Position numbers and translations under genes: made by a program
In this document: positions 1 to 64,000 of the stretch, one piece after another
How positions within the stretch are numbered: the stretch's first letter is position 1
Layout: the number at the start of each line of letters is the position of its first letter
IMG/VR virus record: IMGVR_UViG_3300020471_000004
Coordinates: 168,693 to 232,692 of that record
Length of the DNA: 64,000 nt
Strand: one strand, 5' to 3'
The notes under the pieces: model-generated
What the model was told of the DNA's origin: nothing
Databases searched by the model: none
The model's input: the letters and a program-made list of their open reading frames with translations, nothing else

Positions 1-45
1 GTAGAAAGAAATCTTCGTCAAACGATGACTTGATATTAGGTTAAT

Positions 46-903
46 ATGGACGACAATAATCCTTACGGCTACCTACAAGAAGACGGTCCTTTAAAAGACG
101 TTCCGTATAGTGTGATACATCGCTTTATACAGAGTCGTCCTCCTGGGTTCCTTGAAATGAACACTGTTCCTAAAGGCATGGACAATACTGTTTCTTACGT
201 AGATGCATTGCCAGTCATCGTAGAAGACAATGCTGTTGTGTACGTTGACGAACAAAACAAAAAGCTAATAGAAGGCCTCTTAGCAAACAGTACTCCTAAA
301 GAAGACGCTTATCTTAATCTTAATGAGATACGCAGTCGTATAGAGACTCGCAAGTCTACTCACCAAAGATCTAGCATAGCACCTAAGCCTAGTTCTTTGA
401 GGGAGGAGTCACCTAACGACACCGCGGTAGAGAACGTTATACCTATAGAGAAGTCTGACGTTCAAAAAAGCTTTGATGCTACCGAGATACTAAGCAAACA
501 AATGGGAGACCTAAGCGTAGAGCATTTGAACCTTATACTTAGCTTTGACAATGCTTCTAGTTATCTAGAGGCATTTGCTAAGGATGCTTTAGGCATTCAA
601 GGTGAAATAAGCGTAGACGAGCATCCTTTTAATTTCATTAGACAGATGTGTAGTGTGAACCTAGTAAGTTCCTACGCAGATAAACTAGCTATGCCTGATG
701 AATACAAAAAGTACTTTATGGAAAAGACCATAGACTACTTTGCAGGACTAGCTCAACGTGAATCCGATGCTGCTTTAAAGATGGAACTTCTACGCCGCAC
801 AAACAATTCCCAACGGTCTAAAGGTACAGTGAGTTCAGAACGATATGACGATACCGAAACACCTAGTTCCGCACACGGTGCTATTGTAAAGCGTAATAAA
901 TGA
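46..903 (+). CDS. hypothetical protein directly upstream of terminase
   Basis: 285-aa ORF, ATGA-coupled to terL; no motif recognised. Confidence 0.55.
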   Translation: MDDNNPYGYLQEDGPLKDVPYSVIHRFIQSRPPGFLEMNTVPKGMDNTVSYVDALPVIVEDNAVVYVDEQNKKLIEGLLANSTPKEDAYLNLNEIRSRIETRKSTHQRSSIAPKPSSLREESPNDTAVENVIPIEKSDVQKSFDATEILSKQMGDLSVEHLNLILSFDNASSYLEAFAKDALGIQGEISVDEHPFNFIRQMCSVNLVSSYADKLAMPDEYKKYFMEKTIDYFAGLAQRESDAALKMELLRRTNNSQRSKGTVSSERYDDTETPSSAHGAIVKRNK

Positions 904-3107
904 GAAAGGTACGAACTAAAAAGCCTGCTTCGTCTGGCGAAACCAAGCCGAGACGAAAAATCAAAAGACGTACAAAGAAAACCCTTGCAGAATCTCCTCA
1001 GGCTGCCGATTTCCTAAAAGAACTTATGGATCTTGGCGCTGATTCAGGAGGTCCTGCTGAAAACTTAGATTTTTTAGAAGACAATTCCGACTACAATCCC
1101 TTAAACGATTCTGACGGCGTTGACATTGTAGGTATGGTTGATGAAGCTATAGGTCAAGAAGGGTTAGTAGCTCCTGACTTAAAGATAGATGACTCTAGCT
1201 GCCCAGAGGCACCTAATGTTGTTGACTGGCTTCTTAAAGATGAATTTCTAGGTTGCGAACCTCCCTATTTAGAGCAAGCACTTATATGTGTTAAGCTATT
1301 TGCCGAATACTGTCCTCACTGCTCTGATACCGAGTGGATGGAGACTGAGAACCATGAACCTCAAGAAGGTCTCGGTGCATTACTAGAAAAAGTGACCATG
1401 TTTAATTTTGGTGTGTGTCCTAGTTGCGGTACACACCGCAGTGATGCAATTGCAGAAGGAGATCTAAATTTCTATAACGAGCTTGCGTGTCTTGCAGGTC
1501 AACGTAGTGGTAAATCAATTGTTACCGCTATGGCTTCTACTTATATTACTCACCGAATCCTCAAAATGCAAAAGCCTACCGAAGTATTCCGCGTAGGTAA
1601 AGGTCAGATTCTTCATGGTACATTTGTTGCACTTACTCAAGGACAAGCTAAGGACACTTTGTGGGAACCTTTCTACGGCTATCTTCTTGAAAGCCCTTGG
1701 TTTAAGAAATATCATGCACTTCTTCGCCATTATGAAAAGAAATACCATCAGGAATTTTTCAAACTCAAAGATACATTTGTGCTTTATAGGCATCGTGCTC
1801 TTACTGTGTATCCTGCAGGTCCTGATAAACGTATACTCCGTGGTAGGACTCGTATTTTTGGCGCAATAGATGAAATCGGTTGGTTCGATAACAACAAGGG
1901 AACCAACAAGGTAAAGATAGATGCTAACGGTGTTTATGAAGCAATGGTACGTTCATTGGCTACAGTTCGTTCAAGCGAAGAGCGACTAGTAGCAATGAAG
2001 TACGACCAAGCAATTACTGCCTATATGCTTAACATAAGTTCACCTAGCTCTATTCGCGATAAGATTTGCGAATTGGTTAGGCAGGCTCAAAACAGTGTCA
2101 AGACCTTAGGTGTCCATGCCCCTACTTGGAAGATGAACCCTAATATCACAAGACAAAGCGGCTTCCTGTTAGAAGAATACCGAAAAGATCCTATTACTGC
2201 ACAGCGAGATTACGGTGCAGAACCTCCTCTAAGTGCTAACGCTTTTATCAATAACAAAGATATGATACAAGAAGCACTTAATCCCAAGACTCGAAACCCT
2301 ATCAAGTACAGACTTGAAGAAATCAAGATTGGTAAAGAGAAGTACCGTTATGCGAGTGTTGATAAAATCCGAACATGCGCTCGCGCAAGTATGCTTGCTC
2401 TCGATGCAGGTTTTACTAATAACAGTTTCAGCCTGGTTGTAGGTACACTAGTAGATGGCGTTCCTACTATCGATATATGTGTAGAAGTAATTCCTTTACC
2501 TGGTATACCTCTTCACTATTCAATGATTTACGAAGAACTGATAAAGCCTATTATTGAGGCTCGTAACGTAAAGATTGTACTTGCGGATAGGTGGAACTCT
2601 ATCAAACTACTACAAGACATGGCTTTCGATTACCAGCACGTTGAGCTTGTGACTCGTCAGTACAGTTTGAAATATCACGATTTTTGGTCTGTTAAGGTTG
2701 CCTTTGAACAGTACACCTTTGTTATTCCTAATCTAGATAAAGGTCAAGACCTAGATGAAGTTCTAAAAGATACTCTTGAAGAATATCCTAGATGCTTCGA
2801 GTACAAACCTGTTGCTCACTTTGCTTTGCAGATACTTACTGTACAGGATACAGGTCGTACAGTTACTAAAGGTGAAGGTGATTTGACCGATGATTTGTGG
2901 CGTGCCGCATGTTTGTTCTATTGGGGATCACAAGAAGACGAGTATATAGAGATACTTACCAAGCCTGTAGAAACTCAGCAGAAAACAATAGGCGCATTAG
3001 GTAAAGCACTTTTGGGATCATCAAGTTCAAGTACAGGTGTAACAGGCACAAGTATTTCAAGTTCAAGCACCGGCGGTGTGATAGGTCTTACAATGAGGAG
3101 AAAGTAA
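900..3107 (+). CDS. terL: terminase large subunit
   Basis: Walker A-like AGQRSGKS, Walker B FGAIDE, coupling motif ISSP, RNase H-type LALDAG and ADRWN; lies near probable portal. Confidence 0.88.
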   Translation: MRKVRTKKPASSGETKPRRKIKRRTKKTLAESPQAADFLKELMDLGADSGGPAENLDFLEDNSDYNPLNDSDGVDIVGMVDEAIGQEGLVAPDLKIDDSSCPEAPNVVDWLLKDEFLGCEPPYLEQALICVKLFAEYCPHCSDTEWMETENHEPQEGLGALLEKVTMFNFGVCPSCGTHRSDAIAEGDLNFYNELACLAGQRSGKSIVTAMASTYITHRILKMQKPTEVFRVGKGQILHGTFVALTQGQAKDTLWEPFYGYLLESPWFKKYHALLRHYEKKYHQEFFKLKDTFVLYRHRALTVYPAGPDKRILRGRTRIFGAIDEIGWFDNNKGTNKVKIDANGVYEAMVRSLATVRSSEERLVAMKYDQAITAYMLNISSPSSIRDKICELVRQAQNSVKTLGVHAPTWKMNPNITRQSGFLLEEYRKDPITAQRDYGAEPPLSANAFINNKDMIQEALNPKTRNPIKYRLEEIKIGKEKYRYASVDKIRTCARASMLALDAGFTNNSFSLVVGTLVDGVPTIDICVEVIPLPGIPLHYSMIYEELIKPIIEARNVKIVLADRWNSIKLLQDMAFDYQHVELVTRQYSLKYHDFWSVKVAFEQYTFVIPNLDKGQDLDEVLKDTLEEYPRCFEYKPVAHFALQILTVQDTGRTVTKGEGDLTDDLWRAACLFYWGSQEDEYIEILTKPVETQQKTIGALGKALLGSSSSSTGVTGTSISSSSTGGVIGLTMRRK

Positions 3108-3736
3108 TGCAAGTATCAAAACACCCTTCTGTAGAAATTGTACCTCAAGAATTGTTTAACAATACTTTAATCAGGTATATGGATTTTGATATTGACGATG
3201 TTGAAACACTTATTGTATTAGCAGAGTCTAATTGGAAATGGGTAGACTCTAAAGGTTGGCACTCCGACAAAAGACCTTTGGAGTATATCTCTCTTATAGC
3301 AAGTGAGGTATACGAAGTATGGACTGCGGTACACAATTATGAAGACAGCGCTCACGAACTAGAGCTGGCAGATATATTTCTAAGAGTTACTGACTTTATT
3401 AAAGAGCTATCTAGTCTTACACAAGGTCAACTTACTCTCAAAGATGCTTTGTTCACAGGTAATGTTTTAGATAACCGCTTTAAGCTTCAACTTAACCAAG
3501 GCGTTACTCTTGACGGACTATTGTTGTGTATGTATCACAAGCTAGCAAGTACTGTAAACTACTTTAGAGACCATAAAATTTCTCCTGACCATTACTTGGA
3601 TATAGAAAGTGCTTTTAACCAAGTTCTGTATCTAACTTTTGTAGCTATGAAACATCTACAGGTCTCCGATGTAATTGAGCCTATAAAGACTAAACTGGAC
3701 ATTAACAGTACCAGAAAAGTCACCAGGCTCAAATGA
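3107..3736 (+). CDS. MazG-like all-alpha NTP pyrophosphohydrolase
   Basis: LIASEVYEV...ELELADIFLR matches the ExxE...ExxD signature. Confidence 0.65.
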   Translation: MQVSKHPSVEIVPQELFNNTLIRYMDFDIDDVETLIVLAESNWKWVDSKGWHSDKRPLEYISLIASEVYEVWTAVHNYEDSAHELELADIFLRVTDFIKELSSLTQGQLTLKDALFTGNVLDNRFKLQLNQGVTLDGLLLCMYHKLASTVNYFRDHKISPDHYLDIESAFNQVLYLTFVAMKHLQVSDVIEPIKTKLDINSTRKVTRLK

Positions 3737-3742
3737 TAATTT
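3737..3742 (+). promoter_or_regulatory. TAATTT motif, candidate late promoter
   Basis: same hexamer in several short intergenic gaps ahead of structural genes; followed by AAGGAG SD. Confidence 0.3.
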
Positions 3743-3765
3743 AATGAAAAACAAGGAGAACAACT

Positions 3766-3987
3766 ATGTCTAAAGCTTTTTTCAACCCGTTAGACCACGT
3801 AGAAGCTAGTACGGTATCAGCTCCCCAGCAAGGTATAGAGTCTAACTCTAAAGCTATGGTCAATGATGATCCTAGTAAATGTCCCAAATGCAGCGGCGCC
3901 ATGAGTGTAAGTTCTATTTTAGATAGACAGGAATCTGTTTACTACTGTGGTAAATGCCGTGTAACTAACCCTATGTTGGCTGAATAA
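3766..3987 (+). CDS. small zinc-ribbon protein
   Basis: CPKC...CGKC; AAGGAG SD; TAATG coupling to next gene. Confidence 0.7.
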   Translation: MSKAFFNPLDHVEASTVSAPQQGIESNSKAMVNDDPSKCPKCSGAMSVSSILDRQESVYYCGKCRVTNPMLAE

Positions 3988-5858
3988 TGATAAGCATTAA
4001 AAACCGTTACAAGTCTACCGAGACTAGACGGCAACTTGTTACCCACGGAAAGCGCAATCATAGACTTAATGAAAGCGAAACTTTTCGAGAGCGTGACATT
4101 GACCGTCTACAGTCTTTGAGCAAGAGTCAAGGTCTGGCGTCTTTATCTGATGCTACACCTAACGTTGCATCGATGCCTTTGGGTATAGATACAGATCCTT
4201 TAATGGACGGAATGGACTACGATCTTCAAGACAAAGTCCTGTTTAACGTGTATCGAGACATGTACTGGCACGACCCTGTGTGCGGTTCTGCTGTAGACAT
4301 GTTTAGTAGTCTGCCGTTCAGCGAGTTCAGCATAGGCGGAGCTAGCGACAAGTACCTAGACCCGTACCGTGAAGCAATCGAAGTGCTTAACTTGCGTAAT
4401 ATATTTCCTGAAATTGCCACTGACTATAAGGTTACAGGCGGCTTTTGTGGATCTCTTTTGCACAACAGAGAAAACAAAAGATTCATTGACCTTATGTGTC
4501 ACAGAATGGATAGTCTTGAAATAAATCCGCTATTCGCCTACGGACAAGACCCTATTCTTATCTTAGAAATGGACAGACAGCTTAAAAGAACTTTAAGCAT
4601 GGACAGTCCTCGAATAGAGCGATTAAAGAAAAGCGTAGGTGAAGATTTCTTTAACAAGCTTCTTACTGAAAAGCTTGAACTGGATCCTATCGGTACTTTG
4701 TACGTTCCTCGAAAGACCTTTTCAAACTCGTTGCCTACCAGTTACTTTAAACGGGTGCTGCCTATATGGCTTATAGAAAAGAACTTGTACCGAGGTACTC
4801 TTGTAGAGTCAGGACGTAGACAGCGCGGTATCATGCACCTTCAATTAGGTGACGGTGATATGTGGGAACCTAGTGAAGATGACTTTAACCAGATAGCTGC
4901 TATGTTTAACAACGCCGATGCAGACCCAATCGGTGCTATAGTTGCAACTCGTTTAGGTGTAGCTGTAGACGAACTCAGACAAGGCGGTGACTTCTGGAAA
5001 GTTACAGACCTTTGGAACGAAACCACATACGTTAAGATGCGAGCGCTAGGTATATCGGAAGCTTTTCTTTCTGGTGACGCCAGCTATGCAAATATGGAAG
5101 GCTCTTTAACAGTATTCGTAGAGTCTATGCGTACTTTCAGAGACAGTCTTACTCGCCGTATATTTTATTCGAAAGTATTTCCACTAGTATCTATGATGCA
5201 AGGTAATACAATCAATAAGCGCGGTAAGATAATTCAAAAGTCTAATCTTATGGACCAAGACTCCGAAGATATTTTGCGTACCATGAATGACGGAAGTAAG
5301 TTGTTTATTCCTACGGTGCACTGGGCTAAACAGTTGAAACCAGAGGCAGACCAGACTTATATGGAAATGCTTCGCCAGCTTCAAGAGCTAGGTGTACCTG
5401 TTCCATTAAGAGCCCTTGCTGCTGCAGGTGGTTTTAACCTCGACTCGTTGATCAACAACCGCGAAGAAGACCTTGCTTTGCAGAAACAGATCAATGACTA
5501 CAATACAGAGTTAGATAAGCTTAAACCTGCAGGTGCAGAAGGTGAAGAAGACGGAGGTTTCGGAGCATTTGCAAGCGCTGACCGACCGAATGGATTCAAG
5601 AGCCGAGTGTTTGACGGTTACAAGCGTAGACCTACTTTAGGCGAACGTGACTTCGGAGAGTCTAGTGAGATATACACTGTGTCTAAATCAGGACGCAAAA
5701 AGCAACACGTATTCCGACAGGCACATGCTAATGAGGTTGCTAACAACAACATTCATAAAGCTATGCGCAGCTTAGACCCTAAGAAACCTACAACTGTTCA
5801 CTTATTTTCTAGCACAAGTACTAGTAAGAAATCCAAGAAGAATGGAAAAACTATTTGA
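3987..5858 (+). CDS. probable portal protein
   Basis: 623 aa near terL; YRDMYWHDPVCGSAVD and ALGISEAFLSG segments resemble portal motifs. Confidence 0.65.
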   Translation: MISIKNRYKSTETRRQLVTHGKRNHRLNESETFRERDIDRLQSLSKSQGLASLSDATPNVASMPLGIDTDPLMDGMDYDLQDKVLFNVYRDMYWHDPVCGSAVDMFSSLPFSEFSIGGASDKYLDPYREAIEVLNLRNIFPEIATDYKVTGGFCGSLLHNRENKRFIDLMCHRMDSLEINPLFAYGQDPILILEMDRQLKRTLSMDSPRIERLKKSVGEDFFNKLLTEKLELDPIGTLYVPRKTFSNSLPTSYFKRVLPIWLIEKNLYRGTLVESGRRQRGIMHLQLGDGDMWEPSEDDFNQIAAMFNNADADPIGAIVATRLGVAVDELRQGGDFWKVTDLWNETTYVKMRALGISEAFLSGDASYANMEGSLTVFVESMRTFRDSLTRRIFYSKVFPLVSMMQGNTINKRGKIIQKSNLMDQDSEDILRTMNDGSKLFIPTVHWAKQLKPEADQTYMEMLRQLQELGVPVPLRALAAAGGFNLDSLINNREEDLALQKQINDYNTELDKLKPAGAEGEEDGGFGAFASADRPNGFKSRVFDGYKRRPTLGERDFGESSEIYTVSKSGRKKQHVFRQAHANEVANNNIHKAMRSLDPKKPTTVHLFSSTSTSKKSKKNGKTI

Positions 5859-6783
5859 CGGTATGAAAAGTAGGACAATACTAAAAGAGGTGTTGTCTTA
5901 CTTAATTAAACGCCAGCGTAAACGAATCAAAGATTGGTTTGTTACGTTCAAATCTAATTGGTTCCAAAAGCCTGCAGGAAGTTTAATAATAGCTTACCAC
6001 AGTATAGTAGATAAACTCTATACCAAAATGTATGAACGAGGTTGGCTAAAGCGTCCTCGTGAAAGTCTTGAAGACGAGTTTGATAAGAAGTCGAAAGTCT
6101 GTTTTGAAAAAGAGTTTATGTCTAAAATGAAGGCTATATTTGAAGACAGGCACCAAGGTAATGCTAACTTGTTTGCAATACAAGACGGTCAGCCTATATT
6201 CAGTGCAGTAGGTGCCTACATATACCGAGACCTAATTAATAGGCTAGAGTTTGACATACACCAGTACCCTCACTCTAGAAGTTTTGTAGGCGGTTCAAGT
6301 GTAGGTAGTGCATGGGCAGCAGGTCTTAAATCTAAGTTCAACAGCGAATTCTCTAAGCTATTTTTGAGTTACATGGACATAGACGTTGACTGGACAGTCA
6401 GCCCTTCTTCAAATGCGTATTACTCTCGCGGTCTTATAAATATGAGCGAATGGTTCATAGCCTATTTTCATGCAGGTCAAGAAACCAAGTTCTTTATAAA
6501 ACGCTTTCTGACCAGCTACATGCGTCTTGTTTATCTAGAGCAACGCAAACTTGATGTTAAAACAGAGTACGTAAATAACCTAAAGAAGAAGTGGGAGCAA
6601 GACCTTGTACATGAGTTCACTATAGGCGTTACTTTAATTGGTATCTCTCAATACGCACTTGTGTACAAAAGTTTACCTGCACACATAAACAAAAGAGTAC
6701 CAAGCTATAGAGCGCGTAATACCTACGAAACCCAAGGTACTTACCGTAAACCTACTCAGCTTTTTGCAGAAAGGAAACATTAA
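5842..6783 (+). CDS. hypothetical protein
   Basis: 313-aa ORF in coupled operon. Confidence 0.55.
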   Translation: MEKLFDGMKSRTILKEVLSYLIKRQRKRIKDWFVTFKSNWFQKPAGSLIIAYHSIVDKLYTKMYERGWLKRPRESLEDEFDKKSKVCFEKEFMSKMKAIFEDRHQGNANLFAIQDGQPIFSAVGAYIYRDLINRLEFDIHQYPHSRSFVGGSSVGSAWAAGLKSKFNSEFSKLFLSYMDIDVDWTVSPSSNAYYSRGLINMSEWFIAYFHAGQETKFFIKRFLTSYMRLVYLEQRKLDVKTEYVNNLKKKWEQDLVHEFTIGVTLIGISQYALVYKSLPAHINKRVPSYRARNTYETQGTYRKPTQLFAERKH

Positions 6784-7163
6784 TGGAAAACCCTGATGAT
6801 TTTATTTCGTGGTCTGAATCTCAAAAGAGCTTGAATCAAAAAGACGTTGCCCAGTTTGTTATAGGCAATAACCTTGCACCTCAGTATGGTATAATCGTCA
6901 ATGTAGAGTACAAACATGGTAAAGTCGCTTACCAATATGCTGTGTTCTTGGATTCTAACACAGGCGGAAAGTTTGTGGGCACTGATCCGAGTACCTTGAC
7001 CCGAATACACTCTGTTTCCCAAATACCTATCGGGATTCTTAAAGGGCTTGTGCGCTTCGATAGCAGATTCCGAGAGTGGTTAAACGGAGAAGTTTTGTGG
7101 AAAGGCTTGTGCTTTGACAGCAAAGAAGAATTCTGTAAAGAACGAGATAAGGATAATTCGTAA
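6783..7163 (+). CDS. hypothetical protein
   Basis: TAATG coupling on both sides. Confidence 0.55.
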   Translation: MENPDDFISWSESQKSLNQKDVAQFVIGNNLAPQYGIIVNVEYKHGKVAYQYAVFLDSNTGGKFVGTDPSTLTRIHSVSQIPIGILKGLVRFDSRFREWLNGEVLWKGLCFDSKEEFCKERDKDNS

Positions 7164-7459
7164 TGGATTTAGAGAAACGTAAACAGTTAAGTGACTGGTA
7201 CGCTAAAGCATTCGACTTAGACTCTGAAATAGATTGGACTCAAGACACGTATCGAATTAACTTAGACGGTTTTGATCGCCAATCTAAAGTAAAACTAATG
7301 CAAGGTATTGTTAGCAGTGTAGGCGATGCTGTTTACGCTCAACAAAAAATTGCACCAAACGACCCGGAGGTAAGCTATTTGTTTTACTTCCATACACTAA
7401 CTGTACCAAATACCGTGATACTAGAGAACCTATACGCGGTACATTCTGAGGATTTATAA
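7163..7459 (+). CDS. hypothetical protein
   Basis: TAATG coupling on both sides. Confidence 0.55.
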   Translation: MDLEKRKQLSDWYAKAFDLDSEIDWTQDTYRINLDGFDRQSKVKLMQGIVSSVGDAVYAQQKIAPNDPEVSYLFYFHTLTVPNTVILENLYAVHSEDL

Positions 7460-7920
7460 TGGATACTGAATTATTCCAATCAATCGTTTTGGATGAAGAA
7501 GACAACAACATAATGGTTGTTACTAATAGCTCTCTTGTTGACTTTACTTTCAGTTTGTTTGACCGTTTCGTTTCAGAAGTTCTTGATAACCAAGAAACGA
7601 TTGAAGACGATGACTCGGGCGAAGAGCTAGTTGCATCTGTTATCAGTTATGCCGAAGCTATTATCGATGATGCCTTGGTAGAAGAGCTTACGCCTACTGT
7701 TACGCAAGTTATTCAAGTGGGCAGCACTTTAATCATTGTTGTGGAACTTGATCAAGAAATTATCGAGTACCTTGACGAAGGCTATGCAGATACCGACAGT
7801 GTAGCTGCTGTTATTTTCGGCGATAGTGATTCGGAAGAAGATGAATCTGATGAAGATGACGATGAATCTGACGAAGATGACGATGAAGATGAAGATGAAG
7901 ACGAATGGGACGTAGACTAA
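7459..7920 (+). CDS. extremely acidic protein
   Basis: 153 aa, no Lys and one Arg, D/E-rich C-terminal tail; GAGG SD. Confidence 0.65.
   Translation: MDTELFQSIVLDEEDNNIMVVTNSSLVDFTFSLFDRFVSEVLDNQETIEDDDSGEELVASVISYAEAIIDDALVEELTPTVTQVIQVGSTLIIVVELDQEIIEYLDEGYADTDSVAAVIFGDSDSEEDESDEDDDESDEDDDEDEDEDEWDVD
7840..7881 (+). repeat. 21-bp tandem duplication encoding DESDEDD
   Basis: gatgaatctgatgaagatgac followed by gatgaatctgacgaagatgac. Confidence 0.7.
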
Positions 7921-8219
7921 GGTTATACCTAAGCCAAACTCTAAGCGTTCATACTCTTGTCAAACAGACAGACCCTATCGTAATACTGGTTAGAGGTTCT
8001 CAACAAGAAGCCTCTGCCTACAAAGACAAGTTGCTTGCTGATTTTGAACTGTTTTATCCAGGCAAAGAGCTAGCACCTGCTTTAGTGTTTGTTTATACGC
8101 GCAAGACCTTTAGTGATAACCACAAAGATCTGTATGAATGGGTAGAAAGCAAAATAGAATCTGGTGATATAAACCTTAACGATACCGAAAACAATATCTT
8201 CGAGTACGTTGATTTATGA
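7905..8219 (+). CDS. hypothetical protein
   Basis: ORF in operon, ATGA overlap with next gene. Confidence 0.5.
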   Translation: MGRRLRLYLSQTLSVHTLVKQTDPIVILVRGSQQEASAYKDKLLADFELFYPGKELAPALVFVYTRKTFSDNHKDLYEWVESKIESGDINLNDTENNIFEYVDL

Positions 8220-8788
8220 GTTTATCTGTTACCCCAGCAGTGGCCCGTTGCGGCTGCTGCTTCTTTCGCCCTCAAAAATGTTTAAGACACAATGAACCTT
8301 GTGTAATGTTCGGTAGCGATAGCCGAACGAAACATTCCAAACAAATGCCCTCCTTTAAGTGTTATCACTCTAGCACTTACGCATATCTAAACCATATACG
8401 TTCTTCTAAGTATATGGTTATAGAAAAATTCTCTGAAAAGTACCTACCTTTACTGTCTAATACTTGTAGCATTCTTATTGTTATAGGACACGTACAACCT
8501 AAAGACCGCTCTGTAATCCACTCAGACCAGATAGGCAATACACCTGTATGCACCTATGCGTTTGGTTCAGTGCGCGAACGTTCTGATATGTTCTTCACTG
8601 ACACTTCAAGTTGGGATTCATTTATGGAACACGTAGGTAACAGACAGTTTAGTTGGATCAACTGTACCATGGGAAGCTTTTATAGGTATGCCCAAAATAA
8701 AGTACACACTCGTTTCTTAAACTGCTTTCGCTATATGACAGACGAACGGTTTAGAAATACAGTTCAAGGCAATTACCTTGTAGAGTAA
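8216..8788 (+). CDS. hypothetical protein with Cys-rich N-terminus
   Basis: 190-aa ORF; true start uncertain. Confidence 0.45.
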   Translation: MSLSVTPAVARCGCCFFRPQKCLRHNEPCVMFGSDSRTKHSKQMPSFKCYHSSTYAYLNHIRSSKYMVIEKFSEKYLPLLSNTCSILIVIGHVQPKDRSVIHSDQIGNTPVCTYAFGSVRERSDMFFTDTSSWDSFMEHVGNRQFSWINCTMGSFYRYAQNKVHTRFLNCFRYMTDERFRNTVQGNYLVE

Positions 8789-8808
8789 AACTGTAAACAT
8801 ACTATATA
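8787..8808 (+). promoter_or_regulatory. AAAACTGTAAAYATAC motif, candidate phage promoter
   Basis: 15/16 identity to 46496-46511; both are intergenic and upstream of + strand gene runs. Confidence 0.55.
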
Positions 8809-8832
8809 AGCAATAACAGAAGAATGCGTTAA

Positions 8833-9885
8833 ATGATATTCAAGAAAGCTAAAAAACCAGTAGTTCATTTAGTGGACGCAAACAACTGGATTAACAGAGC
8901 GTACCATGCAACGCCAGAAATGCACACATCAGACGGGACACCTACTAATGCGCTTAAAGGTTTCTTTAATATGGTCAATAGTCTGTATAAAAAGATTACT
9001 GCCGCAGGACAAGAGCCTTATATTGTTATTTGCTTTGATATTGCTCGAAGAAAGACTTTTAGAGCCCAAATATTTAATGAATGGAAAAAGCGCGATCCTG
9101 AATTGGTAGACGTACTGTTCCCTGATAAGCAAAAACAGTCTTATAAAGGCAACAGAAAGCAAGACAAAAACAAAAGCGAAGACCTTGGCATTCAGATAGA
9201 GCTTGCTAAAGAAATAATAGACTTAGCAGGCTTTTGTTGGTTCGATGGTAACAAGATAAATCAGCCGGTAGAGGCAGATGACATTATTGGTACTCTTGCT
9301 TTTACGCTAGACCCGAAAAAGTGTTTGTGTTTGATCCAAAGTCGTGATAAAGATTTTAAACAGTTGCTTACTCGCCGCAGAGTTAGGTTGTTTATGCCTG
9401 AACAAGCCAACAGTCCTAGTGATTTATATACTATGGACAACATGTTTGCAAAAGACGGGCTTTATCCGCACCAACAGATTGAATTCTTGATGATGGACGG
9501 GGATAAGGTAGACAATATTGCAGGAGTACCAGGGTGTGGACCTGCTACTGCAATAAAGCTTTTAGATCAATGGGGTTCTATTAAAAACATCATTGAAAAG
9601 GCTCCTAGAATTAAAGGTAGAGAAGCCCGTGCTGCTCGTACATTAGCTGGTTTAGAAGTAGACGTAACTGAATCTATTTGGCATGAAGGCAAGGAGAAGA
9701 AAACCAAAGTTAAACGGGTACTACCTTGTCCTGATTTAACTGTAAATAGAGAACTAGCTACGATACGCACTGACGTACCTGGCTTGCCTACAAAACTAAA
9801 ACAAATTCGTATGCGAGAGCCTAACAATAAAGAGCTTCGCAAAATGCGAGATACTTTAGAATTTTCAAATCTATTATGGGTGTAA
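8833..9885 (+). CDS. 5'-3' exonuclease / flap endonuclease (PolA N-terminal, T5 D15 / T4 RNase H family)
   Basis: LVDANN, EADDIIGTLA, SRDKDFKQL, H3TH motif GDKVDNIAGVPGCG. Confidence 0.92.
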   Translation: MIFKKAKKPVVHLVDANNWINRAYHATPEMHTSDGTPTNALKGFFNMVNSLYKKITAAGQEPYIVICFDIARRKTFRAQIFNEWKKRDPELVDVLFPDKQKQSYKGNRKQDKNKSEDLGIQIELAKEIIDLAGFCWFDGNKINQPVEADDIIGTLAFTLDPKKCLCLIQSRDKDFKQLLTRRRVRLFMPEQANSPSDLYTMDNMFAKDGLYPHQQIEFLMMDGDKVDNIAGVPGCGPATAIKLLDQWGSIKNIIEKAPRIKGREARAARTLAGLEVDVTESIWHEGKEKKTKVKRVLPCPDLTVNRELATIRTDVPGLPTKLKQIRMREPNNKELRKMRDTLEFSNLLWV

Positions 9886-9886
9886 C

Positions 9887-10519
9887 ATGGCATTTTTATT
9901 TGATGCAAGCAATTTAAGACAAAACAATTACCTTCACGAACCTGTTGTTTTTGAGAACATTATAAGTCCTGAAATGTGCGATGCTTTGGTTGCTGCCAAG
10001 ACTTCTTTTGAAAAAGAAAATGGTGGAATTCAAGTGGCAGAAGAAGGGCGCAGAGAAGAGTACTTCGAAGATCCTAAAATACGAGTAGTGGACACCTACT
10101 CGTTTGATTGGGAAGATGAAGGCTTACCTGATATAGTTTTTGACCTATATACTGAATTAGAAGCTATCGTAACTAGCGCAAATGAAGATTACGATTTCGA
10201 TTTAGTAGGTATTTGCGAGACTGTAAACTTTCTTCATTACCATACAAACACAGGTATGCGACAAACAGGTCACTATGTAGGTCATACTGATTTCGGCCCT
10301 GAGTTTCTCTCTACTCGTAAGCTTACGACAATTATTCAGCTTACAGACGGTAATGAATATGAAGGGTGTACACTGAACTTACCTGACTGGGGCGATGCTC
10401 CGAGAGAGAAAGGTTCAGCAATAGTTTTTCCTAGTTATATGTACCATAAAGTGTCCCGTATAACTAAAGGTGAACGTCATTGTTTAAATCTATGGTCACA
10501 CGGACCTGCTTTCAGGTAA
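9887..10519 (+). CDS. 2OG-Fe(II) oxygenase (prolyl-hydroxylase-like)
   Basis: HTD...RKLT...YEG...FPSYMYHKV...GER: HxD/H triad plus 2OG-binding Arg. Confidence 0.88.
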   Translation: MAFLFDASNLRQNNYLHEPVVFENIISPEMCDALVAAKTSFEKENGGIQVAEEGRREEYFEDPKIRVVDTYSFDWEDEGLPDIVFDLYTELEAIVTSANEDYDFDLVGICETVNFLHYHTNTGMRQTGHYVGHTDFGPEFLSTRKLTTIIQLTDGNEYEGCTLNLPDWGDAPREKGSAIVFPSYMYHKVSRITKGERHCLNLWSHGPAFR

Positions 10520-10525
10520 AAGATT

Positions 10526-10792
10526 ATGACAATAAGCAAAAAAGAGCAAATAACAGGACTAGCAGTATTGGTTCTTTTCATCCTAGGGTGCCTAACAACT
10601 TCGGTAACTTGGTTATTCTCTGATTCGTTAGGGTACATGATACTAGGGCCAGTACTAGCAAGTTTAGGAGGGATTCTTTCAGCACAATCAAATAGCAGTA
10701 CAATAAAACGCGTCCAAGATTCTTTTGTCTGGTTATGCATACTAGGCATTGCAGTAGGTATGGCGTATGGACTATTTTTATTAAAACAATAG
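10526..10792 (+). CDS. small membrane protein (about 3 TM)
   Basis: three hydrophobic segments in 88 aa. Confidence 0.6.
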   Translation: MTISKKEQITGLAVLVLFILGCLTTSVTWLFSDSLGYMILGPVLASLGGILSAQSNSSTIKRVQDSFVWLCILGIAVGMAYGLFLLKQ

Positions 10793-10840
10793 ACTGACCT
10801 GTGTAGCAGTCGAAAACAAAAAGAAACAAAGGAGAATAAA

Positions 10841-11443
10841 ATGGCATCAGTTGAGAAATTAAAGCAGCTGGCAGAAGGTGGCTTTGGTTCAAGAGCGAAC
10901 TACATTGAATACAAAGTAGATAATGCACTTAGCGTATTTACCAAACATTCACGCGCACCCTTCTCTGTTTTAGTGGCTGACATTGGTCCCCATTTTGTAC
11001 CACGTCTAGGGATACAAAAGAATATATTTTCTTGTTTTCCTCAGCTTCACTCTAATCAAAGCGAGCGAGGTACTTGTGTGCCTGTTCCTGTAGAGTTTGA
11101 CGTAGACATTAAACAAAAAGCAGTAGCAGGTAACCCTAATCGCGTTAAAACTATTATTCGAAAAGGTGTTGTAGGCGCACTGGTTATTCACCCTAATGAT
11201 CCTAGCGAAGTTCGCAAGCCTGAGGATCCTACTTTGTACGATTACATGAAACAAAGCTTTACAGAGCTTGTAAAGTACTGTAACCGATCAGGCGCTAACA
11301 TTGGTATGAATCGAATCGGTACCGAAGACAAATGGCCTAACCACGAGTCTATTATAGAGCAAGTGTGTTACGAGCAGAATTTTAAAGGCAAAGTCTTTGT
11401 GTATACCCCTCGTGAAAAACGTAAACCAGCAGGTGGTCAGTGA
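10841..11443 (+). CDS. degenerate macro-domain protein (Poa1p/TARG1-like)
   Basis: GIQKNIFSCFP, GTC, YDYMKQSF, IGMNRIG, W..HESIIEQV, KVFVY follow the macro fold order; Gly-rich loops eroded; AAGGAG SD. Confidence 0.5.
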   Translation: MASVEKLKQLAEGGFGSRANYIEYKVDNALSVFTKHSRAPFSVLVADIGPHFVPRLGIQKNIFSCFPQLHSNQSERGTCVPVPVEFDVDIKQKAVAGNPNRVKTIIRKGVVGALVIHPNDPSEVRKPEDPTLYDYMKQSFTELVKYCNRSGANIGMNRIGTEDKWPNHESIIEQVCYEQNFKGKVFVYTPREKRKPAGGQ

Positions 11444-12081
11444 TTACTGACCTTTACCAGGTGCCTAAAGAGTCTGACCTAATGGATTTCATCTTTTTAG
11501 ATGGAACTATAGTAAGCACCCGGCAAAAGTCAGAGCAGCACGGCTACAAGGTAATGGATCTTGAAGATTCAGAAGGTCCTCAAGGTAGAGCTTTTACTAT
11601 CTATACTAGCATAACCAAAGTGGTGGCGACAATATCTAACCCCTTAAACACCGAGACTAATCTTAACATAATAGTGAACTACGTTACCCGATGTGTTAAA
11701 GAATACTCTCCGTTTATGTGGGAAAAGTTAATAGACAGCGAAGCCTCTTTCAAGTCGTTTAAAGACATTGCTTTGCACCACTCTCTTGCAGGTACTATTT
11801 TTCACGAAATAGACGATAGTAAGATCGTTCACTACAACATTACTGCGGTAGAAGATTGCGAACCTGAACCTATAGACCACTGTATTTTTGCAAACGGTGT
11901 GTTTATAGGAATCTCTAACAAACTTTCTCTTAGTGTGATAGAGGTAATAAACAGGTTCTTGTTTAACAAAGAAAAATCTAAAGCAGTAGATATGTATAAG
12001 GCTTTGCGTTACGCAAAAGACGACAACAATCTACCTTTGATTCCAGGTATAGATGATTTAAGCGGAGGAGGCGTTGCATAA
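11440..12081 (+). CDS. hypothetical protein
   Basis: GTGA overlap, 213 aa. Confidence 0.55.
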   Translation: MITDLYQVPKESDLMDFIFLDGTIVSTRQKSEQHGYKVMDLEDSEGPQGRAFTIYTSITKVVATISNPLNTETNLNIIVNYVTRCVKEYSPFMWEKLIDSEASFKSFKDIALHHSLAGTIFHEIDDSKIVHYNITAVEDCEPEPIDHCIFANGVFIGISNKLSLSVIEVINRFLFNKEKSKAVDMYKALRYAKDDNNLPLIPGIDDLSGGGVA

Positions 12082-12686
12082 TGAACCAAGAACTAGAAGT
12101 CAATTGGTCTATTTTAGTTATACCATCTACTACAGAAGGTGAAGTAGATGATGCAGATTTGCTTAGGTACATGGACTTTAACTGTGCTTTAAACAGTAGC
12201 CTGGATACCGTTCACTCGTGTTCGAATTCTTTAAACTTAGTATTCGGAACCGACCGTGAGCTTATCGATATTTGGTACGCAGGTAAGCGTAAAGACGAGT
12301 CTACCGAAGAGTTATACATTCAATGGATTTCAGATGTTATTGAACACCTTGAAAGCCAAGAAGTCGATATTCTATTACGAGTAGAGATAGAAGGCTCTGA
12401 CAAGGTAGACGTACTTCGATACACTGACCTTAGTGTGCAGCTAACCCAATGTCGATTTATCTTGGATGATGATATTGACCTTATAAACATGGGCGCAATG
12501 TTAAAAGGCATGGACCCTATACCTTTTGAAGATAACACCTTTGTTACGCTAACATACGAGTCATCTTACTCAGGTTCGTATAAAGCGTCTTCTCCTGTGT
12601 TGGTAGAAGGATACGAAAATACTTTTGATGTGTTTTCGTTGCTAGAGCAGACTAAAAGAAAGTTTAAAGCAATTTCTAAACTATAA
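12081..12686 (+). CDS. hypothetical protein
   Basis: GGAGG SD, TAATG coupling. Confidence 0.55.
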   Translation: MNQELEVNWSILVIPSTTEGEVDDADLLRYMDFNCALNSSLDTVHSCSNSLNLVFGTDRELIDIWYAGKRKDESTEELYIQWISDVIEHLESQEVDILLRVEIEGSDKVDVLRYTDLSVQLTQCRFILDDDIDLINMGAMLKGMDPIPFEDNTFVTLTYESSYSGSYKASSPVLVEGYENTFDVFSLLEQTKRKFKAISKL

Positions 12687-12694
12687 GAAGCTAT

Positions 12695-13510
12695 ATGAAA
12701 CCGATTAAAGTAATACGATATTTTTATCCAGAATCATTTATTAAAAATACATGGAGTAAGAGTCCTGGCTCTAAAAGTGCAGAAGATCTTTTAATTAGGT
12801 TTCACAAAAAGCACGGATGTGTCCTTCACCTAAATCCTGTTAACTCCAAAGAGTTCGAGTTGAAAGGAATATTCTGTCATGCTAAAGCAGACAGAAAAAA
12901 GTCTGATCCTGTACATGACTTTTTTAGCGCAACAGGAAAGGACACATCCTTTTTAGGGATTCCCTCTACGGTTCACAGCATCAAGAGCCTTAGAGCAGGA
13001 AGCAAGATAGAAAGTTTTCTAAATTCTGAGATACAGCCTGTGTACCCTGTGTGGTCAAGTCTGGCACTAAGTATTCAAGAGCTAAGTACCTCGGAATCTA
13101 TATGTATTCTGCAATTCTTTGTCCACAGAGACCAAGCAATACCTATCGTATGTGTGCTTGATACTATGGACGTTGCAGAAAAAGGCGAGACTCCATTCTT
13201 GCCTTTATTTGAGACTCCTATTGGTTGGCATGAAGTTCCTCGAGGCGTGTTCGAAGATATAGTCAACCTTGATTTAAAAGATGCCGCTAGAGGTATCTTA
13301 CAACGTAAAGGACTTAAACAATATAGACCTGATTGGGTAGTTCTAGAAAACCTTAGCCGAATGTCTAAAGAGTTTGCTAAAGAAGGCAAGAACTGGCCTG
13401 AGTATAAACGTACAGGATACAAAAACCAAATTGATACTTTGGTAGACTTTGCTGAACGTTTAGGTCTTGATGTTTCTAAAGTGCTTGACCGAATTAAGGA
13501 ACAGAAATGA
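12695..13510 (+). CDS. hypothetical protein
   Basis: 271-aa ORF in operon. Confidence 0.55.
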   Translation: MKPIKVIRYFYPESFIKNTWSKSPGSKSAEDLLIRFHKKHGCVLHLNPVNSKEFELKGIFCHAKADRKKSDPVHDFFSATGKDTSFLGIPSTVHSIKSLRAGSKIESFLNSEIQPVYPVWSSLALSIQELSTSESICILQFFVHRDQAIPIVCVLDTMDVAEKGETPFLPLFETPIGWHEVPRGVFEDIVNLDLKDAARGILQRKGLKQYRPDWVVLENLSRMSKEFAKEGKNWPEYKRTGYKNQIDTLVDFAERLGLDVSKVLDRIKEQK

Positions 13511-14250
13511 CAACATGTGTAGGCTTTACCCGAAAAAACGCTATGTATATAGTAGCAGATAGGATGACCAACGATGGTCGCTTTCAGGTATCTTGTAGAG
13601 ATGAAAAAATCTACGCTGTAGACAACTGGGCTATCTGTATTGCAGGAAGTGTTAGAGTGAGAGAGATTGCATACGGTATGATTGACCGACTTAGAAACTG
13701 TGCTGAGCCTGATCTTGTGTTGCTTGAAGACGCATGTCCTGCCAAGTATTCTAGAGACCTTATATTGGATCTAGTCAAAGGTAAGGTACCGCAGTCTATC
13801 TCCAGTTGGCCTGGCTATTTTCAGCGTTGCTTAGAAGAGTTTTGGAAACAAGTCCAGAACCTAGTTAAGATGACAGACACCTACGGTCTTAATCTTGCAG
13901 ATGACCCAGATATAGAGACAGAGTGGTTAGTAGTATCTAAAGACCACGGTACTTTCACTATAAGCCGCAATGGTTCTATATCAAAGACACCTTTTGCTGT
14001 AATCGGTTCTGGTCAAAACGCAGTACGTGGCGCTATTACTCTTTTGGCAACTAAAGGTATATCAATGCCTGCTTTAGCTTCAATAGACAAAGACCACGCT
14101 ATTGAGGATTACTTTCTATCACTACACGAAGGTATAAACGGAGATGAAAGTATATTAGATCAACTAAACACCTTAGTGCAAGTGGCAGCAAGTATAGACT
14201 TGACTACCGGTTACGACACTACCCACTTTTATTCGTCTGACAAGGATTAG
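13507..14250 (+). CDS. HslV/proteasome-beta-like Ntn threonine peptidase
   Basis: N-terminal M-T-T, ADR, downstream K (DEKIY), IAGS, AVIGSG, D..TG near the C-terminus. Confidence 0.75.
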   Translation: MTTCVGFTRKNAMYIVADRMTNDGRFQVSCRDEKIYAVDNWAICIAGSVRVREIAYGMIDRLRNCAEPDLVLLEDACPAKYSRDLILDLVKGKVPQSISSWPGYFQRCLEEFWKQVQNLVKMTDTYGLNLADDPDIETEWLVVSKDHGTFTISRNGSISKTPFAVIGSGQNAVRGAITLLATKGISMPALASIDKDHAIEDYFLSLHEGINGDESILDQLNTLVQVAASIDLTTGYDTTHFYSSDKD

Positions 14251-14252
14251 TT

Positions 14253-14888
14253 ATGGCTATTAATGAAAACCTTATTGAGGTAAATCAGAATATATACAGA
14301 GCTCTAGAAGAACTAGGTCCATACGCGCAAATTAATCCTAGAATAGAGTACTATATCAAAATGCTAGGCATGATGCACAGTGCAGGTGAAGACCTTATTA
14401 GTGAGCTACCTGATGCTATGGCAGAGTTAAGCAACATACCTTGTTCTTTCAGCGATTTACTAGACGATGTTAATTTAATAGTGTCTAAAAGCGAAGGCGT
14501 TGTGGGAGTAGGAGCTATTCGAAAGGAACATGGATTCGACTTTACCAAAGCTGTAACTTACAAAGACAATAACTTCACAAGTGCTTTATTAAAAGTGTAC
14601 GCGTGTTATGCATCGGATTCTCCTACAGAGTGTTGCGCAGGAGAATCTATTCAAGTAGACGGTAAAAAGTTTACATCTCTAGCCTGTTCTGATCTTGTTC
14701 AAGGCAAAGACCCGCGCATCCGCATCTATGAAAAAGAGGCACAGAAAGCAGAGACTGTTTTGTACCTAGACAAAGCCAATCTATCTGTTTCTGATGTGTG
14801 TGATATATGGTTCGACCCTTTCATTGGCAAAGTAGACATAAAGTGGTGTAAGCCTTTTAACGGATCTGTTTTATTGGAGATTTTATGA
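14253..14888 (+). CDS. hypothetical protein
   Basis: AAGGA SD, 211 aa. Confidence 0.55.
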   Translation: MAINENLIEVNQNIYRALEELGPYAQINPRIEYYIKMLGMMHSAGEDLISELPDAMAELSNIPCSFSDLLDDVNLIVSKSEGVVGVGAIRKEHGFDFTKAVTYKDNNFTSALLKVYACYASDSPTECCAGESIQVDGKKFTSLACSDLVQGKDPRIRIYEKEAQKAETVLYLDKANLSVSDVCDIWFDPFIGKVDIKWCKPFNGSVLLEIL

Positions 14889-15460
14889 AAGTGCCTGACC
14901 AAACTGCTGCATCAATCTGGGAACAACTTATTTCTACGCGCCCTTCTTCGGCAGTTTCTATAATGCGTAAAGGGTGGACCCCTGATCAGATAGACCAGTG
15001 TATTGCAAAGTACTACCTTAAAGAGTTTGAAGATTGCGAAGCCTACGCCAAGTCTTTTTTAATCAAATACGGACTTTATGAGGTGCCTAGCTCTGTAGTA
15101 AGGCTTACTACCGTAGCCCGAGATATTGGAGTACCTCTATACGCAGCTTACCATGCTTCTAAAAAGTTCGGTAACAGCCCAGAGCTAATTGATTGTCTAG
15201 GGCTTAGGTATATAGAAGTGTTTGATACTCATTTCGAAAGAGAGCATTTCTTTAAAACTTTCGGTATAAAAACCGATAAGGCTAAAGCTGACTTTATGGA
15301 CCTTTACTTCACGCACTACGATACTATAAAGGCTTGTGAAAAATACGGCATTGATGTTCGAGCTCGCTATACGCGCATGACTAATGCTACTGAAAAGGCA
15401 TTTAAGGAAGGCGGTAAGCTTAAAAAGAGCGATACGAACGACAAAATTTTTGAGGTGTAA
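14885..15460 (+). CDS. hypothetical protein, possible HTH
   Basis: LTTVARDIGVPLYAAY resembles an HTH; GGAG SD. Confidence 0.5.
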   Translation: MKVPDQTAASIWEQLISTRPSSAVSIMRKGWTPDQIDQCIAKYYLKEFEDCEAYAKSFLIKYGLYEVPSSVVRLTTVARDIGVPLYAAYHASKKFGNSPELIDCLGLRYIEVFDTHFEREHFFKTFGIKTDKAKADFMDLYFTHYDTIKACEKYGIDVRARYTRMTNATEKAFKEGGKLKKSDTNDKIFEV

Positions 15461-15461
15461 T

Positions 15462-16031
15462 ATGATTCGCGATCCAGATTTTAAGGTATCTACTCACTTT
15501 AAGTTCAAAGAAGTTTTCAAAAGTTACGAGGCAGAGCGCCTAGGCATAGACAACGGTTCTTTTATCACAGAAGATATACTTGCCTGTGCAGTAGCTACTG
15601 CTGAAAACATTCTTGAACCTGTTCGTAAGTGGGTCAAACGTCCTATGACTCCTAGCAGTTGGTTCCGTTGTGAAGAATTGGAATTTCTCCTGTGTAGCGA
15701 GTCGTTCTTTAAAAAACTTATGCGTAAAGGCATACCTGGTGTAGATAAAAATACTTACCTCCAGTACCCTACGCTTTATACCCTAGGCGAGCAGTTTATC
15801 GCTGAATGGAAAGAATACTATGAACGCAAGCAACATCCTAAAGGAATGGCCGTCGATTACGAAATCCCCGGACTTTCAAACCAAACTCTCTTCGAGTGGT
15901 CACGCGACAACCTTCGATTCGATCAGCTTATTCTGGAGTTCCATAGACCAGAACTTGGATCTAACTCGGGATGGGTTCATGGAAGCTATAACTCAAAAGG
16001 GCCTAATAGAGGTCAATTGCTTCGATACTGA
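15462..16031 (+). CDS. peptidase M15 family endolysin candidate
   Basis: STHFKFKE, ILEPVR, SSWFRC, QHPKGMAVD, FDQLILE, WVH; start moved to ATG 15462 after GAGGTG SD. Confidence 0.85.
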   Translation: MIRDPDFKVSTHFKFKEVFKSYEAERLGIDNGSFITEDILACAVATAENILEPVRKWVKRPMTPSSWFRCEELEFLLCSESFFKKLMRKGIPGVDKNTYLQYPTLYTLGEQFIAEWKEYYERKQHPKGMAVDYEIPGLSNQTLFEWSRDNLRFDQLILEFHRPELGSNSGWVHGSYNSKGPNRGQLLRY

Positions 16032-16371
16032 TGTATTTACGGTTATTGGGCTTTACTTGAATGCTGACTTCTACAAGGTAAATGGCGTAATAGGTTCTCA
16101 CCTGTTTGACAATTACCAGTACAACACCACTTTTCGTATGGGCAGAGCATACTTTATTAACGGAGTATGTTTCTATCCAGGATATTACGGTACTTGTGCA
16201 AAGGCACAATGGGTGTTTAACGAGCATGAAGCTAACCTAAAGTCCATTAAACGTAAATTTTGTACTGCGCCTTACGTATGACAAAACGAAAAATGGGATT
16301 GATAAGCGGCATTGTGTTTATAATTCTTTGCCTCTTGTCTGACTTACCCTCAAATAAAGAGATAACTGATC

Positions 16372-16563
16372 ATGCATGTTTATTCTGCGATTGATTGGTT
16401 AAAAGATAATATATCGGAAGTAATTGAAAACTATTTGGTGGGAGACCAGGCAAGCATGTTACTGCTGTCTAGTTTTTCAGAGTGGTGTGTTGATATGAGT
16501 TCAGAGAACTATTGTGACTTACATAATAGTGTAATGTTCTATAAGCAAGCCACATCTCACTAA
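16372..16563 (+). CDS. hypothetical protein
   Basis: last ORF of + block, overlaps the convergent gene by 4 nt. Confidence 0.35.
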   Translation: MHVYSAIDWLKDNISEVIENYLVGDQASMLLLSSFSEWCVDMSSENYCDLHNSVMFYKQATSH

Positions 16564-17138
16564 ATGGCAACTACTAGGGACAGTACTGCAATAATACGCC
16601 AAGTTATAGAGTCTATTTGGTTTTCTGTAGCTTGGCGTTTCAGTTCATCTTGATAGTACTTGTTAAACTCTTGCATACGCCTAGTATGAGCATACTCTAG
16701 TTTAAGCATCCTAAGTACTTGGTTCCTTTCTTCAACGCTTAGTTCTAGTATACGGTCAAGTTTCTCTACTAACTTGCCGTTTTCCCTTGCAGATATTACT
16801 GCATCTCTTATTTTGAATACGGTTTCTGTATCCAAAAGAATATATAATTCATCTCCGCGTTCTGCTAAAGGCAACTGACCTTTATTCGTATCTTCTGAAC
16901 CTACATGTACCTCTTCGTATAGCTCAAAGTTATGGTCATATCTCTTTCTTACTACACGAGCTGCCTTTATTTTTGCTTCTATATCACTAGGGTATTCTAA
17001 TGCTTCGGTACGAGTATGAGTTAAGTTTTCTAATTGATTAAGCTCTTGGTAGGCTGATGGAGTTTCGATACGCTGCTCTGTAGGAACAGCGCACCCGGCT
17101 ATTGTTATACACAACACCCCTAAAATATTTCTTACCAT
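16560..17138 (-). CDS. spanin-like outer-membrane lipoprotein
   Basis: signal with lipobox IAG-C, coiled-coil body, hydrophobic C-terminus; overlaps the i-spanin-like gene. Confidence 0.6.
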   Translation of the reverse strand: MVRNILGVLCITIAGCAVPTEQRIETPSAYQELNQLENLTHTRTEALEYPSDIEAKIKAARVVRKRYDHNFELYEEVHVGSEDTNKGQLPLAERGDELYILLDTETVFKIRDAVISARENGKLVEKLDRILELSVEERNQVLRMLKLEYAHTRRMQEFNKYYQDELKRQATENQIDSITWRIIAVLSLVVAI

Positions 17139-17461
17139 TTTGAACTCTTGAACGATTCTAGGTTTTCTTTGTCACTTTTGGAAGGGTCGTACTTGGGAGC
17201 AGAATCAAGTTTATTGTGTGCTTGCTCTGCTACTTGCCTCAGTTCCTCTTTTTCTTGAGACAAGCTATCAGTAAGCTTTCGGCTTTCTTCAAGCTGTTCT
17301 TTTAGCTCATCTTCGTTAATATCTCTTAACTTCTTTTCAAGTTTCCCTACACGTTTACCTTTAGCGCCTCCTGTTACTGCAAGTGCGATTCCTGCTAGTA
17401 CCATGCCTAAGCCTGCAACAATGGCAAGCCACCATCTTTTATACCAAGGTTCTTGCGTCAT
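17132..17461 (-). CDS. i-spanin-like protein
   Basis: N-terminal TM (WWLAIVAGLGMVLAGIALAV) followed by coiled coil. Confidence 0.6.
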   Translation of the reverse strand: MTQEPWYKRWWLAIVAGLGMVLAGIALAVTGGAKGKRVGKLEKKLRDINEDELKEQLEESRKLTDSLSQEKEELRQVAEQAHNKLDSAPKYDPSKSDKENLESFKSSKW

Positions 17462-17808
17462 TTTGTATCATCCTGTCTAAACGCATCGCTAGCTCTTCGT
17501 CTAGGAACTTTGTTGCTAGGAGGGGCCTTATTAAACATGCTATCAATAGCGTAACCTACCGCAATAAAAGTAAGTAAACTAGGATCTGCTTCTGTGTATA
17601 GAATGGTAAAGTAAGAACTAAACACTGCTATTAAGGCAGTGATGGTTTGAGGTTTGTTTTTAGACCAGTAAGTATTCCAGTCTGCTTCTAACTTGATACA
17701 CTTTTTTACATAGTGTATTAATGTGCCTAATATAGTTATCCCGAAACTAAGTAAGATATAGCCCCAGGAGTAGTCTGCAATAGGACCTAATAGGTGTGCG
17801 ACATCCAT
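17458..17808 (-). CDS. holin-like membrane protein
   Basis: 116 aa, 2-3 TM segments, charged C-tail, directly upstream of spanin-like genes. Confidence 0.55.
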   Translation of the reverse strand: MDVAHLLGPIADYSWGYILLSFGITILGTLIHYVKKCIKLEADWNTYWSKNKPQTITALIAVFSSYFTILYTEADPSLLTFIAVGYAIDSMFNKAPPSNKVPRRRASDAFRQDDTK

Positions 17809-17815
17809 AGGTATT

Positions 17816-17843
17816 AGTTGTAGCCCTAAAGAGAGCTACAACT
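17816..17843 (-). terminator. intergenic hairpin
   Basis: AGTTGTAGC...GCTACAACT 9-bp inverted repeat; no clear U-tract. Confidence 0.5.
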
Positions 17844-17851
17844 TGATCCCA

Positions 17852-18136
17852 TTATAGACCTGCTTCTGAGGCATCAATTGTGCCGTCATCTACTAACTCT
17901 TGTTTACGTCTAACCCAACGCTTTTTGACTTTATCAAAGAAGCTTTTTATTTCTTCTTCGTTGCCTTCAAAAGGTGATTTGTTAAAACCTTCTTCTGCAA
18001 TCAGTCCGCGAAAGAATTTCTGATACTCTTGCTGTAGTACAGATTGCTCTGCACTTTGAGATTCAAGCTTATCTGCTCTGTTTAAGGCACGGTTGCCTAC
18101 AAGGGTTAAGCCGTTAAGATCAAGTTGCGCTTTCAT
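17852..18136 (-). CDS. small probable head-associated protein
   Basis: YQKFF...KSP...KSFFDKV..W resembles a short motif I recall from T4-like head-region proteins; contains ESQSA. Confidence 0.45.
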   Translation of the reverse strand: MKAQLDLNGLTLVGNRALNRADKLESQSAEQSVLQQEYQKFFRGLIAEEGFNKSPFEGNEEEIKSFFDKVKKRWVRRKQELVDDGTIDASEAGL

Positions 18137-18143
18137 AGTATAC

Positions 18144-18719
18144 CTAGTCTTTTAGTACTGCTAGTTGCCCAGCAATCGTGATTGAAATTTCTTTAAGGGT
18201 AGCGTCTCTAACTTCAGGTGCTTTTAGAGAAACTATTTCACCGCGTTGAATCAACATGTCACCTGGTGCTATCGCAGAGAATAAGCCTTCTTTTACATTA
18301 GCTTCGAAAACTATTGTTCCTAATTCACGAACTACGTTGCCGTCACGGTCAATGATCCGTAGATTAAAAGTAGCTTGGCTAGTAGCAGCTTCTTGTGCAA
18401 GCGCCAGGCTTTTATCAAAGTCTGCATAAATAGAGGCGGTTCGTACTGCTATATAATTGGCTACGATAGCATTAGGTTTAGGACGACCTATTACTGTCAT
18501 ACCAATATCGTAAGGTTGCTTTTCGTCATCTTCTTGGATTACCCAATCAGACTTCGCTCCGCTATATACGTATATACCAGGTAGCTTATCACTTACAGGT
18601 GCCGTCAATTGAAAAACTTGTGCGTTAGTAGGTTCAGTAGGAAATTCAGTACCACGGTTATCTATAAATTCCCGTGTGATTTCACTATCGTCTATCAAGT
18701 CAATACCGTCTGCCTTCAT
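18144..18719 (-). CDS. probable virion structural protein
   Basis: beta-rich ORF in the fibre operon. Confidence 0.5.
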   Translation of the reverse strand: MKADGIDLIDDSEITREFIDNRGTEFPTEPTNAQVFQLTAPVSDKLPGIYVYSGAKSDWVIQEDDEKQPYDIGMTVIGRPKPNAIVANYIAVRTASIYADFDKSLALAQEAATSQATFNLRIIDRDGNVVRELGTIVFEANVKEGLFSAIAPGDMLIQRGEIVSLKAPEVRDATLKEISITIAGQLAVLKD

Positions 18720-18952
18720 GACACTCTCACTTTTCCTGTAAACGGGCGCGAGAAAGATATTACCAACGTATTTAGATCTTGATTGACCTGACTCTTAGGT
18801 AATATCTTTTCAAGTTTACCGTCTATACTTACTAGAACATCGCATACAACTTCACGCCCAGAGTTGTGTACCACAGTCCAAGTATCACTAGGTGTGTCTT
18901 GGATGTGGGTATGTCCGTTCTGAATAAAGATTCTTTTACCGTTAATAGGCAT
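18716..18952 (-). CDS. small fibre-associated protein (WTxxHNxG module)
   Basis: TWTVVHNSG...LP...SFS.P.TG. Confidence 0.55.
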   Translation of the reverse strand: MPINGKRIFIQNGHTHIQDTPSDTWTVVHNSGREVVCDVLVSIDGKLEKILPKSQVNQDLNTLVISFSRPFTGKVRVS

Positions 18953-18961
18953 ACAGTCTCC

Positions 18962-19579
18962 TTAGATTGCAATAATCTTACCAGTAGTAGGTGAACTGAA
19001 TTCAACGGTAGCGTTGTTTGTATCTACGTGAAGAATGCTGTGCGGCTGTATTTCATAACCATCAACAATAACACGTATAACAGGTTCATAACCAAGCATG
19101 TGCGGAACATTGACAACAGTTTTGTTATCAAAGGTAACATCAAACCCTATATTAGGTTTAGGAGTCCCGTCAATAGAGCCTAGAAGAACTACAGCTTTAC
19201 CTATCATAGGTGTGTCGTTGAATGAAACAATAGTAGAGTTATTGTCTACTGCTTCAATCTCTGAAGGTATGACAACTTTACCTGTTTCATCAAAACACTG
19301 GACAATAGCGCTGGTGCTGTTCATGTTATGATTAATTGTCCATGTAGCAAGTGCTTCAACCTGTCTGTGTTCATAGGTATAAAGTTCTTGCGTCATAGGA
19401 ATCCAGATAGGCGAATCAGCTAATTCAAGACAAATCATAACACGTTTATCTTTGAATATAAAAGACCCTACTCTAGGTTCTAACGGCCAGTTCTCTACCA
19501 TAGGGAGGGTAACATTGCTTAGGTGGTTACCTAGCAAGTCTAGTCCGCCTAGGTGTTTCGTATTCGAATAATGTCTCAT
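18962..19579 (-). CDS. fibre-associated protein with two HNxG-type modules
   Basis: TWTINHNMN and VNVPHMLG repeats; GGAG SD. Confidence 0.55.
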   Translation of the reverse strand: MRHYSNTKHLGGLDLLGNHLSNVTLPMVENWPLEPRVGSFIFKDKRVMICLELADSPIWIPMTQELYTYEHRQVEALATWTINHNMNSTSAIVQCFDETGKVVIPSEIEAVDNNSTIVSFNDTPMIGKAVVLLGSIDGTPKPNIGFDVTFDNKTVVNVPHMLGYEPVIRVIVDGYEIQPHSILHVDTNNATVEFSSPTTGKIIAI

Positions 19580-19600
19580 GTTTACTCCTACAAGAACGAT

Positions 19601-19623
19601 AAAGAGGGAACCGAAGTTCCCTC
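19601..19623 (-). terminator. Rho-independent terminator, C(UUCG)G loop
   Basis: minus strand reads GAGGGAAC-TTCG-GTTCCCTC-TTT after the 566-aa gene. Confidence 0.75.
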
Positions 19624-19637
19624 AGACCGAATGGCTA

Positions 19638-21338
19638 TTAAGCCGCAGCAGGGGCAACTGCCGTACAGATCACACGAATACCTAGACCTTCAGAAAGGGT
19701 AACCGTTAATTGGTTCGCATCGTCAAATACGATTTCGTCAGGTTGGATAACGTGGTCCTGATCGTCAACGATTGTAACGTTAACGTACTGCTGACCGATG
19801 TTGTGAACAACAGTGTGTGACGCATCTGCTGAACCAGTACCATCGTATACGAAATAGCCTTTAACTACGCGAGCTTCAAGGTCAGAAATTTCGTCTTTAG
19901 CCGCTTGTACCTCAGTATCGACATAAAGCTTAGTAGCAGCTTCAAGGTCAGTAGTAGGTGCACCGTAAAGAACAAGCGCACCAGTCATGGTATCGCCATC
20001 TACGTTGATGTACTTGTTGTCGAAGTAGGTATCGTCTGCCGATACGCCGCTGCTGTCAACAATAATACCAGTACCAGCAGTAACACTTACTGTAACACCG
20101 TCACCACCAGCAAGACCGTTACCTAATGCAGTAGCAGCAAGCTCAACTTCGGTAATACCAGAACCTGCAACTTTAACACCTTGAGCACCTGATGCAAGTG
20201 TACCGCCGTCAAGCAATAGCGCTAGCTGTGCTGCTGTGTCTGTAGATGCAGCAGAACCGTCAACAGTCAGGAATAGACCACCGCCAGTGTAAAGGTCAAT
20301 ACCAACTTCATCAGTAGGTAGTGTACCGATACCAGCACCCATGTTAACATCAATAACGTTACCTGTCTTAGATAGACCGTTACCTGCTGTTAGTCCGTCT
20401 AGACCTGTAAACGGTGCCCATGCGCTGCCGTTGTAACGCATGTAAGTAGAACCGTTAATGTCGTATGCAAGAGTACCTGCAGGAGAAATTGTAGTATCAG
20501 ATACATCGAATTCTACTACGAACTCAGTACCGTCATATTCAACAATGTCGCCGTCTTCAAGACCAGCAATTGTACCGAAGTTAGCGTTAAGGTCAGCACT
20601 GTTAGTAATGATATAACGTGCGCCTGTCGCAGGGCTTGTACCAGGATCAAGAGTCGAGTCTGTCTGGGTATCAAGAACATCGTCTTGCCAGTTAAGAGTC
20701 GAGATAGCTGTATCTAGGTCAACTAGACGAACCGCATCGTTAGGATCAACCGGAGCACCAAGACCTTTAGCTAGATTGCCTGCAAACGCAAGGTTACCAG
20801 CCATTGTGTCACCAGCTTGGTTAACAGGAACATAACCAAGGTCGTCTTGTTTAGAATCGATCTGAGCCTGAATAGGACCAGTAACGCCAGCTACGTAGCC
20901 GATCTCAGCAGAGGTAGTTGCTGATTCAGAAACTTTACCAGACGCATCAGAAACAAGAGCAACAGACGCAGAAAGGTCAGTATCTGTGATTGTAGATGCA
21001 GCACCAGTAATGTTGTCTTGCTTGGTAGCTAGTTCAGTATCTAAATGACCTTTAGATACTGCAACTGTATCGCTAGACGCAGCAGACTGGTCATTAGAGT
21101 TAAGTATTAACTCGCCTGTCATGCCTTCATCTGTACCGTCACGCTTCAAGTACTCTTCTAAGTCACCGCCTTTCGCAAAAGGGAATACTTCTATACCGTC
21201 GTAGAACTTGTACGCTTTTTCTGTGGTGTTGAACCAAATCTGAGAAACTCGAGGACTTACCGGATCGGTCGCCAGGTTTTCGATTACAACGTTTTGTAAC
21301 TCAGCACCGCCGAGTAGTTTAATAGTACCATGTCTCAT
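19638..21338 (-). CDS. fibre / virion structural protein
   Basis: 566 aa Gly/Ala/Thr-rich; GDTMxG repeats, AATKLYVD, AGNGL shaft motifs, C-terminal HNIG module; own terminator and AGGAG SD. Confidence 0.75.
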   Translation of the reverse strand: MRHGTIKLLGGAELQNVVIENLATDPVSPRVSQIWFNTTEKAYKFYDGIEVFPFAKGGDLEEYLKRDGTDEGMTGELILNSNDQSAASSDTVAVSKGHLDTELATKQDNITGAASTITDTDLSASVALVSDASGKVSESATTSAEIGYVAGVTGPIQAQIDSKQDDLGYVPVNQAGDTMAGNLAFAGNLAKGLGAPVDPNDAVRLVDLDTAISTLNWQDDVLDTQTDSTLDPGTSPATGARYIITNSADLNANFGTIAGLEDGDIVEYDGTEFVVEFDVSDTTISPAGTLAYDINGSTYMRYNGSAWAPFTGLDGLTAGNGLSKTGNVIDVNMGAGIGTLPTDEVGIDLYTGGGLFLTVDGSAASTDTAAQLALLLDGGTLASGAQGVKVAGSGITEVELAATALGNGLAGGDGVTVSVTAGTGIIVDSSGVSADDTYFDNKYINVDGDTMTGALVLYGAPTTDLEAATKLYVDTEVQAAKDEISDLEARVVKGYFVYDGTGSADASHTVVHNIGQQYVNVTIVDDQDHVIQPDEIVFDDANQLTVTLSEGLGIRVICTAVAPAAA

Positions 21339-21378
21339 GGATGGAACTCCTAATAGGATTACATTTAAGCTTAATGTA

Positions 21379-22170
21379 TCACATCACACAGGAAATCCTA
21401 ATGTCATGCAATTCTATGTCAGACAACAATTTTGAAAACAGTTTGAATGTATCGAAATCATTATCTAGAGTCGCTTTATCGAAGTAAGACTTTACTGTCC
21501 AATACGCATCTGGCTTGAGAAGACCAAACGTGTTATAGATTTTAAGCCTGGTTTCAATAAGCGAGATCCTTCTGTCTTTATATAAATTAACATCAACAGC
21601 GTCTAAACCTATAAAAGGATAGAAGGTTTCTGTTTCGGTATGCCTTTCTTTTTTAGCCCAGTAAAGATAGTCAAGCTCATACAGTATATGCAGAAGGTGC
21701 GTTATATACTGTGTGCAAAAAGAAACTACCGAATTAAAACAACTGTTAAAGTCATTGCGTAATAGCCTACGAATTCTGTCTGATATAGGATCTTTATAGC
21801 GTAGAAGTATCTTACCGTACACTTCTACAAACCCTTCATCGAACTGGTCTTCGTGACTGCGCATTACGCTCAAGATACCGTCAAAATACTGGTCAAGAAA
21901 ATCAACCTGTCTTTTGATTTCTTCCTTTAACTCGGCATCTGAGTGTGCGTTGTGCTTAACTGATTTGATACCTTCTTCTAGTCCTATTAACCAGTAACGA
22001 ATCTGGTGCATAGAATACAAAAAGGTTTCCTTACAGCTAGTACTAAATCTATTTTCAGATATAACAAGTTGATTAAGTAAAAATTCCCTTACTTTATAAA
22101 AGTCACTCCATGCGCAAGAAGCCACGAGCTGAAAGTGAACATTGTTAGGTACATAGTTAGTCTTAATCAT
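21379..22170 (-). CDS. hypothetical helical protein
   Basis: 263 aa, TAATG coupling. Confidence 0.55.
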   Translation of the reverse strand: MIKTNYVPNNVHFQLVASCAWSDFYKVREFLLNQLVISENRFSTSCKETFLYSMHQIRYWLIGLEEGIKSVKHNAHSDAELKEEIKRQVDFLDQYFDGILSVMRSHEDQFDEGFVEVYGKILLRYKDPISDRIRRLLRNDFNSCFNSVVSFCTQYITHLLHILYELDYLYWAKKERHTETETFYPFIGLDAVDVNLYKDRRISLIETRLKIYNTFGLLKPDAYWTVKSYFDKATLDNDFDTFKLFSKLLSDIELHDIRISCVM

Positions 22171-22820
22171 TATTTTATATCCTGCAAGCCTAATCCATTT
22201 TCTTCTGAGAACTTAGAAGCTATCATTCCTCTAATCTGGGCAAGCCCTGACTCTATATTGGCGAGGTTTGTTCCCAGTTGAGATAGGCTGCCTGAACGGT
22301 TATTTATTATTTCCCTAGTTAGGGACTCTACGCTTGAAAGACGTTTCTCCATTTCTGTGAAGTTAGACTCAAGTATTCCATCTAGGTCGCCGATTGCTGA
22401 GATAAGAGTAGCAAGGTGTCTGTCATTCTTACCTGCTATGTCTGCAACTTCACCAAAGCTATTTCGAAGCTTGGTCGTGATAGACTCAATTTCTTTATTA
22501 AGATTAAGAATAACTGTTTCTAATGTTTCTACCTTGCCTATACTGTTCAAGGTAGTCTCTTGTTTCAAGATAGTCTCTTGTTGAGAAGATATTGTAACCT
22601 GCTGAGACTCTATTGTAGCCGTTAATAGATCTATAGTTTTATCTTTATCTTCTGTCAGCTTTTTTATTTCGTCTTTCTTTGTATCAAGCTGGTTTTGCAA
22701 GGAGTCAGCTTCTTTTAATTTAGGTTCTATAAACATCTTGTAAATAAAAAATATAAAAGACAAGATGATTATTATAGTTCCGTAGCCAAGGTTTCCACCT
22801 AACAGCTTTTCAAGATCCAT
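22170..22820 (-). CDS. membrane-anchored coiled-coil protein
   Basis: N-terminal TM then long heptad region. Confidence 0.6.
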   Translation of the reverse strand: MDLEKLLGGNLGYGTIIIILSFIFFIYKMFIEPKLKEADSLQNQLDTKKDEIKKLTEDKDKTIDLLTATIESQQVTISSQQETILKQETTLNSIGKVETLETVILNLNKEIESITTKLRNSFGEVADIAGKNDRHLATLISAIGDLDGILESNFTEMEKRLSSVESLTREIINNRSGSLSQLGTNLANIESGLAQIRGMIASKFSEENGLGLQDIK

Positions 22821-23221
22821 TATTGTTCACCCACAGTATCGTCTAATTCATCTAGTTGGTCATCAATAGGTAAGCCGGTTGAATCTATCGTTAAAGTAGA
22901 GTTAAATCCACAACTACGATTAGTAGGATTCACGATTAACCTGTACGCATCTTTGATTTGAGGGTCTTCGGTTACTATCATGTGACTTATGGCTGGATTA
23001 GATTCTATACAGCGTGTTTTTGTGCCTTCGATCAAGCACAGGCTACTAATGCAGTAAATATCTTCCTGTTTGACAATACGTTGGTTAACAGTTTCTTTCT
23101 TTACCCAAGTATTATTGAGAGTGATTGCTAGAACTATTAAAAGAGCGCTAATAAGTACCCAGTTAGAGTACTTGTACTTATTTTTCTGATCTTCAGATAG
23201 ATCTGGTTTTTTCTCTGCCAT
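22820..23221 (-). CDS. single-TM protein with Cys-containing soluble domain
   Basis: TM WVLISALLIVLAITL; 4 Cys downstream. Confidence 0.55.
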   Translation of the reverse strand: MAEKKPDLSEDQKNKYKYSNWVLISALLIVLAITLNNTWVKKETVNQRIVKQEDIYCISSLCLIEGTKTRCIESNPAISHMIVTEDPQIKDAYRLIVNPTNRSCGFNSTLTIDSTGLPIDDQLDELDDTVGEQ

Positions 23222-23222
23222 T

Positions 23223-24164
23223 CTACTCCACTATAACGTCAATTGTTTCATGTGCTGCAATGTAGTTATTCTTGTAACCGAGGCTCCTCATTGCGCCTTT
23301 ATCTACATACAGCTTGAAAGGTAGAGGCCACATATCATCAGGATTCTGTCCTTTATGAAAGAATTCTCTAACGATAGGATAGTAGTCTGTTTGGAAAATA
23401 ACGCATTCATTTTTTGTATCAGGTAAGAAGCTAAAGCCTACTGTTAGGTGTTTTTTATTTCTACGGCGAATAATTTCTTTTATCTCGGCAGCACCTACAT
23501 AAGAACCGAATTCATCGTCTATAAGGGTCATCATGTTATTTATTATGACTCCTCTTTGATTCTTGTTAAGTTCAAGGAGAATATCGTCTAGCTGCTGAGC
23601 CGAGGTAACTTCTATTGCTTTTACTGAACCTGTTATACCCTGTAGTGTTTTACGCAGGTTATAACTATCTCTAGCAGTAAGACCGCTACTGTCATAAAGA
23701 ATATAGTAGGTTTCAGGAAACAGATTCATTTCTGTCATTAGGTCAGTAATACGAAGTCCTAGGTTCTGTACTCTGAATAAACTAGAACGAGGCAGGCCTG
23801 CTGTAGTACTGCGGCTAATAAAATACGATTTGGTTCTATACTTTTCGGGAAGTAACGTCTGCAAGTAACCAGCAGCATCTACTTCATCTATTATCACTAT
23901 CGAAGGGTCTACCCGTTGTATGTCCTCAGATACTGAGTGCATAAGCTGTTCGCTGGAGGTTCCTCCGTCACCGTACCCTAGAGTAATATACATTGCGTAT
24001 ACATCGTTGTGTGTTTGAGTAGCAAGCTGGGCACTAAGAGGATGGCTATAGAAACTACCGAGCGGTCTACTAGATACCAAGTATACTATTTGCTTTTGAT
24101 CTGCTTGCGCCACAGCTATGTTTAATAATATAGCTAATAACACCGCTCGAAATACTTTAACCAT
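23223..24164 (-). CDS. exported periplasmic-binding-fold-like protein
   Basis: signal peptide ending AQA; alpha/beta pattern (DPSIVIIDE, YILYDSS) like ABC substrate-binding domains. Confidence 0.45.
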   Translation of the reverse strand: MVKVFRAVLLAILLNIAVAQADQKQIVYLVSSRPLGSFYSHPLSAQLATQTHNDVYAMYITLGYGDGGTSSEQLMHSVSEDIQRVDPSIVIIDEVDAAGYLQTLLPEKYRTKSYFISRSTTAGLPRSSLFRVQNLGLRITDLMTEMNLFPETYYILYDSSGLTARDSYNLRKTLQGITGSVKAIEVTSAQQLDDILLELNKNQRGVIINNMMTLIDDEFGSYVGAAEIKEIIRRRNKKHLTVGFSFLPDTKNECVIFQTDYYPIVREFFHKGQNPDDMWPLPFKLYVDKGAMRSLGYKNNYIAAHETIDVIVE

Positions 24165-25017
24165 CTGCTTTAACTAGTACTGCCTTGCCTGTAATTGCTT
24201 CTGCAAAAATAACGATACTTGCGTTATTAGACGTTCCTTCAATTGTCTTAGACATAGCTGGCAATACTTGCTCTCCTTCACTATCGAATACTGTATAGAT
24301 TATATTGTCTGTACCGAAGTTGTGGGTTAGTGTCCAAGTATCTGACTCTTGGTCAATAGTGAATACTTTACTTACAACACCGTTACCAGTGTTACCACCG
24401 CCATTTCCAATATCACCAAGTTCATCAAGTCTGCGTTTGTTGTCTTGAGCTAAGGTCTCTACTGCACCTAATCTTCTGTAGATGCCCAGAATGATGTTAT
24501 AGAAACTTTGGGTCTGCTGGTTCTGCTGCTTAACGTGATAATCACGAGGAATAGCTTCATCTAGACCGTACTGCTCTCCCGTAGGTAATGATCTTAGCCC
24601 TAGTGGGCCTACCATCGTGTCCCCGTTTTTATTTATAGCACCTGCTAATATTTCATCTACATCTTCAGGTGTGTAAACAGGTTGAGGATTGTCTTCTGGT
24701 GCATAGTACTGAGGAGGACTAAATACTTCTTCATACGTGTCTATAGACACCCATGTATTTTGTAATCCTCCTGAGGCAGTTTTAGACTCTCTTTTGAACG
24801 CTTCTTGGTAATCGCTGCTACTTGGATCAGCATCAATCCAAGTAACATTTAACGGAAGTATAAGGTAATGAGGCTCAGTATACGCTACGACTATCAACGT
24901 CTCTTCATTAGTGGTCGGTTCCCGAACCTTTAGTGTGATAGGTTTGTCAGCAGATAGACCGCGCCCTTCTGCTATGCCTAAGCACCTAGTAACAAACTCT
25001 TGTAGTTTAAGGCCCAT
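24157..25017 (-). CDS. fibre-associated protein
   Basis: INKNGDTMVG, coiled coil, C-terminal TWTLTHNFG module. Confidence 0.6.
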   Translation of the reverse strand: MGLKLQEFVTRCLGIAEGRGLSADKPITLKVREPTTNEETLIVVAYTEPHYLILPLNVTWIDADPSSSDYQEAFKRESKTASGGLQNTWVSIDTYEEVFSPPQYYAPEDNPQPVYTPEDVDEILAGAINKNGDTMVGPLGLRSLPTGEQYGLDEAIPRDYHVKQQNQQTQSFYNIILGIYRRLGAVETLAQDNKRRLDELGDIGNGGGNTGNGVVSKVFTIDQESDTWTLTHNFGTDNIIYTVFDSEGEQVLPAMSKTIEGTSNNASIVIFAEAITGKAVLVKADG

Positions 25018-25511
25018 CAGCTAATCCTATTTTTGTAGAGCTTTGCGCTGTTTTCTTCTCGTCTTGAACTAAATGCTTTAGCTAAAGATAGTACTTCATC
25101 CGGTGAGTGTTCCTTAAACTCCCAACCGTCTTTGTTACACCAAAATTTAGCTTTGTGCTTTTTATCTAAGGCACAGATTCCCAAAGCAAGGTTAAGATTA
25201 GTAATAAACTCTGGCGACACCGGGTAGGTATAACCTTTATGATTTATTGCTTCAAAAAGAGATTTTTTGACTTGTTTGCGCTCTGCGTTTAATGCAAGTT
25301 CTTTACTAAAATTAGCATGTTGCTTGCGTATTGCGACCAGCTTGCCTTGATTTACCTTGAAACTATTAGGGTCTGCTTTCCAAAGCTGGGCCTGCCTTTC
25401 GTCTATTTCTATAACGTTTTCAGTTTCAGTAGGTGCAGTATCCCAGTAACCTCTGATGTTACTGGTGTTCGATTCAGGGTCTTTAGACGGATCGTATTTG
25501 ATAAAAGGCAT
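25017..25511 (-). CDS. tail fibre assembly/chaperone-like protein (DUF4376-like)
   Basis: follows a fibre gene; FWC...W.F.EHS.DEVL.LA pattern. Confidence 0.45.
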   Translation of the reverse strand: MPFIKYDPSKDPESNTSNIRGYWDTAPTETENVIEIDERQAQLWKADPNSFKVNQGKLVAIRKQHANFSKELALNAERKQVKKSLFEAINHKGYTYPVSPEFITNLNLALGICALDKKHKAKFWCNKDGWEFKEHSPDEVLSLAKAFSSRREENSAKLYKNRIS

Positions 25512-25512
25512 A

Positions 25513-26349
25513 TTAATCTCCTAAGGCTACCCAAGTAAAGTCCCATAAATCAGATAGAGGTAAACTAAATGTACCTTTTACCCCGATTGTAAATCCCCCA
25601 ATATCGCTGTTTATAGTTATGTACTCTCCTATTTCATAGTTTTCTGCTTGGAAACTATAAGGGTCTGTAAAGAACACCAGCACTGCGGTAACTCTGTTCT
25701 TAAATGTTTCACTGAATAGTACAGACACTTCTTCTGTACCTGCATCTGATATGAAACGTCCCCATTCAATCATGGCACCGCTACGTACCATTCTTATGTA
25801 AGGGGAACGACCTTGTGTAGTGTTACCTTGAGCGTCTGTTTCTGTGAAGTTGTGCGAACCATCATCGGAGCGAACACCTGCAAAGTACTCAGGCTCTGAT
25901 CCATCTAGTCCTGCGTTACCTGTAGGTCCAGTAGGTCCAGTAGGTCCCACAGGTCCTATAACTCCTTGTATGCCTCGTTCACCAGTAGCGCCTGTAGAAC
26001 CCCGCGGACCTCTATCACCTTTAGGGCCGTCACAGCCTTGGTCACCTTTAGCCCCGTCTCTACCATTGCGTCCAGCTGTACCTGCTTTACCTGTTTTGCC
26101 TCTAGGGCCTGTAGCGCCTGTAGCAAGATTAGTTTCGGTAGGCAGACCTGGTATTCGGATAGTGTGGTCATTGATTGTTATAATCAACATACCTGTTTGT
26201 TTATCATAGTCACCTTTGAATGTGTCTATTAAGGCAGCATCTGATTCACTAGCTTTTTGAGGGGCTAGCCCCTCAGGTGTTTGGCGAACTACGTCACCTT
26301 CTTCACCTTCTGAGCGAATCATTTTTAAGCTTGGTTGTGTTAATGACAT
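25513..26349 (-). CDS. collagen-like fibre protein
   Basis: more than 20 G-X-Y triplets; C-terminal IEWG...F...F tip domain. Confidence 0.8.
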   Translation of the reverse strand: MSLTQPSLKMIRSEGEEGDVVRQTPEGLAPQKASESDAALIDTFKGDYDKQTGMLIITINDHTIRIPGLPTETNLATGATGPRGKTGKAGTAGRNGRDGAKGDQGCDGPKGDRGPRGSTGATGERGIQGVIGPVGPTGPTGPTGNAGLDGSEPEYFAGVRSDDGSHNFTETDAQGNTTQGRSPYIRMVRSGAMIEWGRFISDAGTEEVSVLFSETFKNRVTAVLVFFTDPYSFQAENYEIGEYITINSDIGGFTIGVKGTFSLPLSDLWDFTWVALGD

Positions 26350-26603
26350 TATTCTTCCTTACTAACAGGCTCAAGCCATAGAGGATAATTAGGATCGTCT
26401 TCTGCATGAGTATCAGGGTCATGCTCAGGGTTTCTTATTCGCGTATTTTCAGGACCCATTATATACCATCGGGTATTGTCTGGACTTCTAACTTTCCAGC
26501 CTAGGTCTTGAAAATTGTCTACGCTGCCCCAAGGGTTAGACACATTAAGTCTGTCCCTAACCCGTAGAAGTATCTTTTTAGGAGAGCTTGGCATAGAACT
26601 CAT
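26349..26603 (-). CDS. hypothetical fibre-operon protein
   Basis: VRSPDNTRW resembles the VRDSGNSKW motif at the N-terminus of the 1369-aa protein. Confidence 0.5.
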   Translation of the reverse strand: MSSMPSSPKKILLRVRDRLNVSNPWGSVDNFQDLGWKVRSPDNTRWYIMGPENTRIRNPEHDPDTHAEDDPNYPLWLEPVSKEE

Positions 26604-27079
26604 ATTGAGATACCTATTTTTAAATTTCTTTGGTCTATATTTTCAATAGCGATCCAATCCGTTGTTTCTAAAACAATTGTTTCTGGTTGTCCGTTTCCGT
26701 ACACGTAATTGTTTTGGCTATCAAGTATCATAAACCCTGTAGGTTCAGGAATATCCAGAGTTATTTTACCTACGTGCTTTATACCTAGGGCAGACCATTT
26801 AGGTATCAAATGATATCCTGACTCAGTAACCCACTCTCTACGTGTAGTAGAAATAACATAAGGTGTATCTGATTCACATTCAAGACCAATATTTGCCTGA
26901 GTATCAAAGCAGTAAGACTCTGCTTTAATTAAATTAGTGTTGTAAGTTAGCTTGCTGGCAACAGGTTTGTTAAAACAGACAGAACCGAACATGCTTTGCT
27001 CGGTTGCCTCTAGTTCAAAGGTACGCTTTAATGGCGTAGGTACCAGTCGGGTGTTGTATTGTAATATTCTATATGCCAT
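26600..27079 (-). CDS. hypothetical fibre-operon protein
   Basis: ATGA coupling. Confidence 0.5.
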   Translation of the reverse strand: MAYRILQYNTRLVPTPLKRTFELEATEQSMFGSVCFNKPVASKLTYNTNLIKAESYCFDTQANIGLECESDTPYVISTTRREWVTESGYHLIPKWSALGIKHVGKITLDIPEPTGFMILDSQNNYVYGNGQPETIVLETTDWIAIENIDQRNLKIGISI

Positions 27080-27080
27080 A

Positions 27081-29684
27081 TTAACCGTCCGGGCAGTTTA
27101 GAACTGCTTGTGCTTTGGTACGTGCTTCGTCTTCATCCGCAGCCTGCACTTGTACCTTATCGTTAGGATCCTTTGCGCACCATGCGTCATAAGTGTTAAG
27201 GACTGCCTCTGCAATACGGTCATTAAGTACGCTGTCCTCACCTGTAGTGTAACTGCTAAAGGTTTCAAAACTAGCTTGTGTGACAGCAGAAGGTGCTGTG
27301 GTTAAGATACCATTAAATCCGTCTTCTGCAACTGCCGTGTTATTTGGGTTTCCGCTATTTCTAGAGTCTTCCGCAGCATCTATGCTAGACTGAGGTAACA
27401 GCCTCACTACTGTAATTTTTAGCTCTTCTATATGGGAAGGCAGTGTGCCTATTGTAGAAGACCAAGTACTTCCCTCTTGTGCTACTACAGCGGTAGCGGC
27501 AGGAGTAGCTGCATACTGAGTGCCTGTTACATTACCGTGCGATTCTATAAGCGGATGATTATCGCTGGCACTATTGTATCCAATCAAATTGGGAGCGCCT
27601 GTTCCGTAACCGTCTTCTGCATCTGTTACAAACAAGATACTCACTTTCTTTTGAGCAGTAGGTAAGTTGTCTAATACCCATCTAACATAAGAAGTAAAGA
27701 ACGTAACAGATGCACCTGCTGAACCTACAACGTTTGAACTAGGAATCAAAAAGTCATTAAGAATCTGTACAGCAATATTATCCCTAGTTGCTGATATGTC
27801 GCCATTCAGATTCATATTTTGTCCTAACATAGATCCGCTGATGTCCCGATAAATATACACCTGGAAACTTTCACCTTCAGACGCCAAAGATACTTGAGTA
27901 TCGTTAGGTGAATCGTCAACTATAGTACCGGTACCAGTACTTCTGGTGATGGTACCTATGCTCGGATTTGAAATGGTGACCGTAAACGTTTCGTTGTGTT
28001 CGGGAATATCATCGCACTTGATTGTTATATCAATATCTTTGGACGTGTCGCCTTCTTCAAAAGTTAACGTTCCCGAAGCATTGACATAATCTGATCCAGC
28101 GTCTGCGCTACCTGCATTTGCTGACCAGTCTACAGTGCGAGCGTCACCAACAACCGCTTCATTTGCAGATACGGTGAACCTAGCTGTGGTATCTTGCATA
28201 GATCCTGTACACTCTGGAACGCTAACATCGTTTATACGAAATTCTGTAGTGTTGTTTACCATCAAACAAGGCAGCTCGAAAGTTAATGTTGCGGTGTCGG
28301 TATCTTGAACGCCTGCTTCTTGGTAATCGTTGTCGCTGACTGTAACCGAAATGTCGTACTGTTTAACGGCACGATCATCGTCTTCACCCATAGTATGACG
28401 TAGTTGGAAAATCCCTATTCTTCCATCTGCTTCGGTACCTTTTAGTTTTAAACTACGGTCAGTAGACTTCCAAGCGTAGCTATATTTCCGAAGTTCCCAA
28501 TCAGGCGGGTCTATGAAGTTTACTTCTACTCTAGCTTCTGCGCTAAAAGTTTCTCCTAATGCTAAACACCTATCTTCGCAAGGCACAAGCGGGTCTGGCT
28601 CAGGTTCTGGCTCAGGTTCTGGTTCTGGTTCTGGTTCAGGATCAGGCTCAACATACTCGTACATCTTAGGGCGTTGGTATATCTGTATGCCGTCACCGTT
28701 TTTGAAATCTAGTGTCCAGAAACTTGAAGTAGGCAATCCGTATATGGCAAACCAGTGGTCTCTACCTCCTGTAACTGCAAATCCTCTATCCCTACCTTGG
28801 CTATCTGAGTATTGAAGTAAGTCTACGTCCAAGAAAGCTTGTCCTTGAATACACAGCTCATCGCTACCTTTGTGGTCAAGGGTCGCAAACATATATTCCT
28901 CTTCGGGAGGCATAATCGCCTTGGATATGTTCGTCTTGGCTTTAACCATTGACGAAAACTTACTTACAGTAGTAAAGGTATTATAGAACCCTTTATTAGG
29001 GTCTTCCTCTATCCTTCTACGATAGATTTTATGCATTTGATGGCTACGAGGCCCTTTGAATGTAGTAGAAGTATTTACACCTGTACCACTTAATCTGAAC
29101 CAGTTATCCCAACCAGGCATACCGCTGTAAAATACCATGCGGCTATGGATTTTACTTGAGAACCTGTATGGATCTGCATGGTTTAAGAAAGGCACAGCAC
29201 TGTACCATTTCTCAGAGCTGGAGTCATCATTCTGTACTACAAAAAGGTATTCATAGCCTGTTTCAAAGTTCAGCGTAAGGGATCTGCCTTTCGTAGTGTT
29301 CCATTCTTGAAACGCATAGGTGTCATCGTTAGGATCTAATGACCAATTGTTCGGATCAGGACTTAGCTCTCTTTCACGTATACTCAAGATATAACAAGCA
29401 CTAGAGCTAGACCTAACTATCTCTAGTTTCTTGTAACCGTATTGGGTAACAGTTGCTGCCATAACTTGGTCAAGCCCTGTCGCTCGCCACCCTATAGTAC
29501 CTGAAGTAGGCTGACCTATATCCATATCAGGAATCTTAATGACTCCGTGACCTACTTCATCGTCTTTTCGGGCTTCAACTACGTGAACCATATACTCTCT
29601 ATTTGGTTGCCAGTCATGCCCGAACCAAGTTCTTTTTGAACCGGAGTGCCGGTATATTTCATTCCATGGATTTATCTGTGCCAT
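27081..29684 (-). CDS. fibre/adhesin protein with PE linker, Calx-beta and vWA-like domains
   Basis: (PE)n linker; INDVSV.E...DY..ASGTLTF..G.TSK.I.I....D...E.NETF.V.ISNP; MIDAS-like RDISGSM and LFVTD. Confidence 0.75.
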   Translation of the reverse strand: MAQINPWNEIYRHSGSKRTWFGHDWQPNREYMVHVVEARKDDEVGHGVIKIPDMDIGQPTSGTIGWRATGLDQVMAATVTQYGYKKLEIVRSSSSACYILSIRERELSPDPNNWSLDPNDDTYAFQEWNTTKGRSLTLNFETGYEYLFVVQNDDSSSEKWYSAVPFLNHADPYRFSSKIHSRMVFYSGMPGWDNWFRLSGTGVNTSTTFKGPRSHQMHKIYRRRIEEDPNKGFYNTFTTVSKFSSMVKAKTNISKAIMPPEEEYMFATLDHKGSDELCIQGQAFLDVDLLQYSDSQGRDRGFAVTGGRDHWFAIYGLPTSSFWTLDFKNGDGIQIYQRPKMYEYVEPDPEPEPEPEPEPEPEPDPLVPCEDRCLALGETFSAEARVEVNFIDPPDWELRKYSYAWKSTDRSLKLKGTEADGRIGIFQLRHTMGEDDDRAVKQYDISVTVSDNDYQEAGVQDTDTATLTFELPCLMVNNTTEFRINDVSVPECTGSMQDTTARFTVSANEAVVGDARTVDWSANAGSADAGSDYVNASGTLTFEEGDTSKDIDITIKCDDIPEHNETFTVTISNPSIGTITRSTGTGTIVDDSPNDTQVSLASEGESFQVYIYRDISGSMLGQNMNLNGDISATRDNIAVQILNDFLIPSSNVVGSAGASVTFFTSYVRWVLDNLPTAQKKVSILFVTDAEDGYGTGAPNLIGYNSASDNHPLIESHGNVTGTQYAATPAATAVVAQEGSTWSSTIGTLPSHIEELKITVVRLLPQSSIDAAEDSRNSGNPNNTAVAEDGFNGILTTAPSAVTQASFETFSSYTTGEDSVLNDRIAEAVLNTYDAWCAKDPNDKVQVQAADEDEARTKAQAVLNCPDG
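28594..28648 (-). repeat. 6-bp-period repeat encoding a (Pro-Glu)n linker
   Basis: EPDPEPEPEPEPEPEPDP. Confidence 0.8.
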
Positions 29685-29687
29685 GTT

Positions 29688-32600
29688 TTAGTTTTTCCTA
29701 TAAAAGCTATCGGTGTTATGTATTAATATAGGATTCTTACCTACATAGTAGCTGTCGTTTTCTTCTATATCTATTATAACAACGTCAATAGGATCTTTAA
29801 CACGTTCAAGAGTTCCTACGTACACTTCACGACCTTGCATATTCCACAAGTAGTCACCGATTTGAATATCTCTTACATCCATCCAATGCCAAGTGTCTTT
29901 ACGCTTTACAAAGATCTCATGCTCTTGTGTTATCTCTACATCGCCGTTTATGACCCAGTACTCTCTGAACCAATCGTGTTTAATACTTGTAACAGTACTG
30001 ATTACCTGACGGTTGCCTTCGGTGCTGGTTGTAGTCCATTCTTGCCAACCAGGAGTATTTTCGTCTATCATACCTGGGAACCAAGTAGATACAACTCTAT
30101 CTCCTACGCGAAGACGCTCTGCGTTGATAGTAGAACCGTCTTCTAGATGGACTAGTGTGCCGAAAGATACGCAGCCTCCACCGCCACCTCCAGAGTATAC
30201 CTGTGCTTTCTGCTGGATAGATACGGGTATAGGGGCACTCTTTTGTACTCCGCCTAAATCGTCTTTGACAAATATCTCTACTTCAAGGCTTGCTGTACCT
30301 GCAAGAGACGAATTGGATACTTCACGCTCGAACTGAATACTTAGGTTCAAGTTGTCAGGACTATAGACGTTATAATTAGATGACCTAGGGTCAGGTTCGT
30401 TATTTACATCGAATGCACAAAAGTTTTTGGTGCTTATTCTAGAACCAGGTATTGTGTTGTTGACAACCGTAACGTTCCACTTGTAGGTATATGTACGATT
30501 AGGGTCAAACTCAAACTGAGCAAGTAAGTTAGTAGAGTGTGCTACACCTGCTGCTTTATCATCGACACCAACCGTAGCGCTATCGGCAGTTTTACGCATA
30601 GTGAATACACTAACGTCACCGGGGCTTTCGGTATACGCGGGAGTACCTTCTCCTAGATCACCGTCTGTGGGCCAAGTCATCTCTAACTTGCTTGCATTTA
30701 TTCTAAACGCCAATATAGTTTCAGGGTGCGCGTACTTTGTAGCAGTCACCTTAGCAGTACCAATACTGGTTATAGCAGAAGTATAAACTATATTCATGTC
30801 ACCGCTAGTAGGAGCGCTAGACTCTACTATTGTTGCGATACCTTCACTGTCTAAAATTTCTCCAGCACTAGGATTAGATATAATAACCTTGAACTGCTCG
30901 TTCGGATCCTTGATGCTGTCTGAATATGTGTTAACGCTTATTGTTCCACTACCTGCACCTGCTGGTATTATTAACGTACCTGATTTAGCTTGGTAGTCTG
31001 CTTCGGTAGTAGGTATGCCTACGTTACCATCGCTGACTGTTTTAACTACCAGATTTGTCATACGAGCCGCATTTGACTGAACAGGGAGTCTAGAGTTAGC
31101 AGTATTCATTCCTGCAAATAAATAACTATCTCCTGCTTTATCAATAATAGCCTGAACACTAATACTATCAATGTTGCTTATACCTGAAACATTTGAAGTT
31201 TCGTTTACTATATTAACAACTGCCTTTAAACCAAACGCATTGATTAGGTCTTTGGCGTTAGCATTCATGTATTTGTATGGACTGCTGTACGTTTTGGTAT
31301 CTAGTGCTGCGGTCTGTACCACAACTACAGGTTCGTTGGACTTTTGTGCTGCCCTAGAAACTGCAATTGCCCAAGCAGTCGCCTGCTCTTTACCAAATAC
31401 TTTGGTACTAAAATCAGTAGCACTTGAAATATCAGAGTTTTCAGCCGCGTGTTGTCTCCACTCTCCCCACTGGTCAATGATAACAATATCGTATCGGTCA
31501 ACAATATCTTTAGGCGTGCTATAAGTACTTGACCCTGTTGTAAAGCCGTTATCTCTAGTTTCACCGTGGTCGCCAAAGTTATTTACAAAGTGAACGTCTA
31601 CTTGAATACCAAATATCTTATTCATGCTAGATACTAAGTGATCCATTCCTTTAGTAGCATGGTAAGCGACTTCATACTCTCTTTCATCTACTCTCGGATC
31701 AGGGTCATAAGGTGTTGCGTATTCAAGTATTCTTTGGTGAGATACAATAAGCATCTTGGTAGAACTTGAAAGTGTGCCTAATCTATTTTCGAAAATATTA
31801 GCAAGCATTTGGAAGTAAGGAGGTAACTCAGAGCGGTTGCTAACACTGTGATCAGTATTGCCTGAGTTATAGTTAGAGGCGTTGTAGTACCCTTGCATGT
31901 AATCAAAGTCATCTAGATCGTATAAACGACTAGGATCTGCCTCAAGAACAAGAGTATAGTTTTGGTTCTCGTCATCGTACACTACCGAACTCACAATCCC
32001 GTCTTGTCTAAACAAAGGATAAGGATTAGTAGAACCTGCAACATCACCTGCGGTACTCAGCGCTGTAATATCTTGTGTGGTGTAGTCAACACTTATGTCC
32101 TGGTCAGTAGGGTAGTTTAAGGCAACTGTGAACTTTGCAGTACTACCTTCGTTAACTCGGATAGAGTTAATGGCGATTTGAACATCAGGACACAACGGTA
32201 CTAACTGGTCATCTATTTCTATATTAAGAATAGGTACGTAACAGCCTACCCAATAAGTCCAGCTAGAATCAAGAGGGCTATCGATTCGGACACTAACGTC
32301 CTCTAAGTCATCAAAGTTAGAGGATTCTTTTAGTCTAAACCACTGTAAGAATGATGTGCCTCTACTTTTCTTGGCTGTTACAAGTTCACCGTTTTTATCA
32401 AACACACTTGCGGTATAGGTAAAATCGCCATAACCTGTTATCTTAATAGACGCAACACCGTCACCGTCAAGGGTATTCATTCGGTAATGGTCTTCGGTAC
32501 TGTAGTGACCTGCACTAGATATGCCAGCTTCTGGCATTTCACAAGGGAATCTGTTCTCTTTGTAGCCTGCTGTGTTAGGGTCGTAAAGCATATACTCCTG

Positions 32601-33797
32601 GCTAGACATATCTGCAAGGTATTCACGCTCTTGTGCCATCACTTTAACAACAATATCAGGAACAGGTGTAGCAAATCTCCAAGGGTCAAACACTATTCGG
32701 AGCAGTCCGTCGGTATTTTTGTTGCCCATTGTAGATGCAATACGTTCACCGCCGTGGTATACTTCTACCCAATCAGCATTTTCCCACGTTTCATAGTTAA
32801 GGTGTAGCACATACGGTCCCGCAGCCGGATTAACTAGACCTACTGTGTGTACGTATTCTTGCCACCACTGACCTTCTTTGAATCGGTCACTCATATAAGC
32901 CACACGGCTATGTGCAGGTGCAGGGAAAATACTGGTACCTACGTATTCCATGTTTCTTATTTGTGCTAGGTGTCTGTTGTTGCCAGGTTCAAATACAGGT
33001 AATGCCAGAACAGCTTTGGGCCCTACAACACTGTATTGCCAACGAGTCTTGTCTTCGCCTCTAACCCTGATCATTACGCGAGATTCACCAGCACCTATGT
33101 TAGGGTTAGCACCGAACTCTAGTTTACCTCTACCGAATACTCTGCCACAAGTAGAAGCAATCAAAGCTCCTAGGTAGTACACGTCAATAGAAATTCCAGT
33201 TTCAGCATAACTTGCGTAAAGTATTTCGAACTGACCTGCGGTATCTCCAGTTTCGTATATGGTTTCCGTTACCGCGCTGCCTGTGCTAAAGGTATGGGTA
33301 GACACAAAGCTAGGGTTTTCGTAGGTTCCCCTTCCGTAAAAAGAGTTGATACCTGAATTATCGTAGGTATCTTTTAGATTGTCTATACCCGGTCTATTGA
33401 TAACTTTACCTTCGTATGTACCAAAAGACTTTTCTAAACCAAAGCCTACTTGTCCTGCATCTGGTAAGTCGTAACCTGCAGGATACCCTTCAAGTATATC
33501 AAATTCTGCACCGCCTGAACCTAGACCGTTACCTGAGCCTGCATCTGTTATACTTACTGTATCGGGACAAGCTATTGAATTAAGCTGGGCTAAGTTGGCA
33601 CAGGGATCGTCAAGTGCAGGATCAAACGTACAATCTACGTCTAACCACTTGCTATTGCCAGAGTCCCTTACTTTTGTTTGAGCTGGATAAAACCTTACCC
33701 AGCTGGCATTAAAAGCATCCCGAAAATAGAATTCACTATTACATTGGTCTAACCATTGGTTATTCAAGATGTTTCTTACTGTTACGCGAACACTCAT
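29688..33797 (-). CDS. large fibre protein with split Calx-beta and C-terminal Hint domain
   Basis: repeated beta-sandwich modules, two Calx-beta halves, GGGGGG-C...TQEH...IHNT. Confidence 0.75.
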   Translation of the reverse strand: MSVRVTVRNILNNQWLDQCNSEFYFRDAFNASWVRFYPAQTKVRDSGNSKWLDVDCTFDPALDDPCANLAQLNSIACPDTVSITDAGSGNGLGSGGAEFDILEGYPAGYDLPDAGQVGFGLEKSFGTYEGKVINRPGIDNLKDTYDNSGINSFYGRGTYENPSFVSTHTFSTGSAVTETIYETGDTAGQFEILYASYAETGISIDVYYLGALIASTCGRVFGRGKLEFGANPNIGAGESRVMIRVRGEDKTRWQYSVVGPKAVLALPVFEPGNNRHLAQIRNMEYVGTSIFPAPAHSRVAYMSDRFKEGQWWQEYVHTVGLVNPAAGPYVLHLNYETWENADWVEVYHGGERIASTMGNKNTDGLLRIVFDPWRFATPVPDIVVKVMAQEREYLADMSSQEYMLYDPNTAGYKENRFPCEMPEAGISSAGHYSTEDHYRMNTLDGDGVASIKITGYGDFTYTASVFDKNGELVTAKKSRGTSFLQWFRLKESSNFDDLEDVSVRIDSPLDSSWTYWVGCYVPILNIEIDDQLVPLCPDVQIAINSIRVNEGSTAKFTVALNYPTDQDISVDYTTQDITALSTAGDVAGSTNPYPLFRQDGIVSSVVYDDENQNYTLVLEADPSRLYDLDDFDYMQGYYNASNYNSGNTDHSVSNRSELPPYFQMLANIFENRLGTLSSSTKMLIVSHQRILEYATPYDPDPRVDEREYEVAYHATKGMDHLVSSMNKIFGIQVDVHFVNNFGDHGETRDNGFTTGSSTYSTPKDIVDRYDIVIIDQWGEWRQHAAENSDISSATDFSTKVFGKEQATAWAIAVSRAAQKSNEPVVVVQTAALDTKTYSSPYKYMNANAKDLINAFGLKAVVNIVNETSNVSGISNIDSISVQAIIDKAGDSYLFAGMNTANSRLPVQSNAARMTNLVVKTVSDGNVGIPTTEADYQAKSGTLIIPAGAGSGTISVNTYSDSIKDPNEQFKVIISNPSAGEILDSEGIATIVESSAPTSGDMNIVYTSAITSIGTAKVTATKYAHPETILAFRINASKLEMTWPTDGDLGEGTPAYTESPGDVSVFTMRKTADSATVGVDDKAAGVAHSTNLLAQFEFDPNRTYTYKWNVTVVNNTIPGSRISTKNFCAFDVNNEPDPRSSNYNVYSPDNLNLSIQFEREVSNSSLAGTASLEVEIFVKDDLGGVQKSAPIPVSIQQKAQVYSGGGGGGCVSFGTLVHLEDGSTINAERLRVGDRVVSTWFPGMIDENTPGWQEWTTTSTEGNRQVISTVTSIKHDWFREYWVINGDVEITQEHEIFVKRKDTWHWMDVRDIQIGDYLWNMQGREVYVGTLERVKDPIDVVIIDIEENDSYYVGKNPILIHNTDSFYRKN
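29715..30173 (-). other. Hint (intein-like) domain, 153 aa
   Basis: CVSFGTLVHLEDG, LRVGDRV, ITQEH (TxxH), IQIGDYL, LIHN. Confidence 0.85.
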
Positions 33798-33806
33798 TAG
33801 AATACC

Positions 33807-34301
33807 TTAACTAGGTTTAATCCATAGCGCACCTGAGCCTACAGGGCCTGGGTCTTCGTTATTTATATAGATAGCAACTTTGCCGTCTAGTCCAGATATA
33901 CCTTGAGGACCTGTAGGTCCCATAGGGCCTTGTTCTCCTTGCTTACCTTCAGGTCCTCTGACTCCTCGTTCACCTACTGGACCTCTCGGACCTCTACAGC
34001 CGCGTTCACCTTGTGTGCCGCTTTCACCTATGATACCGTCTGTACCTGACGTGCCTGATACACCCTGAGGTCCTTCTTTGCCTGTACCTACATCGCTTTG
34101 TGTCATAAAGTTAGATATAGTAAGTACAGGGTAACCAGGTATGCTAAGTGTTAAAGTACCACTTATGTTATCGAATGTTCCTGAAAGTTCGGTTGCTTGT
34201 GTTTCTTCGGTAGTTACCACAAGCCCTTTGCCTGTGTTAGACACGTTGCCTGAGCTACTTCCACCATCAATCATGTTTAAAAAAGGTTTAACGATACTCA
34301 T
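33807..34301 (-). CDS. collagen-like protein
   Basis: G-X-Y repeats; C-terminal DPG.VGSGALW. Confidence 0.8.
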   Translation of the reverse strand: MSIVKPFLNMIDGGSSSGNVSNTGKGLVVTTEETQATELSGTFDNISGTLTLSIPGYPVLTISNFMTQSDVGTGKEGPQGVSGTSGTDGIIGESGTQGERGCRGPRGPVGERGVRGPEGKQGEQGPMGPTGPQGISGLDGKVAIYINNEDPGPVGSGALWIKPS

Positions 34302-34309
34302 ACTCTACC

Positions 34310-34948
34310 TCATACGAATTGATCTGTGTCATCTTCATATTGACCTATTGCAGGGTTAACCCATATAGCACCTGGGCCTATTCCAGAACCAGGATCAGTT
34401 TCAGATATGACAATATTAATATTTCCAGCTGGGCCTTGAGGACCAATAGGGCCAGTAGGGCCTGTATCTCCAGTCGGGCCTGTAGGTCCTGTTTCACCTT
34501 TGGGACCTTGCTCTCCTTGAGGACCTCTTTCTCCCATAGGTCCTGCACATCCTGCAGGGCCCGGAGGGCCTACTTGTCCTGGTCTACCGTTTTGACCGTC
34601 TTCACCTTTAGGGCCTGTAGGTCCGATAGGGCCTGCGCACCCTTCGTCTCCTACTTCACCGTCACGACCGTCACGACCATCTTGTCCGTCTTCACCTGGG
34701 TCACCTTGTGGTCCTTGCTGCCCTTCTGGTATACTATCAAATGTAGGAAATCCTGAAATAACAACTTCTTGACCATTAGCGAAACTTAAGGTAAGTACTC
34801 CGCTACCTATGTCATACGAGCCGCCTTCGATTTCACTTACATTTGAGGACACTTCGCTAGAAGTAGCAAGCTTACCTGATTCTACTACTACGGTATTCCC
34901 GTTAGAACCGGCTGCTTTTACCATGTTTAGTGAGGGTTTAGTTAACAT
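34310..34948 (-). CDS. collagen-like protein
   Basis: about 30 G-X-Y triplets; C-terminal DPGSGIGPGAIW; GAGG SD. Confidence 0.8.
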   Translation of the reverse strand: MLTKPSLNMVKAAGSNGNTVVVESGKLATSSEVSSNVSEIEGGSYDIGSGVLTLSFANGQEVVISGFPTFDSIPEGQQGPQGDPGEDGQDGRDGRDGEVGDEGCAGPIGPTGPKGEDGQNGRPGQVGPPGPAGCAGPMGERGPQGEQGPKGETGPTGPTGDTGPTGPIGPQGPAGNINIVISETDPGSGIGPGAIWVNPAIGQYEDDTDQFV

Positions 34949-34955
34949 ATTTTCC

Positions 34956-35417
34956 TCAGCTTATCTTGTTATGTACAAGTACGTTGTTCAAAAAGAACGT
35001 GTCGTACAGGTCAACTGTTACTTCGTAAGTCTGACAATTAGCTTCTATAAAAAGGTTAGACTCGACTTGTATTACCGAGTCTTTGCCGAATAGTTTATCC
35101 CCAGTCACTATTTGATGCGGAAACTTCCACTGCCAGTACCCAGCTCTTTGAGTAAGGATAGGTTGGTCTTTTACAAAGTGCATAGTATTAATTTTGTAGT
35201 AGCCTGTTCTGATAAACGTTTCTTTTAAAACAACTTCAACGTCTACTACTTTACCAGCGATATTACGTGTTGCCCAATCTATCGCAAATTCTTCGTTTCC
35301 GAATCGAGAGCTTGGCATAGCACTGATACGCAAACCTGTTATTTTGTCACCCACAGATATGTCAATGGCATTTCGGGGATGAAAGTCGGAACCTATATAA
35401 GCTATTTGCTTTATCAT
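34956..35417 (-). CDS. stand-alone degenerate Hint-like protein
   Basis: AIDISVGDKI, WQW...IVTGDKL, TYEVTVD..DTFFLNNVLVHN; no Cys1 or TxxH. Confidence 0.7.
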   Translation of the reverse strand: MIKQIAYIGSDFHPRNAIDISVGDKITGLRISAMPSSRFGNEEFAIDWATRNIAGKVVDVEVVLKETFIRTGYYKINTMHFVKDQPILTQRAGYWQWKFPHQIVTGDKLFGKDSVIQVESNLFIEANCQTYEVTVDLYDTFFLNNVLVHNKIS

Positions 35418-36934
35418 TAGTATTTAACCGTTTGCGTTGTGTTATGAACAACTATAGGAGTCTGTCCTGCAAAATAGTTATCGTTAGGCTCTGCATCAAG
35501 AACAACTACGTTTACAGGACCTTCGTTGAATACAATGCTGCTGACTTCGACTTCTCTATCTACTCCCATAAGTAAATCACCTTCTTTCAATTCAGATGCA
35601 TCTAACCATTGCCACTGTGTGCCTTGTTTGGCAAAAACAGGGTGCTTGTCGGTAATTACTACATCGTTGTTGATAGTCCAAGATTTTGAATAAGATGCCT
35701 TAAATGCTACTTTAATTCGAGTAGCTGCGACCTTTCCGTTTTTAAGTTCAGTAGTTTTCCAATCTTGCCAACCTTGTTCTGATTCATCTAACAGACCGTC
35801 ACAAGTATAGCTTTGAACCGAATCTCCTACTCTAACGTATTTGGCTTTTTTGGTAGTACCGTCCCACATAAGAACAGGAGTGTCTTCGTGCAAGCAACCA
35901 CCTCCGCCTACTACAACACCTCCGCCGCCTCCGCCTACAGGGCCTGTATCGACTCTTCGGTTAAAGCCTGAAAACGAAAATATAATATTATCTATTACTT
36001 TACGTTCAGTACTGTTCTTATCAGTGATTGTTACTTTCATTTTGCCTTTGTATTCGTAAGTATCTTGAGGCGCAATGGTTCGCAACATACTCAAACGAAT
36101 AGAGTTTGCGGTTGTTTGGCTTTCTACTACCAGACCAGGTACATCCCAGCTTCCATCGATAGGTTCCCATTTGTATGTAAAGGGCCCGACACCGCCACTC
36201 AGGTTTCTAACAACCAGTGTAGCAATACCGCTAAAAGAATCGTTTACCATTTCGGCAAGTTCGATATGTTGATTGTTAACACTAGCTGTAAGTTCTTCGA
36301 TTTCTTGCTCTTCAGGAACGTCTACAGCGACACCTGCAGGAGCAGCCCACAAAAAGAAACTTGAGTCAGGAGTAGAAGTGCCGTAATACACAGACTCTTT
36401 AGGAGTTTCACCTGTAGGCCCTTGAGGTCCTACAATACAGCTAGGTCCTTGCGGGCCCATAGGCCCTTGGTCTCCGACTTGACCTCGTATGCCTGTATCA
36501 CCACGAGGTCCTACTCCTCCCGGGCATCCATACTTACCTATGACACCTATCTTTCCGTCTTCGCCTTCTAGTCCTGCTATACCTTGTTCACCTGTAGGCC
36601 CTATAGGTCCTTCACATCCAGTTTTACCTTTCTTACCGTCACGACCTACTCTTCCGTTCTTGCCGTTACGACCTCGAGGGCCTTTTATTCCCCGAGGTCC
36701 CTCACCAAAGAAAGTCTGAGTCATGAAGCCTGATATAGAAACTATTTCACCGTTAGCTCTAACAAGGTTAAGCGAGCCTAGCTTTTTATTAAAGCCTACT
36801 TGAACCACAAGCCTTTTGCTGATAGGTTCTTCTGCACTATACTCGATAGAGCGGTTTATTTCGTTTGCTTTTAAGCTTGTGCCTTCTTGATTTGCATTGG
36901 GTACAAAGCTTTTGATACTAGCTTCTTGTGCCAT
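35417..36934 (-). CDS. collagen-like fibre protein with Ig-like and C-terminal Hint domain
   Basis: G-X-Y region, GGVGPFTYKW module, GGGG-CLHEDT...TDKH...VVHNT. Confidence 0.8.
   Translation of the reverse strand: MAQEASIKSFVPNANQEGTSLKANEINRSIEYSAEEPISKRLVVQVGFNKKLGSLNLVRANGEIVSISGFMTQTFFGEGPRGIKGPRGRNGKNGRVGRDGKKGKTGCEGPIGPTGEQGIAGLEGEDGKIGVIGKYGCPGGVGPRGDTGIRGQVGDQGPMGPQGPSCIVGPQGPTGETPKESVYYGTSTPDSSFFLWAAPAGVAVDVPEEQEIEELTASVNNQHIELAEMVNDSFSGIATLVVRNLSGGVGPFTYKWEPIDGSWDVPGLVVESQTTANSIRLSMLRTIAPQDTYEYKGKMKVTITDKNSTERKVIDNIIFSFSGFNRRVDTGPVGGGGGGVVVGGGGCLHEDTPVLMWDGTTKKAKYVRVGDSVQSYTCDGLLDESEQGWQDWKTTELKNGKVAATRIKVAFKASYSKSWTINNDVVITDKHPVFAKQGTQWQWLDASELKEGDLLMGVDREVEVSSIVFNEGPVNVVVLDAEPNDNYFAGQTPIVVHNTTQTVKY
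35441..35896 (-). other. Hint (intein-like) domain, 152 aa
   Basis: CLHEDTPVLMWDG, VRVGDSV, ITDKH, LKEGDLL, VVHN. Confidence 0.85.
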
Positions 36935-36937
36935 ACC

Positions 36938-39355
36938 TTACCTCAATTTAGGATTCACTTCAATATTAAGGTTAACAGTCAGGTCACTACCATAGTCACT
37001 TATTCTGCCGTTGCGTACACGCATCTTGGCAACAACGTCAATAAATCCGCTGGGGTTGTTGGCTTTTATAACTGACCAACCTTGGGTTATTGATTTGTCT
37101 GCATACGCATAAGTACCTTGACGGGTAGGATCTGTTACGTTAAACCCTGCTGAACCTGTACCCTTTATGTTGCGCCCGTATTCAGGTTCATTAACACTAT
37201 GGGTTTTATAACCTAAAACAAAGTCAATGTTTTCTAGTCCGTCCTCTGATGCGAAACCTGGACCTAATCTAGCAGAAAAATCTGCGGTAGCTTTTACTAA
37301 CACGTCACCTTTGAAATTTATACGCTGGGTATAAATGATTTCTTCGGTGTTCTTTTGTCTGCTTTGGTTGTTGAAGATTTGAGGACTGTCTTTTGCTATT
37401 TGTTGGCTTAATGTGCTGCTAACTGTATAGTCAGGGAACGTACCTGTAACTTTAATACCGTCTCCTGATTCTATATTGAATCGGGGAACAGGCATGATTA
37501 TAGGCTCGGCATTGTGACGGATAAGCTTTATGCTTTTGGATGTAACAATGCTATCTGTTATTACGCCGCTTATAGAGTTATCTGGCGTACCTTGTGACAA
37601 AACATTTCGGAATATCTGTACTTCGATAGAGTGATCAGGGTCAATGTCACGTTTGAATATAAGTCGGTTATCAACAACATCGAATAGAGAGCGATTAACA
37701 TGCATACCTTGTTCAGAAACAAACACTAAACCTTTTTCTTGAGGAGCAAAAGGTAACTGTAATACCTTCGTTAGGTCCCTAGTCAAATAGTTTTGAGTAT
37801 GGATGTGTGTTGCGTATCCTTGTACCTCTTGAGTAACGAAAGCATTTATTTCAACACGTAGACCTTGAATAGGCGGTGTAGTAAACACAATCTTTTGACG
37901 TTCAGTATCTACAGTGTACGTGTTAATAGACTGCATAAAGCTATCTATGTAAACAATGAGGTCACTAGAAAGAGAAACAGTCTCTTCCCCTTGTACAGGT
38001 ATATCGAACTCTGTTTGCGAACCGTCTGCAACTGTTTCAGCATATCGAATATTCAAGTATGCACCAGTGCTAGGTGTAAGAGAAAACAAACGAGCATCTA
38101 CTTGCACTTCACTAGGTAAGTCTTCTGCAAACTCTATTTGGTTTTCTTTTATTTCAAATGCTTCACGATGCTGAGTAATACCACTAAGCGCAACCATTGA
38201 GTAGTTGTCGTTAGAAGTATGGGAATAATGATGTATTTGAGATTTTTGAGAAGTTGCCTGTGATAAATCTTTTTGGTACAGCACGAAAGTTCTTATGCCT
38301 GCACTGTCTTCAGGTGCAATAACATAAGCATTCATTTTCAAAGTACCAGGCGGGTGATAAAGAACACTGCCGTTACCGTTAGCTTTTAAAGGAGGTACCC
38401 AGCGCGGATATTCTATTCCTCTTTCTAGAACATAGTTGCTAGGTACCCCGTCAAGGCCCGGCAGACCAGCAGCACCAAGATTACCGTGGCGAGGGTACCA
38501 GATATTTATAACGCTGGTATCGCTTAGGTCGCTGAATGCGCTAGCGGTAGCAATATAAGCAATGTTATCGCCGTTCTGGGTAGCGGTAAAGCGTCGCGTC
38601 TCTCCCGCCCCCGTACCGCTTACTACTTGGACAATAACAACATCGCCAGCTTCAACATCAGCCGTCTCGGTAGCCTCAGGCTGCTTAAACTCAGAAGGGT
38701 CATACACATTCTCGAAACCTACTTCACCGTTGAATATTCGAGTATGTCCGCTGAAAGACCACTGAGCTCCGCCGGGCCCAAACTTCTGAACAATACCAGG
38801 TGAATTGCTATTGTCCAGGTTTGTTTCCAAATCTTGTACTGCAATCGCGTTAGCAATAGCTGTAACAGGACTTGGTAAATCTTCAATACTCATAACAGCA
38901 GGTATTGAACCGTATTCTGAATGAGTAACATCAATATTTTGTGCGTTGCCTTCTTTTATGTGAAGACTTGCATCTATACGCATGCCTTCACCGTTACGTT
39001 TGGTAAAAGGTTGCGCATAAACACAATGACCAATTACGGTATTGTCTTCTAGCATAATAACAAGTTCGCCGATAGCTACGCTAGAGCCTTCGGTAGCAGG
39101 AACACTAGTCGGTATGTCAAACGTAAACCGCACAGTGTTTTCAGAAAGAACCTGAATGTATTGAATCTTTCCTTGGTGAACAGTAGTTGAAACCAAGTTT
39201 TCAGGAATGCCTTCTTGTTCGTAAAAATCTTCTACGTCGGAAACTTCTAGGTTACCTACTTTGAAATATTTAGGTGCTACTAGAATTCCACCGCTATCTG
39301 CATTTAGCAAAGCTTGAGAGCCTGCTGGTGTTAGATGTATAATATCAGGTGTCAT
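36938..39355 (-). CDS. baseplate / tail-fibre attachment protein
   Basis: N-terminus LTPAGSQALLNA is like tail-collar fibre proteins; repeated small beta modules. Confidence 0.6.
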   Translation of the reverse strand: MTPDIIHLTPAGSQALLNADSGGILVAPKYFKVGNLEVSDVEDFYEQEGIPENLVSTTVHQGKIQYIQVLSENTVRFTFDIPTSVPATEGSSVAIGELVIMLEDNTVIGHCVYAQPFTKRNGEGMRIDASLHIKEGNAQNIDVTHSEYGSIPAVMSIEDLPSPVTAIANAIAVQDLETNLDNSNSPGIVQKFGPGGAQWSFSGHTRIFNGEVGFENVYDPSEFKQPEATETADVEAGDVVIVQVVSGTGAGETRRFTATQNGDNIAYIATASAFSDLSDTSVINIWYPRHGNLGAAGLPGLDGVPSNYVLERGIEYPRWVPPLKANGNGSVLYHPPGTLKMNAYVIAPEDSAGIRTFVLYQKDLSQATSQKSQIHHYSHTSNDNYSMVALSGITQHREAFEIKENQIEFAEDLPSEVQVDARLFSLTPSTGAYLNIRYAETVADGSQTEFDIPVQGEETVSLSSDLIVYIDSFMQSINTYTVDTERQKIVFTTPPIQGLRVEINAFVTQEVQGYATHIHTQNYLTRDLTKVLQLPFAPQEKGLVFVSEQGMHVNRSLFDVVDNRLIFKRDIDPDHSIEVQIFRNVLSQGTPDNSISGVITDSIVTSKSIKLIRHNAEPIIMPVPRFNIESGDGIKVTGTFPDYTVSSTLSQQIAKDSPQIFNNQSRQKNTEEIIYTQRINFKGDVLVKATADFSARLGPGFASEDGLENIDFVLGYKTHSVNEPEYGRNIKGTGSAGFNVTDPTRQGTYAYADKSITQGWSVIKANNPSGFIDVVAKMRVRNGRISDYGSDLTVNLNIEVNPKLR

Positions 39356-39390
39356 CGTATACTTCCGTATCTGTTTCTATAAAATTATAG

Positions 39391-42300
39391 TTATTCTTGA
39401 TCGTAGCGAACTGCGAATCTCCCTCTGCTGAACCCTCTAAGTTGAGTTCTGTACAGATACCAAGTTTCGGTCAAACCATCTTCGTAAACGCGAGTTACTT
39501 CGATAGGTCCTGTAGTACTACCGTTGCCTTCTCTATCGCGTTCTGCACCGTCCCAGTTTCCATATAAAGATACAGCACTGTTATTCTCAGGTATATAAGT
39601 AAAACGCGCTCTACCTAAAGATTTAGGGTGTGCAAAATAACCAAACTGATTACTATTAGGATTAACTTCGAATGTACCGGCAGTTCGACTAGTCAAGGTA
39701 CTAAAGTTATCTAGGTAACTGTTGAACGTAGCAGAGTCTGTAATGCCTTCCAAGTAAGCACCGAATATAGGATAGCTAGAATACACTCTAACTTCTCGGG
39801 TTTGTTCAAAGCTAGGGTAATCTTTAGACCTAATAGTTATCTCTATTGTTTTAGACTCGGCAATAGGACTAACCACAAGAGTATTTTCTTCAAGAGATGC
39901 GTCAGACTCGTTGTAATCAAAATAATAAAAACAACTGTCTGATGCGTCCTGTGTATCTTGACCGCTTTGGGTAGTACCTATTAGTGTAGCACCTAGTTCG
40001 TACTCGGCAGCATCAATGATAGCATCTTGTACAGGACTTGATATAATAAGGTCTATGCTTTGCGGAACAAACTGCATAATCAAACTGTACTCAAACTCTC
40101 GGCTTATTGTCTGAGTACCTTCTTGCGCTACAGCCTTCAAAACCATTGCGGTGTTTTGTGTAAGCTTAGGTATTATAAATCCGTCTCGTTCTTGATCGTA
40201 AACTAACCCTACAGGCCCGCTTACTGTATACCACGTTACCATATCTGACGGGTTTGCTACAAGCGTTCCGTCTCTTCTGGTAATAGATACAGTAGGAACA
40301 AATACACTATCTGGGTCATCGTACACATAGGTCTGACCTGTGCGGGATATAACATCAATAGCTTTTGAACTTTCTATTATTACCCTTACACTAGATGCAA
40401 CTGTTTCAACTCTGTCTTGGGAAGCAGCAGGGTTAGAACTATCTACAGCATCGGTACTTCTGGGAAACTCTTCGGTATACACAGCCTTTATTGTTACCAG
40501 CGTGTCTGACTCTAAGGGACTTACCAACAAACCAATTACGTTTCGGTTAGGTTGTGCAAGAGATACTTTACTTGAAGAGGTCTCTAGTGACCATTCTACT
40601 ACCTCTGGGTCATAGAACGTGCCTTGGTCATCTGTTCTTTCTACTTTTGCTCTAAACTGATAGTACAGTCTTTGACTTACAGGGTCTATCTGAGCAAAAC
40701 TATCAGGATTGCCTGGTAGTACAGGAACATCAGGCAAACGTATAACTTTGTTAGCACCTGAGGTGTCATTAGGCAAAGTATTGGTGTTACGTTCAAAACT
40801 TCCATCGTTGGTAATGTTGTTGAGGTACATGCCTACCAGTACTGCATTTGTGCTTTTCATATAAACACTAAGCTGTTCGGTAAACTGGGTTCTAAAATCA
40901 TCATAGTCAGCATAGACTATAAGTTGAGCATTTATGTTGATTCTAGGGTACAGGTAACCTTCGTTATCTATTTCTGCAACTTGGATGTTTTCAAAAACCT
41001 CTGAAAGTTGTTCTTCGGTCAATTCGGCAGCCGTATAGATGCTTAGGTCTGCTTTGGTTGGTAACAGACTTTGGTAGCTGTCATTGGTCAATAGCAGAGC
41101 TTCAAGTACTTCACGCTTGTTGGCTACTTCCACTCTCCAATTATTAGACACCATGTAAGACTCACCACCATCTTCATAGTCTATAACCAGACCATACGAA
41201 AAGTCTAAGGTGTTGTCTGCGTATATTTCACCAGGGCCTTCAATACGACTAGAGTTAATTGTGTTTATTATTTTTAACTCGTCTGCGTTGTTGGTTATAG
41301 TAACTGTTTCTTCCTGTTGGAAGTAACGAGCAGTTACAGTAAAACTTTGTTGCACACCATCTTCCAGCGGACGTGTTTGAATAACGGCTCTCGGGTATTC
41401 TTTACCCCAGTTAGCATCGATAACGTTTCGAACACTCTGTGTCCAGTCAGCCTGAGTTTCTTCTGCTAGGGACTTAAATACTATTTCACCGTCAATAAGT
41501 TTACTGACCTGCTGTTCAGTAAGGGTATTAGAATCTAACCACTCTCGGTCAACTCCAATAAGAATTTCCACAATTCGGTCTAGCGTGTACATACCTTGAG
41601 ACAAGTCAGCTTCTATTTCCTGTCCGTCAAAGCTTGGGCTTATAGTCCAAACAGCTCTAGCTTGCTCTATCTCTCCGTTCTCATAAGTTACCATAGCTGC
41701 AAGCATTACACGGCTAGACTCTGCCATATCAGGTACATAGACAATCTCTAGTTCTGTACTCAGATAGATTTTAGGTGCTACGCTTATGCTCATAGAGTAA
41801 GAAGTAACAGGAACATCTGTAGTATCTAAAGTTTCAGAGTCAAGAACAATTCCTTCCTCTGGCAAGTCAAGGGGGTTGATATAATACACATGGATATTTA
41901 CCAAGCCTGATATGTTACGCAAAGTACTTTCAGAGTCATAAGGCAAGTAATCTATTTGAAACTGTTGGTGCTCTATACCGTCATCTTCGGCTTCAAACAA
42001 GTCTGGTGCTAGTGAAAGAATAACAGGAACGCCTTCAGTATGTTCAAAAGTACCTGTATTTCCGTCACGCACAAAAACACTTAATGTCTCTTGGTTTTGC
42101 TTTAGTTCAATACGGTAAGGAACCAATTGTGTTGTAGAGCTGTCATTCCAGTCTGCGTAGAAACGAACTCGGTTAGTATTACCTTGATTGAGGTTCTGAG
42201 GAGTAACTACTTCTATACGGTCAAGTTCACGGCGCAAAGTATTAACGGTTACTGTCTTGCTGGCGCTAAGGGTAATAACTGATTCGTTATCCTCAGTGTC

Positions 42301-44238
42301 GTAACGATAAACACTAATACGGGCATTGATGTTAACTTGTTCTGAATAAACTCCTAGGTCTTGTGCTACCAACAAACCGTTTTCTATGTTACCAGCCTTG
42401 GCTGTAGCTGTTTGACTACCAAACCAATCTGCTTCCACTACAGTCTGCATACCGTTAGACCAGGTTGCTAGCAGTTGGTAAACAGTTCGGGTATTTTCTA
42501 TTACGGTATCTGGCCCAATGATTTGAATGTCTTCTATCACAAGTCTAGGCTTTTTAAAGTGTACTGCAACAGAGCCTTTTATCATTCTTTCGGATTCAGG
42601 ATCCTGATACACTACCGTAAATTCTGCATCGAAGTCTCGGTATACAATAGGTATATCGAACTCACCTGTTTCTTTTATTGCAGAAGCACTGGTAGAACTT
42701 TCCCATAGGCCTAATTCAAGATCAGTGCTACCTGCTCTCATTTGTGCAGGTACGCTGTACAGTTCTTTGGTAGAACCATCGGTGTAGTCTACCTGTGCTG
42801 TCAAGTAAACTCCTGCCATGCCTTGTATAATATCTTTTTGAGGGTCTAACTCTATCCAGTTTCCGTCAATGTCTTGCTCGAGGATAATTCGTACACGTTT
42901 GGGAATATTGTTGGTTGCAGCAGGAACTAGAGTAACTGCCATAGACTGTGTGCTTTGAGTTCCGTCAACATTTCGGTGTACAACACTTACTGTGGCAGGT
43001 ACTGGTTCAAATATTTCAGTCACATGCAAAACATTTTGGTCAAAGCTGGCTACGTCACTGTCAATATGCCAAGTAATACGGTCAGGGTCACCGAACTCTC
43101 TTACGTTATCATGGCGAGTGATAAGTTTGTAAACGTTCTTTTGGTCCTGTTTAGGATCAACAGGACCTACTATCTGCAAACTATCAGGAATAAAAGGAGT
43201 TCCAATAGGATAAAGCTGTACCGATACTGTACTGGTTTTACCTCTTAGTGTATAGGTAAACTCTATATCTTCTACAAAGTCTATGTCTTTAAACTCTACG
43301 CTTTTGCCGTCAAAGCTTTTTATGTAAGAACCTTGAACGTCAGTAGGGTATTCTGATACTTGTGTCCCATCACTCAAGGTAACCAAAACATGCGCTGGGT
43401 ATTGCCTGAATCCTTGCACCATTGAAGGTATAACAAATCTTTCATCAATAACTACAGGTTCAGATGCATTGACATAGATTTTAGGTTTGATTATGCTAGA
43501 GCCAAACATTTCAATTGTCATCTGTGCAGGTAGCACCAGATAAACAGAACGCACTACTTTTTCAATAGGTGCAAACTGGTAGTATACTTCTATAACTCGC
43601 CATTCTATAAGCGCACGAACAATTCTAGGGTCATCCCTAGATGGATCGATTGTACGGTTTCGGTGACTGTCAATAAGGCTGTCTATTGCGGCTCTTCCTG
43701 CCTCGTTTTGGTCTGAGTACCCTAATGCTTGGCGCAAGTAACTGGTATCTTTGTTTGATATTACCAATTCAAGTGCCTGTTCTAAACCGCGACCGTCAAT
43801 TGATAGATCAACGTGACTAGAAGAGTACCAATCTCCTCCGTCAGGCAAAAGCGTACCATGCTGGTGGTACAAGTCAACATCATCATTGGTGTACAGAACT
43901 TGTTCATCAAAATCTCTGCCTAGCAAAAACTTAATGAATTTAGGATAGTCAGGGTTACCGTCTACTTCCCAGAACTTTATCAACTGGTAAAAAGAACGTG
44001 TAAGTTTTTCACGGTTCTGTTCAAAGAAGTCGTGTGTAAGGTTAAGACCTGCTTGGCGTATAGCTCTTTCGACAAACACGGAGTCAGTATCTTGGTCAAT
44101 GTTTCTTATATTTGCAAATTCTTTTAAAGGATTTCCAATATTTCTATCGAAGACACGCTGAGCAATATCAGCAAAGGTAGACCACAATTCATTTTCTTTT
44201 AATACGTCTACCAATAGGTCTGATCCAGTTTTAGACAT
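39391..44238 (-). CDS. large baseplate wedge protein with Ig-like repeats
   Basis: 1615 aa downstream of gp6-like gene; repeated I.GP..V....Y.L...W modules. Confidence 0.65.
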   Translation of the reverse strand: MSKTGSDLLVDVLKENELWSTFADIAQRVFDRNIGNPLKEFANIRNIDQDTDSVFVERAIRQAGLNLTHDFFEQNREKLTRSFYQLIKFWEVDGNPDYPKFIKFLLGRDFDEQVLYTNDDVDLYHQHGTLLPDGGDWYSSSHVDLSIDGRGLEQALELVISNKDTSYLRQALGYSDQNEAGRAAIDSLIDSHRNRTIDPSRDDPRIVRALIEWRVIEVYYQFAPIEKVVRSVYLVLPAQMTIEMFGSSIIKPKIYVNASEPVVIDERFVIPSMVQGFRQYPAHVLVTLSDGTQVSEYPTDVQGSYIKSFDGKSVEFKDIDFVEDIEFTYTLRGKTSTVSVQLYPIGTPFIPDSLQIVGPVDPKQDQKNVYKLITRHDNVREFGDPDRITWHIDSDVASFDQNVLHVTEIFEPVPATVSVVHRNVDGTQSTQSMAVTLVPAATNNIPKRVRIILEQDIDGNWIELDPQKDIIQGMAGVYLTAQVDYTDGSTKELYSVPAQMRAGSTDLELGLWESSTSASAIKETGEFDIPIVYRDFDAEFTVVYQDPESERMIKGSVAVHFKKPRLVIEDIQIIGPDTVIENTRTVYQLLATWSNGMQTVVEADWFGSQTATAKAGNIENGLLVAQDLGVYSEQVNINARISVYRYDTEDNESVITLSASKTVTVNTLRRELDRIEVVTPQNLNQGNTNRVRFYADWNDSSTTQLVPYRIELKQNQETLSVFVRDGNTGTFEHTEGVPVILSLAPDLFEAEDDGIEHQQFQIDYLPYDSESTLRNISGLVNIHVYYINPLDLPEEGIVLDSETLDTTDVPVTSYSMSISVAPKIYLSTELEIVYVPDMAESSRVMLAAMVTYENGEIEQARAVWTISPSFDGQEIEADLSQGMYTLDRIVEILIGVDREWLDSNTLTEQQVSKLIDGEIVFKSLAEETQADWTQSVRNVIDANWGKEYPRAVIQTRPLEDGVQQSFTVTARYFQQEETVTITNNADELKIINTINSSRIEGPGEIYADNTLDFSYGLVIDYEDGGESYMVSNNWRVEVANKREVLEALLLTNDSYQSLLPTKADLSIYTAAELTEEQLSEVFENIQVAEIDNEGYLYPRININAQLIVYADYDDFRTQFTEQLSVYMKSTNAVLVGMYLNNITNDGSFERNTNTLPNDTSGANKVIRLPDVPVLPGNPDSFAQIDPVSQRLYYQFRAKVERTDDQGTFYDPEVVEWSLETSSSKVSLAQPNRNVIGLLVSPLESDTLVTIKAVYTEEFPRSTDAVDSSNPAASQDRVETVASSVRVIIESSKAIDVISRTGQTYVYDDPDSVFVPTVSITRRDGTLVANPSDMVTWYTVSGPVGLVYDQERDGFIIPKLTQNTAMVLKAVAQEGTQTISREFEYSLIMQFVPQSIDLIISSPVQDAIIDAAEYELGATLIGTTQSGQDTQDASDSCFYYFDYNESDASLEENTLVVSPIAESKTIEITIRSKDYPSFEQTREVRVYSSYPIFGAYLEGITDSATFNSYLDNFSTLTSRTAGTFEVNPNSNQFGYFAHPKSLGRARFTYIPENNSAVSLYGNWDGAERDREGNGSTTGPIEVTRVYEDGLTETWYLYRTQLRGFSRGRFAVRYDQE

Positions 44239-45698
44239 TATCTGCCCTCACGCTCGGTATACTTTAGAACTATGTTAAGCGAATTGAGAGTAACATAGTC
44301 AAGTTTAGATTCAGGTTCAAGGTCGTTTTTAGGAGAAATAACTTCTACGTAGTCTACTCCCTCTCGGCGGCTATCTTGGTCTTGTATGAACTTGCATACG
44401 TCTACCACATCACTTTTACTAAAACGTTTTCCCAACATGCCTGGTTTGCGTTTAAATAAATCAATGATTGCCTGCCTTAGTGTAGCTTTCATTTCTTGTA
44501 GGTTAACCCAAGACTCTACGGATACTTCAACAACTAGGTCAATAAGAATCTTTCTAGGGTTGTAAGTCTGTATTGTGATATGGTTACCTATACGTTCTTG
44601 TGCGTAGGCTACAAAATCATTCCAGTTTGCACTTCTAGGATTAGGATTGTCTCCTCCCCAAGTAGCCGAGTTTGAAGGCAATACACAAACCCGAACAACA
44701 TTTCGCCAACTAGGGTCATTAGGTGCTACATCTCTCTGTGATTGTATCTCGCAATCAGCTACGCCAGGGTATGCCATTATGTTTGCTTTCCAGCTAGAGG
44801 GTCTTACCCAAGTATTCTTAGATTGGTAAATATGAGGTGCATACTTTTTGTAGTAAGAAGCGCTTTTGGGATAAGTACCGCCTGTTATAGATTCTATAGA
44901 AGTTCCTGTAACAAGAGGTTCTGATACAACTGTTGCGCGTGTACCTGTAGTTCCTGTATTGCCGTTCTCACCTTGGGTAACAACGTACTGAACAATCAAT
45001 CGCTCTCTGCTGGTTAGTTGTCTGCCGAAAGTTCCGTCACCAAACAGTAAGCTTGCACGACCGTCACCTGTTGTTGTTTCAAAATACTTGGCATCAGTAC
45101 TGGTTAAATCTGTTAGCGATTCGTCATGCTCCTGCCAAAGAGTATATTCGCCTGTATCTTTGTTCTGGGTATAAACCAACAGGTCGTGAGTTGCTACAAC
45201 AAAGCCTGGTTCATTGAGTTTGAATTCAGGCATAACAAGGTTATAAAGAGCCAAATCAAATTCTTGTCGGCGAACTGTTCCTTCATACAGAACAAATTGT
45301 TTGGTCTCTCTGACCTCTAGTATGATAGCTACAGGGCTATAGAAGCTGCGACCGCTTACATTTATCTGAGCATAAGGGGCAATACTTACTTTTTGTGCTG
45401 AGTTATTTGTAAGGTTAAAAGTAGCCTTTGCGCTTGTGCGGCGATTAAGCTTTACACCTAACATTCGAGTGCAGGCGAATATGCTTGTGTCTCTACGTGC
45501 AGTAGTAAGGAAAGCCTCTAACTGGGCAACGTCAATACCTGTTTGCGCATTAGAGTAAAGCCCTGCCATAACGTCTACCAGAAACGTATTTAGGCTAGAA
45601 GTCTGTTTGTCCTGCCAGGGGTATTCTGAAACAAATTCGTTTTGAATTTCAGTAACTAGATTGTTGAATCCAACAACTGTGTTTGCTAGTGTGGTCAT
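44238..45698 (-). CDS. baseplate wedge protein (T4 gp6 / baseplate J-like)
   Basis: EAFLTTARR, LLFGDGTFG, YVVTQGENGN, GG..P. Confidence 0.85.
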   Translation of the reverse strand: MTTLANTVVGFNNLVTEIQNEFVSEYPWQDKQTSSLNTFLVDVMAGLYSNAQTGIDVAQLEAFLTTARRDTSIFACTRMLGVKLNRRTSAKATFNLTNNSAQKVSIAPYAQINVSGRSFYSPVAIILEVRETKQFVLYEGTVRRQEFDLALYNLVMPEFKLNEPGFVVATHDLLVYTQNKDTGEYTLWQEHDESLTDLTSTDAKYFETTTGDGRASLLFGDGTFGRQLTSRERLIVQYVVTQGENGNTGTTGTRATVVSEPLVTGTSIESITGGTYPKSASYYKKYAPHIYQSKNTWVRPSSWKANIMAYPGVADCEIQSQRDVAPNDPSWRNVVRVCVLPSNSATWGGDNPNPRSANWNDFVAYAQERIGNHITIQTYNPRKILIDLVVEVSVESWVNLQEMKATLRQAIIDLFKRKPGMLGKRFSKSDVVDVCKFIQDQDSRREGVDYVEVISPKNDLEPESKLDYVTLNSLNIVLKYTEREGR

Positions 45699-46195
45699 AG
45701 CTTGCGTAATCCTATTTCTACTTTTTCGTGTACTAGTCCCAAGGACGGAACATCAATATAAATAGCCACATAATACTGACCGTTTGTGTAGTCAGGTTCA
45801 ACCTCTAGGTCTTTCACCACAATGCGGCTGTCATTTCTTTGTGTAATAAGAGCATTTATTAAAGCGCTTCTGATTTCGTTAGAAGTAATTTTATCTAGAG
45901 GCTGGAATAAGAGTCTTTCTATGTCTACACCGAACTCAGGTCTGTACCATCTGCTGCGTAAATTCGTGCCTATGATCATCATTAGGCTTTGAATAACGCT
46001 GTCTTGGTCTCGGACTTGGTCTTGTGCTTTGTTGCCTGCCTGTAGCGATATGTCACTATACTTGTACTGGCGTTGTGCTTGTACAGGCTGAACAACGGAT
46101 GCAAGTGCTTTGGTTTGCGGTGTAGGGTCATTGCTAGATAAATCTACAACACTGTGCTTTTCTGAATAAGAGAGATTTGAAGGGGCGCGTGACAT
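45695..46195 (-). CDS. gp25-like baseplate protein
   Basis: SVIQSLMMIIGT...R.YRPEFG.DI..LLFQP...D.RI. Confidence 0.85.
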   Translation of the reverse strand: MSRAPSNLSYSEKHSVVDLSSNDPTPQTKALASVVQPVQAQRQYKYSDISLQAGNKAQDQVRDQDSVIQSLMMIIGTNLRSRWYRPEFGVDIERLLFQPLDKITSNEIRSALINALITQRNDSRIVVKDLEVEPDYTNGQYYVAIYIDVPSLGLVHEKVEIGLRKL

Positions 46196-46197
46196 TA

Positions 46198-46479
46198 TTA
46201 TCCTGCCTTAACGTTAGTACTGCCTGGTCCTGCTGTGTCTCCGCAAGACAATTTCATACCGGTAGTATGAACACCTTTACCGTTAACTTTGACACTAGAA
46301 CCAGACACTGCTTTTCCTTGGTGACAGCTTCCGCTAAGGCAATGAACTGCGTAACTGTCGCCGTTTCGGACAGCACCCTTGCCGTTAACTTTTACATTGG
46401 TGCTTGCCTGTATACTAGGAACTGGAGGGTAACCATGTCCTACAGATTTATCGCCCAAGCGCATAACTGACTGTCCCAT
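46198..46479 (-). CDS. PAAR-type spike tip protein (T4 gp5.4-like)
   Basis: RLGD..GH, S.NVKVNGK.AVRNGD, GSSSVKVNGK, CGD...GS.NV. Confidence 0.9.
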   Translation of the reverse strand: MGQSVMRLGDKSVGHGYPPVPSIQASTNVKVNGKGAVRNGDSYAVHCLSGSCHQGKAVSGSSVKVNGKGVHTTGMKLSCGDTAGPGSTNVKAG

Positions 46480-46495
46480 AGAAAGTCTCCTGTCT

Positions 46496-46522
46496 AAAAC
46501 TGTAAATATACGTATAAATTAG
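46496..46522. promoter_or_regulatory. divergent promoter region
   Basis: + strand AAAACTGTAAATATAC next to - strand CTAATTT, joined by palindrome TATACGTATA, at the strand switch. Confidence 0.55.
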
Positions 46523-46555
46523 CAAATGCTACCTGATTAAAAAACGAGGTAAACC

Positions 46556-47086
46556 ATGAACCGCCTAGACTTTGAACGCGACTACCCTGCTACGGTGCTT
46601 GATTGCAGATGGTTTGTTAGCGTAGGTAAAATACTTAGTCGTGACCCTTTCTTTGAGGTCCTGCGCAAAGTAAACTCCATTCAAGACGAAAAAGATTCTG
46701 TTGCGTTTGTTCTTAAACCTGCAGGCATTCAGATAGTGATAGACCAACTGGATCCTGTAGCAGCCGAAATTGTGGTAAAGTGTGCTGGTACCGCAGCTAA
46801 TTTTTGGGATAAAGAACAAGAGTTTATTCAAGCTAGAGACCAGTATGAAGAACTGCTAAATAATGAAACAGTCGTTCAAGCAGATGACCTAGCTAAAGTG
46901 TTTAACCGTGCAAATCAAAAGTATTTTGAACGAACAGGTAAATCAGCACTTGTTCTAATAATGCAACAACTACTGGGTTTCGCAAACTACCTAGAGACTT
47001 ACGGTATTAAGTTCGTAGATTGGGACAGCCTAGTACAACAAAACAACCAAGAAGCCTACGTTGAACAGATAAACGTAGACCATTAA
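46556..47086 (+). CDS. hypothetical protein
   Basis: GAGGT SD; first gene of + block. Confidence 0.6.
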   Translation: MNRLDFERDYPATVLDCRWFVSVGKILSRDPFFEVLRKVNSIQDEKDSVAFVLKPAGIQIVIDQLDPVAAEIVVKCAGTAANFWDKEQEFIQARDQYEELLNNETVVQADDLAKVFNRANQKYFERTGKSALVLIMQQLLGFANYLETYGIKFVDWDSLVQQNNQEAYVEQINVDH

Positions 47087-47110
47087 CCATAGCCGAAGTT
47101 TGGAACTATT

Positions 47111-47515
47111 ATGAATTTTCTTTTTATTACAGAGCGTGAAACAACGATTGCTGGCGAAGTCTGCCCTACTCTTTCAGGTGTTGACCTAGAGTCCTTCGAG
47201 ACAGAGATGCCTATTACGGTAAAGCAGCTTAAAGCCGAATACGCACACCCTTTTGATTTGCGACTAGAGCAATTTGAAACGTTCAGTACCTTGTCTTTCC
47301 CACTATTCGGTAGCGATGAAGATTTCGTTAAGTGTTTTGAACAAGTCAAAAAGAACGGTATGATGTTTAGCCATATCTTTCTTGATGTGCGCAATCCTCA
47401 ATACGCTTGGGCTGCCACAGAGTCTTACCGAAAGTGTGTTAATCGTAACGAGCGTGTTTTCAACGCATTTATAAAACACCCTGTATTTCACAACTGGGTA
47501 CCAACAGCAGGATAG
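47111..47515 (+). CDS. hypothetical protein
   Basis: 134-aa ORF. Confidence 0.5.
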   Translation: MNFLFITERETTIAGEVCPTLSGVDLESFETEMPITVKQLKAEYAHPFDLRLEQFETFSTLSFPLFGSDEDFVKCFEQVKKNGMMFSHIFLDVRNPQYAWAATESYRKCVNRNERVFNAFIKHPVFHNWVPTAG

Positions 47516-47640
47516 CTTATGCCTAGTGAAAACTTGTCTCAACAAATGCATGTGACCCGAACCAAAAGCATTTTAGAGAAGCTTGAGGCAGGCGGTCATC
47601 CTAACAAATCTTTACTTATTAACCCTTAAGGAAAAAAACC

Positions 47641-48192
47641 ATGAGCAAAAAAGATATTGCAACAATCGAAGAACGTACTCGCGACCGTGTTCGTGAAGTC
47701 TTTGCAGGTCTTCTTACTGACCAAGAGCTGGACGAGCTGGTAAAGAAAGCATACAATAAGTTCTTTAATGAACCTAGCGAGACTGTGATTATTCAAAAGC
47801 AAGTCAGGGACAGCGGATTCGGACAACCTCACAGAAAAGTTCTTGAAACAACTGGGGTAAAAGCAAGTCCGTTCGAGGTAATATGTTTCGATTTCTTTGC
47901 GCTTGAGGTAAACAAAAAGCTTACCGAGTTGTTCCAAAGTCCAGAAATGCAGGCTTCTATAGAACACCATTGGGTAACAGGTGACTTTGAAGCACAGGGA
48001 GGCAGCAGGTTTCACAACAATGCTACAATAACCCGACTGGGTGATGAGCTACAAAAGCGCAGTGAACAAATGGCAAAGGACAATGCGCACCTTTTCTTCC
48101 AACAGATGTTTGCAAACTACTTGAGCATGTCTCGTAATGAGCTTATCAATGACGTACACAACGTACTTAATGATCCGAACAGGAATTACTGA
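47641..48192 (+). CDS. hypothetical protein
   Basis: TAAGGA SD. Confidence 0.6.
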   Translation: MSKKDIATIEERTRDRVREVFAGLLTDQELDELVKKAYNKFFNEPSETVIIQKQVRDSGFGQPHRKVLETTGVKASPFEVICFDFFALEVNKKLTELFQSPEMQASIEHHWVTGDFEAQGGSRFHNNATITRLGDELQKRSEQMAKDNAHLFFQQMFANYLSMSRNELINDVHNVLNDPNRNY

Positions 48193-48782
48193 TGAGATTA
48201 TACAGAGCGATACCTAGTATGGTAGACGATAAAGTAATGTACCACAACAAGGAAGGACTCTTTTTCGGACATTACCGTAAACTTTGGTTTAAGATAGAAA
48301 CTTCGGATATTGAAATTGACGTACCTGTTAAACCTATCCCTAAGAACAACTGGCCTGTTATCAAAATAGATTCTAGTTGGGACCTAAGCTGTTTTAACGA
48401 AGATGATGTGATGGAAGCAAACATATACCGTTTTCGATGGGCAAATAGCAAAATGGTTCTTACTAAGCCTGATAACTTACAAGAAGTTTCCATTGTAGAC
48501 CTAGAAGGCAAAAATATAGAATCGGATGTTATTGCCTTAATGCGGTATTTCTTTTGCAAAGATAACCTAAGAAACGGATTGCTGTCTTTGTCAGGAACAA
48601 CAATAGCAAAAGGCGGTGTATCTCTTGCACTAAAGCATTATTTAAAAATATTGTCCCAAAGAAAAGAACTTGATGAACCGTATACGTTTGAACACATAGA
48701 ACTTACTTACGGTAAACTAGGTCTAGTTCTACACGTTTGGTTAAATGTACCTAATCCGCAACACTTCTCTATTACGCTATAA
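48192..48782 (+). CDS. hypothetical protein
   Basis: TGATG coupling, followed by terminator. Confidence 0.55.
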   Translation: MRLYRAIPSMVDDKVMYHNKEGLFFGHYRKLWFKIETSDIEIDVPVKPIPKNNWPVIKIDSSWDLSCFNEDDVMEANIYRFRWANSKMVLTKPDNLQEVSIVDLEGKNIESDVIALMRYFFCKDNLRNGLLSLSGTTIAKGGVSLALKHYLKILSQRKELDEPYTFEHIELTYGKLGLVLHVWLNVPNPQHFSITL

Positions 48783-48810
48783 AAAATCGGGGGCTTGTCT
48801 CCCGATTTTT
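48782..48810 (+). terminator. Rho-independent terminator (possibly bidirectional)
   Basis: AAAAATCGGGGG-CTTG-TCTCCCGATTTTT. Confidence 0.75.
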
Positions 48811-49765
48811 GTATCTCCTTCATAACTATAATTTAAAATCAGTAGGAGGGCACTTGGAAATAGAGCACTATCTTAAAGATGAACTAGGTTTCGAACCTCG
48901 ACCTAGCAACAAAAAAGAACCACCTACACTTCCTTTTCTACCTAACGGTCCCTATCAAGAATTTTTAAGAGGCAAGTGGTCAATCAAATTACTTGACCAC
49001 TTTCTTTTAGAAGAAAGAGTTAAAGTCGGAATAATACTACAGGTAACCATCCGAAAAGAGCCTGTAACACTGTTCAAAGGCTTTATAAACAAAAGCGATA
49101 GTGTTAACCAGCTAAAGCGATTGTTGTTAAGCTGTACTGACCTTCTCTCTGTTTCTGAAATAGATTATCCGTGCGAAAGAGTCAATATAAAATATACAGG
49201 ATCAAATTTTCACGAAAGAGGTTTCATACAGCAGTACTATCTGTGGGATTTCGAAGATTTGCTATCTAGTACGGTACCGCCGGGATTCAATGTATTGGTT
49301 CCAGAGGACATACCTGTAGATGAATGTATAGATTTTATAAACAACTATCTTTTGAATATAGGTAGCCCTAGTGTAGGAAAAGAAAATACTGGACGTATTA
49401 GGACTTTTAACAAAAGCTATATATCCCATTTTAACAGTGTCGGCGTAAACGTTTTGGATATTGATTCTCAAGGCAGAATGTTTATACAAGAAGGTCACGT
49501 AAAAGACACTCGGTACGGACTAAAGGACTCAAGGTCTGTTTATATCGTAAGACAAGCCCTTCTTTCGATAAAGGAAAACCGACAACAGGACACTATAAAC
49601 TTTTTTAAAGAAACAGGACTGGTACGAGACATGATCATAGGGCGTACTATTCACGATGATGTACGCATTTCTTTCTTAGGCACAAACGGTTTCGAAAGCA
49701 CAGAAGTAAATGGGCAGTTAGAAAATCTCGTCAGGTACTTTCGGAGAAAATTCGGAAATTTATGA
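48809..49765 (+). CDS. hypothetical protein
   Basis: long ORF; real start probably the TTG after AGGAGG near 48855. Confidence 0.5.
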   Translation: MYLLHNYNLKSVGGHLEIEHYLKDELGFEPRPSNKKEPPTLPFLPNGPYQEFLRGKWSIKLLDHFLLEERVKVGIILQVTIRKEPVTLFKGFINKSDSVNQLKRLLLSCTDLLSVSEIDYPCERVNIKYTGSNFHERGFIQQYYLWDFEDLLSSTVPPGFNVLVPEDIPVDECIDFINNYLLNIGSPSVGKENTGRIRTFNKSYISHFNSVGVNVLDIDSQGRMFIQEGHVKDTRYGLKDSRSVYIVRQALLSIKENRQQDTINFFKETGLVRDMIIGRTIHDDVRISFLGTNGFESTEVNGQLENLVRYFRRKFGNL

Positions 49766-49992
49766 AAACTACTATAGACAGTTGTATTTACCAACAGCTG
49801 GATATAAATACAATAGATGAAACAAAAAGTCTTCAAGAGCTAGGCGCAGATGAACTTGATTGCGTAGAAATAGCTATGCGGATAGAGATTGCGTTTGGTA
49901 TAGATATATTTGACGAGGACTTTGAGCAATTAAAAACTGTAAACGAACTGTATACCTACGTACAGGACTTAATTGAACGTAAGGAAAAATAA
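49762..49992 (+). CDS. acyl carrier protein homolog lacking the phosphopantetheine Ser
   Basis: SLQELGADELDCVEIAMRIEIAFGIDIFDEDFEQLKTV versus AcpP LGADSLDTVELVMALEEEF. Confidence 0.85.
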   Translation: MKTTIDSCIYQQLDINTIDETKSLQELGADELDCVEIAMRIEIAFGIDIFDEDFEQLKTVNELYTYVQDLIERKEK

Positions 49993-50126
49993 TGAAAAGT
50001 CCCAAAGTAATTATAGCTATCTTTATATTGATTCTTGTATTACTTTGGGAATTTTTAACAATAAAAATTCGAATGTTTAAGGAACGTAAAAATGAAAACC
50101 GTAACAGGACTAAACAGACTAATTGA
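49992..50126 (+). CDS. small single-TM protein (not in ORF track)
   Basis: AAGGA SD, MKSPKVIIAIFILILVLLWEFLTIK..., 44 aa. Confidence 0.4.
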   Translation: MKSPKVIIAIFILILVLLWEFLTIKIRMFKERKNENRNRTKQTN

Positions 50127-50916
50127 GTACAGAGAACTTGCCGTAAGTCAGATGGTACAAGCGTTTGCGATGGCTGCTCTGAGTCCTGCTAGACGCCGAA
50201 AGACAGGCGCGGTTATTATAAAACAGATTGAAGGCAAGGAATGGGTACCTCTTAGTCAAGGTTACAACGGAACTCGAACAGGTGACTCTAACCTGTGTGA
50301 AGATATTTACGGTAAGACTTTACCTAATGTAATTCATGCAGAGAAAAACACTTTTATCAAAATGATTACACAAGGCATTGCTACACAAGGCAGTACCTTA
50401 GTAGTTACCTTTATTCCTTGTGCAAACTGCGTACAAGACATAATAGATGCTCGCGTAGCAGAGGTAATATATTGCCAAACAAGCGAAAGAAAGGCAGGAG
50501 GTCTAAAAGAGCTATCTAAAGCTGGAGTTCTTGTAAGTAGAATATCTGAAAAAGAAGTTAGTGAGTTTACTGCAAGCATAAACAAAGGTCTAGAACAAGA
50601 CAAGTTTATGGCAGAAGTCACTGATTCTAATCCTATAAAAGATTGGTTAGACCGTAACCCTGGTATAGAACCTATGGACGTAGTACGCAGGTTCATGGAC
50701 AACATTGCTCCTAGGGAAAGTTTCCAAACGCTCCAGGTCTTTTCTATATTGCCTATCTTAGGTGCACACAAAGACCCTGATGGTACTTTGAGCCTAAAAG
50801 GTTTCGAGGACTGGGTGAACCTGACGTTTATTGAGTATAACAAGTACCTACACTATTCAAAGCATTCTAGCATAAGCCCTGAAAACTTTATAAAGCTTTT
50901 TGAGGAAAAGAAATGA
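50092..50916 (+). CDS. dCMP deaminase with C-terminal extension
   Basis: GAVI, GYNG, HAE, PCANC zinc motifs. Confidence 0.88.
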   Translation: MKTVTGLNRLIEYRELAVSQMVQAFAMAALSPARRRKTGAVIIKQIEGKEWVPLSQGYNGTRTGDSNLCEDIYGKTLPNVIHAEKNTFIKMITQGIATQGSTLVVTFIPCANCVQDIIDARVAEVIYCQTSERKAGGLKELSKAGVLVSRISEKEVSEFTASINKGLEQDKFMAEVTDSNPIKDWLDRNPGIEPMDVVRRFMDNIAPRESFQTLQVFSILPILGAHKDPDGTLSLKGFEDWVNLTFIEYNKYLHYSKHSSISPENFIKLFEEKK

Positions 50917-51245
50917 CAACTATAAATCTCAAAACCAAGTTTAACCCTGATCTGATAGTGCAAGAGCTAGAGCAGGACACACCTGACTTAGTGCAGCAGA
51001 AAGTTTATGATATTATCAATCTCAAAGAGCAAGGTGTAAGAGACGCATTGCGCAAGCTAGGTTATAGAGAGCCTGATTCTCAAGACAACACAGTAAACCC
51101 TGTAGTTATTGACCATGCCTTGTCTACAATATTGACCGAAAGTCTAAGTCGAGTAGGAGTATCTGCAAACAAAATGCAAATAGACTATGCCTTAAATGCT
51201 CTAGTAGGTTACTTGGCTTCTACACATTGCGTGGTAATAAAATGA
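50913..51245 (+). CDS. hypothetical protein
   Basis: ATGA overlaps on both sides. Confidence 0.55.
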   Translation: MTTINLKTKFNPDLIVQELEQDTPDLVQQKVYDIINLKEQGVRDALRKLGYREPDSQDNTVNPVVIDHALSTILTESLSRVGVSANKMQIDYALNALVGYLASTHCVVIK

Positions 51246-51499
51246 ATAGCATTGAACAAGTGGAAGCCTGTGCCCGAAAGCTACTTTCACAAATGTATAA
51301 TTGCCGAGAGTCTAGTTTAACAGACGGTACAGCTATCGAATCAGAATTCGGAATGGACAGCCTGAGCTTTTTTGAGCTGTTGGTGCAGATGGAAGACTGC
51401 CTTGATATAGAGATAGACGAAAACCGTCTACCCTCTGATTTTATCAGTAAGACTTTTAGAGAACAGATTAATGGAATTGCAAGCAGCATCAGAGTATGA
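51242..51499 (+). CDS. acyl/peptidyl carrier protein with intact Ser
   Basis: FGMDSLSFFELLVQMEDCLDIEI; start taken at the ATGA overlap (51242). Confidence 0.75.
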   Translation: MNSIEQVEACARKLLSQMYNCRESSLTDGTAIESEFGMDSLSFFELLVQMEDCLDIEIDENRLPSDFISKTFREQINGIASSIRV

Positions 51500-51755
51500 C
51501 ACTCGTATCTCTGTATTTTTAGCCCTAAGGACCTTTAGACAGTACCAAGGTATCGAAAAAGGCGAGTACTTTATCACTATAGGTAACCACACCCGTAGAG
51601 TAGAACACGTTTATGACCTAGACCGCTCTAAGTTTTTATTAGACACTACTATGGATGTTGATGTTACTCGCGTACAAAAAGTGTATGTCAAAAGCGTTGT
51701 GGTAACAGTCAAAGATACTCCACTAGGGCCTCTAACTACTGCCAAATCAAAATAA
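51471..51755 (+). CDS. hypothetical protein
   Basis: 94-aa ORF. Confidence 0.45.
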   Translation: MELQAASEYDTRISVFLALRTFRQYQGIEKGEYFITIGNHTRRVEHVYDLDRSKFLLDTTMDVDVTRVQKVYVKSVVVTVKDTPLGPLTTAKSK

Positions 51756-51799
51756 TACTTCTGACCTGAACAAAAACACACCTATTATAAGGAAGATCT

Positions 51800-52207
51800 A
51801 TGCCTCCTCTTAAACCGTATTTGGTAAACGCTACCTGGAGAAACATCACAGACTGCGGTCACACTCCTCATATCCATATACACATTGATGAAAGGTGCAT
51901 CGTGCCTACTGAATTCGCTAAACAAGTTGAGCATCCAGACGGCGCCTTTCTAGGAATTACACTAAGTATTTCTCTTACAGCCGCTCCTGATTTGATAATG
52001 AATGACCAAGAAACTGATTTACATTTTAGTAGCAGATTCGGCGGCAAGCATGTAAGATGCTTGGTTCCTTACGACTGTATAGTTGCTATTTACGCAAAAG
52101 AAGACCTAGAACTAGGGCTTGCTTTTGAGTACCAACCGCCGAAAGAACCTGTAGAACAAGAGGCTCCTGTTAGAACCGAAAAACCTGTACTTCAAGTAGT
52201 CAAGTAG
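51800..52207 (+). CDS. sspB: ClpXP adaptor SspB
   Basis: KPYL..A....I.D...TPH, FSSRFGG, VP...IVAIYAKE, C-terminal ClpX-binding tail PVLQVVK. Confidence 0.88.
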   Translation: MPPLKPYLVNATWRNITDCGHTPHIHIHIDERCIVPTEFAKQVEHPDGAFLGITLSISLTAAPDLIMNDQETDLHFSSRFGGKHVRCLVPYDCIVAIYAKEDLELGLAFEYQPPKEPVEQEAPVRTEKPVLQVVK

Positions 52208-52228
52208 ACAACAAAAGGAAAAGCAAGA

Positions 52229-53638
52229 ATGCAATATAAAGTGCCGCGCGTAGTATGTGATGACTTTACAAATGTAGAGTTAAAAAATTCAGACAGAGCT
52301 TACTCAGGCTTTGTTATAAGTTTCTTCAATGTAGGTGAGGACCTGCCGTTTAGTAAAAATCAGACCTTAGCTGGCTTGCGTGTAGAAATGCGAAACGGTG
52401 AAATCTATAGCAACACAAGCCAACCTGTTCGGGTAATGTCTGTAGAAAAAAGCTCTAACACCAATTCTTATCTAGCCGAGTTTGCGTATATTGCCGAACC
52501 GTCTACGAACAGTGCTGATACCCAATATCTGTATTGGGCTAACAAGATACTTGAAGAAGGTGCGCATTCAGGTAACCGTACTGATACAGATACAATCAAG
52601 CTGTTTGGTGATGCACAAATGAAATTTGACCTTCGCGAAGGTCTCCCTGTTCTTACAACAAAGCAAGTTAACATAAGTGCTTTAAAGAAAGAGCTTTGCT
52701 GGTTCATGCGTGGTGAAACCAACATAAAGACTTTAGGTAGCGCAATATGGAACGCATGGTCAACTGAATCTGGTGAACTAGGTCCAGTATACGGCGAACA
52801 GTGGAGAGGCTGGTTATCGTGGCACGAAGTTCACGAGTCTCAATCTGAAAAAATAAAATTCTTAGAAGAACGAGGGTATACCAAAGGTTATCAAGTCGGT
52901 TGTTTTCTTCTATACCACAAGCGTATCGACCAAATTGCAAATCTAGTAAACGAACTAAAGACAAACCCTAATACCCGCCGTATGATCGTTACTGCCTGGA
53001 ATCCTGGTGTAGACCCAGATACCAAGCTTTCGCCTAACAAAAATGCTGAACTAGGTATGCAAGCTCTTCCTCCTTGTCACACTATTTGGCAAGTGGGCTG
53101 TACTCAGATTCCTACCCAAACAGAACGCGAAGCAGAGTGGTTACGATTACAAGCTATAAAGACCATGCATGAAATGGACGTAAGCTTTGACGAAGGCTAT
53201 GTGTTAAGTCATAACCTCTGGGCACTTCATGTTTCTGATACTGCGAAAGCAATGGACGAAACCTCAGAAGAAGTAGTCTTAAAATCTGCTCTAGACCAAG
53301 TAAATGCTCCTGAGTATTACTTAGACCTTAAGCTTTACCAACGTAGTGCTGATTGGTTCCTTGGTGTGCCCTTTAATATAGCCAGCTACGCTATGCTTGC
53401 AGAAATACTGGCAGCACACACAGGACATGTTGCGCGTAACTTCTACCACACGTTCGGCGATTTCCACATTTACGAAAACCATGTAGCGCAGATCAAGATG
53501 CAGATGCAACAAGAACACAGAGCACTGCCCCGCTGTTACATTAAACCTAAGCAAGATATAGCTTACTACACCCATGAAGATATTCATGTATTAGGTTATC
53601 AAGGCGGTATCAAGCTTACAGGTGCAGTAGCAGTATAG
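52229..53638 (+). CDS. thyA: thymidylate synthase
   Basis: LTTK, ELCWF, LGPVYG.QWR, RRMIVTAWNP, LPPCH, YQRSADWFLGVPFNIASY, GDFHIY. Confidence 0.95.
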   Translation: MQYKVPRVVCDDFTNVELKNSDRAYSGFVISFFNVGEDLPFSKNQTLAGLRVEMRNGEIYSNTSQPVRVMSVEKSSNTNSYLAEFAYIAEPSTNSADTQYLYWANKILEEGAHSGNRTDTDTIKLFGDAQMKFDLREGLPVLTTKQVNISALKKELCWFMRGETNIKTLGSAIWNAWSTESGELGPVYGEQWRGWLSWHEVHESQSEKIKFLEERGYTKGYQVGCFLLYHKRIDQIANLVNELKTNPNTRRMIVTAWNPGVDPDTKLSPNKNAELGMQALPPCHTIWQVGCTQIPTQTEREAEWLRLQAIKTMHEMDVSFDEGYVLSHNLWALHVSDTAKAMDETSEEVVLKSALDQVNAPEYYLDLKLYQRSADWFLGVPFNIASYAMLAEILAAHTGHVARNFYHTFGDFHIYENHVAQIKMQMQQEHRALPRCYIKPKQDIAYYTHEDIHVLGYQGGIKLTGAVAV

Positions 53639-53643
53639 AACTT

Positions 53644-53668
53644 AGCGGGCTTGTCCCGCTTATTTTTT
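53644..53668 (+). terminator. Rho-independent terminator
   Basis: AGCGGG-CTTGT-CCCGCT-TATTTTTT. Confidence 0.75.
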
Positions 53669-53678
53669 AGGAAGCACA

Positions 53679-54740
53679 ATGAATATAAAAAGTAGATCAG
53701 AGGCAATACCTCCAACATATACCCAAAGATACAGCTCTACACTAGGTTACATTGACCTACAAGAACCTACGAATACAGGCAAGTACGTTATAATGTACCA
53801 TGCCGGTTGCAATGACGGACTAGTTGGTGCAGGTATAGTGTACAAATACCTCACCTCAAACAAACGAATAGACTTAGACTATGTTAAATGCATACCTGTG
53901 TCTTACGGCAAACCAATACCTGAAATAGATGCAGAAACAGTATTGGTTTATATAGTAGACTTTGCTTATGGCCCGCAAGAGCTTTTTGAATACGCAAAAG
54001 CCAGGCCCGACACAGACTTTCTTACAATAGACCACCATGCAAGTGCCTCAGAAAAGTGGGACGGTGTTACAAACACTCCGAACAATGTGTGTACCTACAT
54101 CGATTCTAGCGGAGAATTTAGCGGTGCAGGCTTAGCGTGGGATATTCTTTATCCTGAAAAAGAAGCACCTGACTTGGTCAAAGACGTACAAGACCGAGAT
54201 TTGTGGAAGTTCAAAAGGTCAAACAGTAAAGAAGTACACCAGTATTTGCTAATGTTAACCAAAGACGACCAGTACATTCCTGAATACGTAGCTAACAAGT
54301 TTCTCAGTCCTAGACTAGAACACAGAGCGTATACTCATGCAGTCTCTCAGGGTATTCCTCTAAAGGCACAGTTCGATACCTTTATTAAAATGTCTGCCCA
54401 AAACGCTTTTGTAAGAGTTCTTACTTTGAGAAATAAAGAGTATTTGGTGGTTATGGTAAACTGCTCTATATACTCTTTTATAAGTGATACTTGTGATTAC
54501 ATTTTGGAAAACGCTGATGAATTTGGCATAAACGAAAATGACACTACTGTTATTGCTTTTAATCAATCTGACTTCGACAAAGTGAATCTTAGTTTTAGAA
54601 GCAAAAACAAAACAGCCAAAGTATTAGCAGAGCATTTTGGAGGTGGAGGTCATCCTAATGCCGCAGGTGCTAAAATAAAATATTTTGAATGGCAAATGGT
54701 AGGAAACTTATTAGACAAAGTACCTAATAAGGAGTCTTGA
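53679..54740 (+). CDS. DHH/DHHA1 phosphoesterase
   Basis: YH..CNDG, VDF, IDHH, DRDLW, GGGGHPNAAG. Confidence 0.88.
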   Translation: MNIKSRSEAIPPTYTQRYSSTLGYIDLQEPTNTGKYVIMYHAGCNDGLVGAGIVYKYLTSNKRIDLDYVKCIPVSYGKPIPEIDAETVLVYIVDFAYGPQELFEYAKARPDTDFLTIDHHASASEKWDGVTNTPNNVCTYIDSSGEFSGAGLAWDILYPEKEAPDLVKDVQDRDLWKFKRSNSKEVHQYLLMLTKDDQYIPEYVANKFLSPRLEHRAYTHAVSQGIPLKAQFDTFIKMSAQNAFVRVLTLRNKEYLVVMVNCSIYSFISDTCDYILENADEFGINENDTTVIAFNQSDFDKVNLSFRSKNKTAKVLAEHFGGGGHPNAAGAKIKYFEWQMVGNLLDKVPNKES

Positions 54741-54744
54741 CATA

Positions 54745-54912
54745 TTGTTTAAAAGTTTAGCAGGGGCATGGTTAATAATTTACTTTATTATTTGTCCCTT
54801 AGCGTCATTATTAGTTATAGCAGGAATTGCCCCAAGCTATTCATTATTAATTTCGTTAGGAGTAGTAATACTAACTATTATCAGAATAGACAAATCACTA
54901 AGCAAGGGCTAG
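54745..54912 (+). CDS. small 2-TM membrane protein (not in ORF track)
   Basis: TTG start 10 nt after TAAGGAG; FKSLAGAWLIIYFIICPLASLLVIAGIAPSYSLLISLGVVILTIIRIDKSLSKG. Confidence 0.5.
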   Translation: MFKSLAGAWLIIYFIICPLASLLVIAGIAPSYSLLISLGVVILTIIRIDKSLSKG

Positions 54913-54928
54913 CGTACTGTTAGCCCTT
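54904..54928 (+). promoter_or_regulatory. hairpin abutting the SD of the next gene
   Basis: AAGGGCTAGC/GTTAGCCCTT stem immediately before AAGGAG. Confidence 0.4.
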
Positions 54929-54941
54929 AAGGAGAATCCGG

Positions 54942-55376
54942 ATGTTAGATCTAACGGTAGAGGAAATTACCGCAAATGCTTATCAATTATTCGGACCTGA
55001 CGTAGATCCCTCTATAGTAGAGAGATATGTTCAGTCTGTCCAATCCCTAGACTTTGAAAACAAAGTTCCTTCTATTCTAAGACTTAACTCTTACGCAAAC
55101 GCCAAACAGGTGTATCAATATGCGCGACTTGATTACAATACTAAAGTAAGAGAGTTGCAAAAGATGAGCGGGGAAATACTTCATGCAGAACCAGACAAGC
55201 CTTATAGTTCCCAGTCTCAACTTCTTGACCACATAAAAAATCTTTTAAATCAAATCAAAATCGTAAACAGCAAACTTGAAACCGCTCATAGGCTTGTAGT
55301 GCCAGGACAAGACCCAAAGGTCGACCAGATAAACTCAGAGCTTGAAGAAATTTACCCTATTGTTCCCAGCGTATAG
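54942..55376 (+). CDS. hypothetical helical protein
   Basis: AAGGAG SD. Confidence 0.6.
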   Translation: MLDLTVEEITANAYQLFGPDVDPSIVERYVQSVQSLDFENKVPSILRLNSYANAKQVYQYARLDYNTKVRELQKMSGEILHAEPDKPYSSQSQLLDHIKNLLNQIKIVNSKLETAHRLVVPGQDPKVDQINSELEEIYPIVPSV

Positions 55377-55419
55377 CTATAAATCTGACAATACTAATTT
55401 ACATTTGTAATACGTTAAG

Positions 55420-55700
55420 TACTACACCGGCTGTAAACCGATTAGGAATGTCTCGGTTTGTAAGACATTATCCAGGTCAGTATTAACACATGTGCTAGGA
55501 GAGGAATAATTCAGGAGAGGGCCTGACCGCGAGATAGCATAACTTTACTGGGCAGGGATCGAACAAGAAGACATTACAAGGAACGTGAGTCTAAAGCGTA
55601 TAGATAATGCTTGCTACGTATTTAATACACAGACGCTCATCTGTCGGACGCTATACGTTTTCCAATATTGTGTTTATTGGTCTTGTTTTAACCTGCACTC
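55420..55700 (+). ncRNA. candidate structured non-coding RNA
   Basis: largest ORF-free gap in the window; multiple interlocking helices, with G-U pairs favouring the + strand. Confidence 0.55.
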
Positions 55701-55731
55701 TTTTCTTTGAGGGAAGATAGAATGGATATAC

Positions 55732-56498
55732 TTAATAGCTCTAATATGTTTAGTGAGATGCCTTCTTCACCGATCAAAGGTTTCACTTCTGAGTTGACCA
55801 ATTTCTTGGCATACACAGGAGAGAGAGGCTTCCATAGACTAGAGCTAGACAAAATAGAAATTATCTCTAACGGAATGCTTACAGGCATAATAGGGACAAG
55901 TGCTGTAGTACAAGGCACTCGTCAACTAGCTGTAGTAAGTATTGCGATAGATTTCGCACGTTTATTTCAATTGATATTCGACAAAGATCTTGTTAAAGGA
56001 ACTGCCGAAGATCCTTGCGTTATCACATTGGCTTGGTTCAAACATCACCGTGACTCCTACCTACAAAGCTTCCGAAGTCCTATCTGTTGGAACTTATCTT
56101 TATACCGAGGTGCTAGTTTAGCTAGAACAGGTACTCATGTAAACAATGCACTTAACAAAGGCATTGACCCTTCTCCTAATATCGATGACGTATTCAATCG
56201 TTACCGCAAAGGTATCGATAATCTCGGTAAAAACTGCAAAGACTACAGTGAAAAAGAATACTGTAAACTTCATAGTATGTTAGCAATGTTGTTAGAGTGC
56301 ACCAGCTTAGACTATTCTAAAATTGGTATGCACATAAACAATCTTCAATTCCTCTCTACGTTGAAAAATCAGTTATGCCAAGTCAAAGAAGGTCACGCAC
56401 CTATTCATCAGTTTGACCCCGGTCGGATTCTAAAGGTATTTAAAAAATCTTTTGATGAAAAATCATTTGAATATATTGTAGATAGTTTAAAGTTGTAA
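55732..56498 (+). CDS. hypothetical protein
   Basis: about 255-aa ORF downstream of the candidate RNA; ATG near 55722-55732 after GAGGGA (track start 55707 is TTG); exact start uncertain. Confidence 0.5.
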
Positions 56499-56510
56499 AA
56501 TCGGAGATAT

Positions 56511-56792
56511 ATGGGTTGGGAAAAAGACAAAAACCAACCTGGCTTTCTTGTTAACTCGGGCTTTTCTAATAGCAACCCGATTGACCTAAGTAAGATAACA
56601 CCAGGTAAAACAAAAGTAGGCTTACATCCGCCTAAAGGATGTTGTGGTAATACTCTTTGTATGGCAGAATATACAGTGATGGGAGTAGGAAGGTATGCAG
56701 ATAAACAAGGTGCTAAAACTATCTTGTTTAGACTGGAAGGCGGATTGTTTATAGAACACACGCAAATCAATTATATACTGACTCCTGAATAA
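56511..56792 (+). CDS. hypothetical protein
   Basis: GGAG SD, ends at terminator. Confidence 0.55.
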   Translation: MGWEKDKNQPGFLVNSGFSNSNPIDLSKITPGKTKVGLHPPKGCCGNTLCMAEYTVMGVGRYADKQGAKTILFRLEGGLFIEHTQINYILTPE

Positions 56793-56834
56793 AAATAAAG
56801 CCGGTCGCATCGTAAAAGATGGCCGGCTTTTTTT
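56791..56834. terminator. bidirectional terminator between convergent blocks
   Basis: AAAGCCGGTC...GGCCGGCTTTTTTT with an upstream A-tract. Confidence 0.8.
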
Positions 56835-56842
56835 GTGGTTCT

Positions 56843-59254
56843 TTAAAAGATTTGTACGTCACCGTCTAAGCTATATAAGTTAGTAGCTCTTTGGCTTCCT
56901 GCTCCGCGTCTTCCTCGAACAAGTCTATAAAGAATCTCACCGTTCTCGACATCTATGCCTGTTACTTCAACAGGAACAAATGCACGACCTTGCTTTATAG
57001 TATAAATAGGAGTCTGAATAAGTAACGTATTTCGTTTAGAGTATTCACGACTTAGCCTGTTTAGTTGGTTACGCTTTTGAGTAACCAGTGCAGCCTTACC
57101 TGTACTCCTTTCCAGTTCACGTAGTTCTTCAATAAGGCTAGATACCTTTGAAGTTATCGCAGACTTAACTTCAATGTTTTGGCTTATCTTTTTCAAAGCA
57201 TGGCAACGCGCTGTCTTTTCCTTAGGATAAGGTTTCATACGTGTTGCAATAGTAACGCTAATTCTAGGAGCAGAGGTTTCTGCCATGAGATCCATCTTAG
57301 CACCTAAAGCGTTACCGTAAAGCCTTTCCAGTCTACGTGTAAAGTTCTCAGCCTCTTCTATGAACTTCTTGTTCACTGTATCAGTAACCAGAACAAACGC
57401 TGCTTTGCCTGATTTAGTTTTACCAATACGTTGGTCTAACTTGGCAGTTTCTTTGGTGAATATACCTGTTAATGCTTTGTCTACCACAATTGCTTTGCGA
57501 AGCTCTTTCATTATAGAGGTTTCATTGCCAGGGTATACAAAAGCACTAGGTTCCCAATCGTCTTTGTATGCAGGAACTTCCACCGTTTCATCGTATAAAG
57601 TAACACCTTTAGGTAAGTACCCGTCTTTTACTTTACGACCTTCTTTACGTACTGCTGTAACTACAGGTCCTACCAGATAGCCTAGATTGTTCTTGTTAGA
57701 TTTCTCTAAGAAAGAAGCCTTATCACTTGAGTACTTAACAATAGTAGCAGAGCTTGCTAGGTTTGCAAATCTAGGCATAAAACGGTCTAGACGTTGACGT
57801 AGATCTTTTTCAGTAGTGTCCCACATAAACGCATATTTAGGATCGTTTGCATCGTGTCTAAAGAAAGCTACGAATACTGGATCTTTTGTGCGCTTAGTAG
57901 ATGTTTTAGGCTTAACTTCAACAGTTTCGGTGCGCATCTGAGTCAGGCTTTTAACTCCGCGTCTAACTACTTGGTCAATAGCACCATTACCCTTCAGAAG
58001 CTTAACACCTGCTCTGCGTCCTGCAAAACCTTTACTGTTCTTGATCAAAAGCTGTGCTTCTCTTTCTGAAAGAACAAACTCTTCACCATCGTGGTCTTCT
58101 ACCAAGTGTACGCCGTCTTTGTCTAGACGGATACCGAATATTTCACCTGTAGAAATAGTAGTTTCGAATTCAGGATGGTGGTCACGGTAACGTCTGTTGG
58201 TCTTGCCTACATACTTGTACCATGCATATTTGGTATAAACCAATTTCTTGGCGCTTTCTGACAGTAGACCTGTGGTGTGTTTTTGAGGAAATATTTCGCT
58301 GCTGCTTACACTCTCTGCAAAATGGATAGCGGCTTGGCGGGCCTCAGTTTGGTCAGAGATAGTGTATACACCTTGACCTTTAGGAACTTCTTCTACAAAG
58401 TTAAGTTCAGGGCGGTAGTGTCCTGTTTGGTCATGCTGAGGAGAAGTAATAATAAGCTTAAAGCCTTTATCATTCTCTGAGTCTAGGCGAACTTTGTATT
58501 CACGGTCTTCACTGCTATAAAAATTTCGCGCTTGGTCGATAGCTTCTTGTGCGTTAGATGGTCTAAAACCGCAATCGCCTTGTTTTACAGACTGACCTGG
58601 TTTGAAGCCGAACATTGCACGATGCGACCACCCGTACCATTTATTGTCCTTAGAAGAAAAACCTATGCTACAAACACGGCTATTTTCTGAAATAGGCATA
58701 GGTAGTATACCCATATTCTCGCAGATATGTTTAGCATCTTCTGGTGTACCGATATAAACACCTTCAGGGTTATACGCACTGCTCATTGTAAAAGGTTTAC
58801 CTAGTTGCAGGTTTTCGCCTACTTCAACGTATTCTTCTACAGTAGTGTAGTAGCCTTGCTTTAAAGTTGATGTATCTTGTGCTACCGTACGCTTGTACAT
58901 ATTAGGATATTCGGTAGATTCATACCCTTCCAGTTGAGCGGCAAAATCATTTGCAAAATTTTGATGTAGATTCGTAGTTTCGTTAGGTCCTGTTTCATCG
59001 TCCCATTCACTTGTGATGTTGCGACTAGGTTCCCACTGCCAGTTACCTCCAGGCTTACTAGGTATCTTTGTTTCGTTACCGATAGGCTGTAGGTTTTGAG
59101 GATCAAACATTTTATCTTCGCGCTCGATTGTAGATACTTCGCTGTGCGAAATAAATGCTTGCTGTGTTTGGAAATCGAAAAAGTATTGCTTGGTGTTCAT
59201 GCCTGACTCAGACAAAAACATTTCATTTTCAATTAAAGTAAATATATGGTGCAT
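56843..59254 (-). CDS. large multi-segment protein, probable internal head protein
   Basis: start likely MHHIFTL; LSES motifs; KWYGWSHRAMFGF segment; basic C-terminal half. Confidence 0.55.
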   Translation of the reverse strand: MHHIFTLIENEMFLSESGMNTKQYFFDFQTQQAFISHSEVSTIEREDKMFDPQNLQPIGNETKIPSKPGGNWQWEPSRNITSEWDDETGPNETTNLHQNFANDFAAQLEGYESTEYPNMYKRTVAQDTSTLKQGYYTTVEEYVEVGENLQLGKPFTMSSAYNPEGVYIGTPEDAKHICENMGILPMPISENSRVCSIGFSSKDNKWYGWSHRAMFGFKPGQSVKQGDCGFRPSNAQEAIDQARNFYSSEDREYKVRLDSENDKGFKLIITSPQHDQTGHYRPELNFVEEVPKGQGVYTISDQTEARQAAIHFAESVSSSEIFPQKHTTGLLSESAKKLVYTKYAWYKYVGKTNRRYRDHHPEFETTISTGEIFGIRLDKDGVHLVEDHDGEEFVLSEREAQLLIKNSKGFAGRRAGVKLLKGNGAIDQVVRRGVKSLTQMRTETVEVKPKTSTKRTKDPVFVAFFRHDANDPKYAFMWDTTEKDLRQRLDRFMPRFANLASSATIVKYSSDKASFLEKSNKNNLGYLVGPVVTAVRKEGRKVKDGYLPKGVTLYDETVEVPAYKDDWEPSAFVYPGNETSIMKELRKAIVVDKALTGIFTKETAKLDQRIGKTKSGKAAFVLVTDTVNKKFIEEAENFTRRLERLYGNALGAKMDLMAETSAPRISVTIATRMKPYPKEKTARCHALKKISQNIEVKSAITSKVSSLIEELRELERSTGKAALVTQKRNQLNRLSREYSKRNTLLIQTPIYTIKQGRAFVPVEVTGIDVENGEILYRLVRGRRGAGSQRATNLYSLDGDVQIF

Positions 59255-59419
59255 ACAAAGTCCATTAATCAGTTGGTACAGGCGGATTGCCTTAGTAGTC
59301 AGGCCCGAGTAGCTTGCAAGTAAACTTCTAAAGTATTGCAAGCTTTTAATATTTGTTCGGTGATTATTTCACCTTTTTACCGTAGAGTGCATTTTAACAT
59401 TACCGAATACGCGCACAAG

Positions 59420-59905
59420 CTAGTCCTCTTTTGTAGGGACGTCAAACAGCGCTCTTTCGCTATGCTCCATTATGTATGCAAGTCTACTGAATTCAGCAAT
59501 GTATTTGTTTTTAAGTAAATCTTTTTCAGGCACTCTCATACCTATGTAGTAAGACTTAGGCTTCCAGTCTACGTTACACCATTCGTGTACTCTTCCTTTG
59601 TGTACATTAAAGCTATGCTGCATAAGGTCCCAACGTCCTTTAGAGTCTTTGAATACATAGTATCCGATATAAACGTCTTGACCTGCGGCTTTGTGAACAG
59701 TGGTAGCGTATTTGGTAGTATCTGTAGCAGGATATTTAGCTACTCTTTTACCTTTAGGTATAATAGGTAACTTGTAAAGTCGCGCACGGATATCCTGCAT
59801 GTGGCTGTAACGTTTTTCTAAACTATCAATAACGTCCGCAGGTAAAGCAAGCGGCTTAGGATGCTTAGATACACTTTCGCTTATTAAGTCTAGAATAATT
59901 TCCAT
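59420..59905 (-). CDS. probable virion (head) protein
   Basis: start MEIILDLISES coupled to the tmk stop. Confidence 0.5.
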   Translation of the reverse strand: MEIILDLISESVSKHPKPLALPADVIDSLEKRYSHMQDIRARLYKLPIIPKGKRVAKYPATDTTKYATTVHKAAGQDVYIGYYVFKDSKGRWDLMQHSFNVHKGRVHEWCNVDWKPKSYYIGMRVPEKDLLKNKYIAEFSRLAYIMEHSERALFDVPTKED

Positions 59906-60579
59906 TAGCGTACCTTTGTTAGAACCCAATTAAGTACGGTAGCAGTTACTTCATCAGGTTCTTTATCAGAAGTATCAACATACAAGTGGTTAGACTCTGT
60001 TATCAGCTCCCTCACCTTAAAGCTAGACAAAGCAGTTCGGTATGCCTCTGAAAGTCGGTCACCGTCATCAAAAGCTTTTTCGATTTGGTCATCTGTGCTG
60101 TCTTGTGCCTGCCTTTCATTGTTAGCAATAGCGAGTTGTTTACGCTTGTGTGCGTTTTGACCGTCTACATCTAGAATGATGTAGTTTACCTGGATGCCTG
60201 CCTGTTTAAATCTATTAAACAAATATTTGCGAGAAGCAAAGAAGAGTTCGTAAAGATCACTCTTGGTATAAATGCACTGGTAAGCATAGGTAGATAAATC
60301 AAACCTGTCTGTTACCCAAACCCGGCTAGAGTCTTGGCTTGACTGTACCATGCGATCAACAAGCAGCGCTCTAGAAAACCACATACCAAAGAACATGCTA
60401 GTGTTATCTACAGGATTGGTTTTTAGAAAAGTTCTAACCTGCTCTCCGAATTCTGTTCCGCCAGGCTCCCGAAACATTGCTGTGTTGTACTTTAAGCCAG
60501 TCAGAGTCTGGTGTATCGCCTCTGCGCATCCTGATTTACCTGAATATTCAGGTCCTTCTACTACAAAAATCTGTTTCAT
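59905..60579 (-). CDS. tmk: thymidylate kinase
   Basis: VEGPEYSGKS P-loop, REPGG, DRF..STYAYQ, ILDVD. Confidence 0.9.
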   Translation of the reverse strand: MKQIFVVEGPEYSGKSGCAEAIHQTLTGLKYNTAMFREPGGTEFGEQVRTFLKTNPVDNTSMFFGMWFSRALLVDRMVQSSQDSSRVWVTDRFDLSTYAYQCIYTKSDLYELFFASRKYLFNRFKQAGIQVNYIILDVDGQNAHKRKQLAIANNERQAQDSTDDQIEKAFDDGDRLSEAYRTALSSFKVRELITESNHLYVDTSDKEPDEVTATVLNWVLTKVR

Positions 60580-61241
60580 TATTCAAACCACGCATGTTCT
60601 GCACTGATAGTACGCTCAGGGCCTAGCTTTTTAGTATTAGGATCCTCTATACGTACTTTTATTTTCTTACCGCTGAAGTCAACACCAATAAGCATACCTT
60701 GATATTGCTTATTAGGGCCTATTAAAATTGTTTTGTTAAAGTTCGACTGTGCCGAGCGAGTCTTTTTAGGATTGAAGTAAATAGACTTCAAATTCTCTGC
60801 ACGTTTAATATGTGCAATACACCATTCGCGAGCCTGTTTGACAAAATCATCAGGTATGCGGTAAATGTCTAGGTTACAAAGAAAAGCCTGAATAGCAGGT
60901 TCTTTATCTTCAAACATATAACTCATAGGTTCTGCAAGTTTAGGGCTTGAACGGGTCACCATGTAACGACTTGAGCCTAATCGGTTTAAAGTAGTAACAC
61001 TATTAGAAAGTTTGCTCTTGTACGTCAATCGATACAGTTTGTTAGCATCTGAACCTGTGTCATTAGAGTCTAGCAACCAAGAAAGGCTTACATTACCAAA
61101 CTGAGTGTTGTCTATAGGTATAGGACTACCTTCACGCTGCGCTCTCTTTTTTCCGAAAGTTCTTACATAGCTGCTCTTTGGTCTTATCGCTGAACTAGAT
61201 GCAAGCTCTTTGGCTTTAGATAAGTTTATAAATATTCGCAT
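60579..61241 (-). CDS. basic protein, probable head protein
   Basis: MRIFINLS...LASSSA leader; AAGGT SD. Confidence 0.55.
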   Translation of the reverse strand: MRIFINLSKAKELASSSAIRPKSSYVRTFGKKRAQREGSPIPIDNTQFGNVSLSWLLDSNDTGSDANKLYRLTYKSKLSNSVTTLNRLGSSRYMVTRSSPKLAEPMSYMFEDKEPAIQAFLCNLDIYRIPDDFVKQAREWCIAHIKRAENLKSIYFNPKKTRSAQSNFNKTILIGPNKQYQGMLIGVDFSGKKIKVRIEDPNTKKLGPERTISAEHAWFE

Positions 61242-61274
61242 AACTGTACCTTATATTGCTATGCAGTTAAATTA

Positions 61275-61625
61275 TTACCACAGATCTTTTAGCGCCCAAT
61301 AGGCTGCTTGAAACTTGTCTTTATAAGCCGGTGTTCCATCTTTCTTTAGGATAGCTTTGTGGCGTTTATGATATCTGTCTCTACGATCTTTATCCTTGTG
61401 CGTAGTGTAATCTTCGTAGTCTTTGTTACCATACTTTACAAGTTTGAATCGATTACCTTTCTTAGCAAGCACACAACGCTTGTGTTTAGAGCCAGTAGGA
61501 TTGTCTATTGGTTTATTCCAAGCTGTAAACTTCATTCCTTTATACTCTAACTTCTTACCGTTTTTTGTAACCTTATCTAAGGGTTGCCCTTCGGAATCTC
61601 CGCTTAGACTTAGGAATATTTTCAT
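61275..61625 (-). CDS. small basic protein (DUF5754-like)
   Basis: LVKYG..DYEDYTTHKD..RR.RY..RH...AAYWA...LW. Confidence 0.55.
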   Translation of the reverse strand: MKIFLSLSGDSEGQPLDKVTKNGKKLEYKGMKFTAWNKPIDNPTGSKHKRCVLAKKGNRFKLVKYGNKDYEDYTTHKDKDRRDRYHKRHKAILKKDGTPAYKDKFQAAYWALKDLW

Positions 61626-62388
61626 AAAGTTGCTCTCTATTTCGTTTCTTTTGAATAGACATTTGCACAGCAGGATCCTTTAGGCGTTGTTTGTAGCTGC
61701 TTGAAGGAAACTTTTTCAAGTACTCTGCTTGCTGGTGTGCATCAAAGGTATAAAGAAAAGTATTTTCATCAACACTTGCGTCAAACTTGTAATCGTCTCT
61801 AAGTACGATTCCGCCTTTATGCGGGTTAAGGTTAGCAACACACAGACCGCCTCGCCAGGCAAGTTTGGTAATTAACCATCTGCGTTTATCCCCTGCAACT
61901 TTACGTCTTCGGGCACTTACCTTATTGTTTAACCAAACTTTAAGTTCTTTCTTGCCGTCCACTACTTGAATAGTAGGCTCTACTTTGTTGTTGCTGTCTA
62001 GACTTGTATATTTATAGGTCAGTACTAACAGTCCAACTTTGTGTTCCTTGCATTGGTCTACAATGAATTGACCTTTATCAGATTCATAAAGCCATTCAGG
62101 AATACAAAAATACATTTTGTTGCAGTAATCTAAATAGCTAGTCCATTTGGAATCTGAGGCGAAGTCTGCCCAGCAGCTTTTTACTTCCGTGAATATTATT
62201 TCACCTTTCATGTTGATAGCAACAAGGTCAGCCCTTGCACCTTTAACTTTTGATACGCCAACTTCTTGGTAAACTGAAAAATTCTTGGCAGCAAAGTAGC
62301 GTACACATGCTTCTGTACTCTTTGCTGTTATTTCTTTTCGTCCGAATATCTTTTGGATATTAACAGACTTGTTCTTTTTATCTGTCAT
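61573..62388 (-). CDS. mmcB: MmcB-family PD-(D/E)XK nuclease
   Basis: EV...RADLVA..KGEI...EVKS..ADF.SD.KW..YLDYC...YF. Confidence 0.8.
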   Translation of the reverse strand: MTDKKNKSVNIQKIFGRKEITAKSTEACVRYFAAKNFSVYQEVGVSKVKGARADLVAINMKGEIIFTEVKSCWADFASDSKWTSYLDYCNKMYFCIPEWLYESDKGQFIVDQCKEHKVGLLVLTYKYTSLDSNNKVEPTIQVVDGKKELKVWLNNKVSARRRKVAGDKRRWLITKLAWRGGLCVANLNPHKGGIVLRDDYKFDASVDENTFLYTFDAHQQAEYLKKFPSSSYKQRLKDPAVQMSIQKKRNREQLYENIPKSKRRFRRATLR

Positions 62389-62407
62389 ACATACAAATTA
62401 GCGTAGG

Positions 62408-62821
62408 CTAACCTGCACGAACAACGTAGACTATTCGAACATCGTTCGTGACTTGATCAAGAGGGAGATAGCCGATAGCGCCTTCATAAGAAGTGACATA
62501 ATCTACTAACTCGCTAGGTCGATCGGCTACGTAAGGGCTTCGGTGAGAATCGATATACAAAATTTTAGACCATATACTTAGCAGTTGCGAGGCTTCTAGC
62601 TCAAGAACTTGAGTATTGAACCTATTAAATACCAGAGGGTCACCAAGTACTGCAACCTTAACAGGAAGATCTATAGTTCTGTAGGTAAGAAGTTCCCCTT
62701 TAAATATTCTAGATATATCCTTTTTAGATATTCGAGAATAGTTCTTTATATTTACGATAACCGCTATGTCTGAGGCAAAACAAGGAACGCACATAAACAA
62801 AAGTATAAACAGAAACTTCAT
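62408..62821 (-). CDS. short exported PBP2-type substrate-binding-like protein
   Basis: signal peptide; AVIVN, I.RIFKG, W, V...GAIGYLP. Confidence 0.65.
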   Translation of the reverse strand: MKFLFILLFMCVPCFASDIAVIVNIKNYSRISKKDISRIFKGELLTYRTIDLPVKVAVLGDPLVFNRFNTQVLELEASQLLSIWSKILYIDSHRSPYVADRPSELVDYVTSYEGAIGYLPLDQVTNDVRIVYVVRAG

Positions 62822-62829
62822 AAGTATCC

Positions 62830-63285
62830 TTAATTACGAATAGGCTCTACGTACTCTCCGGAAACTTCAATCTTTTGCCCTACTATATCTTTCAATCTCA
62901 TAAAGTTTCGCTCTTCTTGTGCGCTAGGTTGGTACTTGATAGAAACGTGAGGCTCGAAGGTAGGGTAGCTGTGATTGAAACCGAAGGTTTTCTTTATTGC
63001 GGCGTGTCTGCGCGTCAGTTGAGGACAGTGTAACTTTAGAACAAGGGCTCTCCATTTATCGCCTGGCTTTCCGAATACATCTATTCCTGATACAGTAGCC
63101 TTGTAAGTACGGTCAGGGCGGCAGCAGCTTTTATACCTATGAATAAGGTCGTTGTCTTTGTCATACATCAAAGTCAGGTGCATATCAGGAATCAAGTTAT
63201 CAAAATAACCGTTGTAGAAGTCTGTTAGTCGCTGTACGCTAAAAGGTTGTACGCGAAGTCCTATGTAGGTGCCAAGTTCCATCAA
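62830..63285 (-). CDS. acb1: 2H phosphoesterase, anti-CBASS Acb1 (T4 57B)-like
   Basis: GTY near N-terminus, HLTLMY, LVLKL...L..RH, HSYPTFEPHVSI.Y, GEYVEP. Confidence 0.75.
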   Translation of the reverse strand: MMELGTYIGLRVQPFSVQRLTDFYNGYFDNLIPDMHLTLMYDKDNDLIHRYKSCCRPDRTYKATVSGIDVFGKPGDKWRALVLKLHCPQLTRRHAAIKKTFGFNHSYPTFEPHVSIKYQPSAQEERNFMRLKDIVGQKIEVSGEYVEPIRN

Positions 63286-63659
63286 AAGTCCTCAAATTTG
63301 CCGACATGTATTGTTTCTAGTTCAATATCTATATGACCAGGTCTATACAGAATTCTTTCAGGTGTAGGTTTACCTGATTGTTTGTGCTGTAAAGAATCGT
63401 AAAGAACTTCTGTTCCGCTCGGATCAAGTACTACCATGTGAGTAGGGCTTTTGTCTTTAATTCTGCTAGGTTTCAAGAGAGCATATTTTAGTTTCTTGCT
63501 AGGATACTTCTTTGCAAAGTTAATTGCATTAGAGTAGCAACTGTTTTTGGCTACTTCTTTTCCGTTCCAAACATCCTGTAACCACAGAATTCTGTCAATA
63601 GGTTTCATGTAAGACTCTGAAATAAGAGCAGAATCTTTACAAGATATTAATATTCGCAT
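63282..63659 (-). CDS. probable head protein, possible Cys-His-Asp fold
   Basis: MRILIS...LISES leader; NSCY.NA...HMVV...YD. Confidence 0.45.
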   Translation of the reverse strand: MRILISCKDSALISESYMKPIDRILWLQDVWNGKEVAKNSCYSNAINFAKKYPSKKLKYALLKPSRIKDKSPTHMVVLDPSGTEVLYDSLQHKQSGKPTPERILYRPGHIDIELETIHVGKFEDF

Positions 63660-63673
63660 AATTTTACCAAGGT

Positions 63674-63691
63674 AGCGGGGTTTCCCCCGCT
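63674..63691 (-). terminator. GC-rich GAAA-tetraloop hairpin
   Basis: minus strand reads AGCGGGG-GAAA-CCCCGCT; no U-tract. Confidence 0.5.
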
Positions 63692-63701
63692 GGTCAAGAG
63701 T

Positions 63702-63998
63702 TTACGAAAAAGCTACGTCTAAATCAGTAGTAGAGTATTCGCGAGAATCAACAAAACCGCCAAGTAGTTTCATATCAGCGTCTGACTCTTCATCGCCTAC
63801 AGTACCTAAATACGATACGTTGGATATTTCTGCTAGAGTAGGTAAGTCTGATTCTGTAACAACATTAGAACCTATATTTCTGTCTAATACCAAGAAAGCA
63901 AACCAAGTAGGCGTGCCTTCATCTATTTGTCTGAACAGTTCTAAACTTTCGCTTAGAGGCCACTGAACAAAGTTATAGTTCGGGAATCGAGGCTGCAT
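63702..63998 (-). CDS. hypothetical protein, possibly truncated by the window edge
   Basis: ORF reaches the end of the window. Confidence 0.4.
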   Translation of the reverse strand: MQPRFPNYNFVQWPLSESLELFRQIDEGTPTWFAFLVLDRNIGSNVVTESDLPTLAEISNVSYLGTVGDEESDADMKLLGGFVDSREYSTTDLDVAFS

Positions 63999-64000
63999 AC

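Follow-up and report, generated by a model that had tools for sequence, protein, structure and literature searches.

The locus raises the question of why an uncultured marine jumbo phage should have two different putative tail-fibre proteins that each end in a glycine run, a Hint domain, and a tail of only a few residues. Within the 64,000-nucleotide stretch that was analysed (the window), translation of the exact coordinates recovered both open reading frames as described, encoding proteins of 1369 aa (29688..33797) and 505 aa (35417..36934); like all the features given below, they lie on the minus strand. A sequence-only reading had taken both for fibre proteins ending in Hint domains, and its limits for these domains proved right to the base: module 1 (29715..30173, 153 aa) runs from Cys1 to a terminal His-Asn, as does module 2 (35441..35896, 152 aa), with 36% identity between them. 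The other features it had listed were present in both, namely the Gly run before Cys1, a block B TxxH (TQEH in module 1, TDKH in module 2), the terminal HN, a common segment G(M/L)xDE..GWQxW.TT, and no homing endonuclease. We consider it fairly probable that both C-terminal domains are domesticated Hint autoprocessing caps, resembling type A bacterial intein-like (BIL) domains, on fibre or adhesin proteins of an NCTB-like 'hairy' jumbo myovirus.

The 1369-aa protein ends GGGGGG-Cys...His-Asn-TDSFYRKN. A Gly6 linker (30174..30191; GGGGGGC encoded at 30171-30191) adjoins Cys1, and the 8-aa tail TDSFYRKN (29691..29714; HNTDSFYRKN encoded at 29691-29720) has a conserved penultimate Lys (codon 29694-29696). 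The 505-aa protein ends GGGGGGVVVGGGG-Cys...His-Asn-TTQTVKY, with a G6-V3-G4 linker (35897..35935; GGGGGGVVVGGGGC encoded at 35894-35935) and a 7-aa tail, TTQTVKY (35420..35440; HNTTQTVKY encoded at 35420-35446), whose penultimate residue is again the conserved Lys (codon 35423-35425). Such poly-Gly–Hint ends recur in relatives, the SGGGGGG-C before module 1 being kept in four related phages. The module 2 linker of orthologues reads xVIVGGGG-C, and that of L008 GGGGGFRDADFE-C.

The 1369-aa protein is a putative virion adhesin or fibre protein with a Calx-beta domain. Its N-terminal 537 aa matched phrog_26008 and its Hint part phrog_38766; the protein shares 55% identity with the NCTB 'large intein domain protein', and a Pfam search showed neither collagen nor an obvious trimeric fibre region in it. 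The 505-aa protein is a collagen-like fibre protein with a collagen repeat and an Ig-like middle; residues 12-500 matched phrog_38766 ('virion structural protein'), many tail-fibre PHROGs also matched, and the orthologue in the cultured Erwinia phage Y3 is gp110. Between the two Hint-bearing genes sit those for collagen-like fibre paralogues of 212 aa and 164 aa without Hint (33807..34948), which have Collagen Pfam and tail-fibre PHROG matches and show 62-76% identity among four phages.

NCBIfam and Pfam searches of the window proteins gave Hint or intein matches below threshold only and left the fold unsettled; those to Pfam PT-HINT (PF07591) had E 0.006-0.02 and 15.6-17.2 bits, against a cut-off of 27.7. 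An AF2 model built from a 72-sequence alignment (mean identity ~35%), used in place of a 3-sequence alignment that had given pLDDT 59, reached pLDDT 92.8 and pTM 0.88. Foldseek of this model against the PDB returned 56 matches at E<=1e-3, the best 50 of which were all BIL, intein or Hedgehog structures. Rank 1 was 2LWY (E 1.2e-9) and ranks 2-5 were BIL2 (6Y75/6TMM, E 1.5e-9), with mini-inteins and Hedgehog (1AT0, 6TYY) below the BIL domains; the family profile searched against PDB sequences gave 2.6e-15 for BIL2, 1.4e-14 for 2LWY, and 1.2e-8 for the best intein. Type A BIL domains are said to have been described by Amitai in 2003 and Dassa in 2004, and 2LWY is reportedly the BIL domain of C. 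thermocellum. As modelled, the fold of the window domains is the Hint fold that had been proposed, with BIL domains as nearest relatives, and the domains resemble the BILs that have been characterised more than they do inteins or Hedgehog. The Hint beta-fold, the N-terminal Cys nucleophile, and the block B TxxH are those of the Hint superfamily, which the domains have in common with PT-HINT and class 1 mini-inteins. PT-HINT, however, precedes a toxin domain, whereas the window domains have no downstream domain and fall below its gathering threshold. Hedgehog Hog domains are similar in their C-terminal Hint, Gly|Cys thioester cleavage, and dedicated resolving nucleophile, but use cholesterol through a sterol-recognition region, lack a terminal His-Asn step, and match less well than BILs; in the window only 7-8 residues follow the domains, and HN is present.

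The domain profile found 7137 proteins at E<=1e-3 and 1045 at E<=1e-10 (~7,000 cluster representatives), numbers that, with the Hint fold of the model, argue that the window domains are not a product of chance. PT-HINT was the best Pfam model for the family (63/83 members at E<=1e-3). In nearly all members the domain lies at the extreme C-terminus, and the hosts, hundreds of otherwise unrelated proteins, are adhesin- or fibre-like. By ESM-Atlas taxa, the sole basis for its distribution in cellular genomes, the family belongs mainly to Uroviricota. A word-indexed protein search yielded only two close relatives. A literature search turned up no relevant account of phage fibres bearing BIL or Hint domains, its matches being terminase or RNR inteins, and the PaBG supplements mention terminase inteins only. 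Large and mostly phage-borne, the family seems to be unstudied. Membership in this large BIL-like family had been overlooked in the sequence-only reading, as had a degenerate paralogue and a near-invariant tail Lys.

The catalytic residues are strongly conserved. Across the 72 sequences Cys1 and the terminal His and Asn are invariant, and the block B T and H are at least 90% conserved; Cys1 occurs in 112/112 family members and Gly at -1 in 71/112. The proposed change in block F also held: in a HMMER alignment the F-block His of 2LWY falls opposite Asp (NDSYY / NDNYF), and this Asp is at least 90% conserved in the family. The His-to-Asp swap could slow Asn cyclisation, leaving the Hint domain attached. 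That Cys1, T..H, and HN vary little or not at all in the fibre-borne copies, at ~35% mean identity, argues against a structural or receptor-binding tip domain that keeps the Hint fold without catalysis. We regard such a domain as very improbable, although the fold does persist without Cys1 and TxxH in a paralogue at this locus; this sole catalysis-losing paralogue lost exactly those residues.

The paralogue in question is a free-standing, degenerate Hint protein of 153 aa (34956..35417), which has no Cys1, has lost block B, and ends VHN-KIS. It matches the Hint profile at E 2e-54, and the BFVD model of its NCTB orthologue superposes on the Hint model with TM 0.90. It cannot make a thioester and is presumably non-catalytic. 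It is kept in NCTB, L003, and L008, where the paralogues form a clade of their own (support 100/99) with an invariant Lys3 and a conserved HN-K/R; it is absent from Erwinia phage Y3, which does carry the 505-type orthologue. Its ATG shares bases with the stop codon of the 505-aa gene (TAATG). Fusion of the two frames by read-through or frameshift was considered and dropped, because more in-frame stops (TGA, TAA) follow and because, in each of the other three NCTB-like phages, the ORF starts at an ATG of its own that overlaps the stop.

Among the four related phages, Hint identity tracks host-protein identity, and in the tree the Hints group by gene position rather than by genome, module 2 with the 505-type Hints of other phages. 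The modules were inherited vertically with their host genes. The 36% identity of the two copies, combined with this grouping, indicates that there was no homing between the sites. These observations bear on whether the modules are ordinary selfish mini-inteins near the C-terminus, whose 7-8-aa tail would be spliced back through Thr+1. The window copies do have Cys1, TxxH, HN, and Thr+1, but both domains, at 152-153 aa, lack a homing endonuclease; the extein context is unconserved across hundreds of architectures; BILs rather than inteins are the best matches; and the +1 residue varies among orthologues, C/S/T being rare family-wide. No homologue with an exact empty site was found among the relatives, and Y3 gp107 misses the whole C-terminal half. 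Class 1 inteins, furthermore, sit inside conserved enzymes, have a +1 Cys/Ser/Thr, and often carry an endonuclease. Mini-inteins are accordingly an extremely improbable explanation. A mobile-intein reading was rejected in view of the missing endonuclease, vertical inheritance, variable C-terminal sites, and unconserved +1 position; the earlier view of the modules as domesticated, at the ends of structural proteins, fits what was found.

One earlier claim did not survive, that Thr+1 is a meaningful feature and a splice nucleophile. Orthologues of module 1 have the tails APVDQKH, VDTVNRKV, and LDSSNMNKF, making the +1 residue T/A/V/L with the window included; those of module 2 have AVMVAKK, TTQTVKH, and K, making it T/A/T/K. 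At +1, family tails most often carry A (28), K (26), V (11), or S (10), and C/S/T account for 12.5% of tails, as well as for 3/42 in an independent IMG/VR module set. Because Thr+1 varies in orthologues and C/S/T are rare family-wide, a GGG-TDSFYRKN splice through Thr is unlikely as a conserved reaction, and its presence in the window copies is fortuitous.

Judged from sequence, the conserved feature of the tail is instead a near-invariant lysine, kept in each of the module 1 orthologues. Lys occurs in 123/126 and 124/128 family tails, compared with 35% of length-matched C-termini of ordinary ORFs; the members are related by descent, so that these counts are not independent events. In the independent IMG/VR set the count was 42/42. 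Family tails are 4.2-fold enriched in Lys, whereas Arg stands at 0.64-fold, with any Arg in only 8.6% of tails; enrichment of Lys alongside depletion of Arg points to the amine, not the charge. In tandem Hint arrays Lys occupies +1, the site of the canonical intein nucleophile, at 18/37 junctions. Tails are 1-20 aa long (that of Y3 gp110 is TDIVAKAEKL), and the Lys position varies from +1 to about +15, which suits a flexible nucleophile but also a non-chemical role, for instance in solubility or in recognition by some other factor, or a codon bias at the C-terminus. Tail Lys is missing from a few members that look catalytic (P0062, P0135).

The near-constancy of this residue suggests that the fibre end may be moved onto the tail Lys rather than conventionally spliced. 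After translation, and probably after folding of the fibre, Cys1 would attack the Gly(-1) carbonyl in an N-S acyl shift, the flexible Gly run keeping the Gly|Cys junction unhindered. The fibre-Gly thioester would then be resolved by an amine, most likely the epsilon-amine of the tail Lys, or else by water; the tail Lys would be a built-in stand-in for the missing +1 nucleophile. Succinimide formation at His-Asn would finally free the Hint domain, giving a mature fibre end ...GGG that is either free or capped with a short isopeptide-linked tail peptide. The Hint domain would act only transiently, capping the fibre during folding or assembly or ensuring that processing is irreversible.

The earlier suggestion that an activated Gly thioester is handed to a nucleophile has an experimental precedent in the closest solved homologue: BIL2 of Tetrahymena thermophila BUBL forms an isopeptide between a C-terminus and a Lys epsilon-amine (PMC8616854). 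BIL2, the best profile match, transfers the C-terminus of a ubiquitin-like N-flank to a Lys epsilon-amine in its C-flank, comparable to ...GGG|Cys plus a conserved Lys here. It differs in being eukaryotic and Zn-regulated, with two flanking ubiquitin-like domains and its Lys in a folded C-flank; in the phage proteins a fibre forms the N-flank, and a short unstructured tail holds the candidate Lys. We put forward tentatively, as a possibility, a 'lysine-splicing' cassette, in which the fibre C-terminal Gly would pass from the Cys1 thioester to the tail Lys epsilon-amine, or in trans to a Lys of a virion protein such as the 153-aa paralogue, before excision by Asn cyclisation. A tiny branched peptide at the end of a fibre offers no evident benefit, which counts against the lysine-cap reading.

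The tail Lys could, on the other hand, be chemically idle and the domain a purely hydrolytic intramolecular chaperone resembling Peptidase S74, aiding fibre folding or trimerisation and then shed by thioester hydrolysis, Asn cyclisation, or both. Self-cleaving C-terminal chaperones are common on phage fibres, S74 being treated with regard to jumbo phages in PMC7824862, and type A BILs yield mainly cleavage products (PMC4031507); the conserved catalytic residues and the frequent Gly at -1 (71/112) agree with this as well. It leaves unexplained why the tail is Lys-specific, not Arg-specific, in about 97-100% of members, and why any tail is kept. Hint domains, moreover, are not known to serve for trimerisation, the 1369-aa protein shows neither collagen nor any evident trimeric fibre region, and one family member also matches Pfam Peptidase_S74, contrary to simple redundancy. 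S74 itself is alike by functional analogy only, as a C-terminal phage-fibre module that removes itself after assembly (PMC7824862); its fold and chemistry, those of a Ser-Lys dyad peptidase, are unrelated, and no window protein matched PF13884 in Pfam. On balance we think such a chaperone rather unlikely.

Intermolecular ligation, the second option of the sequence-only reading, is improbable. Here the fibre-Gly thioester would be transferred to a Lys or other nucleophile, either of a host ligand or of another virion protein, for example in an adjacent fibre, at the tail surface, or on the 153-aa paralogue, and the fibre would thereby be covalently attached. BIL2 does act in trans, joining its N-flank to other proteins (PMC8616854); a 'hairy Myoviridae' morphology is shared by the relatives Lu11, Y3, and Dickeya phages JA/AD1 (PMC6143709); and the conserved non-catalytic paralogue, with its invariant Lys3 and HN-K/R, adjoins the Hint-bearing genes. 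Yet the acceptor Lys that is conserved belongs to the protein's own tail, in cis; Y3 carries a 505-type orthologue but not the paralogue; and an exposed thioester on a released virion would hydrolyse.

Of the known systems, type A BILs come closest to the autoprocessing caps that we favour. They have HN, lack a +1 nucleophile, and mostly cleave (PMC4031507). The phage domains likewise combine the Hint fold, N-terminal Cys, TxxH, and terminal His-Asn with no endonuclease and no conserved C'-flanking Cys/Ser/Thr, and in both cases the hosts are variable surface or secreted proteins; for autocatalysis, it is conservation of the catalytic residues that points the same way. The phage family differs in its position at the very end of virion proteins, followed by a Lys-bearing tail of 1-20 aa, in the Asp for block F His, the extra GMxDE..W..W.T segment, and the Gly-rich -1 linker, and in being found mainly in Uroviricota, with its autoprocessing predicted.

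If active, these domains would be a widespread third kind of self-removing phage fibre terminus, beside S74 and separate fibre chaperones. Names could then be given to many proteins now annotated as hypothetical, as 'intein domain protein', or as 'Hint domain containing protein', which would aid prediction of mature fibre ends. Protein engineering would gain compact modules of about 152 aa as candidates for isopeptide ligation or for traceless cleavage at the C-terminus. An orthologue exists in Erwinia phage Y3, which can be cultured, so the question is directly addressable. A poly-Gly thioester with dedicated Lys chemistry would resemble ubiquitin-like conjugation without E1/E2/E3, and would give the intein field a natural case of Lys replacing the +1 Cys/Ser/Thr. 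Should lysine-splicing prove true, it would be a new class in its mechanism, next to inteins of classes 1-3, and an ATP-independent isopeptide ligation by which thousands of phages finish or cross-link their fibres.

Translation placed both modules exactly where the sequence-only reading had put them, at the C-termini of two minus-strand genes. The 1369-aa protein (29688-33797; module 29715-30173) has a GGGGGG-C junction and the ending HN-TDSFYRKN, and the 505-aa collagen-like protein (35417-36934; module 35441-35896) has a GGGGGGVVVGGGG-C junction and the ending HN-TTQTVKY. The block B TxxH motif (TQEH and TDKH) and a shared GMxDE..GWQxW.TT segment were likewise present in both, and the replacement of the block F His by Asp was reproduced in a HMMER alignment to 2LWY, a bacterial intein-like (BIL) domain from C. 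thermocellum; this Asp is at least 90% conserved in the family to which the modules belong. The two Hints are only 36% identical to each other. Curated libraries by themselves would not have proved the fold, the modules matching only PT-HINT/Vint in Pfam (E 0.006-0.02) and giving no useful match in NCBIfam. The Hint fold proposed from sequence was confirmed by a single-sequence search of PDB sequences, which matched 2LWY at E 2.3e-4; by a 72-member family profile, which matched Tetrahymena BIL2 (6TMM/6Y75) at E 2.6e-15 and 2LWY at 1.4e-14, followed by inteins; and by a confident AlphaFold model built from the 72-sequence alignment (pLDDT 92.8, pTM 0.88) that superposes best on 2LWY and BIL2, with mini-inteins and Hedgehog next. 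Together these settle the fold question.

Type A BIL domains are defined by His-Asn, an absent +1 nucleophile, and cleavage in excess of splicing (PMC4031507), and homology suggests that the modules are type-A-BIL-like. Within the BIL domains they form a phage-fibre-terminal variant whose own signature comprises a Gly-rich linker before Cys1, a GMxDE..W..W.T segment, the block F Asp, and a Lys tail. This variant appears to be undescribed within the literature searched; NCTB and Y3 genes already carry an 'intein domain' annotation in GenBank, and a literature search found no paper discussing them. Pfam AXH (Ataxin-1/HBP1 module, PF08517) also matches 14 of the 83 Hint-family proteins aligned, with a lowest E of 5.6e-40, which suggests either that the Pfam model is mis-seeded or that an AXH-Hint relationship has gone unrecognized.

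The window belongs to IMG/VR contig IMGVR_UViG_3300020471_000004 (232,692 bp). Among deposited phage genomes, the only DNA-level relative of the region is phage NCTB (LT598654; 69.6% identity over 32% of the region), a member of the PaBG/Lu11/Y3/Dickeya-JA jumbo-phage group (PMC7412058), of which Lu11, Y3 and the Dickeya JA/AD1 phages have been called 'hairy Myoviridae' (PMC6143709). The Hint-bearing genes sit within a minus-strand tail/baseplate block that includes a baseplate wedge protein (44238-45698), a 1615-aa tail protein, an 805-aa protein, the 505-aa protein, a 153-aa ORF (34956-35417), two collagen-like fibre paralogues of 212 and 164 aa (34310-34948 and 33807-34301), the 1369-aa protein, and an 867-aa Calx-beta protein (27081-29684). 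The last of these, with a (Pro-Glu)n spacer and no PHROG match, is probably another virion surface adhesin; the corresponding NCTB protein bears the annotation 'aggregation factor core protein MAFp3'. The three adjacent collagen-like paralogues have in common an N-terminal region of ~70 aa and a G-X-Y stretch, with an Ig-like part and a Hint module only in the longest, and might assemble into a heterotrimeric collagen fibre having one Hint per trimer. The first ~540 aa of the 1369-aa protein correspond to phrog_26008, which occurs as a shorter protein in Erwinia, Dickeya and Pseudomonas jumbo phages (e.g., Erwinia phage Y3 gp107, locus L011, 8599-10617). Because these shorter proteins do not have the Calx-beta and Hint half, the comparison shows that the distal part of the 1369-aa-type protein undergoes modular exchange.

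The 153-aa ORF, which lies between the two Hint-bearing genes and was overlooked in the sequence-only reading, is a third Hint-like gene, matching the Hint profile at E 2e-54; its ATG overlaps the stop codon of the 505-aa gene. Its product has neither Cys1 nor block B, though it keeps a terminal VHN-KIS, and it cannot form a thioester. NCTB and another two uncultured relatives (L003 and L008) each conserve it as a gene of its own, 152-153 aa long, and for the NCTB orthologue the BFVD model agrees with the AlphaFold Hint model at TM 0.90. In proteins of this type M-x-K-Q is invariant at the N-terminus and HN-K is kept at the C-terminus, with HN-R instead in L003 and P0034, a family member of the same type; these two are the only sampled tails with Arg replacing Lys.

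When 1.84 billion cluster representatives were searched with a profile of the domains, 7137 proteins matched at E≤1e-3, of which 1045 reached E≤1e-10 and 53 reached E≤1e-30. In the best 150 of the 7137, the Hint domain is almost always the last element of the protein, and all 112 complete modules have Cys1. Gly precedes Cys1 in 71 of these 112 and at least GG in 52, so that the Gly run is a family tendency rather than a rule. On its N-terminal side the Hint domain is joined to adhesin or fibre modules: collagen repeats, Listeria-Bacteroides repeats, PKD, fn3, Ig, Big_2 and Calx-beta. One member of the 83-protein alignment also matches Peptidase_S74 (Pfam, endosialidase chaperone), and thus both self-cleaving modules can co-occur in one protein. 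The genomic contexts looked up were phage structural regions: a portal gene lies upstream of P0013, P0025 lies in a syntenic NCTB-like block, and, at L007 1010-3408, the Hint-terminated P0004 (551 aa) directly follows a T4 gp13-like neck protein gene, where T4-like phages have their fibritin/whisker genes. Neighbours in ESM-Atlas are Uroviricota nearly throughout, plus a few bacterial clusters; those in BFVD include fn3, PASTA and Hint proteins labelled 'uncultured Caudovirales'.

A homing-intein reading of the modules was rejected. Between the window and NCTB, the Hint parts have diverged as fast as the remainder of their host proteins (N-terminal part 49% and Hint 51% identical for the 505-type protein, 52% and 59% for the large type). 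In a maximum-likelihood tree, Hint domains cluster by gene position, not by genome; the 153-type clade is supported at 100/99, the 505-type clade at 85/99 and the large-type clade at 73/85. The modules contain no endonuclease and no conserved extein motif, and the only homologue without a module, Y3 gp107 (672 aa), matches the N-terminal part of the 1369-aa protein and lacks the entire C-terminal half, so that it is not a precise empty site. The modules thus look like a fixed functional module. The original observation is real and non-random, and its general idea, domesticated self-processing Hint modules with possible Gly-thioester transfer, is partly supported; the Thr-based splice attached to it was not borne out.

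In canonical inteins the +1 position is the place of the nucleophile. The residue after His-Asn varies among orthologues from four related phages, in the large protein (tails TDSFYRKN, APVDQKH, VDTVNRKV and LDSSNMNKF) as in the 505-type protein (TTQTVKY, AVMVAKK, TTQTVKH and K), and Cys, Ser or Thr is rare there family-wide (12.5% of 128 tails, and 3/42 in an independent IMG/VR sample), so the Thr of the window modules is incidental. What the tails do conserve is a lysine, as also in the orthologue Y3 gp110 (TDIVAKAEKL). Among the best 150 family representatives, 126 have His-Asn followed by no more than 20 residues, and Lys is present in 123 of these tails; in a slightly different parse the count was 124/128, versus 35% of length-matched C-termini from ordinary ORFs of the same phage loci. 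Within the tails Lys is enriched 4.2-fold and Arg depleted (0.64-fold), with any Arg in only 8.6% of tails. In 76/123 tails the last Lys occupies the final or penultimate position, and in a separate IMG/VR set of unique terminal modules with Cys1, Lys was found in 42/42 tails. Relatedly, some phage-context proteins carry Hint domains head to tail via HN-K-(G)n-C linkers (P0036, L009 5335-9192, with about eight units; also P0123, P0040, P0053 and P0133); in such arrays Lys occurs in 26 of 37 inter-domain linkers, directly at +1 in 18.

Cys1, T..H and His-Asn stay invariant in the 72-sequence alignment although its mean identity is only about 35%, which argues that the modules' chemistry is in use; exactly Cys1 and TxxH were lost by the 153-aa paralogue, which presumably no longer needs the N-terminal chemistry. 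From these residues and the likeness to type A BILs we infer an N-S acyl shift at Gly|Cys, after which the thioester would be resolved and Asn cyclisation would follow. The tail lysine is Lys-specific, almost universal, flexible in spacing, near the free end, and at +1 in arrays, features that point to it as the candidate nucleophile resolving the thioester. Under this reading the Lys should decay in copies without Cys1, and the HN-R of two 153-aa-type proteins is a hint of that. This lysine chemistry would be that of BIL2, the closest solved homologue by sequence, which forms a K(epsilon-NH2)-C-terminus isopeptide and conjugates its N-flank to lysines (PMC8616854 section 2.4). Thioester hydrolysis, with the tail Lys in a non-chemical role, is a serious rival to the lysine as nucleophile, and acyl transfer in trans is possible. 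Erwinia phage Y3 is culturable, which offers a direct experimental route.

What the first reader, a model, noticed from the sequence alone, without database searches (positions are those of the whole stretch)
34956..35417. Stand-alone, catalytically stripped Hint-like gene coupled to a Hint-fibre gene
Seen: a 153-aa ORF translationally coupled (TAATG) to the 505-aa Hint fibre. It keeps VGDKI, WQW, TGDKL and DTFF.NNVLVHN but has no Cys1 or first strand, has VKDQ in place of TxxH, and has Lys after HN. It has an intact frame and coupling rather than signs of decay. Inference: the Hint fold has a non-catalytic role here, for example as an oligomerisation partner or regulator of the two active modules, or as the third chain of a heterotrimer.
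Basis: partly seen in the sequence, partly recalled or inferred. Interest (0 to 1): 0.62.

Follow-up and report, generated by a model that had tools for sequence, protein, structure and literature searches.

The report
Dead stand-alone Hint gene in phage fibre cluster
A marine jumbo phage carries a small, well-conserved gene for a complete self-cleaving "Hint" protein fold that has lost its catalytic residues; it sits among collagen-like fibre genes and probably serves as a non-enzymatic helper or fibre part, with its partner still unknown.

Summary
The 153-aa ORF at 34956-35417 (-) is real. Its ATG overlaps the TAA of the 505-aa collagen+Hint fibre gene (TAATG), and contigs from four public runs read identically across that junction. 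An AlphaFold2 model (pLDDT 95.4) is a complete Hint fold. Its closest solved structures are BIL domains, mini-inteins and Hedgehog HhC (Z about 16, rmsd 1.7-2.1 A). The block B Thr and His and the block F Asp are also gone. The terminal HN is kept here but lost in four of nine relatives.

The ORF belongs to a monophyletic stand-alone family found in at least ten marine phage lineages, including Phage NCTB, always between the Hint-bearing fibre gene and a 211-214-aa collagen-like gene. Two independent close pairs give dN/dS of 0.14 and 0.12. The family occurs only where both the fibre and the ~1370-aa protein carry catalytic-looking Hints. Sister lineages have none.

My reading is a pseudo-enzyme kept as a non-catalytic accessory of the fibre module. 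No partner was identified. A lead pointing to the neighbour's acidic tail was refuted, and the one complex prediction gave no verdict. It is a new variant of a known kind and of moderate interest.

The parts
34956..35417 (-). Stand-alone 153-aa gene for a complete Hint fold lacking the catalytic residues (SA)
   Evidence: ORF. AlphaFold2 pLDDT 95.4, pTM 0.89. Foldseek and VIA best matches are BIL domains, mini-inteins and Hedgehog HhC, Z 16.7. Family alignments A3 and A4. dN/dS 0.144 against L003, Fisher p 9e-8.
35415..35419 (-). TAATG: the stop of the 505-aa fibre gene overlaps the start of the stand-alone gene by one base
   Evidence: Sequence. No Shine-Dalgarno-like run lies upstream. The same overlap is present in L003, L022, L023 and Phage NCTB. 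In other lineages the gap is +1 to +27 nt.
35417..36934 (-). 505-aa fibre protein: N-terminal domain, collagen repeats, middle beta domain, poly-Gly, C-terminal Hint
   Evidence: Pfam Collagen E 7e-14 and weak PT-HINT/Vint/Hint hits. phrog_38766 E 5e-55.
35420..35896 (-). Fused Hint domain of the 505-aa fibre (Cys347 after GGGG, ITDKHP, LDAE, VVHN-T)
   Evidence: Alignments. Cys1, TxxH, the block F Asp and HN are kept in all relatives.
34953..34958 (-). TGA stop of the stand-alone gene, overlapping the GAGGA ribosome-binding site of the 212-aa gene (ATG at 34948)
   Evidence: Sequence. In five other lineages the stand-alone gene's 3' end overlaps the next gene's start by 10-11 nt.
34310..34948 (-). 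212-aa collagen-like protein with the acidic C-terminal tail GQYEDDTDQFV
   Evidence: Pfam Collagen E 1e-17. Tail comparison.
33807..34301 (-). 164-aa collagen-like protein
   Evidence: Pfam Collagen E 5e-11.
29688..33797 (-). 1369-aa protein (phrog_26008 N-terminal half, Calx-beta) ending in poly-Gly plus a Hint domain
   Evidence: The Hint spans 29691-30173 (Cys1209, ITQEHE, IDIE, LIHN-T).
36938..39355 (-). 805-aa fibre-module protein upstream (phrog_21488; weak tail-fibre N-terminal similarity)
   Evidence: It is syntenic in all related loci.

Best explanation
The ORF is a functional gene for a full-length Hint (Hedgehog/intein, BIL-type) domain that can no longer catalyse. It is a pseudo-enzyme paralogue of the autoprocessing domains found at the C-termini of the neighbouring 505-aa fibre and the 1369-aa protein.

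Shown:
- The fold is a complete Hint fold.
- The nucleophile (Cys1), the block B Thr and His, and the block F Asp are lost.
- The stand-alone proteins form one old, vertically inherited family.
- The family is under purifying selection.
- The gene has a fixed place in the module: fibre-Hint, stand-alone gene, 212-aa collagen-like, 164-aa collagen-like, then the big Hint-bearing protein. It is tightly spaced or overlapping on both sides.

Inferred:
- The protein is made in step with the fibre proteins. In this phage that would be by termination-reinitiation at TAATG.
- It acts without chemistry, as an accessory of the collagen-like fibre module. It could be an assembly or processing factor, or a retained fibre subunit.
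- It most likely works through the remodelled former active-site cleft. That is where the family-specific conserved residues lie (Met1-x-Lys3-Gln4, Phe81/Gln85, Asn144), going by the known positions of intein blocks A, B and F/G.
- Its most likely clients are the two Hint-bearing proteins, because it occurs only where both exist.
For: Fold:
- AlphaFold2 pLDDT 95.4, with strands from residue 5.
- Foldseek best match is the C. thermocellum BIL domain, E 2e-6.
- VIA gives Z 16.7, rmsd 1.7 A over 129 residues to Tetrahymena BIL2, and Z about 15 to HhC and mini-inteins. These alignments span model residues 1-153.

Loss of catalytic residues:
- Alignments A4. His to Gln85 in 7 of 10 family members, Thr to Val/Gly/Pro, and the block F Asp and Glu not kept.
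- HN is replaced by YT/YA/YS in 4 of 9 members.

Family:
- The full HMMER search found stand-alone members of 150-157 aa, all starting M-x-[KTR]-Q.
- The tree gives one clade at 100/99 support, with branching that mirrors the neighbouring genes.

Context:
- The layout is identical in NCTB, L003, L008, L010, L013, L014, L016, L022 and L023.

Selection:
- dN/dS 0.144 (13 nonsynonymous against 21 synonymous differences, Fisher p 9e-8) and 0.118.
- These values are similar to the catalytic fibre Hint, at 0.17 and 0.08.

Family-specific conserved residues.

Co-occurrence with a big-protein Hint:
- Both present in all seven lineages where both could be read.
- Both absent in Alexandravirus, L018 and L020.
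Against: - There is no direct evidence that the protein is made. No RNA run holds the region, and no proteomics is available.
- No partner is identified. The one complex prediction gave no verdict.
- It is the fastest-evolving part of the module. Mean pairwise identity is 0.31, against 0.39 for the fibre Hint and 0.68 for the 212-aa protein. That fits relaxed constraint as well as it fits a host-facing or adaptor role.
- Sister lineages build the same module without it, so it is not essential to this kind of fibre.
- The co-occurrence with the big-protein Hint may be one evolutionary event.
- The placement of conserved residues in the cleft is inferred from block homology. It was not measured on coordinates.
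Confidence: 0.6

Rival explanations
1. SA physically pairs with the catalytic Hint domains of the 505-aa and 1369-aa proteins, as a heterodimer or heterotrimer. In that way it regulates or times their self-cleavage, or brings the two proteins together.
For: - SA is found only in genomes where both proteins carry catalytic-type Hints.
- It is absent where the big protein lacks one.
- It is co-translated with the fibre Hint.
- Pseudo-enzymes often act on their active paralogues (general knowledge).
Against: - This was not tested directly.
- SA lies on a long branch away from both catalytic Hints.
- Hint domains are not known to need partners for cis cleavage (general knowledge of inteins, BIL and Hedgehog HhC).
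- The co-occurrence may be a single event.
Confidence: 0.25
2. SA is a structural virion protein, a distal knob or adhesin carried by one of the collagen-like fibres. This would be analogous to T2 gp38, which sits on the tip of gp37.
For: - It sits directly downstream of a fibre gene and is tightly coupled to the next fibre gene.
- It is the most variable member of the module, as fibre tips usually are.
Against: - It has no similarity to known adhesins or fibre chaperones. Pfam and PHROGs return only Hint-type hits.
- dN/dS of 0.12-0.14 gives no sign of diversifying selection at gene level.
- There are no proteomic data.
Confidence: 0.15
3. SA is a functionless remnant of a tandem duplication of the fibre's Hint domain and is slowly decaying.
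For: - All catalytic residues are lost.
- It is the fastest-evolving part of the module.
- It is absent from sister lineages.
- A separately derived, degenerate stand-alone Hint-like ORF in L020 may be such a remnant.
Against: - The frame is intact at 150-157 aa in at least ten lineages, down to about 23-25% identity.
- dN/dS is 0.14 (p 9e-8) and 0.12.
- The start motif and gene overlaps are conserved.
- The AlphaFold2 model is of very high confidence.
Confidence: 0.05
4. SA is the large fragment of a split Hint or intein. Another protein supplies the missing N-terminal piece with the Cys, restoring catalysis in trans, as in atypical split inteins such as VidaL or AceL-TerL.
For:
- Structures of the VidaL and AceL split inteins appear among the fold matches.
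Against: - The fold is complete from residue 1, so only two residues are missing.
- The block B Thr and His and the block F Asp are also gone, and HN is not conserved.
- Neither collagen-like neighbour (212 aa, 164 aa) ends in a Cys-bearing Hint start.
Confidence: 0.02

Closest known systems
Phage NCTB BN7874_135 'intein domain protein' (LT598654.1; UniProt A0A1C3NFC5)
   Same: It is the orthologue. It is 153 aa, 42% identical, in an identical position with a TAATG-type overlap. The predicted structures match at TM 0.93.
   Different: It is only a database annotation, with no study found. The label 'intein' is misleading, because the gene is not inserted in a host protein and lacks the splicing residues.
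Bacterial intein-like (BIL) domains: C. thermocellum BIL (2LWY) and Tetrahymena BUBL BIL2 (6Y75/6TMM)
   Same: These are the best structural matches: Z 15.9-16.7, rmsd 1.7 A, about 125-129 aligned residues, covering the whole domain.
   Different: BIL domains are embedded in larger proteins and use an N-terminal Cys/Ser, TxxH and usually a terminal Asn to cleave or ligate. SA is free-standing and lacks these residues.
Pretoxin-HINT (PF07591) and the fused Hint domains of this phage's own 505-aa and 1369-aa proteins (phrog_38766 C-terminus)
   Same: These are the closest sequence relatives: PT-HINT E 0.02 (best family member 2.6e-4), phrog_38766 E 4.5e-10, and about 20-23% identity to the window's fused Hints.
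   Different: All hits fall below Pfam's gathering score. The fused domains keep Cys1 after poly-Gly, TxxH, the block F Asp and HN. SA forms a separate clade on a long branch.
Hedgehog C-terminal autoprocessing domain (HhC; 1AT0, 6TYY)
   Same: Same fold (Z 15.5). The fused Hints here resemble it in following a Gly-Cys junction at the end of a secreted or structural 'cargo'.
   Different: HhC is catalytic and transfers cholesterol. SA has no nucleophile and no cargo.
Small genes downstream of phage tail-fibre genes (Tfa chaperones, T4/T2 gp38)
   Same: Same genomic logic: a small ORF coupled to a fibre gene.
   Different: No sequence or fold relationship. SA is a Hint fold.

Membership tests
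Hint (Hedgehog/intein) fold superfamily | Horseshoe-like all-beta Hint fold covering the whole domain | tested here: met
   AlphaFold2 pLDDT 95.4. Z 16.7 to BIL2, and 15-16 to HhC and mini-inteins, spanning model residues 1-153. 40 PDB matches at E<=1e-3; every one of those listed is an intein, BIL or Hedgehog structure.
Catalytic Hint modules (inteins, BIL, HhC) | Block A nucleophile (Cys/Ser/Thr) at position 1 | tested here: not met
   Met1 aligns one to two residues after Cys1. No family member has Cys/Ser/Thr at position 1 or 2.
Catalytic Hint modules (inteins, BIL, HhC) | Block B Thr-x-x-His | tested here: not met
   V82-K-D-Q85 stands in place of T-D-K-H. The Thr column is Val in 4 and Gly in 3 of 10 members, with Ile and Pro also seen; the His column is Gln in 7, Tyr in 2 and Leu in 1.
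Catalytic Hint modules (inteins, BIL, HhC) | Block F Asp (LDxE in the fused relatives) | tested here: not met
   The Asp column is variable in the stand-alone family (Lys, Glu, Thr and Leu among the residues seen), whereas 33 of 41 fused domains keep Asp.
Catalytic Hint modules (inteins, BIL, HhC) | Block G penultimate His and terminal Asn | tested here: inconclusive
   HN is present in the window, NCTB, L016, L022 and L010. It is replaced by YT/YA/YS in four lineages, so it is not a family requirement.
Intein (protein-splicing element) | Inserted in frame within a host protein, with a +1 Cys/Ser/Thr on the C-extein | tested here: not met
   It is a free-standing ORF with its own start and stop, and the frame upstream is closed. 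The residue after HN is Lys. Even the fused Hints have a non-conserved +1 residue (T, A, I, N, Q or L).
Split intein fragment | An incomplete fold that needs a complementary fragment carrying the missing strands | tested here: not met
   The fold is complete from residue 1. Neither collagen-like neighbour ends in a Cys-bearing Hint start.
Pfam PT-HINT (PF07591) | Score at or above the gathering threshold of 27.7 bits | tested here: not met
   15.6 bits, E 0.02. Only 4 of 9 family members match at E<=1, the best at 2.6e-4.
Stand-alone Hint-like family defined here (NCTB BN7874_135-like) | 150-157 aa, start M-x-[KTR]-Q, no catalytic blocks, located between the fibre-Hint gene and the 211-214-aa collagen-like gene | tested here: met
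   Alignment A3, clade support 100/99, contexts.
Phage tail-fibre assembly chaperones (Tfa, gp38-like) | Homology to known chaperone families | tested here: not met
   Pfam and PHROGs return no chaperone families. Only the gene position is similar.

The most novel reading that the evidence does not exclude
A Hint domain that has given up catalysis has been re-used as a free-standing binding module that works with self-cleaving fibre proteins. For example, it might hold the poly-Gly end exposed by cleavage, take the place of the departed catalytic Hint on the mature fibre, or gate the timing of cleavage of the two catalytic Hints. I know of no described non-enzymatic, trans-acting member of the Hedgehog/intein superfamily with a role in virion assembly.
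Probability: 0.2. Interest if true: 0.7.

Novelty: new variant of a known kind. Interest (0 to 1): 0.45.

Why it matters
The Hint fold is known almost only as a single-turnover self-processing enzyme, in inteins, BIL domains, Hedgehog and pretoxin-HINT. This gene is different. It is a free-standing copy that has lost every conserved catalytic position, yet it is kept under purifying selection, at a fixed place in a fibre gene cluster, across at least ten lineages of marine jumbo phages.

If its partner can be found, it would show what a Hint scaffold can do apart from chemistry. It would also help explain why these phages end their collagen-like fibres and a 1370-aa structural protein with poly-Gly plus Hint.

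There is a practical point too. The database label 'intein domain protein' on the NCTB orthologue is misleading. The fused 'inteins' of these phages also lack a conserved +1 nucleophile, so they look like cleavage modules rather than splicing elements.

Tried and rejected
1. Complex prediction of SA with the C-terminal 48 residues of the 212-aa protein. The verdict was 'no answer' (score 0.02, mark 0.34) and the controls were not run. This is no evidence for or against binding.

2. Lead: the acidic tail GQ[YF][DE]DDx[DE]QF of the 212-aa protein might be SA's ligand.
- The tail was present in all eight SA-bearing loci then in hand, and absent from two SA-less lineages.
- The lead was rejected after wider sampling. 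L018 (tail GQVDADLDQFFG) and L019 (tail IDQYVFDRDQFV) have tail-type ends, but a six-frame HMM search found no SA in either locus.

3. Frameshift or read-through fusion of SA to the fibre.
- The SA frame has a stop three codons before its ATG.
- Gene spacing varies from -1 to +27 nt among lineages.
- I saw an A-run upstream of the start in NCTB only, and did not test whether it could promote slippage.

4. Split-intein reading: rejected. See the rival explanations.

5. Scans of IMG/VR for relatives, using the SA alignment and the big-protein alignment, found nothing.

6. Megablast of the region against the phage collection found no match.

7. A sequence search of the PDB gave only chance-level hits.

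8. P0005, a 1460-aa cadherin-like repeat protein, was a spurious low-complexity hit in the big search.

9. Promoter and terminator scans were at or below the shuffled expectation.

10. Literature searches found no description of this family or of non-catalytic stand-alone Hint proteins in phage fibres.

11. No RNA run holds the region, so expression could not be checked.

Full report
**What is there**

The window is part of a 232,692-base IMG/VR virus record, estimated 93% complete. Near-identical contigs occur in marine and coral-reef metagenomes from several studies.

On the minus strand a tight run of structural genes reads as follows:
- a 1615-aa protein;
- an 805-aa protein (phrog_21488);
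- a 505-aa protein with an N-terminal domain, collagen repeats, a middle beta domain, poly-Gly and a Hint domain;
- the 153-aa ORF of the finding;
- a 212-aa collagen-like protein;
- a 164-aa collagen-like protein;
- a 1369-aa protein (phrog_26008 half, Calx-beta) that again ends in poly-Gly plus Hint.

The 153-aa ORF (SA, for stand-alone) starts at an ATG that shares its A with the TAA of the 505-aa gene. I see no Shine-Dalgarno-like run upstream of it. Its TGA stop overlaps the GAGGA ribosome-binding site of the 212-aa gene. The SA frame is closed three codons upstream of the ATG. Contigs from four public runs in three studies read identically across the ORF and the junction, with no indels.

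**Checking the observation**

SA aligns with both fused Hint domains at about 23% identity. Sequence evidence for homology:
- phrog_38766 C-terminal part, E 4.5e-10;
- the window's own 505-aa Hint, E 1.2e-7;
- Pfam PT-HINT only at E 0.02, below the gathering score.

An AlphaFold2 model built on a 38-sequence alignment has mean pLDDT 95.4 and pTM 0.89. Foldseek's significant PDB matches, as listed, are all inteins, BIL domains and Hedgehog HhC. VIA-align gives Z 16.7, rmsd 1.7 A over 129 residues to Tetrahymena BIL2, and Z about 15-16 to the C. thermocellum BIL domain, HhC and mini-inteins.

The first strand is not missing.
- The model has a strand at residues 5-8.
- Model residue 1 pairs with residue 3 of the solved Hint domains.
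- In the larger alignments Met1 falls one to two columns after Cys1.

The domain is therefore complete. It starts just past the point where a fused Hint would be cut from its cargo.

**What has been lost**

The losses are set against 41 fused relatives:
- SA lacks the Cys.
- The block B Thr is replaced by Val, Gly, Pro or Ile across the family.
- The block B His is replaced by Gln in 7 of 10 members.
- The block F Asp and Glu are not kept.
- The terminal His-Asn is kept in this phage but replaced by YT, YA or YS in four of nine family members.

No conserved catalytic residue survives across the family. By contrast, the fused Hints of the 505-aa and 1369-aa proteins keep all of these residues in every relative: Cys1 after poly-Gly, TxxH, the block F Asp and HN.

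The residue after HN in the fused Hints is not conserved. It is T, A, I, N, Q or L. They therefore look like BIL/Hedgehog-type cleavage modules rather than splicing inteins.

**A family, not a one-off**

The word-based search found only a 92% identical copy. The exhaustive HMMER search found 74 relatives. Among them is a set of 150-157-aa proteins that all begin M-x-[K/T/R]-Q and share the same losses.

Their contigs show the same gene order wherever enough DNA is available: an ~810-aa protein, the 500-512-aa collagen+Hint fibre, SA, a 211-214-aa collagen-like protein, a 156-168-aa collagen-like protein, then a ~1304-1389-aa protein ending in a Hint. The loci include Phage NCTB, whose SA is annotated 'intein domain protein', a 182-kb TARA contig and two ~243-kb genomes.

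The distance from the fibre stop to the SA start is -1 nt in six loci and +1 to +27 nt in the others. The SA end overlaps the next gene's start by 10-11 nt in five lineages.

In a maximum-likelihood tree the stand-alone proteins form one clade (100/99 support) on a long branch. Their internal branching mirrors that of the neighbouring genes. The fibre and big-protein Hints of the same phages fall together in another clade (98/95). So SA is old and vertically inherited.

**Selection**

| Comparison | SA dN/dS | Fibre Hint dN/dS |
|---|---|---|
| Window vs L003 (92% aa identity) | 0.144 | 0.17 |
| L022 vs L023 | 0.118 | 0.08 |

The window/L003 value rests on 13 nonsynonymous and 21 synonymous differences, with Fisher p 9e-8.

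Over longer distances SA is the fastest-changing part of the module. Mean pairwise identities across six lineages:

| Component | Mean pairwise identity |
|---|---|
| SA | 0.31 |
| Fibre Hint | 0.39 |
| Big-protein Hint | 0.54 |
| 212-aa protein | 0.68 |

Even so, the frame and length are kept throughout. The gene is maintained.

**Where it is absent**

| Lineage | Stand-alone gene | Big protein |
|---|---|---|
| Alexandravirus (Erwinia phages) | none; fibre+Hint is followed directly by the collagen-like gene | 672 aa, no Hint |
| L017 | none | not readable (contig ends) |
| L019 | none | end not in the locus |
| L018 | none | ends in poly-Gly with no Hint |

In all seven lineages where both features could be read, SA and a Hint on the big protein occur together. 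This is the only evidence that links SA to the catalytic modules, and it may reflect a single ancestral burst of Hint duplication.

L020 is a separate case. There a fibre-like gene without a fused Hint is followed, in the same frame, by TGA, then a Cys codon, then an ATG. That ATG opens a 140-aa degenerate Hint-like ORF. This ORF scores better against the fused-Hint profile (40.6 bits) than against the SA profile (27.8 bits). It looks like an independent split of a fused Hint, and it shows one way such genes can arise.

**Mechanism**

Shown:
- a complete Hint fold;
- loss of the catalytic residues;
- purifying selection;
- a fixed, coupled place in the fibre module.

Inferred:
- It works without chemistry, as an accessory of the collagen-like fibre module.
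- The residues conserved in SA but different in fused Hints are Met1, Lys3, Gln4, Gly40, Ala49, Gly72, Phe81 and Asn144, plus Gln85 in place of the His. Several fall in blocks A, B and F/G.
- In solved inteins those blocks line the active-site cleft (established knowledge). This suggests the cleft was remodelled rather than abandoned.

I could not measure this on coordinates, and I could not identify the partner. My own lead was that the acidic C-terminal tail of the 212-aa protein is the ligand. It failed when tail-bearing lineages without SA turned up. The one complex prediction returned no verdict and is recorded only under Tried and rejected.

I rate it at about 0.25. I rate the tip-subunit reading at about 0.15, decay at about 0.05 and a split-intein reading at about 0.02.

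**Comparison with what is known, and novelty**

Structurally SA is closest to BIL domains. By sequence it is closest to the PT-HINT-like domains of its own phage group. It fails the tests for a catalytic Hint, an intein and a split intein. It meets only the fold test.

Its orthologue in Phage NCTB is already in GenBank under a misleading name. Small Hint-fold ORFs of 128-151 aa also exist in other phages according to BFVD. I found no paper describing this family or any non-catalytic stand-alone Hint in a fibre module.

I class it as a new variant of a known kind.

Noticed in passing
window 29691-30173 and 35420-35896 (-); L001, L008, L010, L013, L014, L016: The residue after the terminal His-Asn of the fused Hint domains is not conserved (T, A, I, N, Q or L), and only 5-10 residues follow it. 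They look like BIL/Hedgehog-type cleavage modules at a poly-Gly|Cys junction, not splicing inteins as the Phage NCTB annotation says.
   Followed up: partly
L020:1225-1672: A fibre-like gene with no fused Hint ends ...TGC GGG TGA. In the same frame TGT (Cys) and ATG follow, opening a 140-aa degenerate Hint-like ORF. That ORF scores better against the fused-Hint profile than the stand-alone profile. TGA is a normal stop elsewhere in the locus. It appears to be an independent split of a fused Hint.
   Followed up: partly
L018:5204-8572: In a lineage without the stand-alone gene, the homologue of the 1369-aa protein (1122 aa) ends ...SGGGGGGGGDGPSGVVF. It keeps the poly-Gly run but has no Hint after it.
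   Followed up: no
window 34310-34948 (-), residues about 200-212; P0077-P0087: The 212-aa collagen-like protein carries a conserved acidic C-terminal tail ([IL][GD]Q[YFIV]xxDxDQF) in many lineages, while others end ...DQGTTWP or similar. It does not track the stand-alone gene. Its role is unknown.
   Followed up: partly
window 33807-36934 (-): The 505-, 212- and 164-aa proteins share an N-terminal ~70-aa domain (...G.LTL...G....ISGF). Each has a Cys in a G-x-x-G-C-x-G-P collagen triplet, also present in the Alexandravirus homologues. They could form a heterotrimeric collagen helix or three related homotrimers.
   Followed up: no
L008, L010, L012, L013, L014 (stand-alone gene end / next gene start): In five lineages the last 10-11 nt of the stand-alone gene overlap the start of the next gene; in four of them the shared DNA reads ATG[CT]TAACTA[AG]. 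This fixes the C-terminal residues of the stand-alone protein as ...(A/V)N in those four.
   Followed up: partly
window 34300-37000: Near-identical DNA (shares of sampled words 0.47-0.87) is present in marine and coral-reef metagenome runs from several studies, and more distant copies in wastewater, estuary and shark-associated samples. The phage group appears to be marine and widespread. No host is known.
   Followed up: partly
window 35058-35082 (-): A terminator-like hairpin (9 pairs, then a T-rich tail) lies inside the stand-alone gene. The number of such sites in the region is at the shuffled expectation, so it is probably chance.
   Followed up: no
BFVD hits A0A218MLH4, A0A1S5RCV4, A0A8S5P792, A0A8S5TV04, A0A8S5VRF6: Other phages encode small (128-151 aa) proteins predicted to have a Hint fold. 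Whether they are catalytic, split or dead was not examined.
   Followed up: no
P0021 (309 aa) and other multi-stretch hits: Natural tandem Hint-Hint proteins exist, for example ...ILVHNIPPKCFVAGT.... This layout is what the fibre Hint plus the stand-alone gene would resemble if they were fused, and it fits an origin by tandem duplication.
   Followed up: no

What the first reader, a model, noticed from the sequence alone, without database searches (positions are those of the whole stretch)
49762..49992. AcpP look-alike with Ser-to-Glu at the phosphopantetheine site (decoy ACP)
Seen: codons ggc gca gat GAA ctt gat give GADELD where AcpP has GADSLD. Ser to Glu needs at least two base changes, so a single-base error is unlikely, and the rest of helix II and the KTV motif are conserved. 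Established: that Ser is required for phosphopantetheinylation, and host AcpP binds AcpS, Fab and Lpx enzymes, SpoT and MukB. Inference: a non-loadable mimic that could block lipid or lipid A synthesis, SpoT signalling, or an ACP-dependent host or defence complex.
Basis: partly seen in the sequence, partly recalled or inferred. Interest (0 to 1): 0.72.

Follow-up and report, generated by a model that had tools for sequence, protein, structure and literature searches.

The report
Serine-less acyl carrier protein in phage
A marine jumbo phage carries a well-conserved copy of the bacterial acyl carrier protein that has lost the serine needed to carry fatty acids, and similar serine-less copies occur in several unrelated phage groups, so it probably works by binding proteins rather than by carrying acyl chains.

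Summary
ORF 49762..49992 (+, 76 aa) is an acyl carrier protein (ACP) family protein (Pfam PF00550, E 2.5e-9). The AF2 model (pLDDT 92.6) is a four-helix ACP bundle, and Glu31 (GAA, 49852-49854) sits where the phosphopantetheine serine belongs, at the start of helix II.

It is not a one-off or an error:
- Independent marine and coral-reef assemblies show no variant at this codon.
- dN/dS against a 95%-identical relative is 0.13.
- All 17 orthologue clusters in related ~240-260 kb marine phages lack serine (Glu, Asp or Asn).
- The gene always overlaps an upstream ~300-aa gene of unknown function by 4 nt.

Serine-less ACPs (Glu, Asp, Ala, Pro) also occur in at least two other phage families and several single contigs. 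They make up about 6% of a sample of phage ACP motifs. A few bacterial proteins have them too.

The phage record encodes no phosphopantetheinyl transferase, ketosynthase, adenylating enzyme or PlsB/C-type acyltransferase.

The protein is therefore functional and cannot be loaded in the canonical way. Its mechanism is inferred. The likeliest is mimicry of host ACP on ACP-binding proteins. The close rival is a role as subunit of the co-translated 303-aa phage protein. The SpoT idea is disfavoured, because SpoT is reported not to bind apo-ACP.

The parts
48789..48810 (+). Terminator-like hairpin plus T-run. It closes the preceding gene (stop at 48782) and lies just before the 303-aa/ACP-1 unit.
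   Evidence: This is a consensus match only; the number of such sites in the region is not above chance.
48854..49765 (+). 303-aa gene of unknown function. It starts at TTG 48854, preceded by aggagg at 48844-48849. Its stop overlaps the ACP-1 start by 4 nt (ATGA).
   Evidence: Only 3 homologue clusters were found among 5.8e9 proteins, all in the same phage clade. There is no hit in Pfam, PHROG, PADLOC or PDB. dN/dS is 0.11. The same overlap is present in NCTB and the TARA relatives.
49762..49992 (+). ACP-1: a serine-less ACP-fold protein of 76 aa, pI 4.05.
   Evidence: PF00550 E 2.5e-9. PHROG 5934 E 1.7e-16. AF2 pLDDT 92.6 with helices at 2-13, 31-45, 51-55 and 60-75. Foldseek TM about 0.8 to E. 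coli AcpP. dN/dS 0.13.
49852..49854 (+). GAA codon for Glu31, at the position of the phosphopantetheine-attachment Ser (Ser36 in E. coli AcpP), first residue of helix II.
   Evidence: The codon is unchanged in independent assemblies.
49992..50126 (+). 44-aa ORF with one hydrophobic, probably membrane-spanning stretch and a basic tail (pI 11.1). Its ATG shares one base with the ACP-1 stop codon. Whether it belongs to the unit is uncertain.
   Evidence: A small hydrophobic ORF lies at a similar place in NCTB (L001:4621..4746). It was not called as a gene in the relatives' contigs.
51242..51499 (+). ACP-2: a second ACP-like gene of 85 aa that keeps the serine (GMDSLS). Its start overlaps the end of ORF 50913..51245, and its end overlaps the start of ORF 51471..51755.
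   Evidence: PF00550 E 1.5e-5. dN/dS 0.05. Present in NCTB (L001:5576..5824) but absent from the TARA relatives.

Best explanation
ACP-1 is a functional phage protein with the ACP fold and without the attachment serine, so it cannot receive a phosphopantetheine arm by the canonical route. It therefore acts by protein-protein binding, not by carrying acyl groups. The mechanism I commit to is mimicry of host ACP. It presents the canonical acidic helix II docking face (A-D-x-L-D-x-V/I-E...M..E..F) to one or more host proteins that bind ACP, and occupies those sites as a permanently unloaded ACP. The acidic side chain (Glu/Asp) replaces the serine that carries the phosphate-linked arm in holo-ACP. 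The likeliest clients are those known to respond to ACP without its prosthetic group: glycerol-3-phosphate acyltransferase, which apo-ACP inhibits, MukB-type SMC ATPases, which apo- and holo-ACP stimulate equally, or the holo-ACP synthase itself. The co-translated 303-aa protein probably acts with it.

Shown: the fold, the loss of serine, purifying selection, conservation of the loss across orthologues and in other phage families, and the absence of four ACP-linked enzyme families from the phage record.

Inferred: that it binds host ACP clients, and which ones.
For: - Fold and motif.
- Serine is absent in every orthologue: 12 Glu, 2 Asp and 3 Asn clusters, plus a truncated fourth Asn entry.
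- Purifying selection: dN/dS 0.13, similar to neighbouring genes.
- Orthologues were found by synteny, not by motif, yet they keep D35, L37, D38, V/I40, E41, M44, E47 and F50 (E. coli numbering), the face that ACP client enzymes recognise.
- Serine-less ACPs from unrelated phages share no neighbouring gene but keep the same canonical face: E47 82%, I54 82%, acidic D56 71% at positions that were not part of the search pattern. This argues for a shared host-side partner rather than a private phage partner.
- The 93%-complete phage record has no PPTase, adenylating enzyme, ketosynthase or PlsB/C-type acyltransferase.
- Precedents from papers: apo-ACP inhibits glycerol-3-phosphate acyltransferase more strongly than holo-ACP, and its production has been reported to stop growth (PMC3896788). 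MukB ATPase is stimulated equally by apo- and holo-AcpP (PMC8602292).
Against: - No binding to any host protein was tested, and the host is unknown.
- The D-x-L-D helix cap also has a structural role, so its retention need not reflect host clients.
- For the non-orthologous set, the motif positions are invariant by construction of the scan.
- Identity to bacterial AcpPs is only 30-38%, which is not what recent capture of a host gene for mimicry would give.
- The strict translational coupling to the 303-aa phage gene in all four sub-lineages points at least as strongly to a phage partner.
- Most Fab enzymes bind unloaded ACP weakly (my own knowledge, not tested here).
Confidence: 0.4

Rival explanations
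1. ACP-1 is a structural or adaptor subunit of the phage's own 303-aa protein. The two are made in fixed proportion from overlapping genes and form a complex. The ACP fold serves only as a binding module, as ACP does for MukB or for LYR-motif proteins in mitochondria, and no host ACP client is targeted.
For: The 4-nt ATGA overlap and strict co-occurrence of the ~300-aa gene and the serine-less ACP hold in all four sub-lineages, although the proteins have diverged to 36-50% identity. Both genes have similar dN/dS, 0.11 and 0.13. The 303-aa family occurs only where ACP-1 orthologues occur. A terminator-like hairpin lies just upstream, so the pair opens a unit. One 169-nt metatranscriptome contig lies inside the 303-aa gene.
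Against: The complex prediction gave ipSAE 0.00, which the tool rates as 'no answer', so it counts neither way. Serine-less ACPs in other phages have no homologue of the 303-aa protein nearby. A private partner would not explain why the canonical ACP docking face is kept.
Confidence: 0.3
2. ACP-1 regulates or partners the phage's serine-bearing ACP-2. For example, it could compete for the same loading or acyl-transfer enzymes, so that the pair forms one phage-run carrier pathway.
For: A serine-less and a serine-bearing ACP lie close together in the window (1.2 kb apart), in NCTB, and as immediate neighbours in the unrelated contig L015. Duplicated ACPs were also noted in Flavobacterium jumbophages (PMC13573597).
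Against: The TARA sub-clade keeps the 301-aa gene and the serine-less ACP but has no ACP-2. Most other serine-less ACP loci show no second ACP within the DNA held.
Confidence: 0.08
3. ACP-1 is still a carrier, but uses the Glu/Asp carboxylate for a non-canonical covalent attachment, in the way amino-group carrier proteins such as LysW use a glutamate (LysW is cited from my own knowledge).
For: Within the orthologue family the site is almost always acidic: 12 Glu and 2 Asp clusters against 3 Asn. The 303-aa neighbour could be an unknown ligase.
Against: The site is Asn in the NCTB sub-lineage and Ala or Pro in another serine-less family, so the side chain is not strictly required. No ATP-grasp or adenylating domain was detected.
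Confidence: 0.04
4. ACP-1 is a decaying duplicate of ACP-2 or of a host gene, with no function of its own, or it is an assembly artefact.
For: Loss of the key catalytic-site residue is the classic mark of a pseudogene.
Against: dN/dS is 0.13. The frame is intact and the loss is conserved in 17 orthologue clusters from many samples. The codon is identical in independent runs. The ACP fold is predicted with confidence.
Confidence: 0.02

Closest known systems
Bacterial type II fatty-acid-synthesis acyl carrier protein (AcpP; e.g. PDB 1acp, 1l0i, 2ehs)
   Same: Same four-helix fold (TM about 0.8, rmsd 1.2-1.6 A). The G-A-D-x-L-D-x-V-E helix II motif aligns column for column. It has the same small size and acidity (pI 4.05).
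   Different: Glu replaces the attachment Ser. Identity is only 30-38%. The gene is phage-encoded, lies outside any fab cluster and sits next to nucleotide-metabolism genes. Helix II is less acidic, with Arg, Ile and Ala at the positions of A45, E48 and E49.
Phage acyl carrier proteins (PHROG 5934), e.g. Vibrio phage ICP1 Gp97, Erythrobacter phage R6L gp32, Brevundimonas phage Bajun
   Same: Best family match (E 1.7e-16). ICP1 Gp97 is 42% identical. These are small stand-alone phage genes of unknown role.
   Different: Those isolates keep the serine. The window's clade never has it.
Apo-ACP (unmodified AcpP) as an inhibitor in E. coli
   Same: A serine-less ACP is by construction a permanent apo-like ACP. 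Apo-ACP is reported to inhibit glycerol-3-phosphate acyltransferase more strongly than holo-ACP, and its production to stop growth (PMC3896788).
   Different: That is a host protein in an abnormal state, not a dedicated gene. No such activity was tested for ACP-1.
AcpP as a prosthetic-group-independent cofactor of MukB
   Same: It shows that the ACP fold can act purely as a binding subunit: apo- and holo-AcpP stimulate the MukB ATPase equally (PMC8602292).
   Different: The host of this phage is unknown, and so is whether it has MukBEF. No link to SMC proteins was found in the locus.

Membership tests
ACP / PP-binding superfamily (Pfam PF00550) | Profile match above the curated cut-off | tested here: met
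   37.7 bits against a cut-off of 20.8, E 2.5e-9. 104 PDB ACP sequences match at E<=0.01.
ACP / PP-binding superfamily (Pfam PF00550) | Four-helix bundle, with helix II starting at the attachment site | tested here: met
   AF2 pLDDT 92.6, helices at 2-13, 31-45, 51-55 and 60-75. Foldseek TM 0.73-0.82 to solved ACPs. Atlas TM 0.88.
Functional (loadable) carrier proteins | Conserved Ser of the D-S-L motif that receives 4'-phosphopantetheine | tested here: not met
   Glu31 (GAA 49852-49854) aligns with the Ser of GADSLD. Orthologues have E, D or N, never S.
Functional (loadable) carrier proteins | Phosphopantetheinylation by a PPTase, and a cognate PPTase or acyl-transfer enzymes | not testable with these tools
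   Modification needs mass spectrometry. The phage record has no PF01648, PF00501, PF00109 or PF01553 match.
Host AcpP orthologue (type II FAS) | High identity to bacterial AcpP and a location in a fab gene cluster | tested here: not met
   Identity is 30-38%. The neighbours are a gene of unknown function, dCMP deaminase, an SspB-like gene and ThyA.
Phage ACP family PHROG 5934 | Profile match | tested here: met
   E 1.7e-16, 61.2 bits.
Protein mimic / decoy of a host hub protein | Physical binding to the host partners of the mimicked protein, and interference with them | not testable with these tools
   The host is unknown.
Known anti-phage defence or counter-defence families (PADLOC) | Profile match | tested here: not met
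   No PADLOC hit for ACP-1, the 303-aa protein, ACP-2 or three neighbouring ORFs (50913..51245, 51471..51755 and the 44-aa ORF).

The most novel reading that the evidence does not exclude
Serine-less ACPs are a recurrent, so far undescribed class of phage host-takeover proteins. They would be permanently unloaded mimics of the bacterial ACP hub that jam ACP-dependent host machinery, such as membrane-lipid synthesis through the acyltransferase step, MukBEF-type chromosome organisation, or ACP activation. They would have arisen or spread in several phage lineages. In this clade the mimic would be delivered together with a dedicated 303-aa partner.
Probability: 0.3. Interest if true: 0.8.

Novelty: new variant of a known kind. 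Interest (0 to 1): 0.6.

Why it matters
ACP is among the most abundant and best-connected proteins in bacteria. Phage ACP genes are usually annotated as auxiliary metabolic genes and assumed to carry acyl groups. Here a whole orthologue family, and at least two further phage families, have dropped the attachment serine while staying under selection. For these genes the standard annotation 'acyl carrier protein' is therefore functionally wrong, and a binding-only role is implied. If they act as mimics of host ACP, they would be a new way for phages to interfere with membrane synthesis or other ACP-dependent processes. They would also be natural probes for which ACP interactions are independent of the prosthetic group. 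The claim can be tested with simple experiments: mass spectrometry, toxicity assays and pull-downs.

Tried and rejected
- Megablast of the locus against GenBank phages found no match. The nearest record comes only from protein search (Phage NCTB).
- The 303-aa neighbour gave nothing informative. There is no hit in Pfam, PHROG, PADLOC or the PDB profile search. The AF2 model was too poor for a fold search (pLDDT 57). ESM Atlas scores were 0.54 or less and TM 0.35 or less, so the BioW and GNAT rows are at chance level.
- The complex prediction of the 303-aa protein with ACP-1 gave ipSAE 0.00, 'no answer'. It is not used as evidence.
- All-against-all BLASTP of neighbours of serine-less ACPs found no shared neighbour outside close relatives. 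Pfam on ten such neighbours identified only a GH108 endolysin next to the L019 copy.
- The contexts of the bacterial serine-less ACP proteins from Pedobacter and Chthoniobacterales were uninformative.
- The tree of 113 ACP domains is too poorly resolved to count independent serine losses; the number lies between 1 and 8.
- tblastn of the L009 ACP against phages found no match.
- Literature searches found no description of serine-less phage ACPs.
- Rejected readings: sequencing error, pseudogene, and SpoT as the target.

Full report
**1. The observation**

The window holds an ORF at 49762..49992 on the + strand. It encodes 76 residues, and residues 27-36 read LGADELDCVE. The codon for Glu31 is GAA at 49852-49854. 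The protein matches Pfam PP-binding (PF00550) at 37.7 bits against a cut-off of 20.8, and the phage family PHROG 5934 'acyl carrier protein' at E 1.7e-16.

Against solved structures the best matches are type II fatty-acid-synthesis ACPs: Aquifex 2ehs at E 5.6e-10 and E. coli AcpP at 4.5e-6. The printed alignments put their GADSLD exactly on GADELD.

An AlphaFold2 model built on an alignment of 18 relatives has mean pLDDT 92.6 and four helices (2-13, 31-45, 51-55, 60-75). Glu31 is therefore the first residue of helix II, as Ser36 is in AcpP. Foldseek gives TM about 0.8 and rmsd 1.2-1.6 A to E. coli AcpP at 30-33% identity.

A change from any Ser codon to GAA needs at least two substitutions.

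**2. Not an error and not a one-off**

- The identical protein was seen on 29 contigs. Five near-identical cluster representatives (91-99%) all keep GADELD.
- The stretch is held by many marine and coral-reef metagenome runs from more than ten studies. Contigs from three of them show no variant at 49852-49854. The only ACP-1 variant is 49811 C>T.
- Against a relative from another sample (L150), ACP-1 has 11 synonymous and 7 non-synonymous differences, giving dN/dS 0.13. This is in line with its neighbours: 0.11 for the upstream gene, 0.135 for dCMP deaminase and 0.05 for the second ACP.

**3. The genome and the orthologues**

The window is the last 64 kb of a 232,692-bp IMG/VR virus record rated 93% complete. 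The nearest named relative is Phage NCTB (LT598654, 258 kb). A paper calls it Trichodesmium phage NCTB and places it in the 'Lupandier' group of jumbo phages.

In NCTB the syntenic ORF is not annotated. It reads ...KADNLDFVEL, with Asn at the site. In TARA Oceans contigs and one NCBI assembly of 241 kb the syntenic gene reads LKADDLD or LGADDLD, with Asp.

A profile of these orthologues was searched against 5.8 billion proteins. It returned 17 full-length orthologue clusters and none has Ser: 12 Glu, 2 Asp and 3 Asn (plus a truncated fourth Asn entry). Two more distant relatives also have Asp. The first serine-bearing hits appear only at E 1e-4 to 1e-5.

The serine was therefore lost before this phage clade diversified. 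Its other proteins are now only 36-50% identical. The site has since moved among Glu, Asp and Asn.

**4. Local anatomy**

- Upstream lies a gene whose true start is TTG 48854, after aggagg at 48844-48849. It encodes 303 residues and ends at 49765, so its stop overlaps the ACP-1 start in ATGA.
- The same 4-nt overlap occurs in NCTB, the TARA relatives and L150.
- A terminator-like hairpin with a T-run (48789-48810) lies between the preceding gene and this pair.
- The 303-aa family has only three homologue clusters, all in this clade. It matches nothing in Pfam, PHROG, PADLOC or the PDB, and its AF2 model is poor.
- Directly after ACP-1 comes a 44-aa hydrophobic ORF, then dCMP deaminase.
- At 51242..51499 there is a second ACP-like gene that keeps its serine (GMDSLS). 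NCTB has it too, but the TARA sub-clade lacks it.
- The phage record has no match to the PPTase family PF01648, the adenylating family PF00501, the ketosynthase family PF00109 or the PlsB/C acyltransferase family PF01553.

**5. A wider class**

A degenerate DNA scan of 2.9 million viral contigs for G-A-D-E-[L/F]-D-x-V-E found 23 stretches. Ten of them are small ACP-like ORFs or domains in unrelated contigs of 40 to 265 kb, one of them high in G+C.

It gave 97 Ser. The ACP-like non-Ser matches were 2 Glu, 1 Asp, 2 Ala and 1 Pro, about 6% of ACP-like matches.

A tree of 113 such domains is poorly resolved. It recovers three serine-less groups: the window's clade (E/D/D/N, SH-aLRT 91), a family from ~40-kb contigs (E/E/D/A/P, 98) and a group from large contigs (all E, 86). 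Five single rows stand apart. The label needs 8 changes on this tree, but the well-supported branches force only one, so the number of independent losses is open.

- In the ~40-kb family the gene lies between a GH108 endolysin and spanin-like genes.
- In L015 a Glu copy is followed immediately by a Ser copy.
- A profile search of 1.84 billion representatives found further Glu, Asp, Pro, Gln and Tyr variants. Some are bacterial proteins, from Pedobacter nanyangensis (353 aa) and a Chthoniobacterales MAG (264 aa), in uninformative contexts.
- Cultured-phage ACPs that I checked keep Ser: ICP1 Gp97, Erythrobacter R6L gp32, Brevundimonas Bajun and Vibrio 10AMN.

**6. What it most likely does**

Shown:
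- ACP-1 has the ACP fold.
- It lacks the only residue to which phosphopantetheine is attached.
- It is under purifying selection.

That PPTases need this serine is established knowledge of the family. A preprint shows that even a neighbouring D35N change blocks AcpS. The protein must therefore work by binding.

Two readings compete.

*Mimicry of host ACP.* The orthologues were found by synteny rather than by motif. They still keep the canonical docking residues D35, L37, D38, V/I40, E41, M44, E47 and F50. Serine-less ACPs in unrelated phages share no neighbouring gene yet keep the same face. This holds even at positions outside the scan pattern: E47 82%, I54 82%, acidic D56 71%. A common host-side partner would explain this. 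Apo-ACP is reported to inhibit glycerol-3-phosphate acyltransferase more strongly than holo-ACP, and its production to stop growth. MukB is activated equally by apo- and holo-AcpP. So unloaded ACP is known to be biologically active.

*Subunit of the phage's 303-aa protein.* The conserved translational coupling and strict co-occurrence speak for this. The complex prediction returned 'no answer' and decides nothing.

I rate mimicry at 0.40 and the subunit role at 0.30. The two can combine, with the 303-aa protein being brought to ACP-binding sites. Lesser rivals:
- A role tied to ACP-2 is contradicted by the TARA clade, which lacks ACP-2.
- A non-canonical carrier that uses the carboxylate is contradicted by the Asn, Ala and Pro variants.
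- A pseudogene is contradicted by selection.

The predominance of Glu and Asp may mimic the phosphate of the holo form, but that is speculation.

**7. Comparison and novelty**

The protein is a member of the ACP superfamily by fold and profile. It fails the defining feature of a functional carrier, the attachment serine. It is not an orthologue of host AcpP.

Phage ACP genes are known and routinely annotated. I found no paper describing serine-less phage ACPs or their function. One preprint predicts a phage ACP-FabZ contact, and one paper notes duplicated ACPs in jumbophages.

I therefore class it as a new variant of a known kind, with moderate to high interest. The finding is solid at the sequence level and recurs across phages, but the mechanism is still inferred.

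Noticed in passing
window 51242..51499 (+): A second ACP-like gene (85 aa, PF00550 E 1.5e-5) keeps the serine (GMDSLS). Its start overlaps the end of ORF 50913..51245, and its end overlaps the start of ORF 51471..51755. Neither neighbouring ORF matches any family. dN/dS is 0.05. The phage record has no PPTase, so the host would have to load it.
   Followed up: partly
L001:3974..4228 (LT598654.1, about 118343-118597): The serine-less ACP orthologue of Phage NCTB (Asn at the site) is not annotated in the GenBank record. The annotation shows a gap between BN7874_150 and BN7874_151.
   Followed up: yes
window 51800..52207 (+): A phage-encoded SspB-like protein (PF04386, E 3.3e-9), possibly a ClpXP adaptor. 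It is conserved in NCTB and the TARA relatives.
   Followed up: no
window 52229..53638 (+) and 50092..50916 (+): The thymidylate synthase is 469 aa. Matches to other phage ThyA begin only around residue 78-99, so it has an N-terminal extension of unknown function. The dCMP deaminase (274 aa) has a C-terminal half with no family match.
   Followed up: no
window 49992..50126 (+): A 44-aa ORF with one hydrophobic stretch and a basic tail. Its ATG shares a base with the ACP-1 stop codon. A comparable small hydrophobic ORF lies before the dCMP deaminase in NCTB. It was not called as a gene in the relatives' contigs.
   Followed up: partly
L150:6998..7639 and L149:5133..5822: Close relatives differ by inserted genes in this otherwise collinear block. 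L150 has a 213-aa gene (faint EcoP15I-like hit) between the 94-aa ORF and the SspB-like gene. L149 has a 229-aa gene directly after its serine-less ACP.
   Followed up: no
L019:4085..4309 (-), L029:44..271 (+), L045, L120, L144: In a family of ~40-kb marine phage contigs the serine-less ACP (site E, D, A or P) lies inside what looks like the lysis cassette, between GH108 endolysin genes and spanin-like genes.
   Followed up: partly
L015:4091..4348 (-) and L015:3775..4083 (-): An unrelated 44-kb viral contig carries a Glu-site ACP immediately followed by a Ser-site ACP. This is the same pairing as in the window and in NCTB.
   Followed up: partly
window 49266..49434: One marine metatranscriptome run holds a 169-nt contig identical to part of the 303-aa gene. 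This is weak evidence that the unit is transcribed in nature, and DNA carry-over is not excluded.
   Followed up: partly
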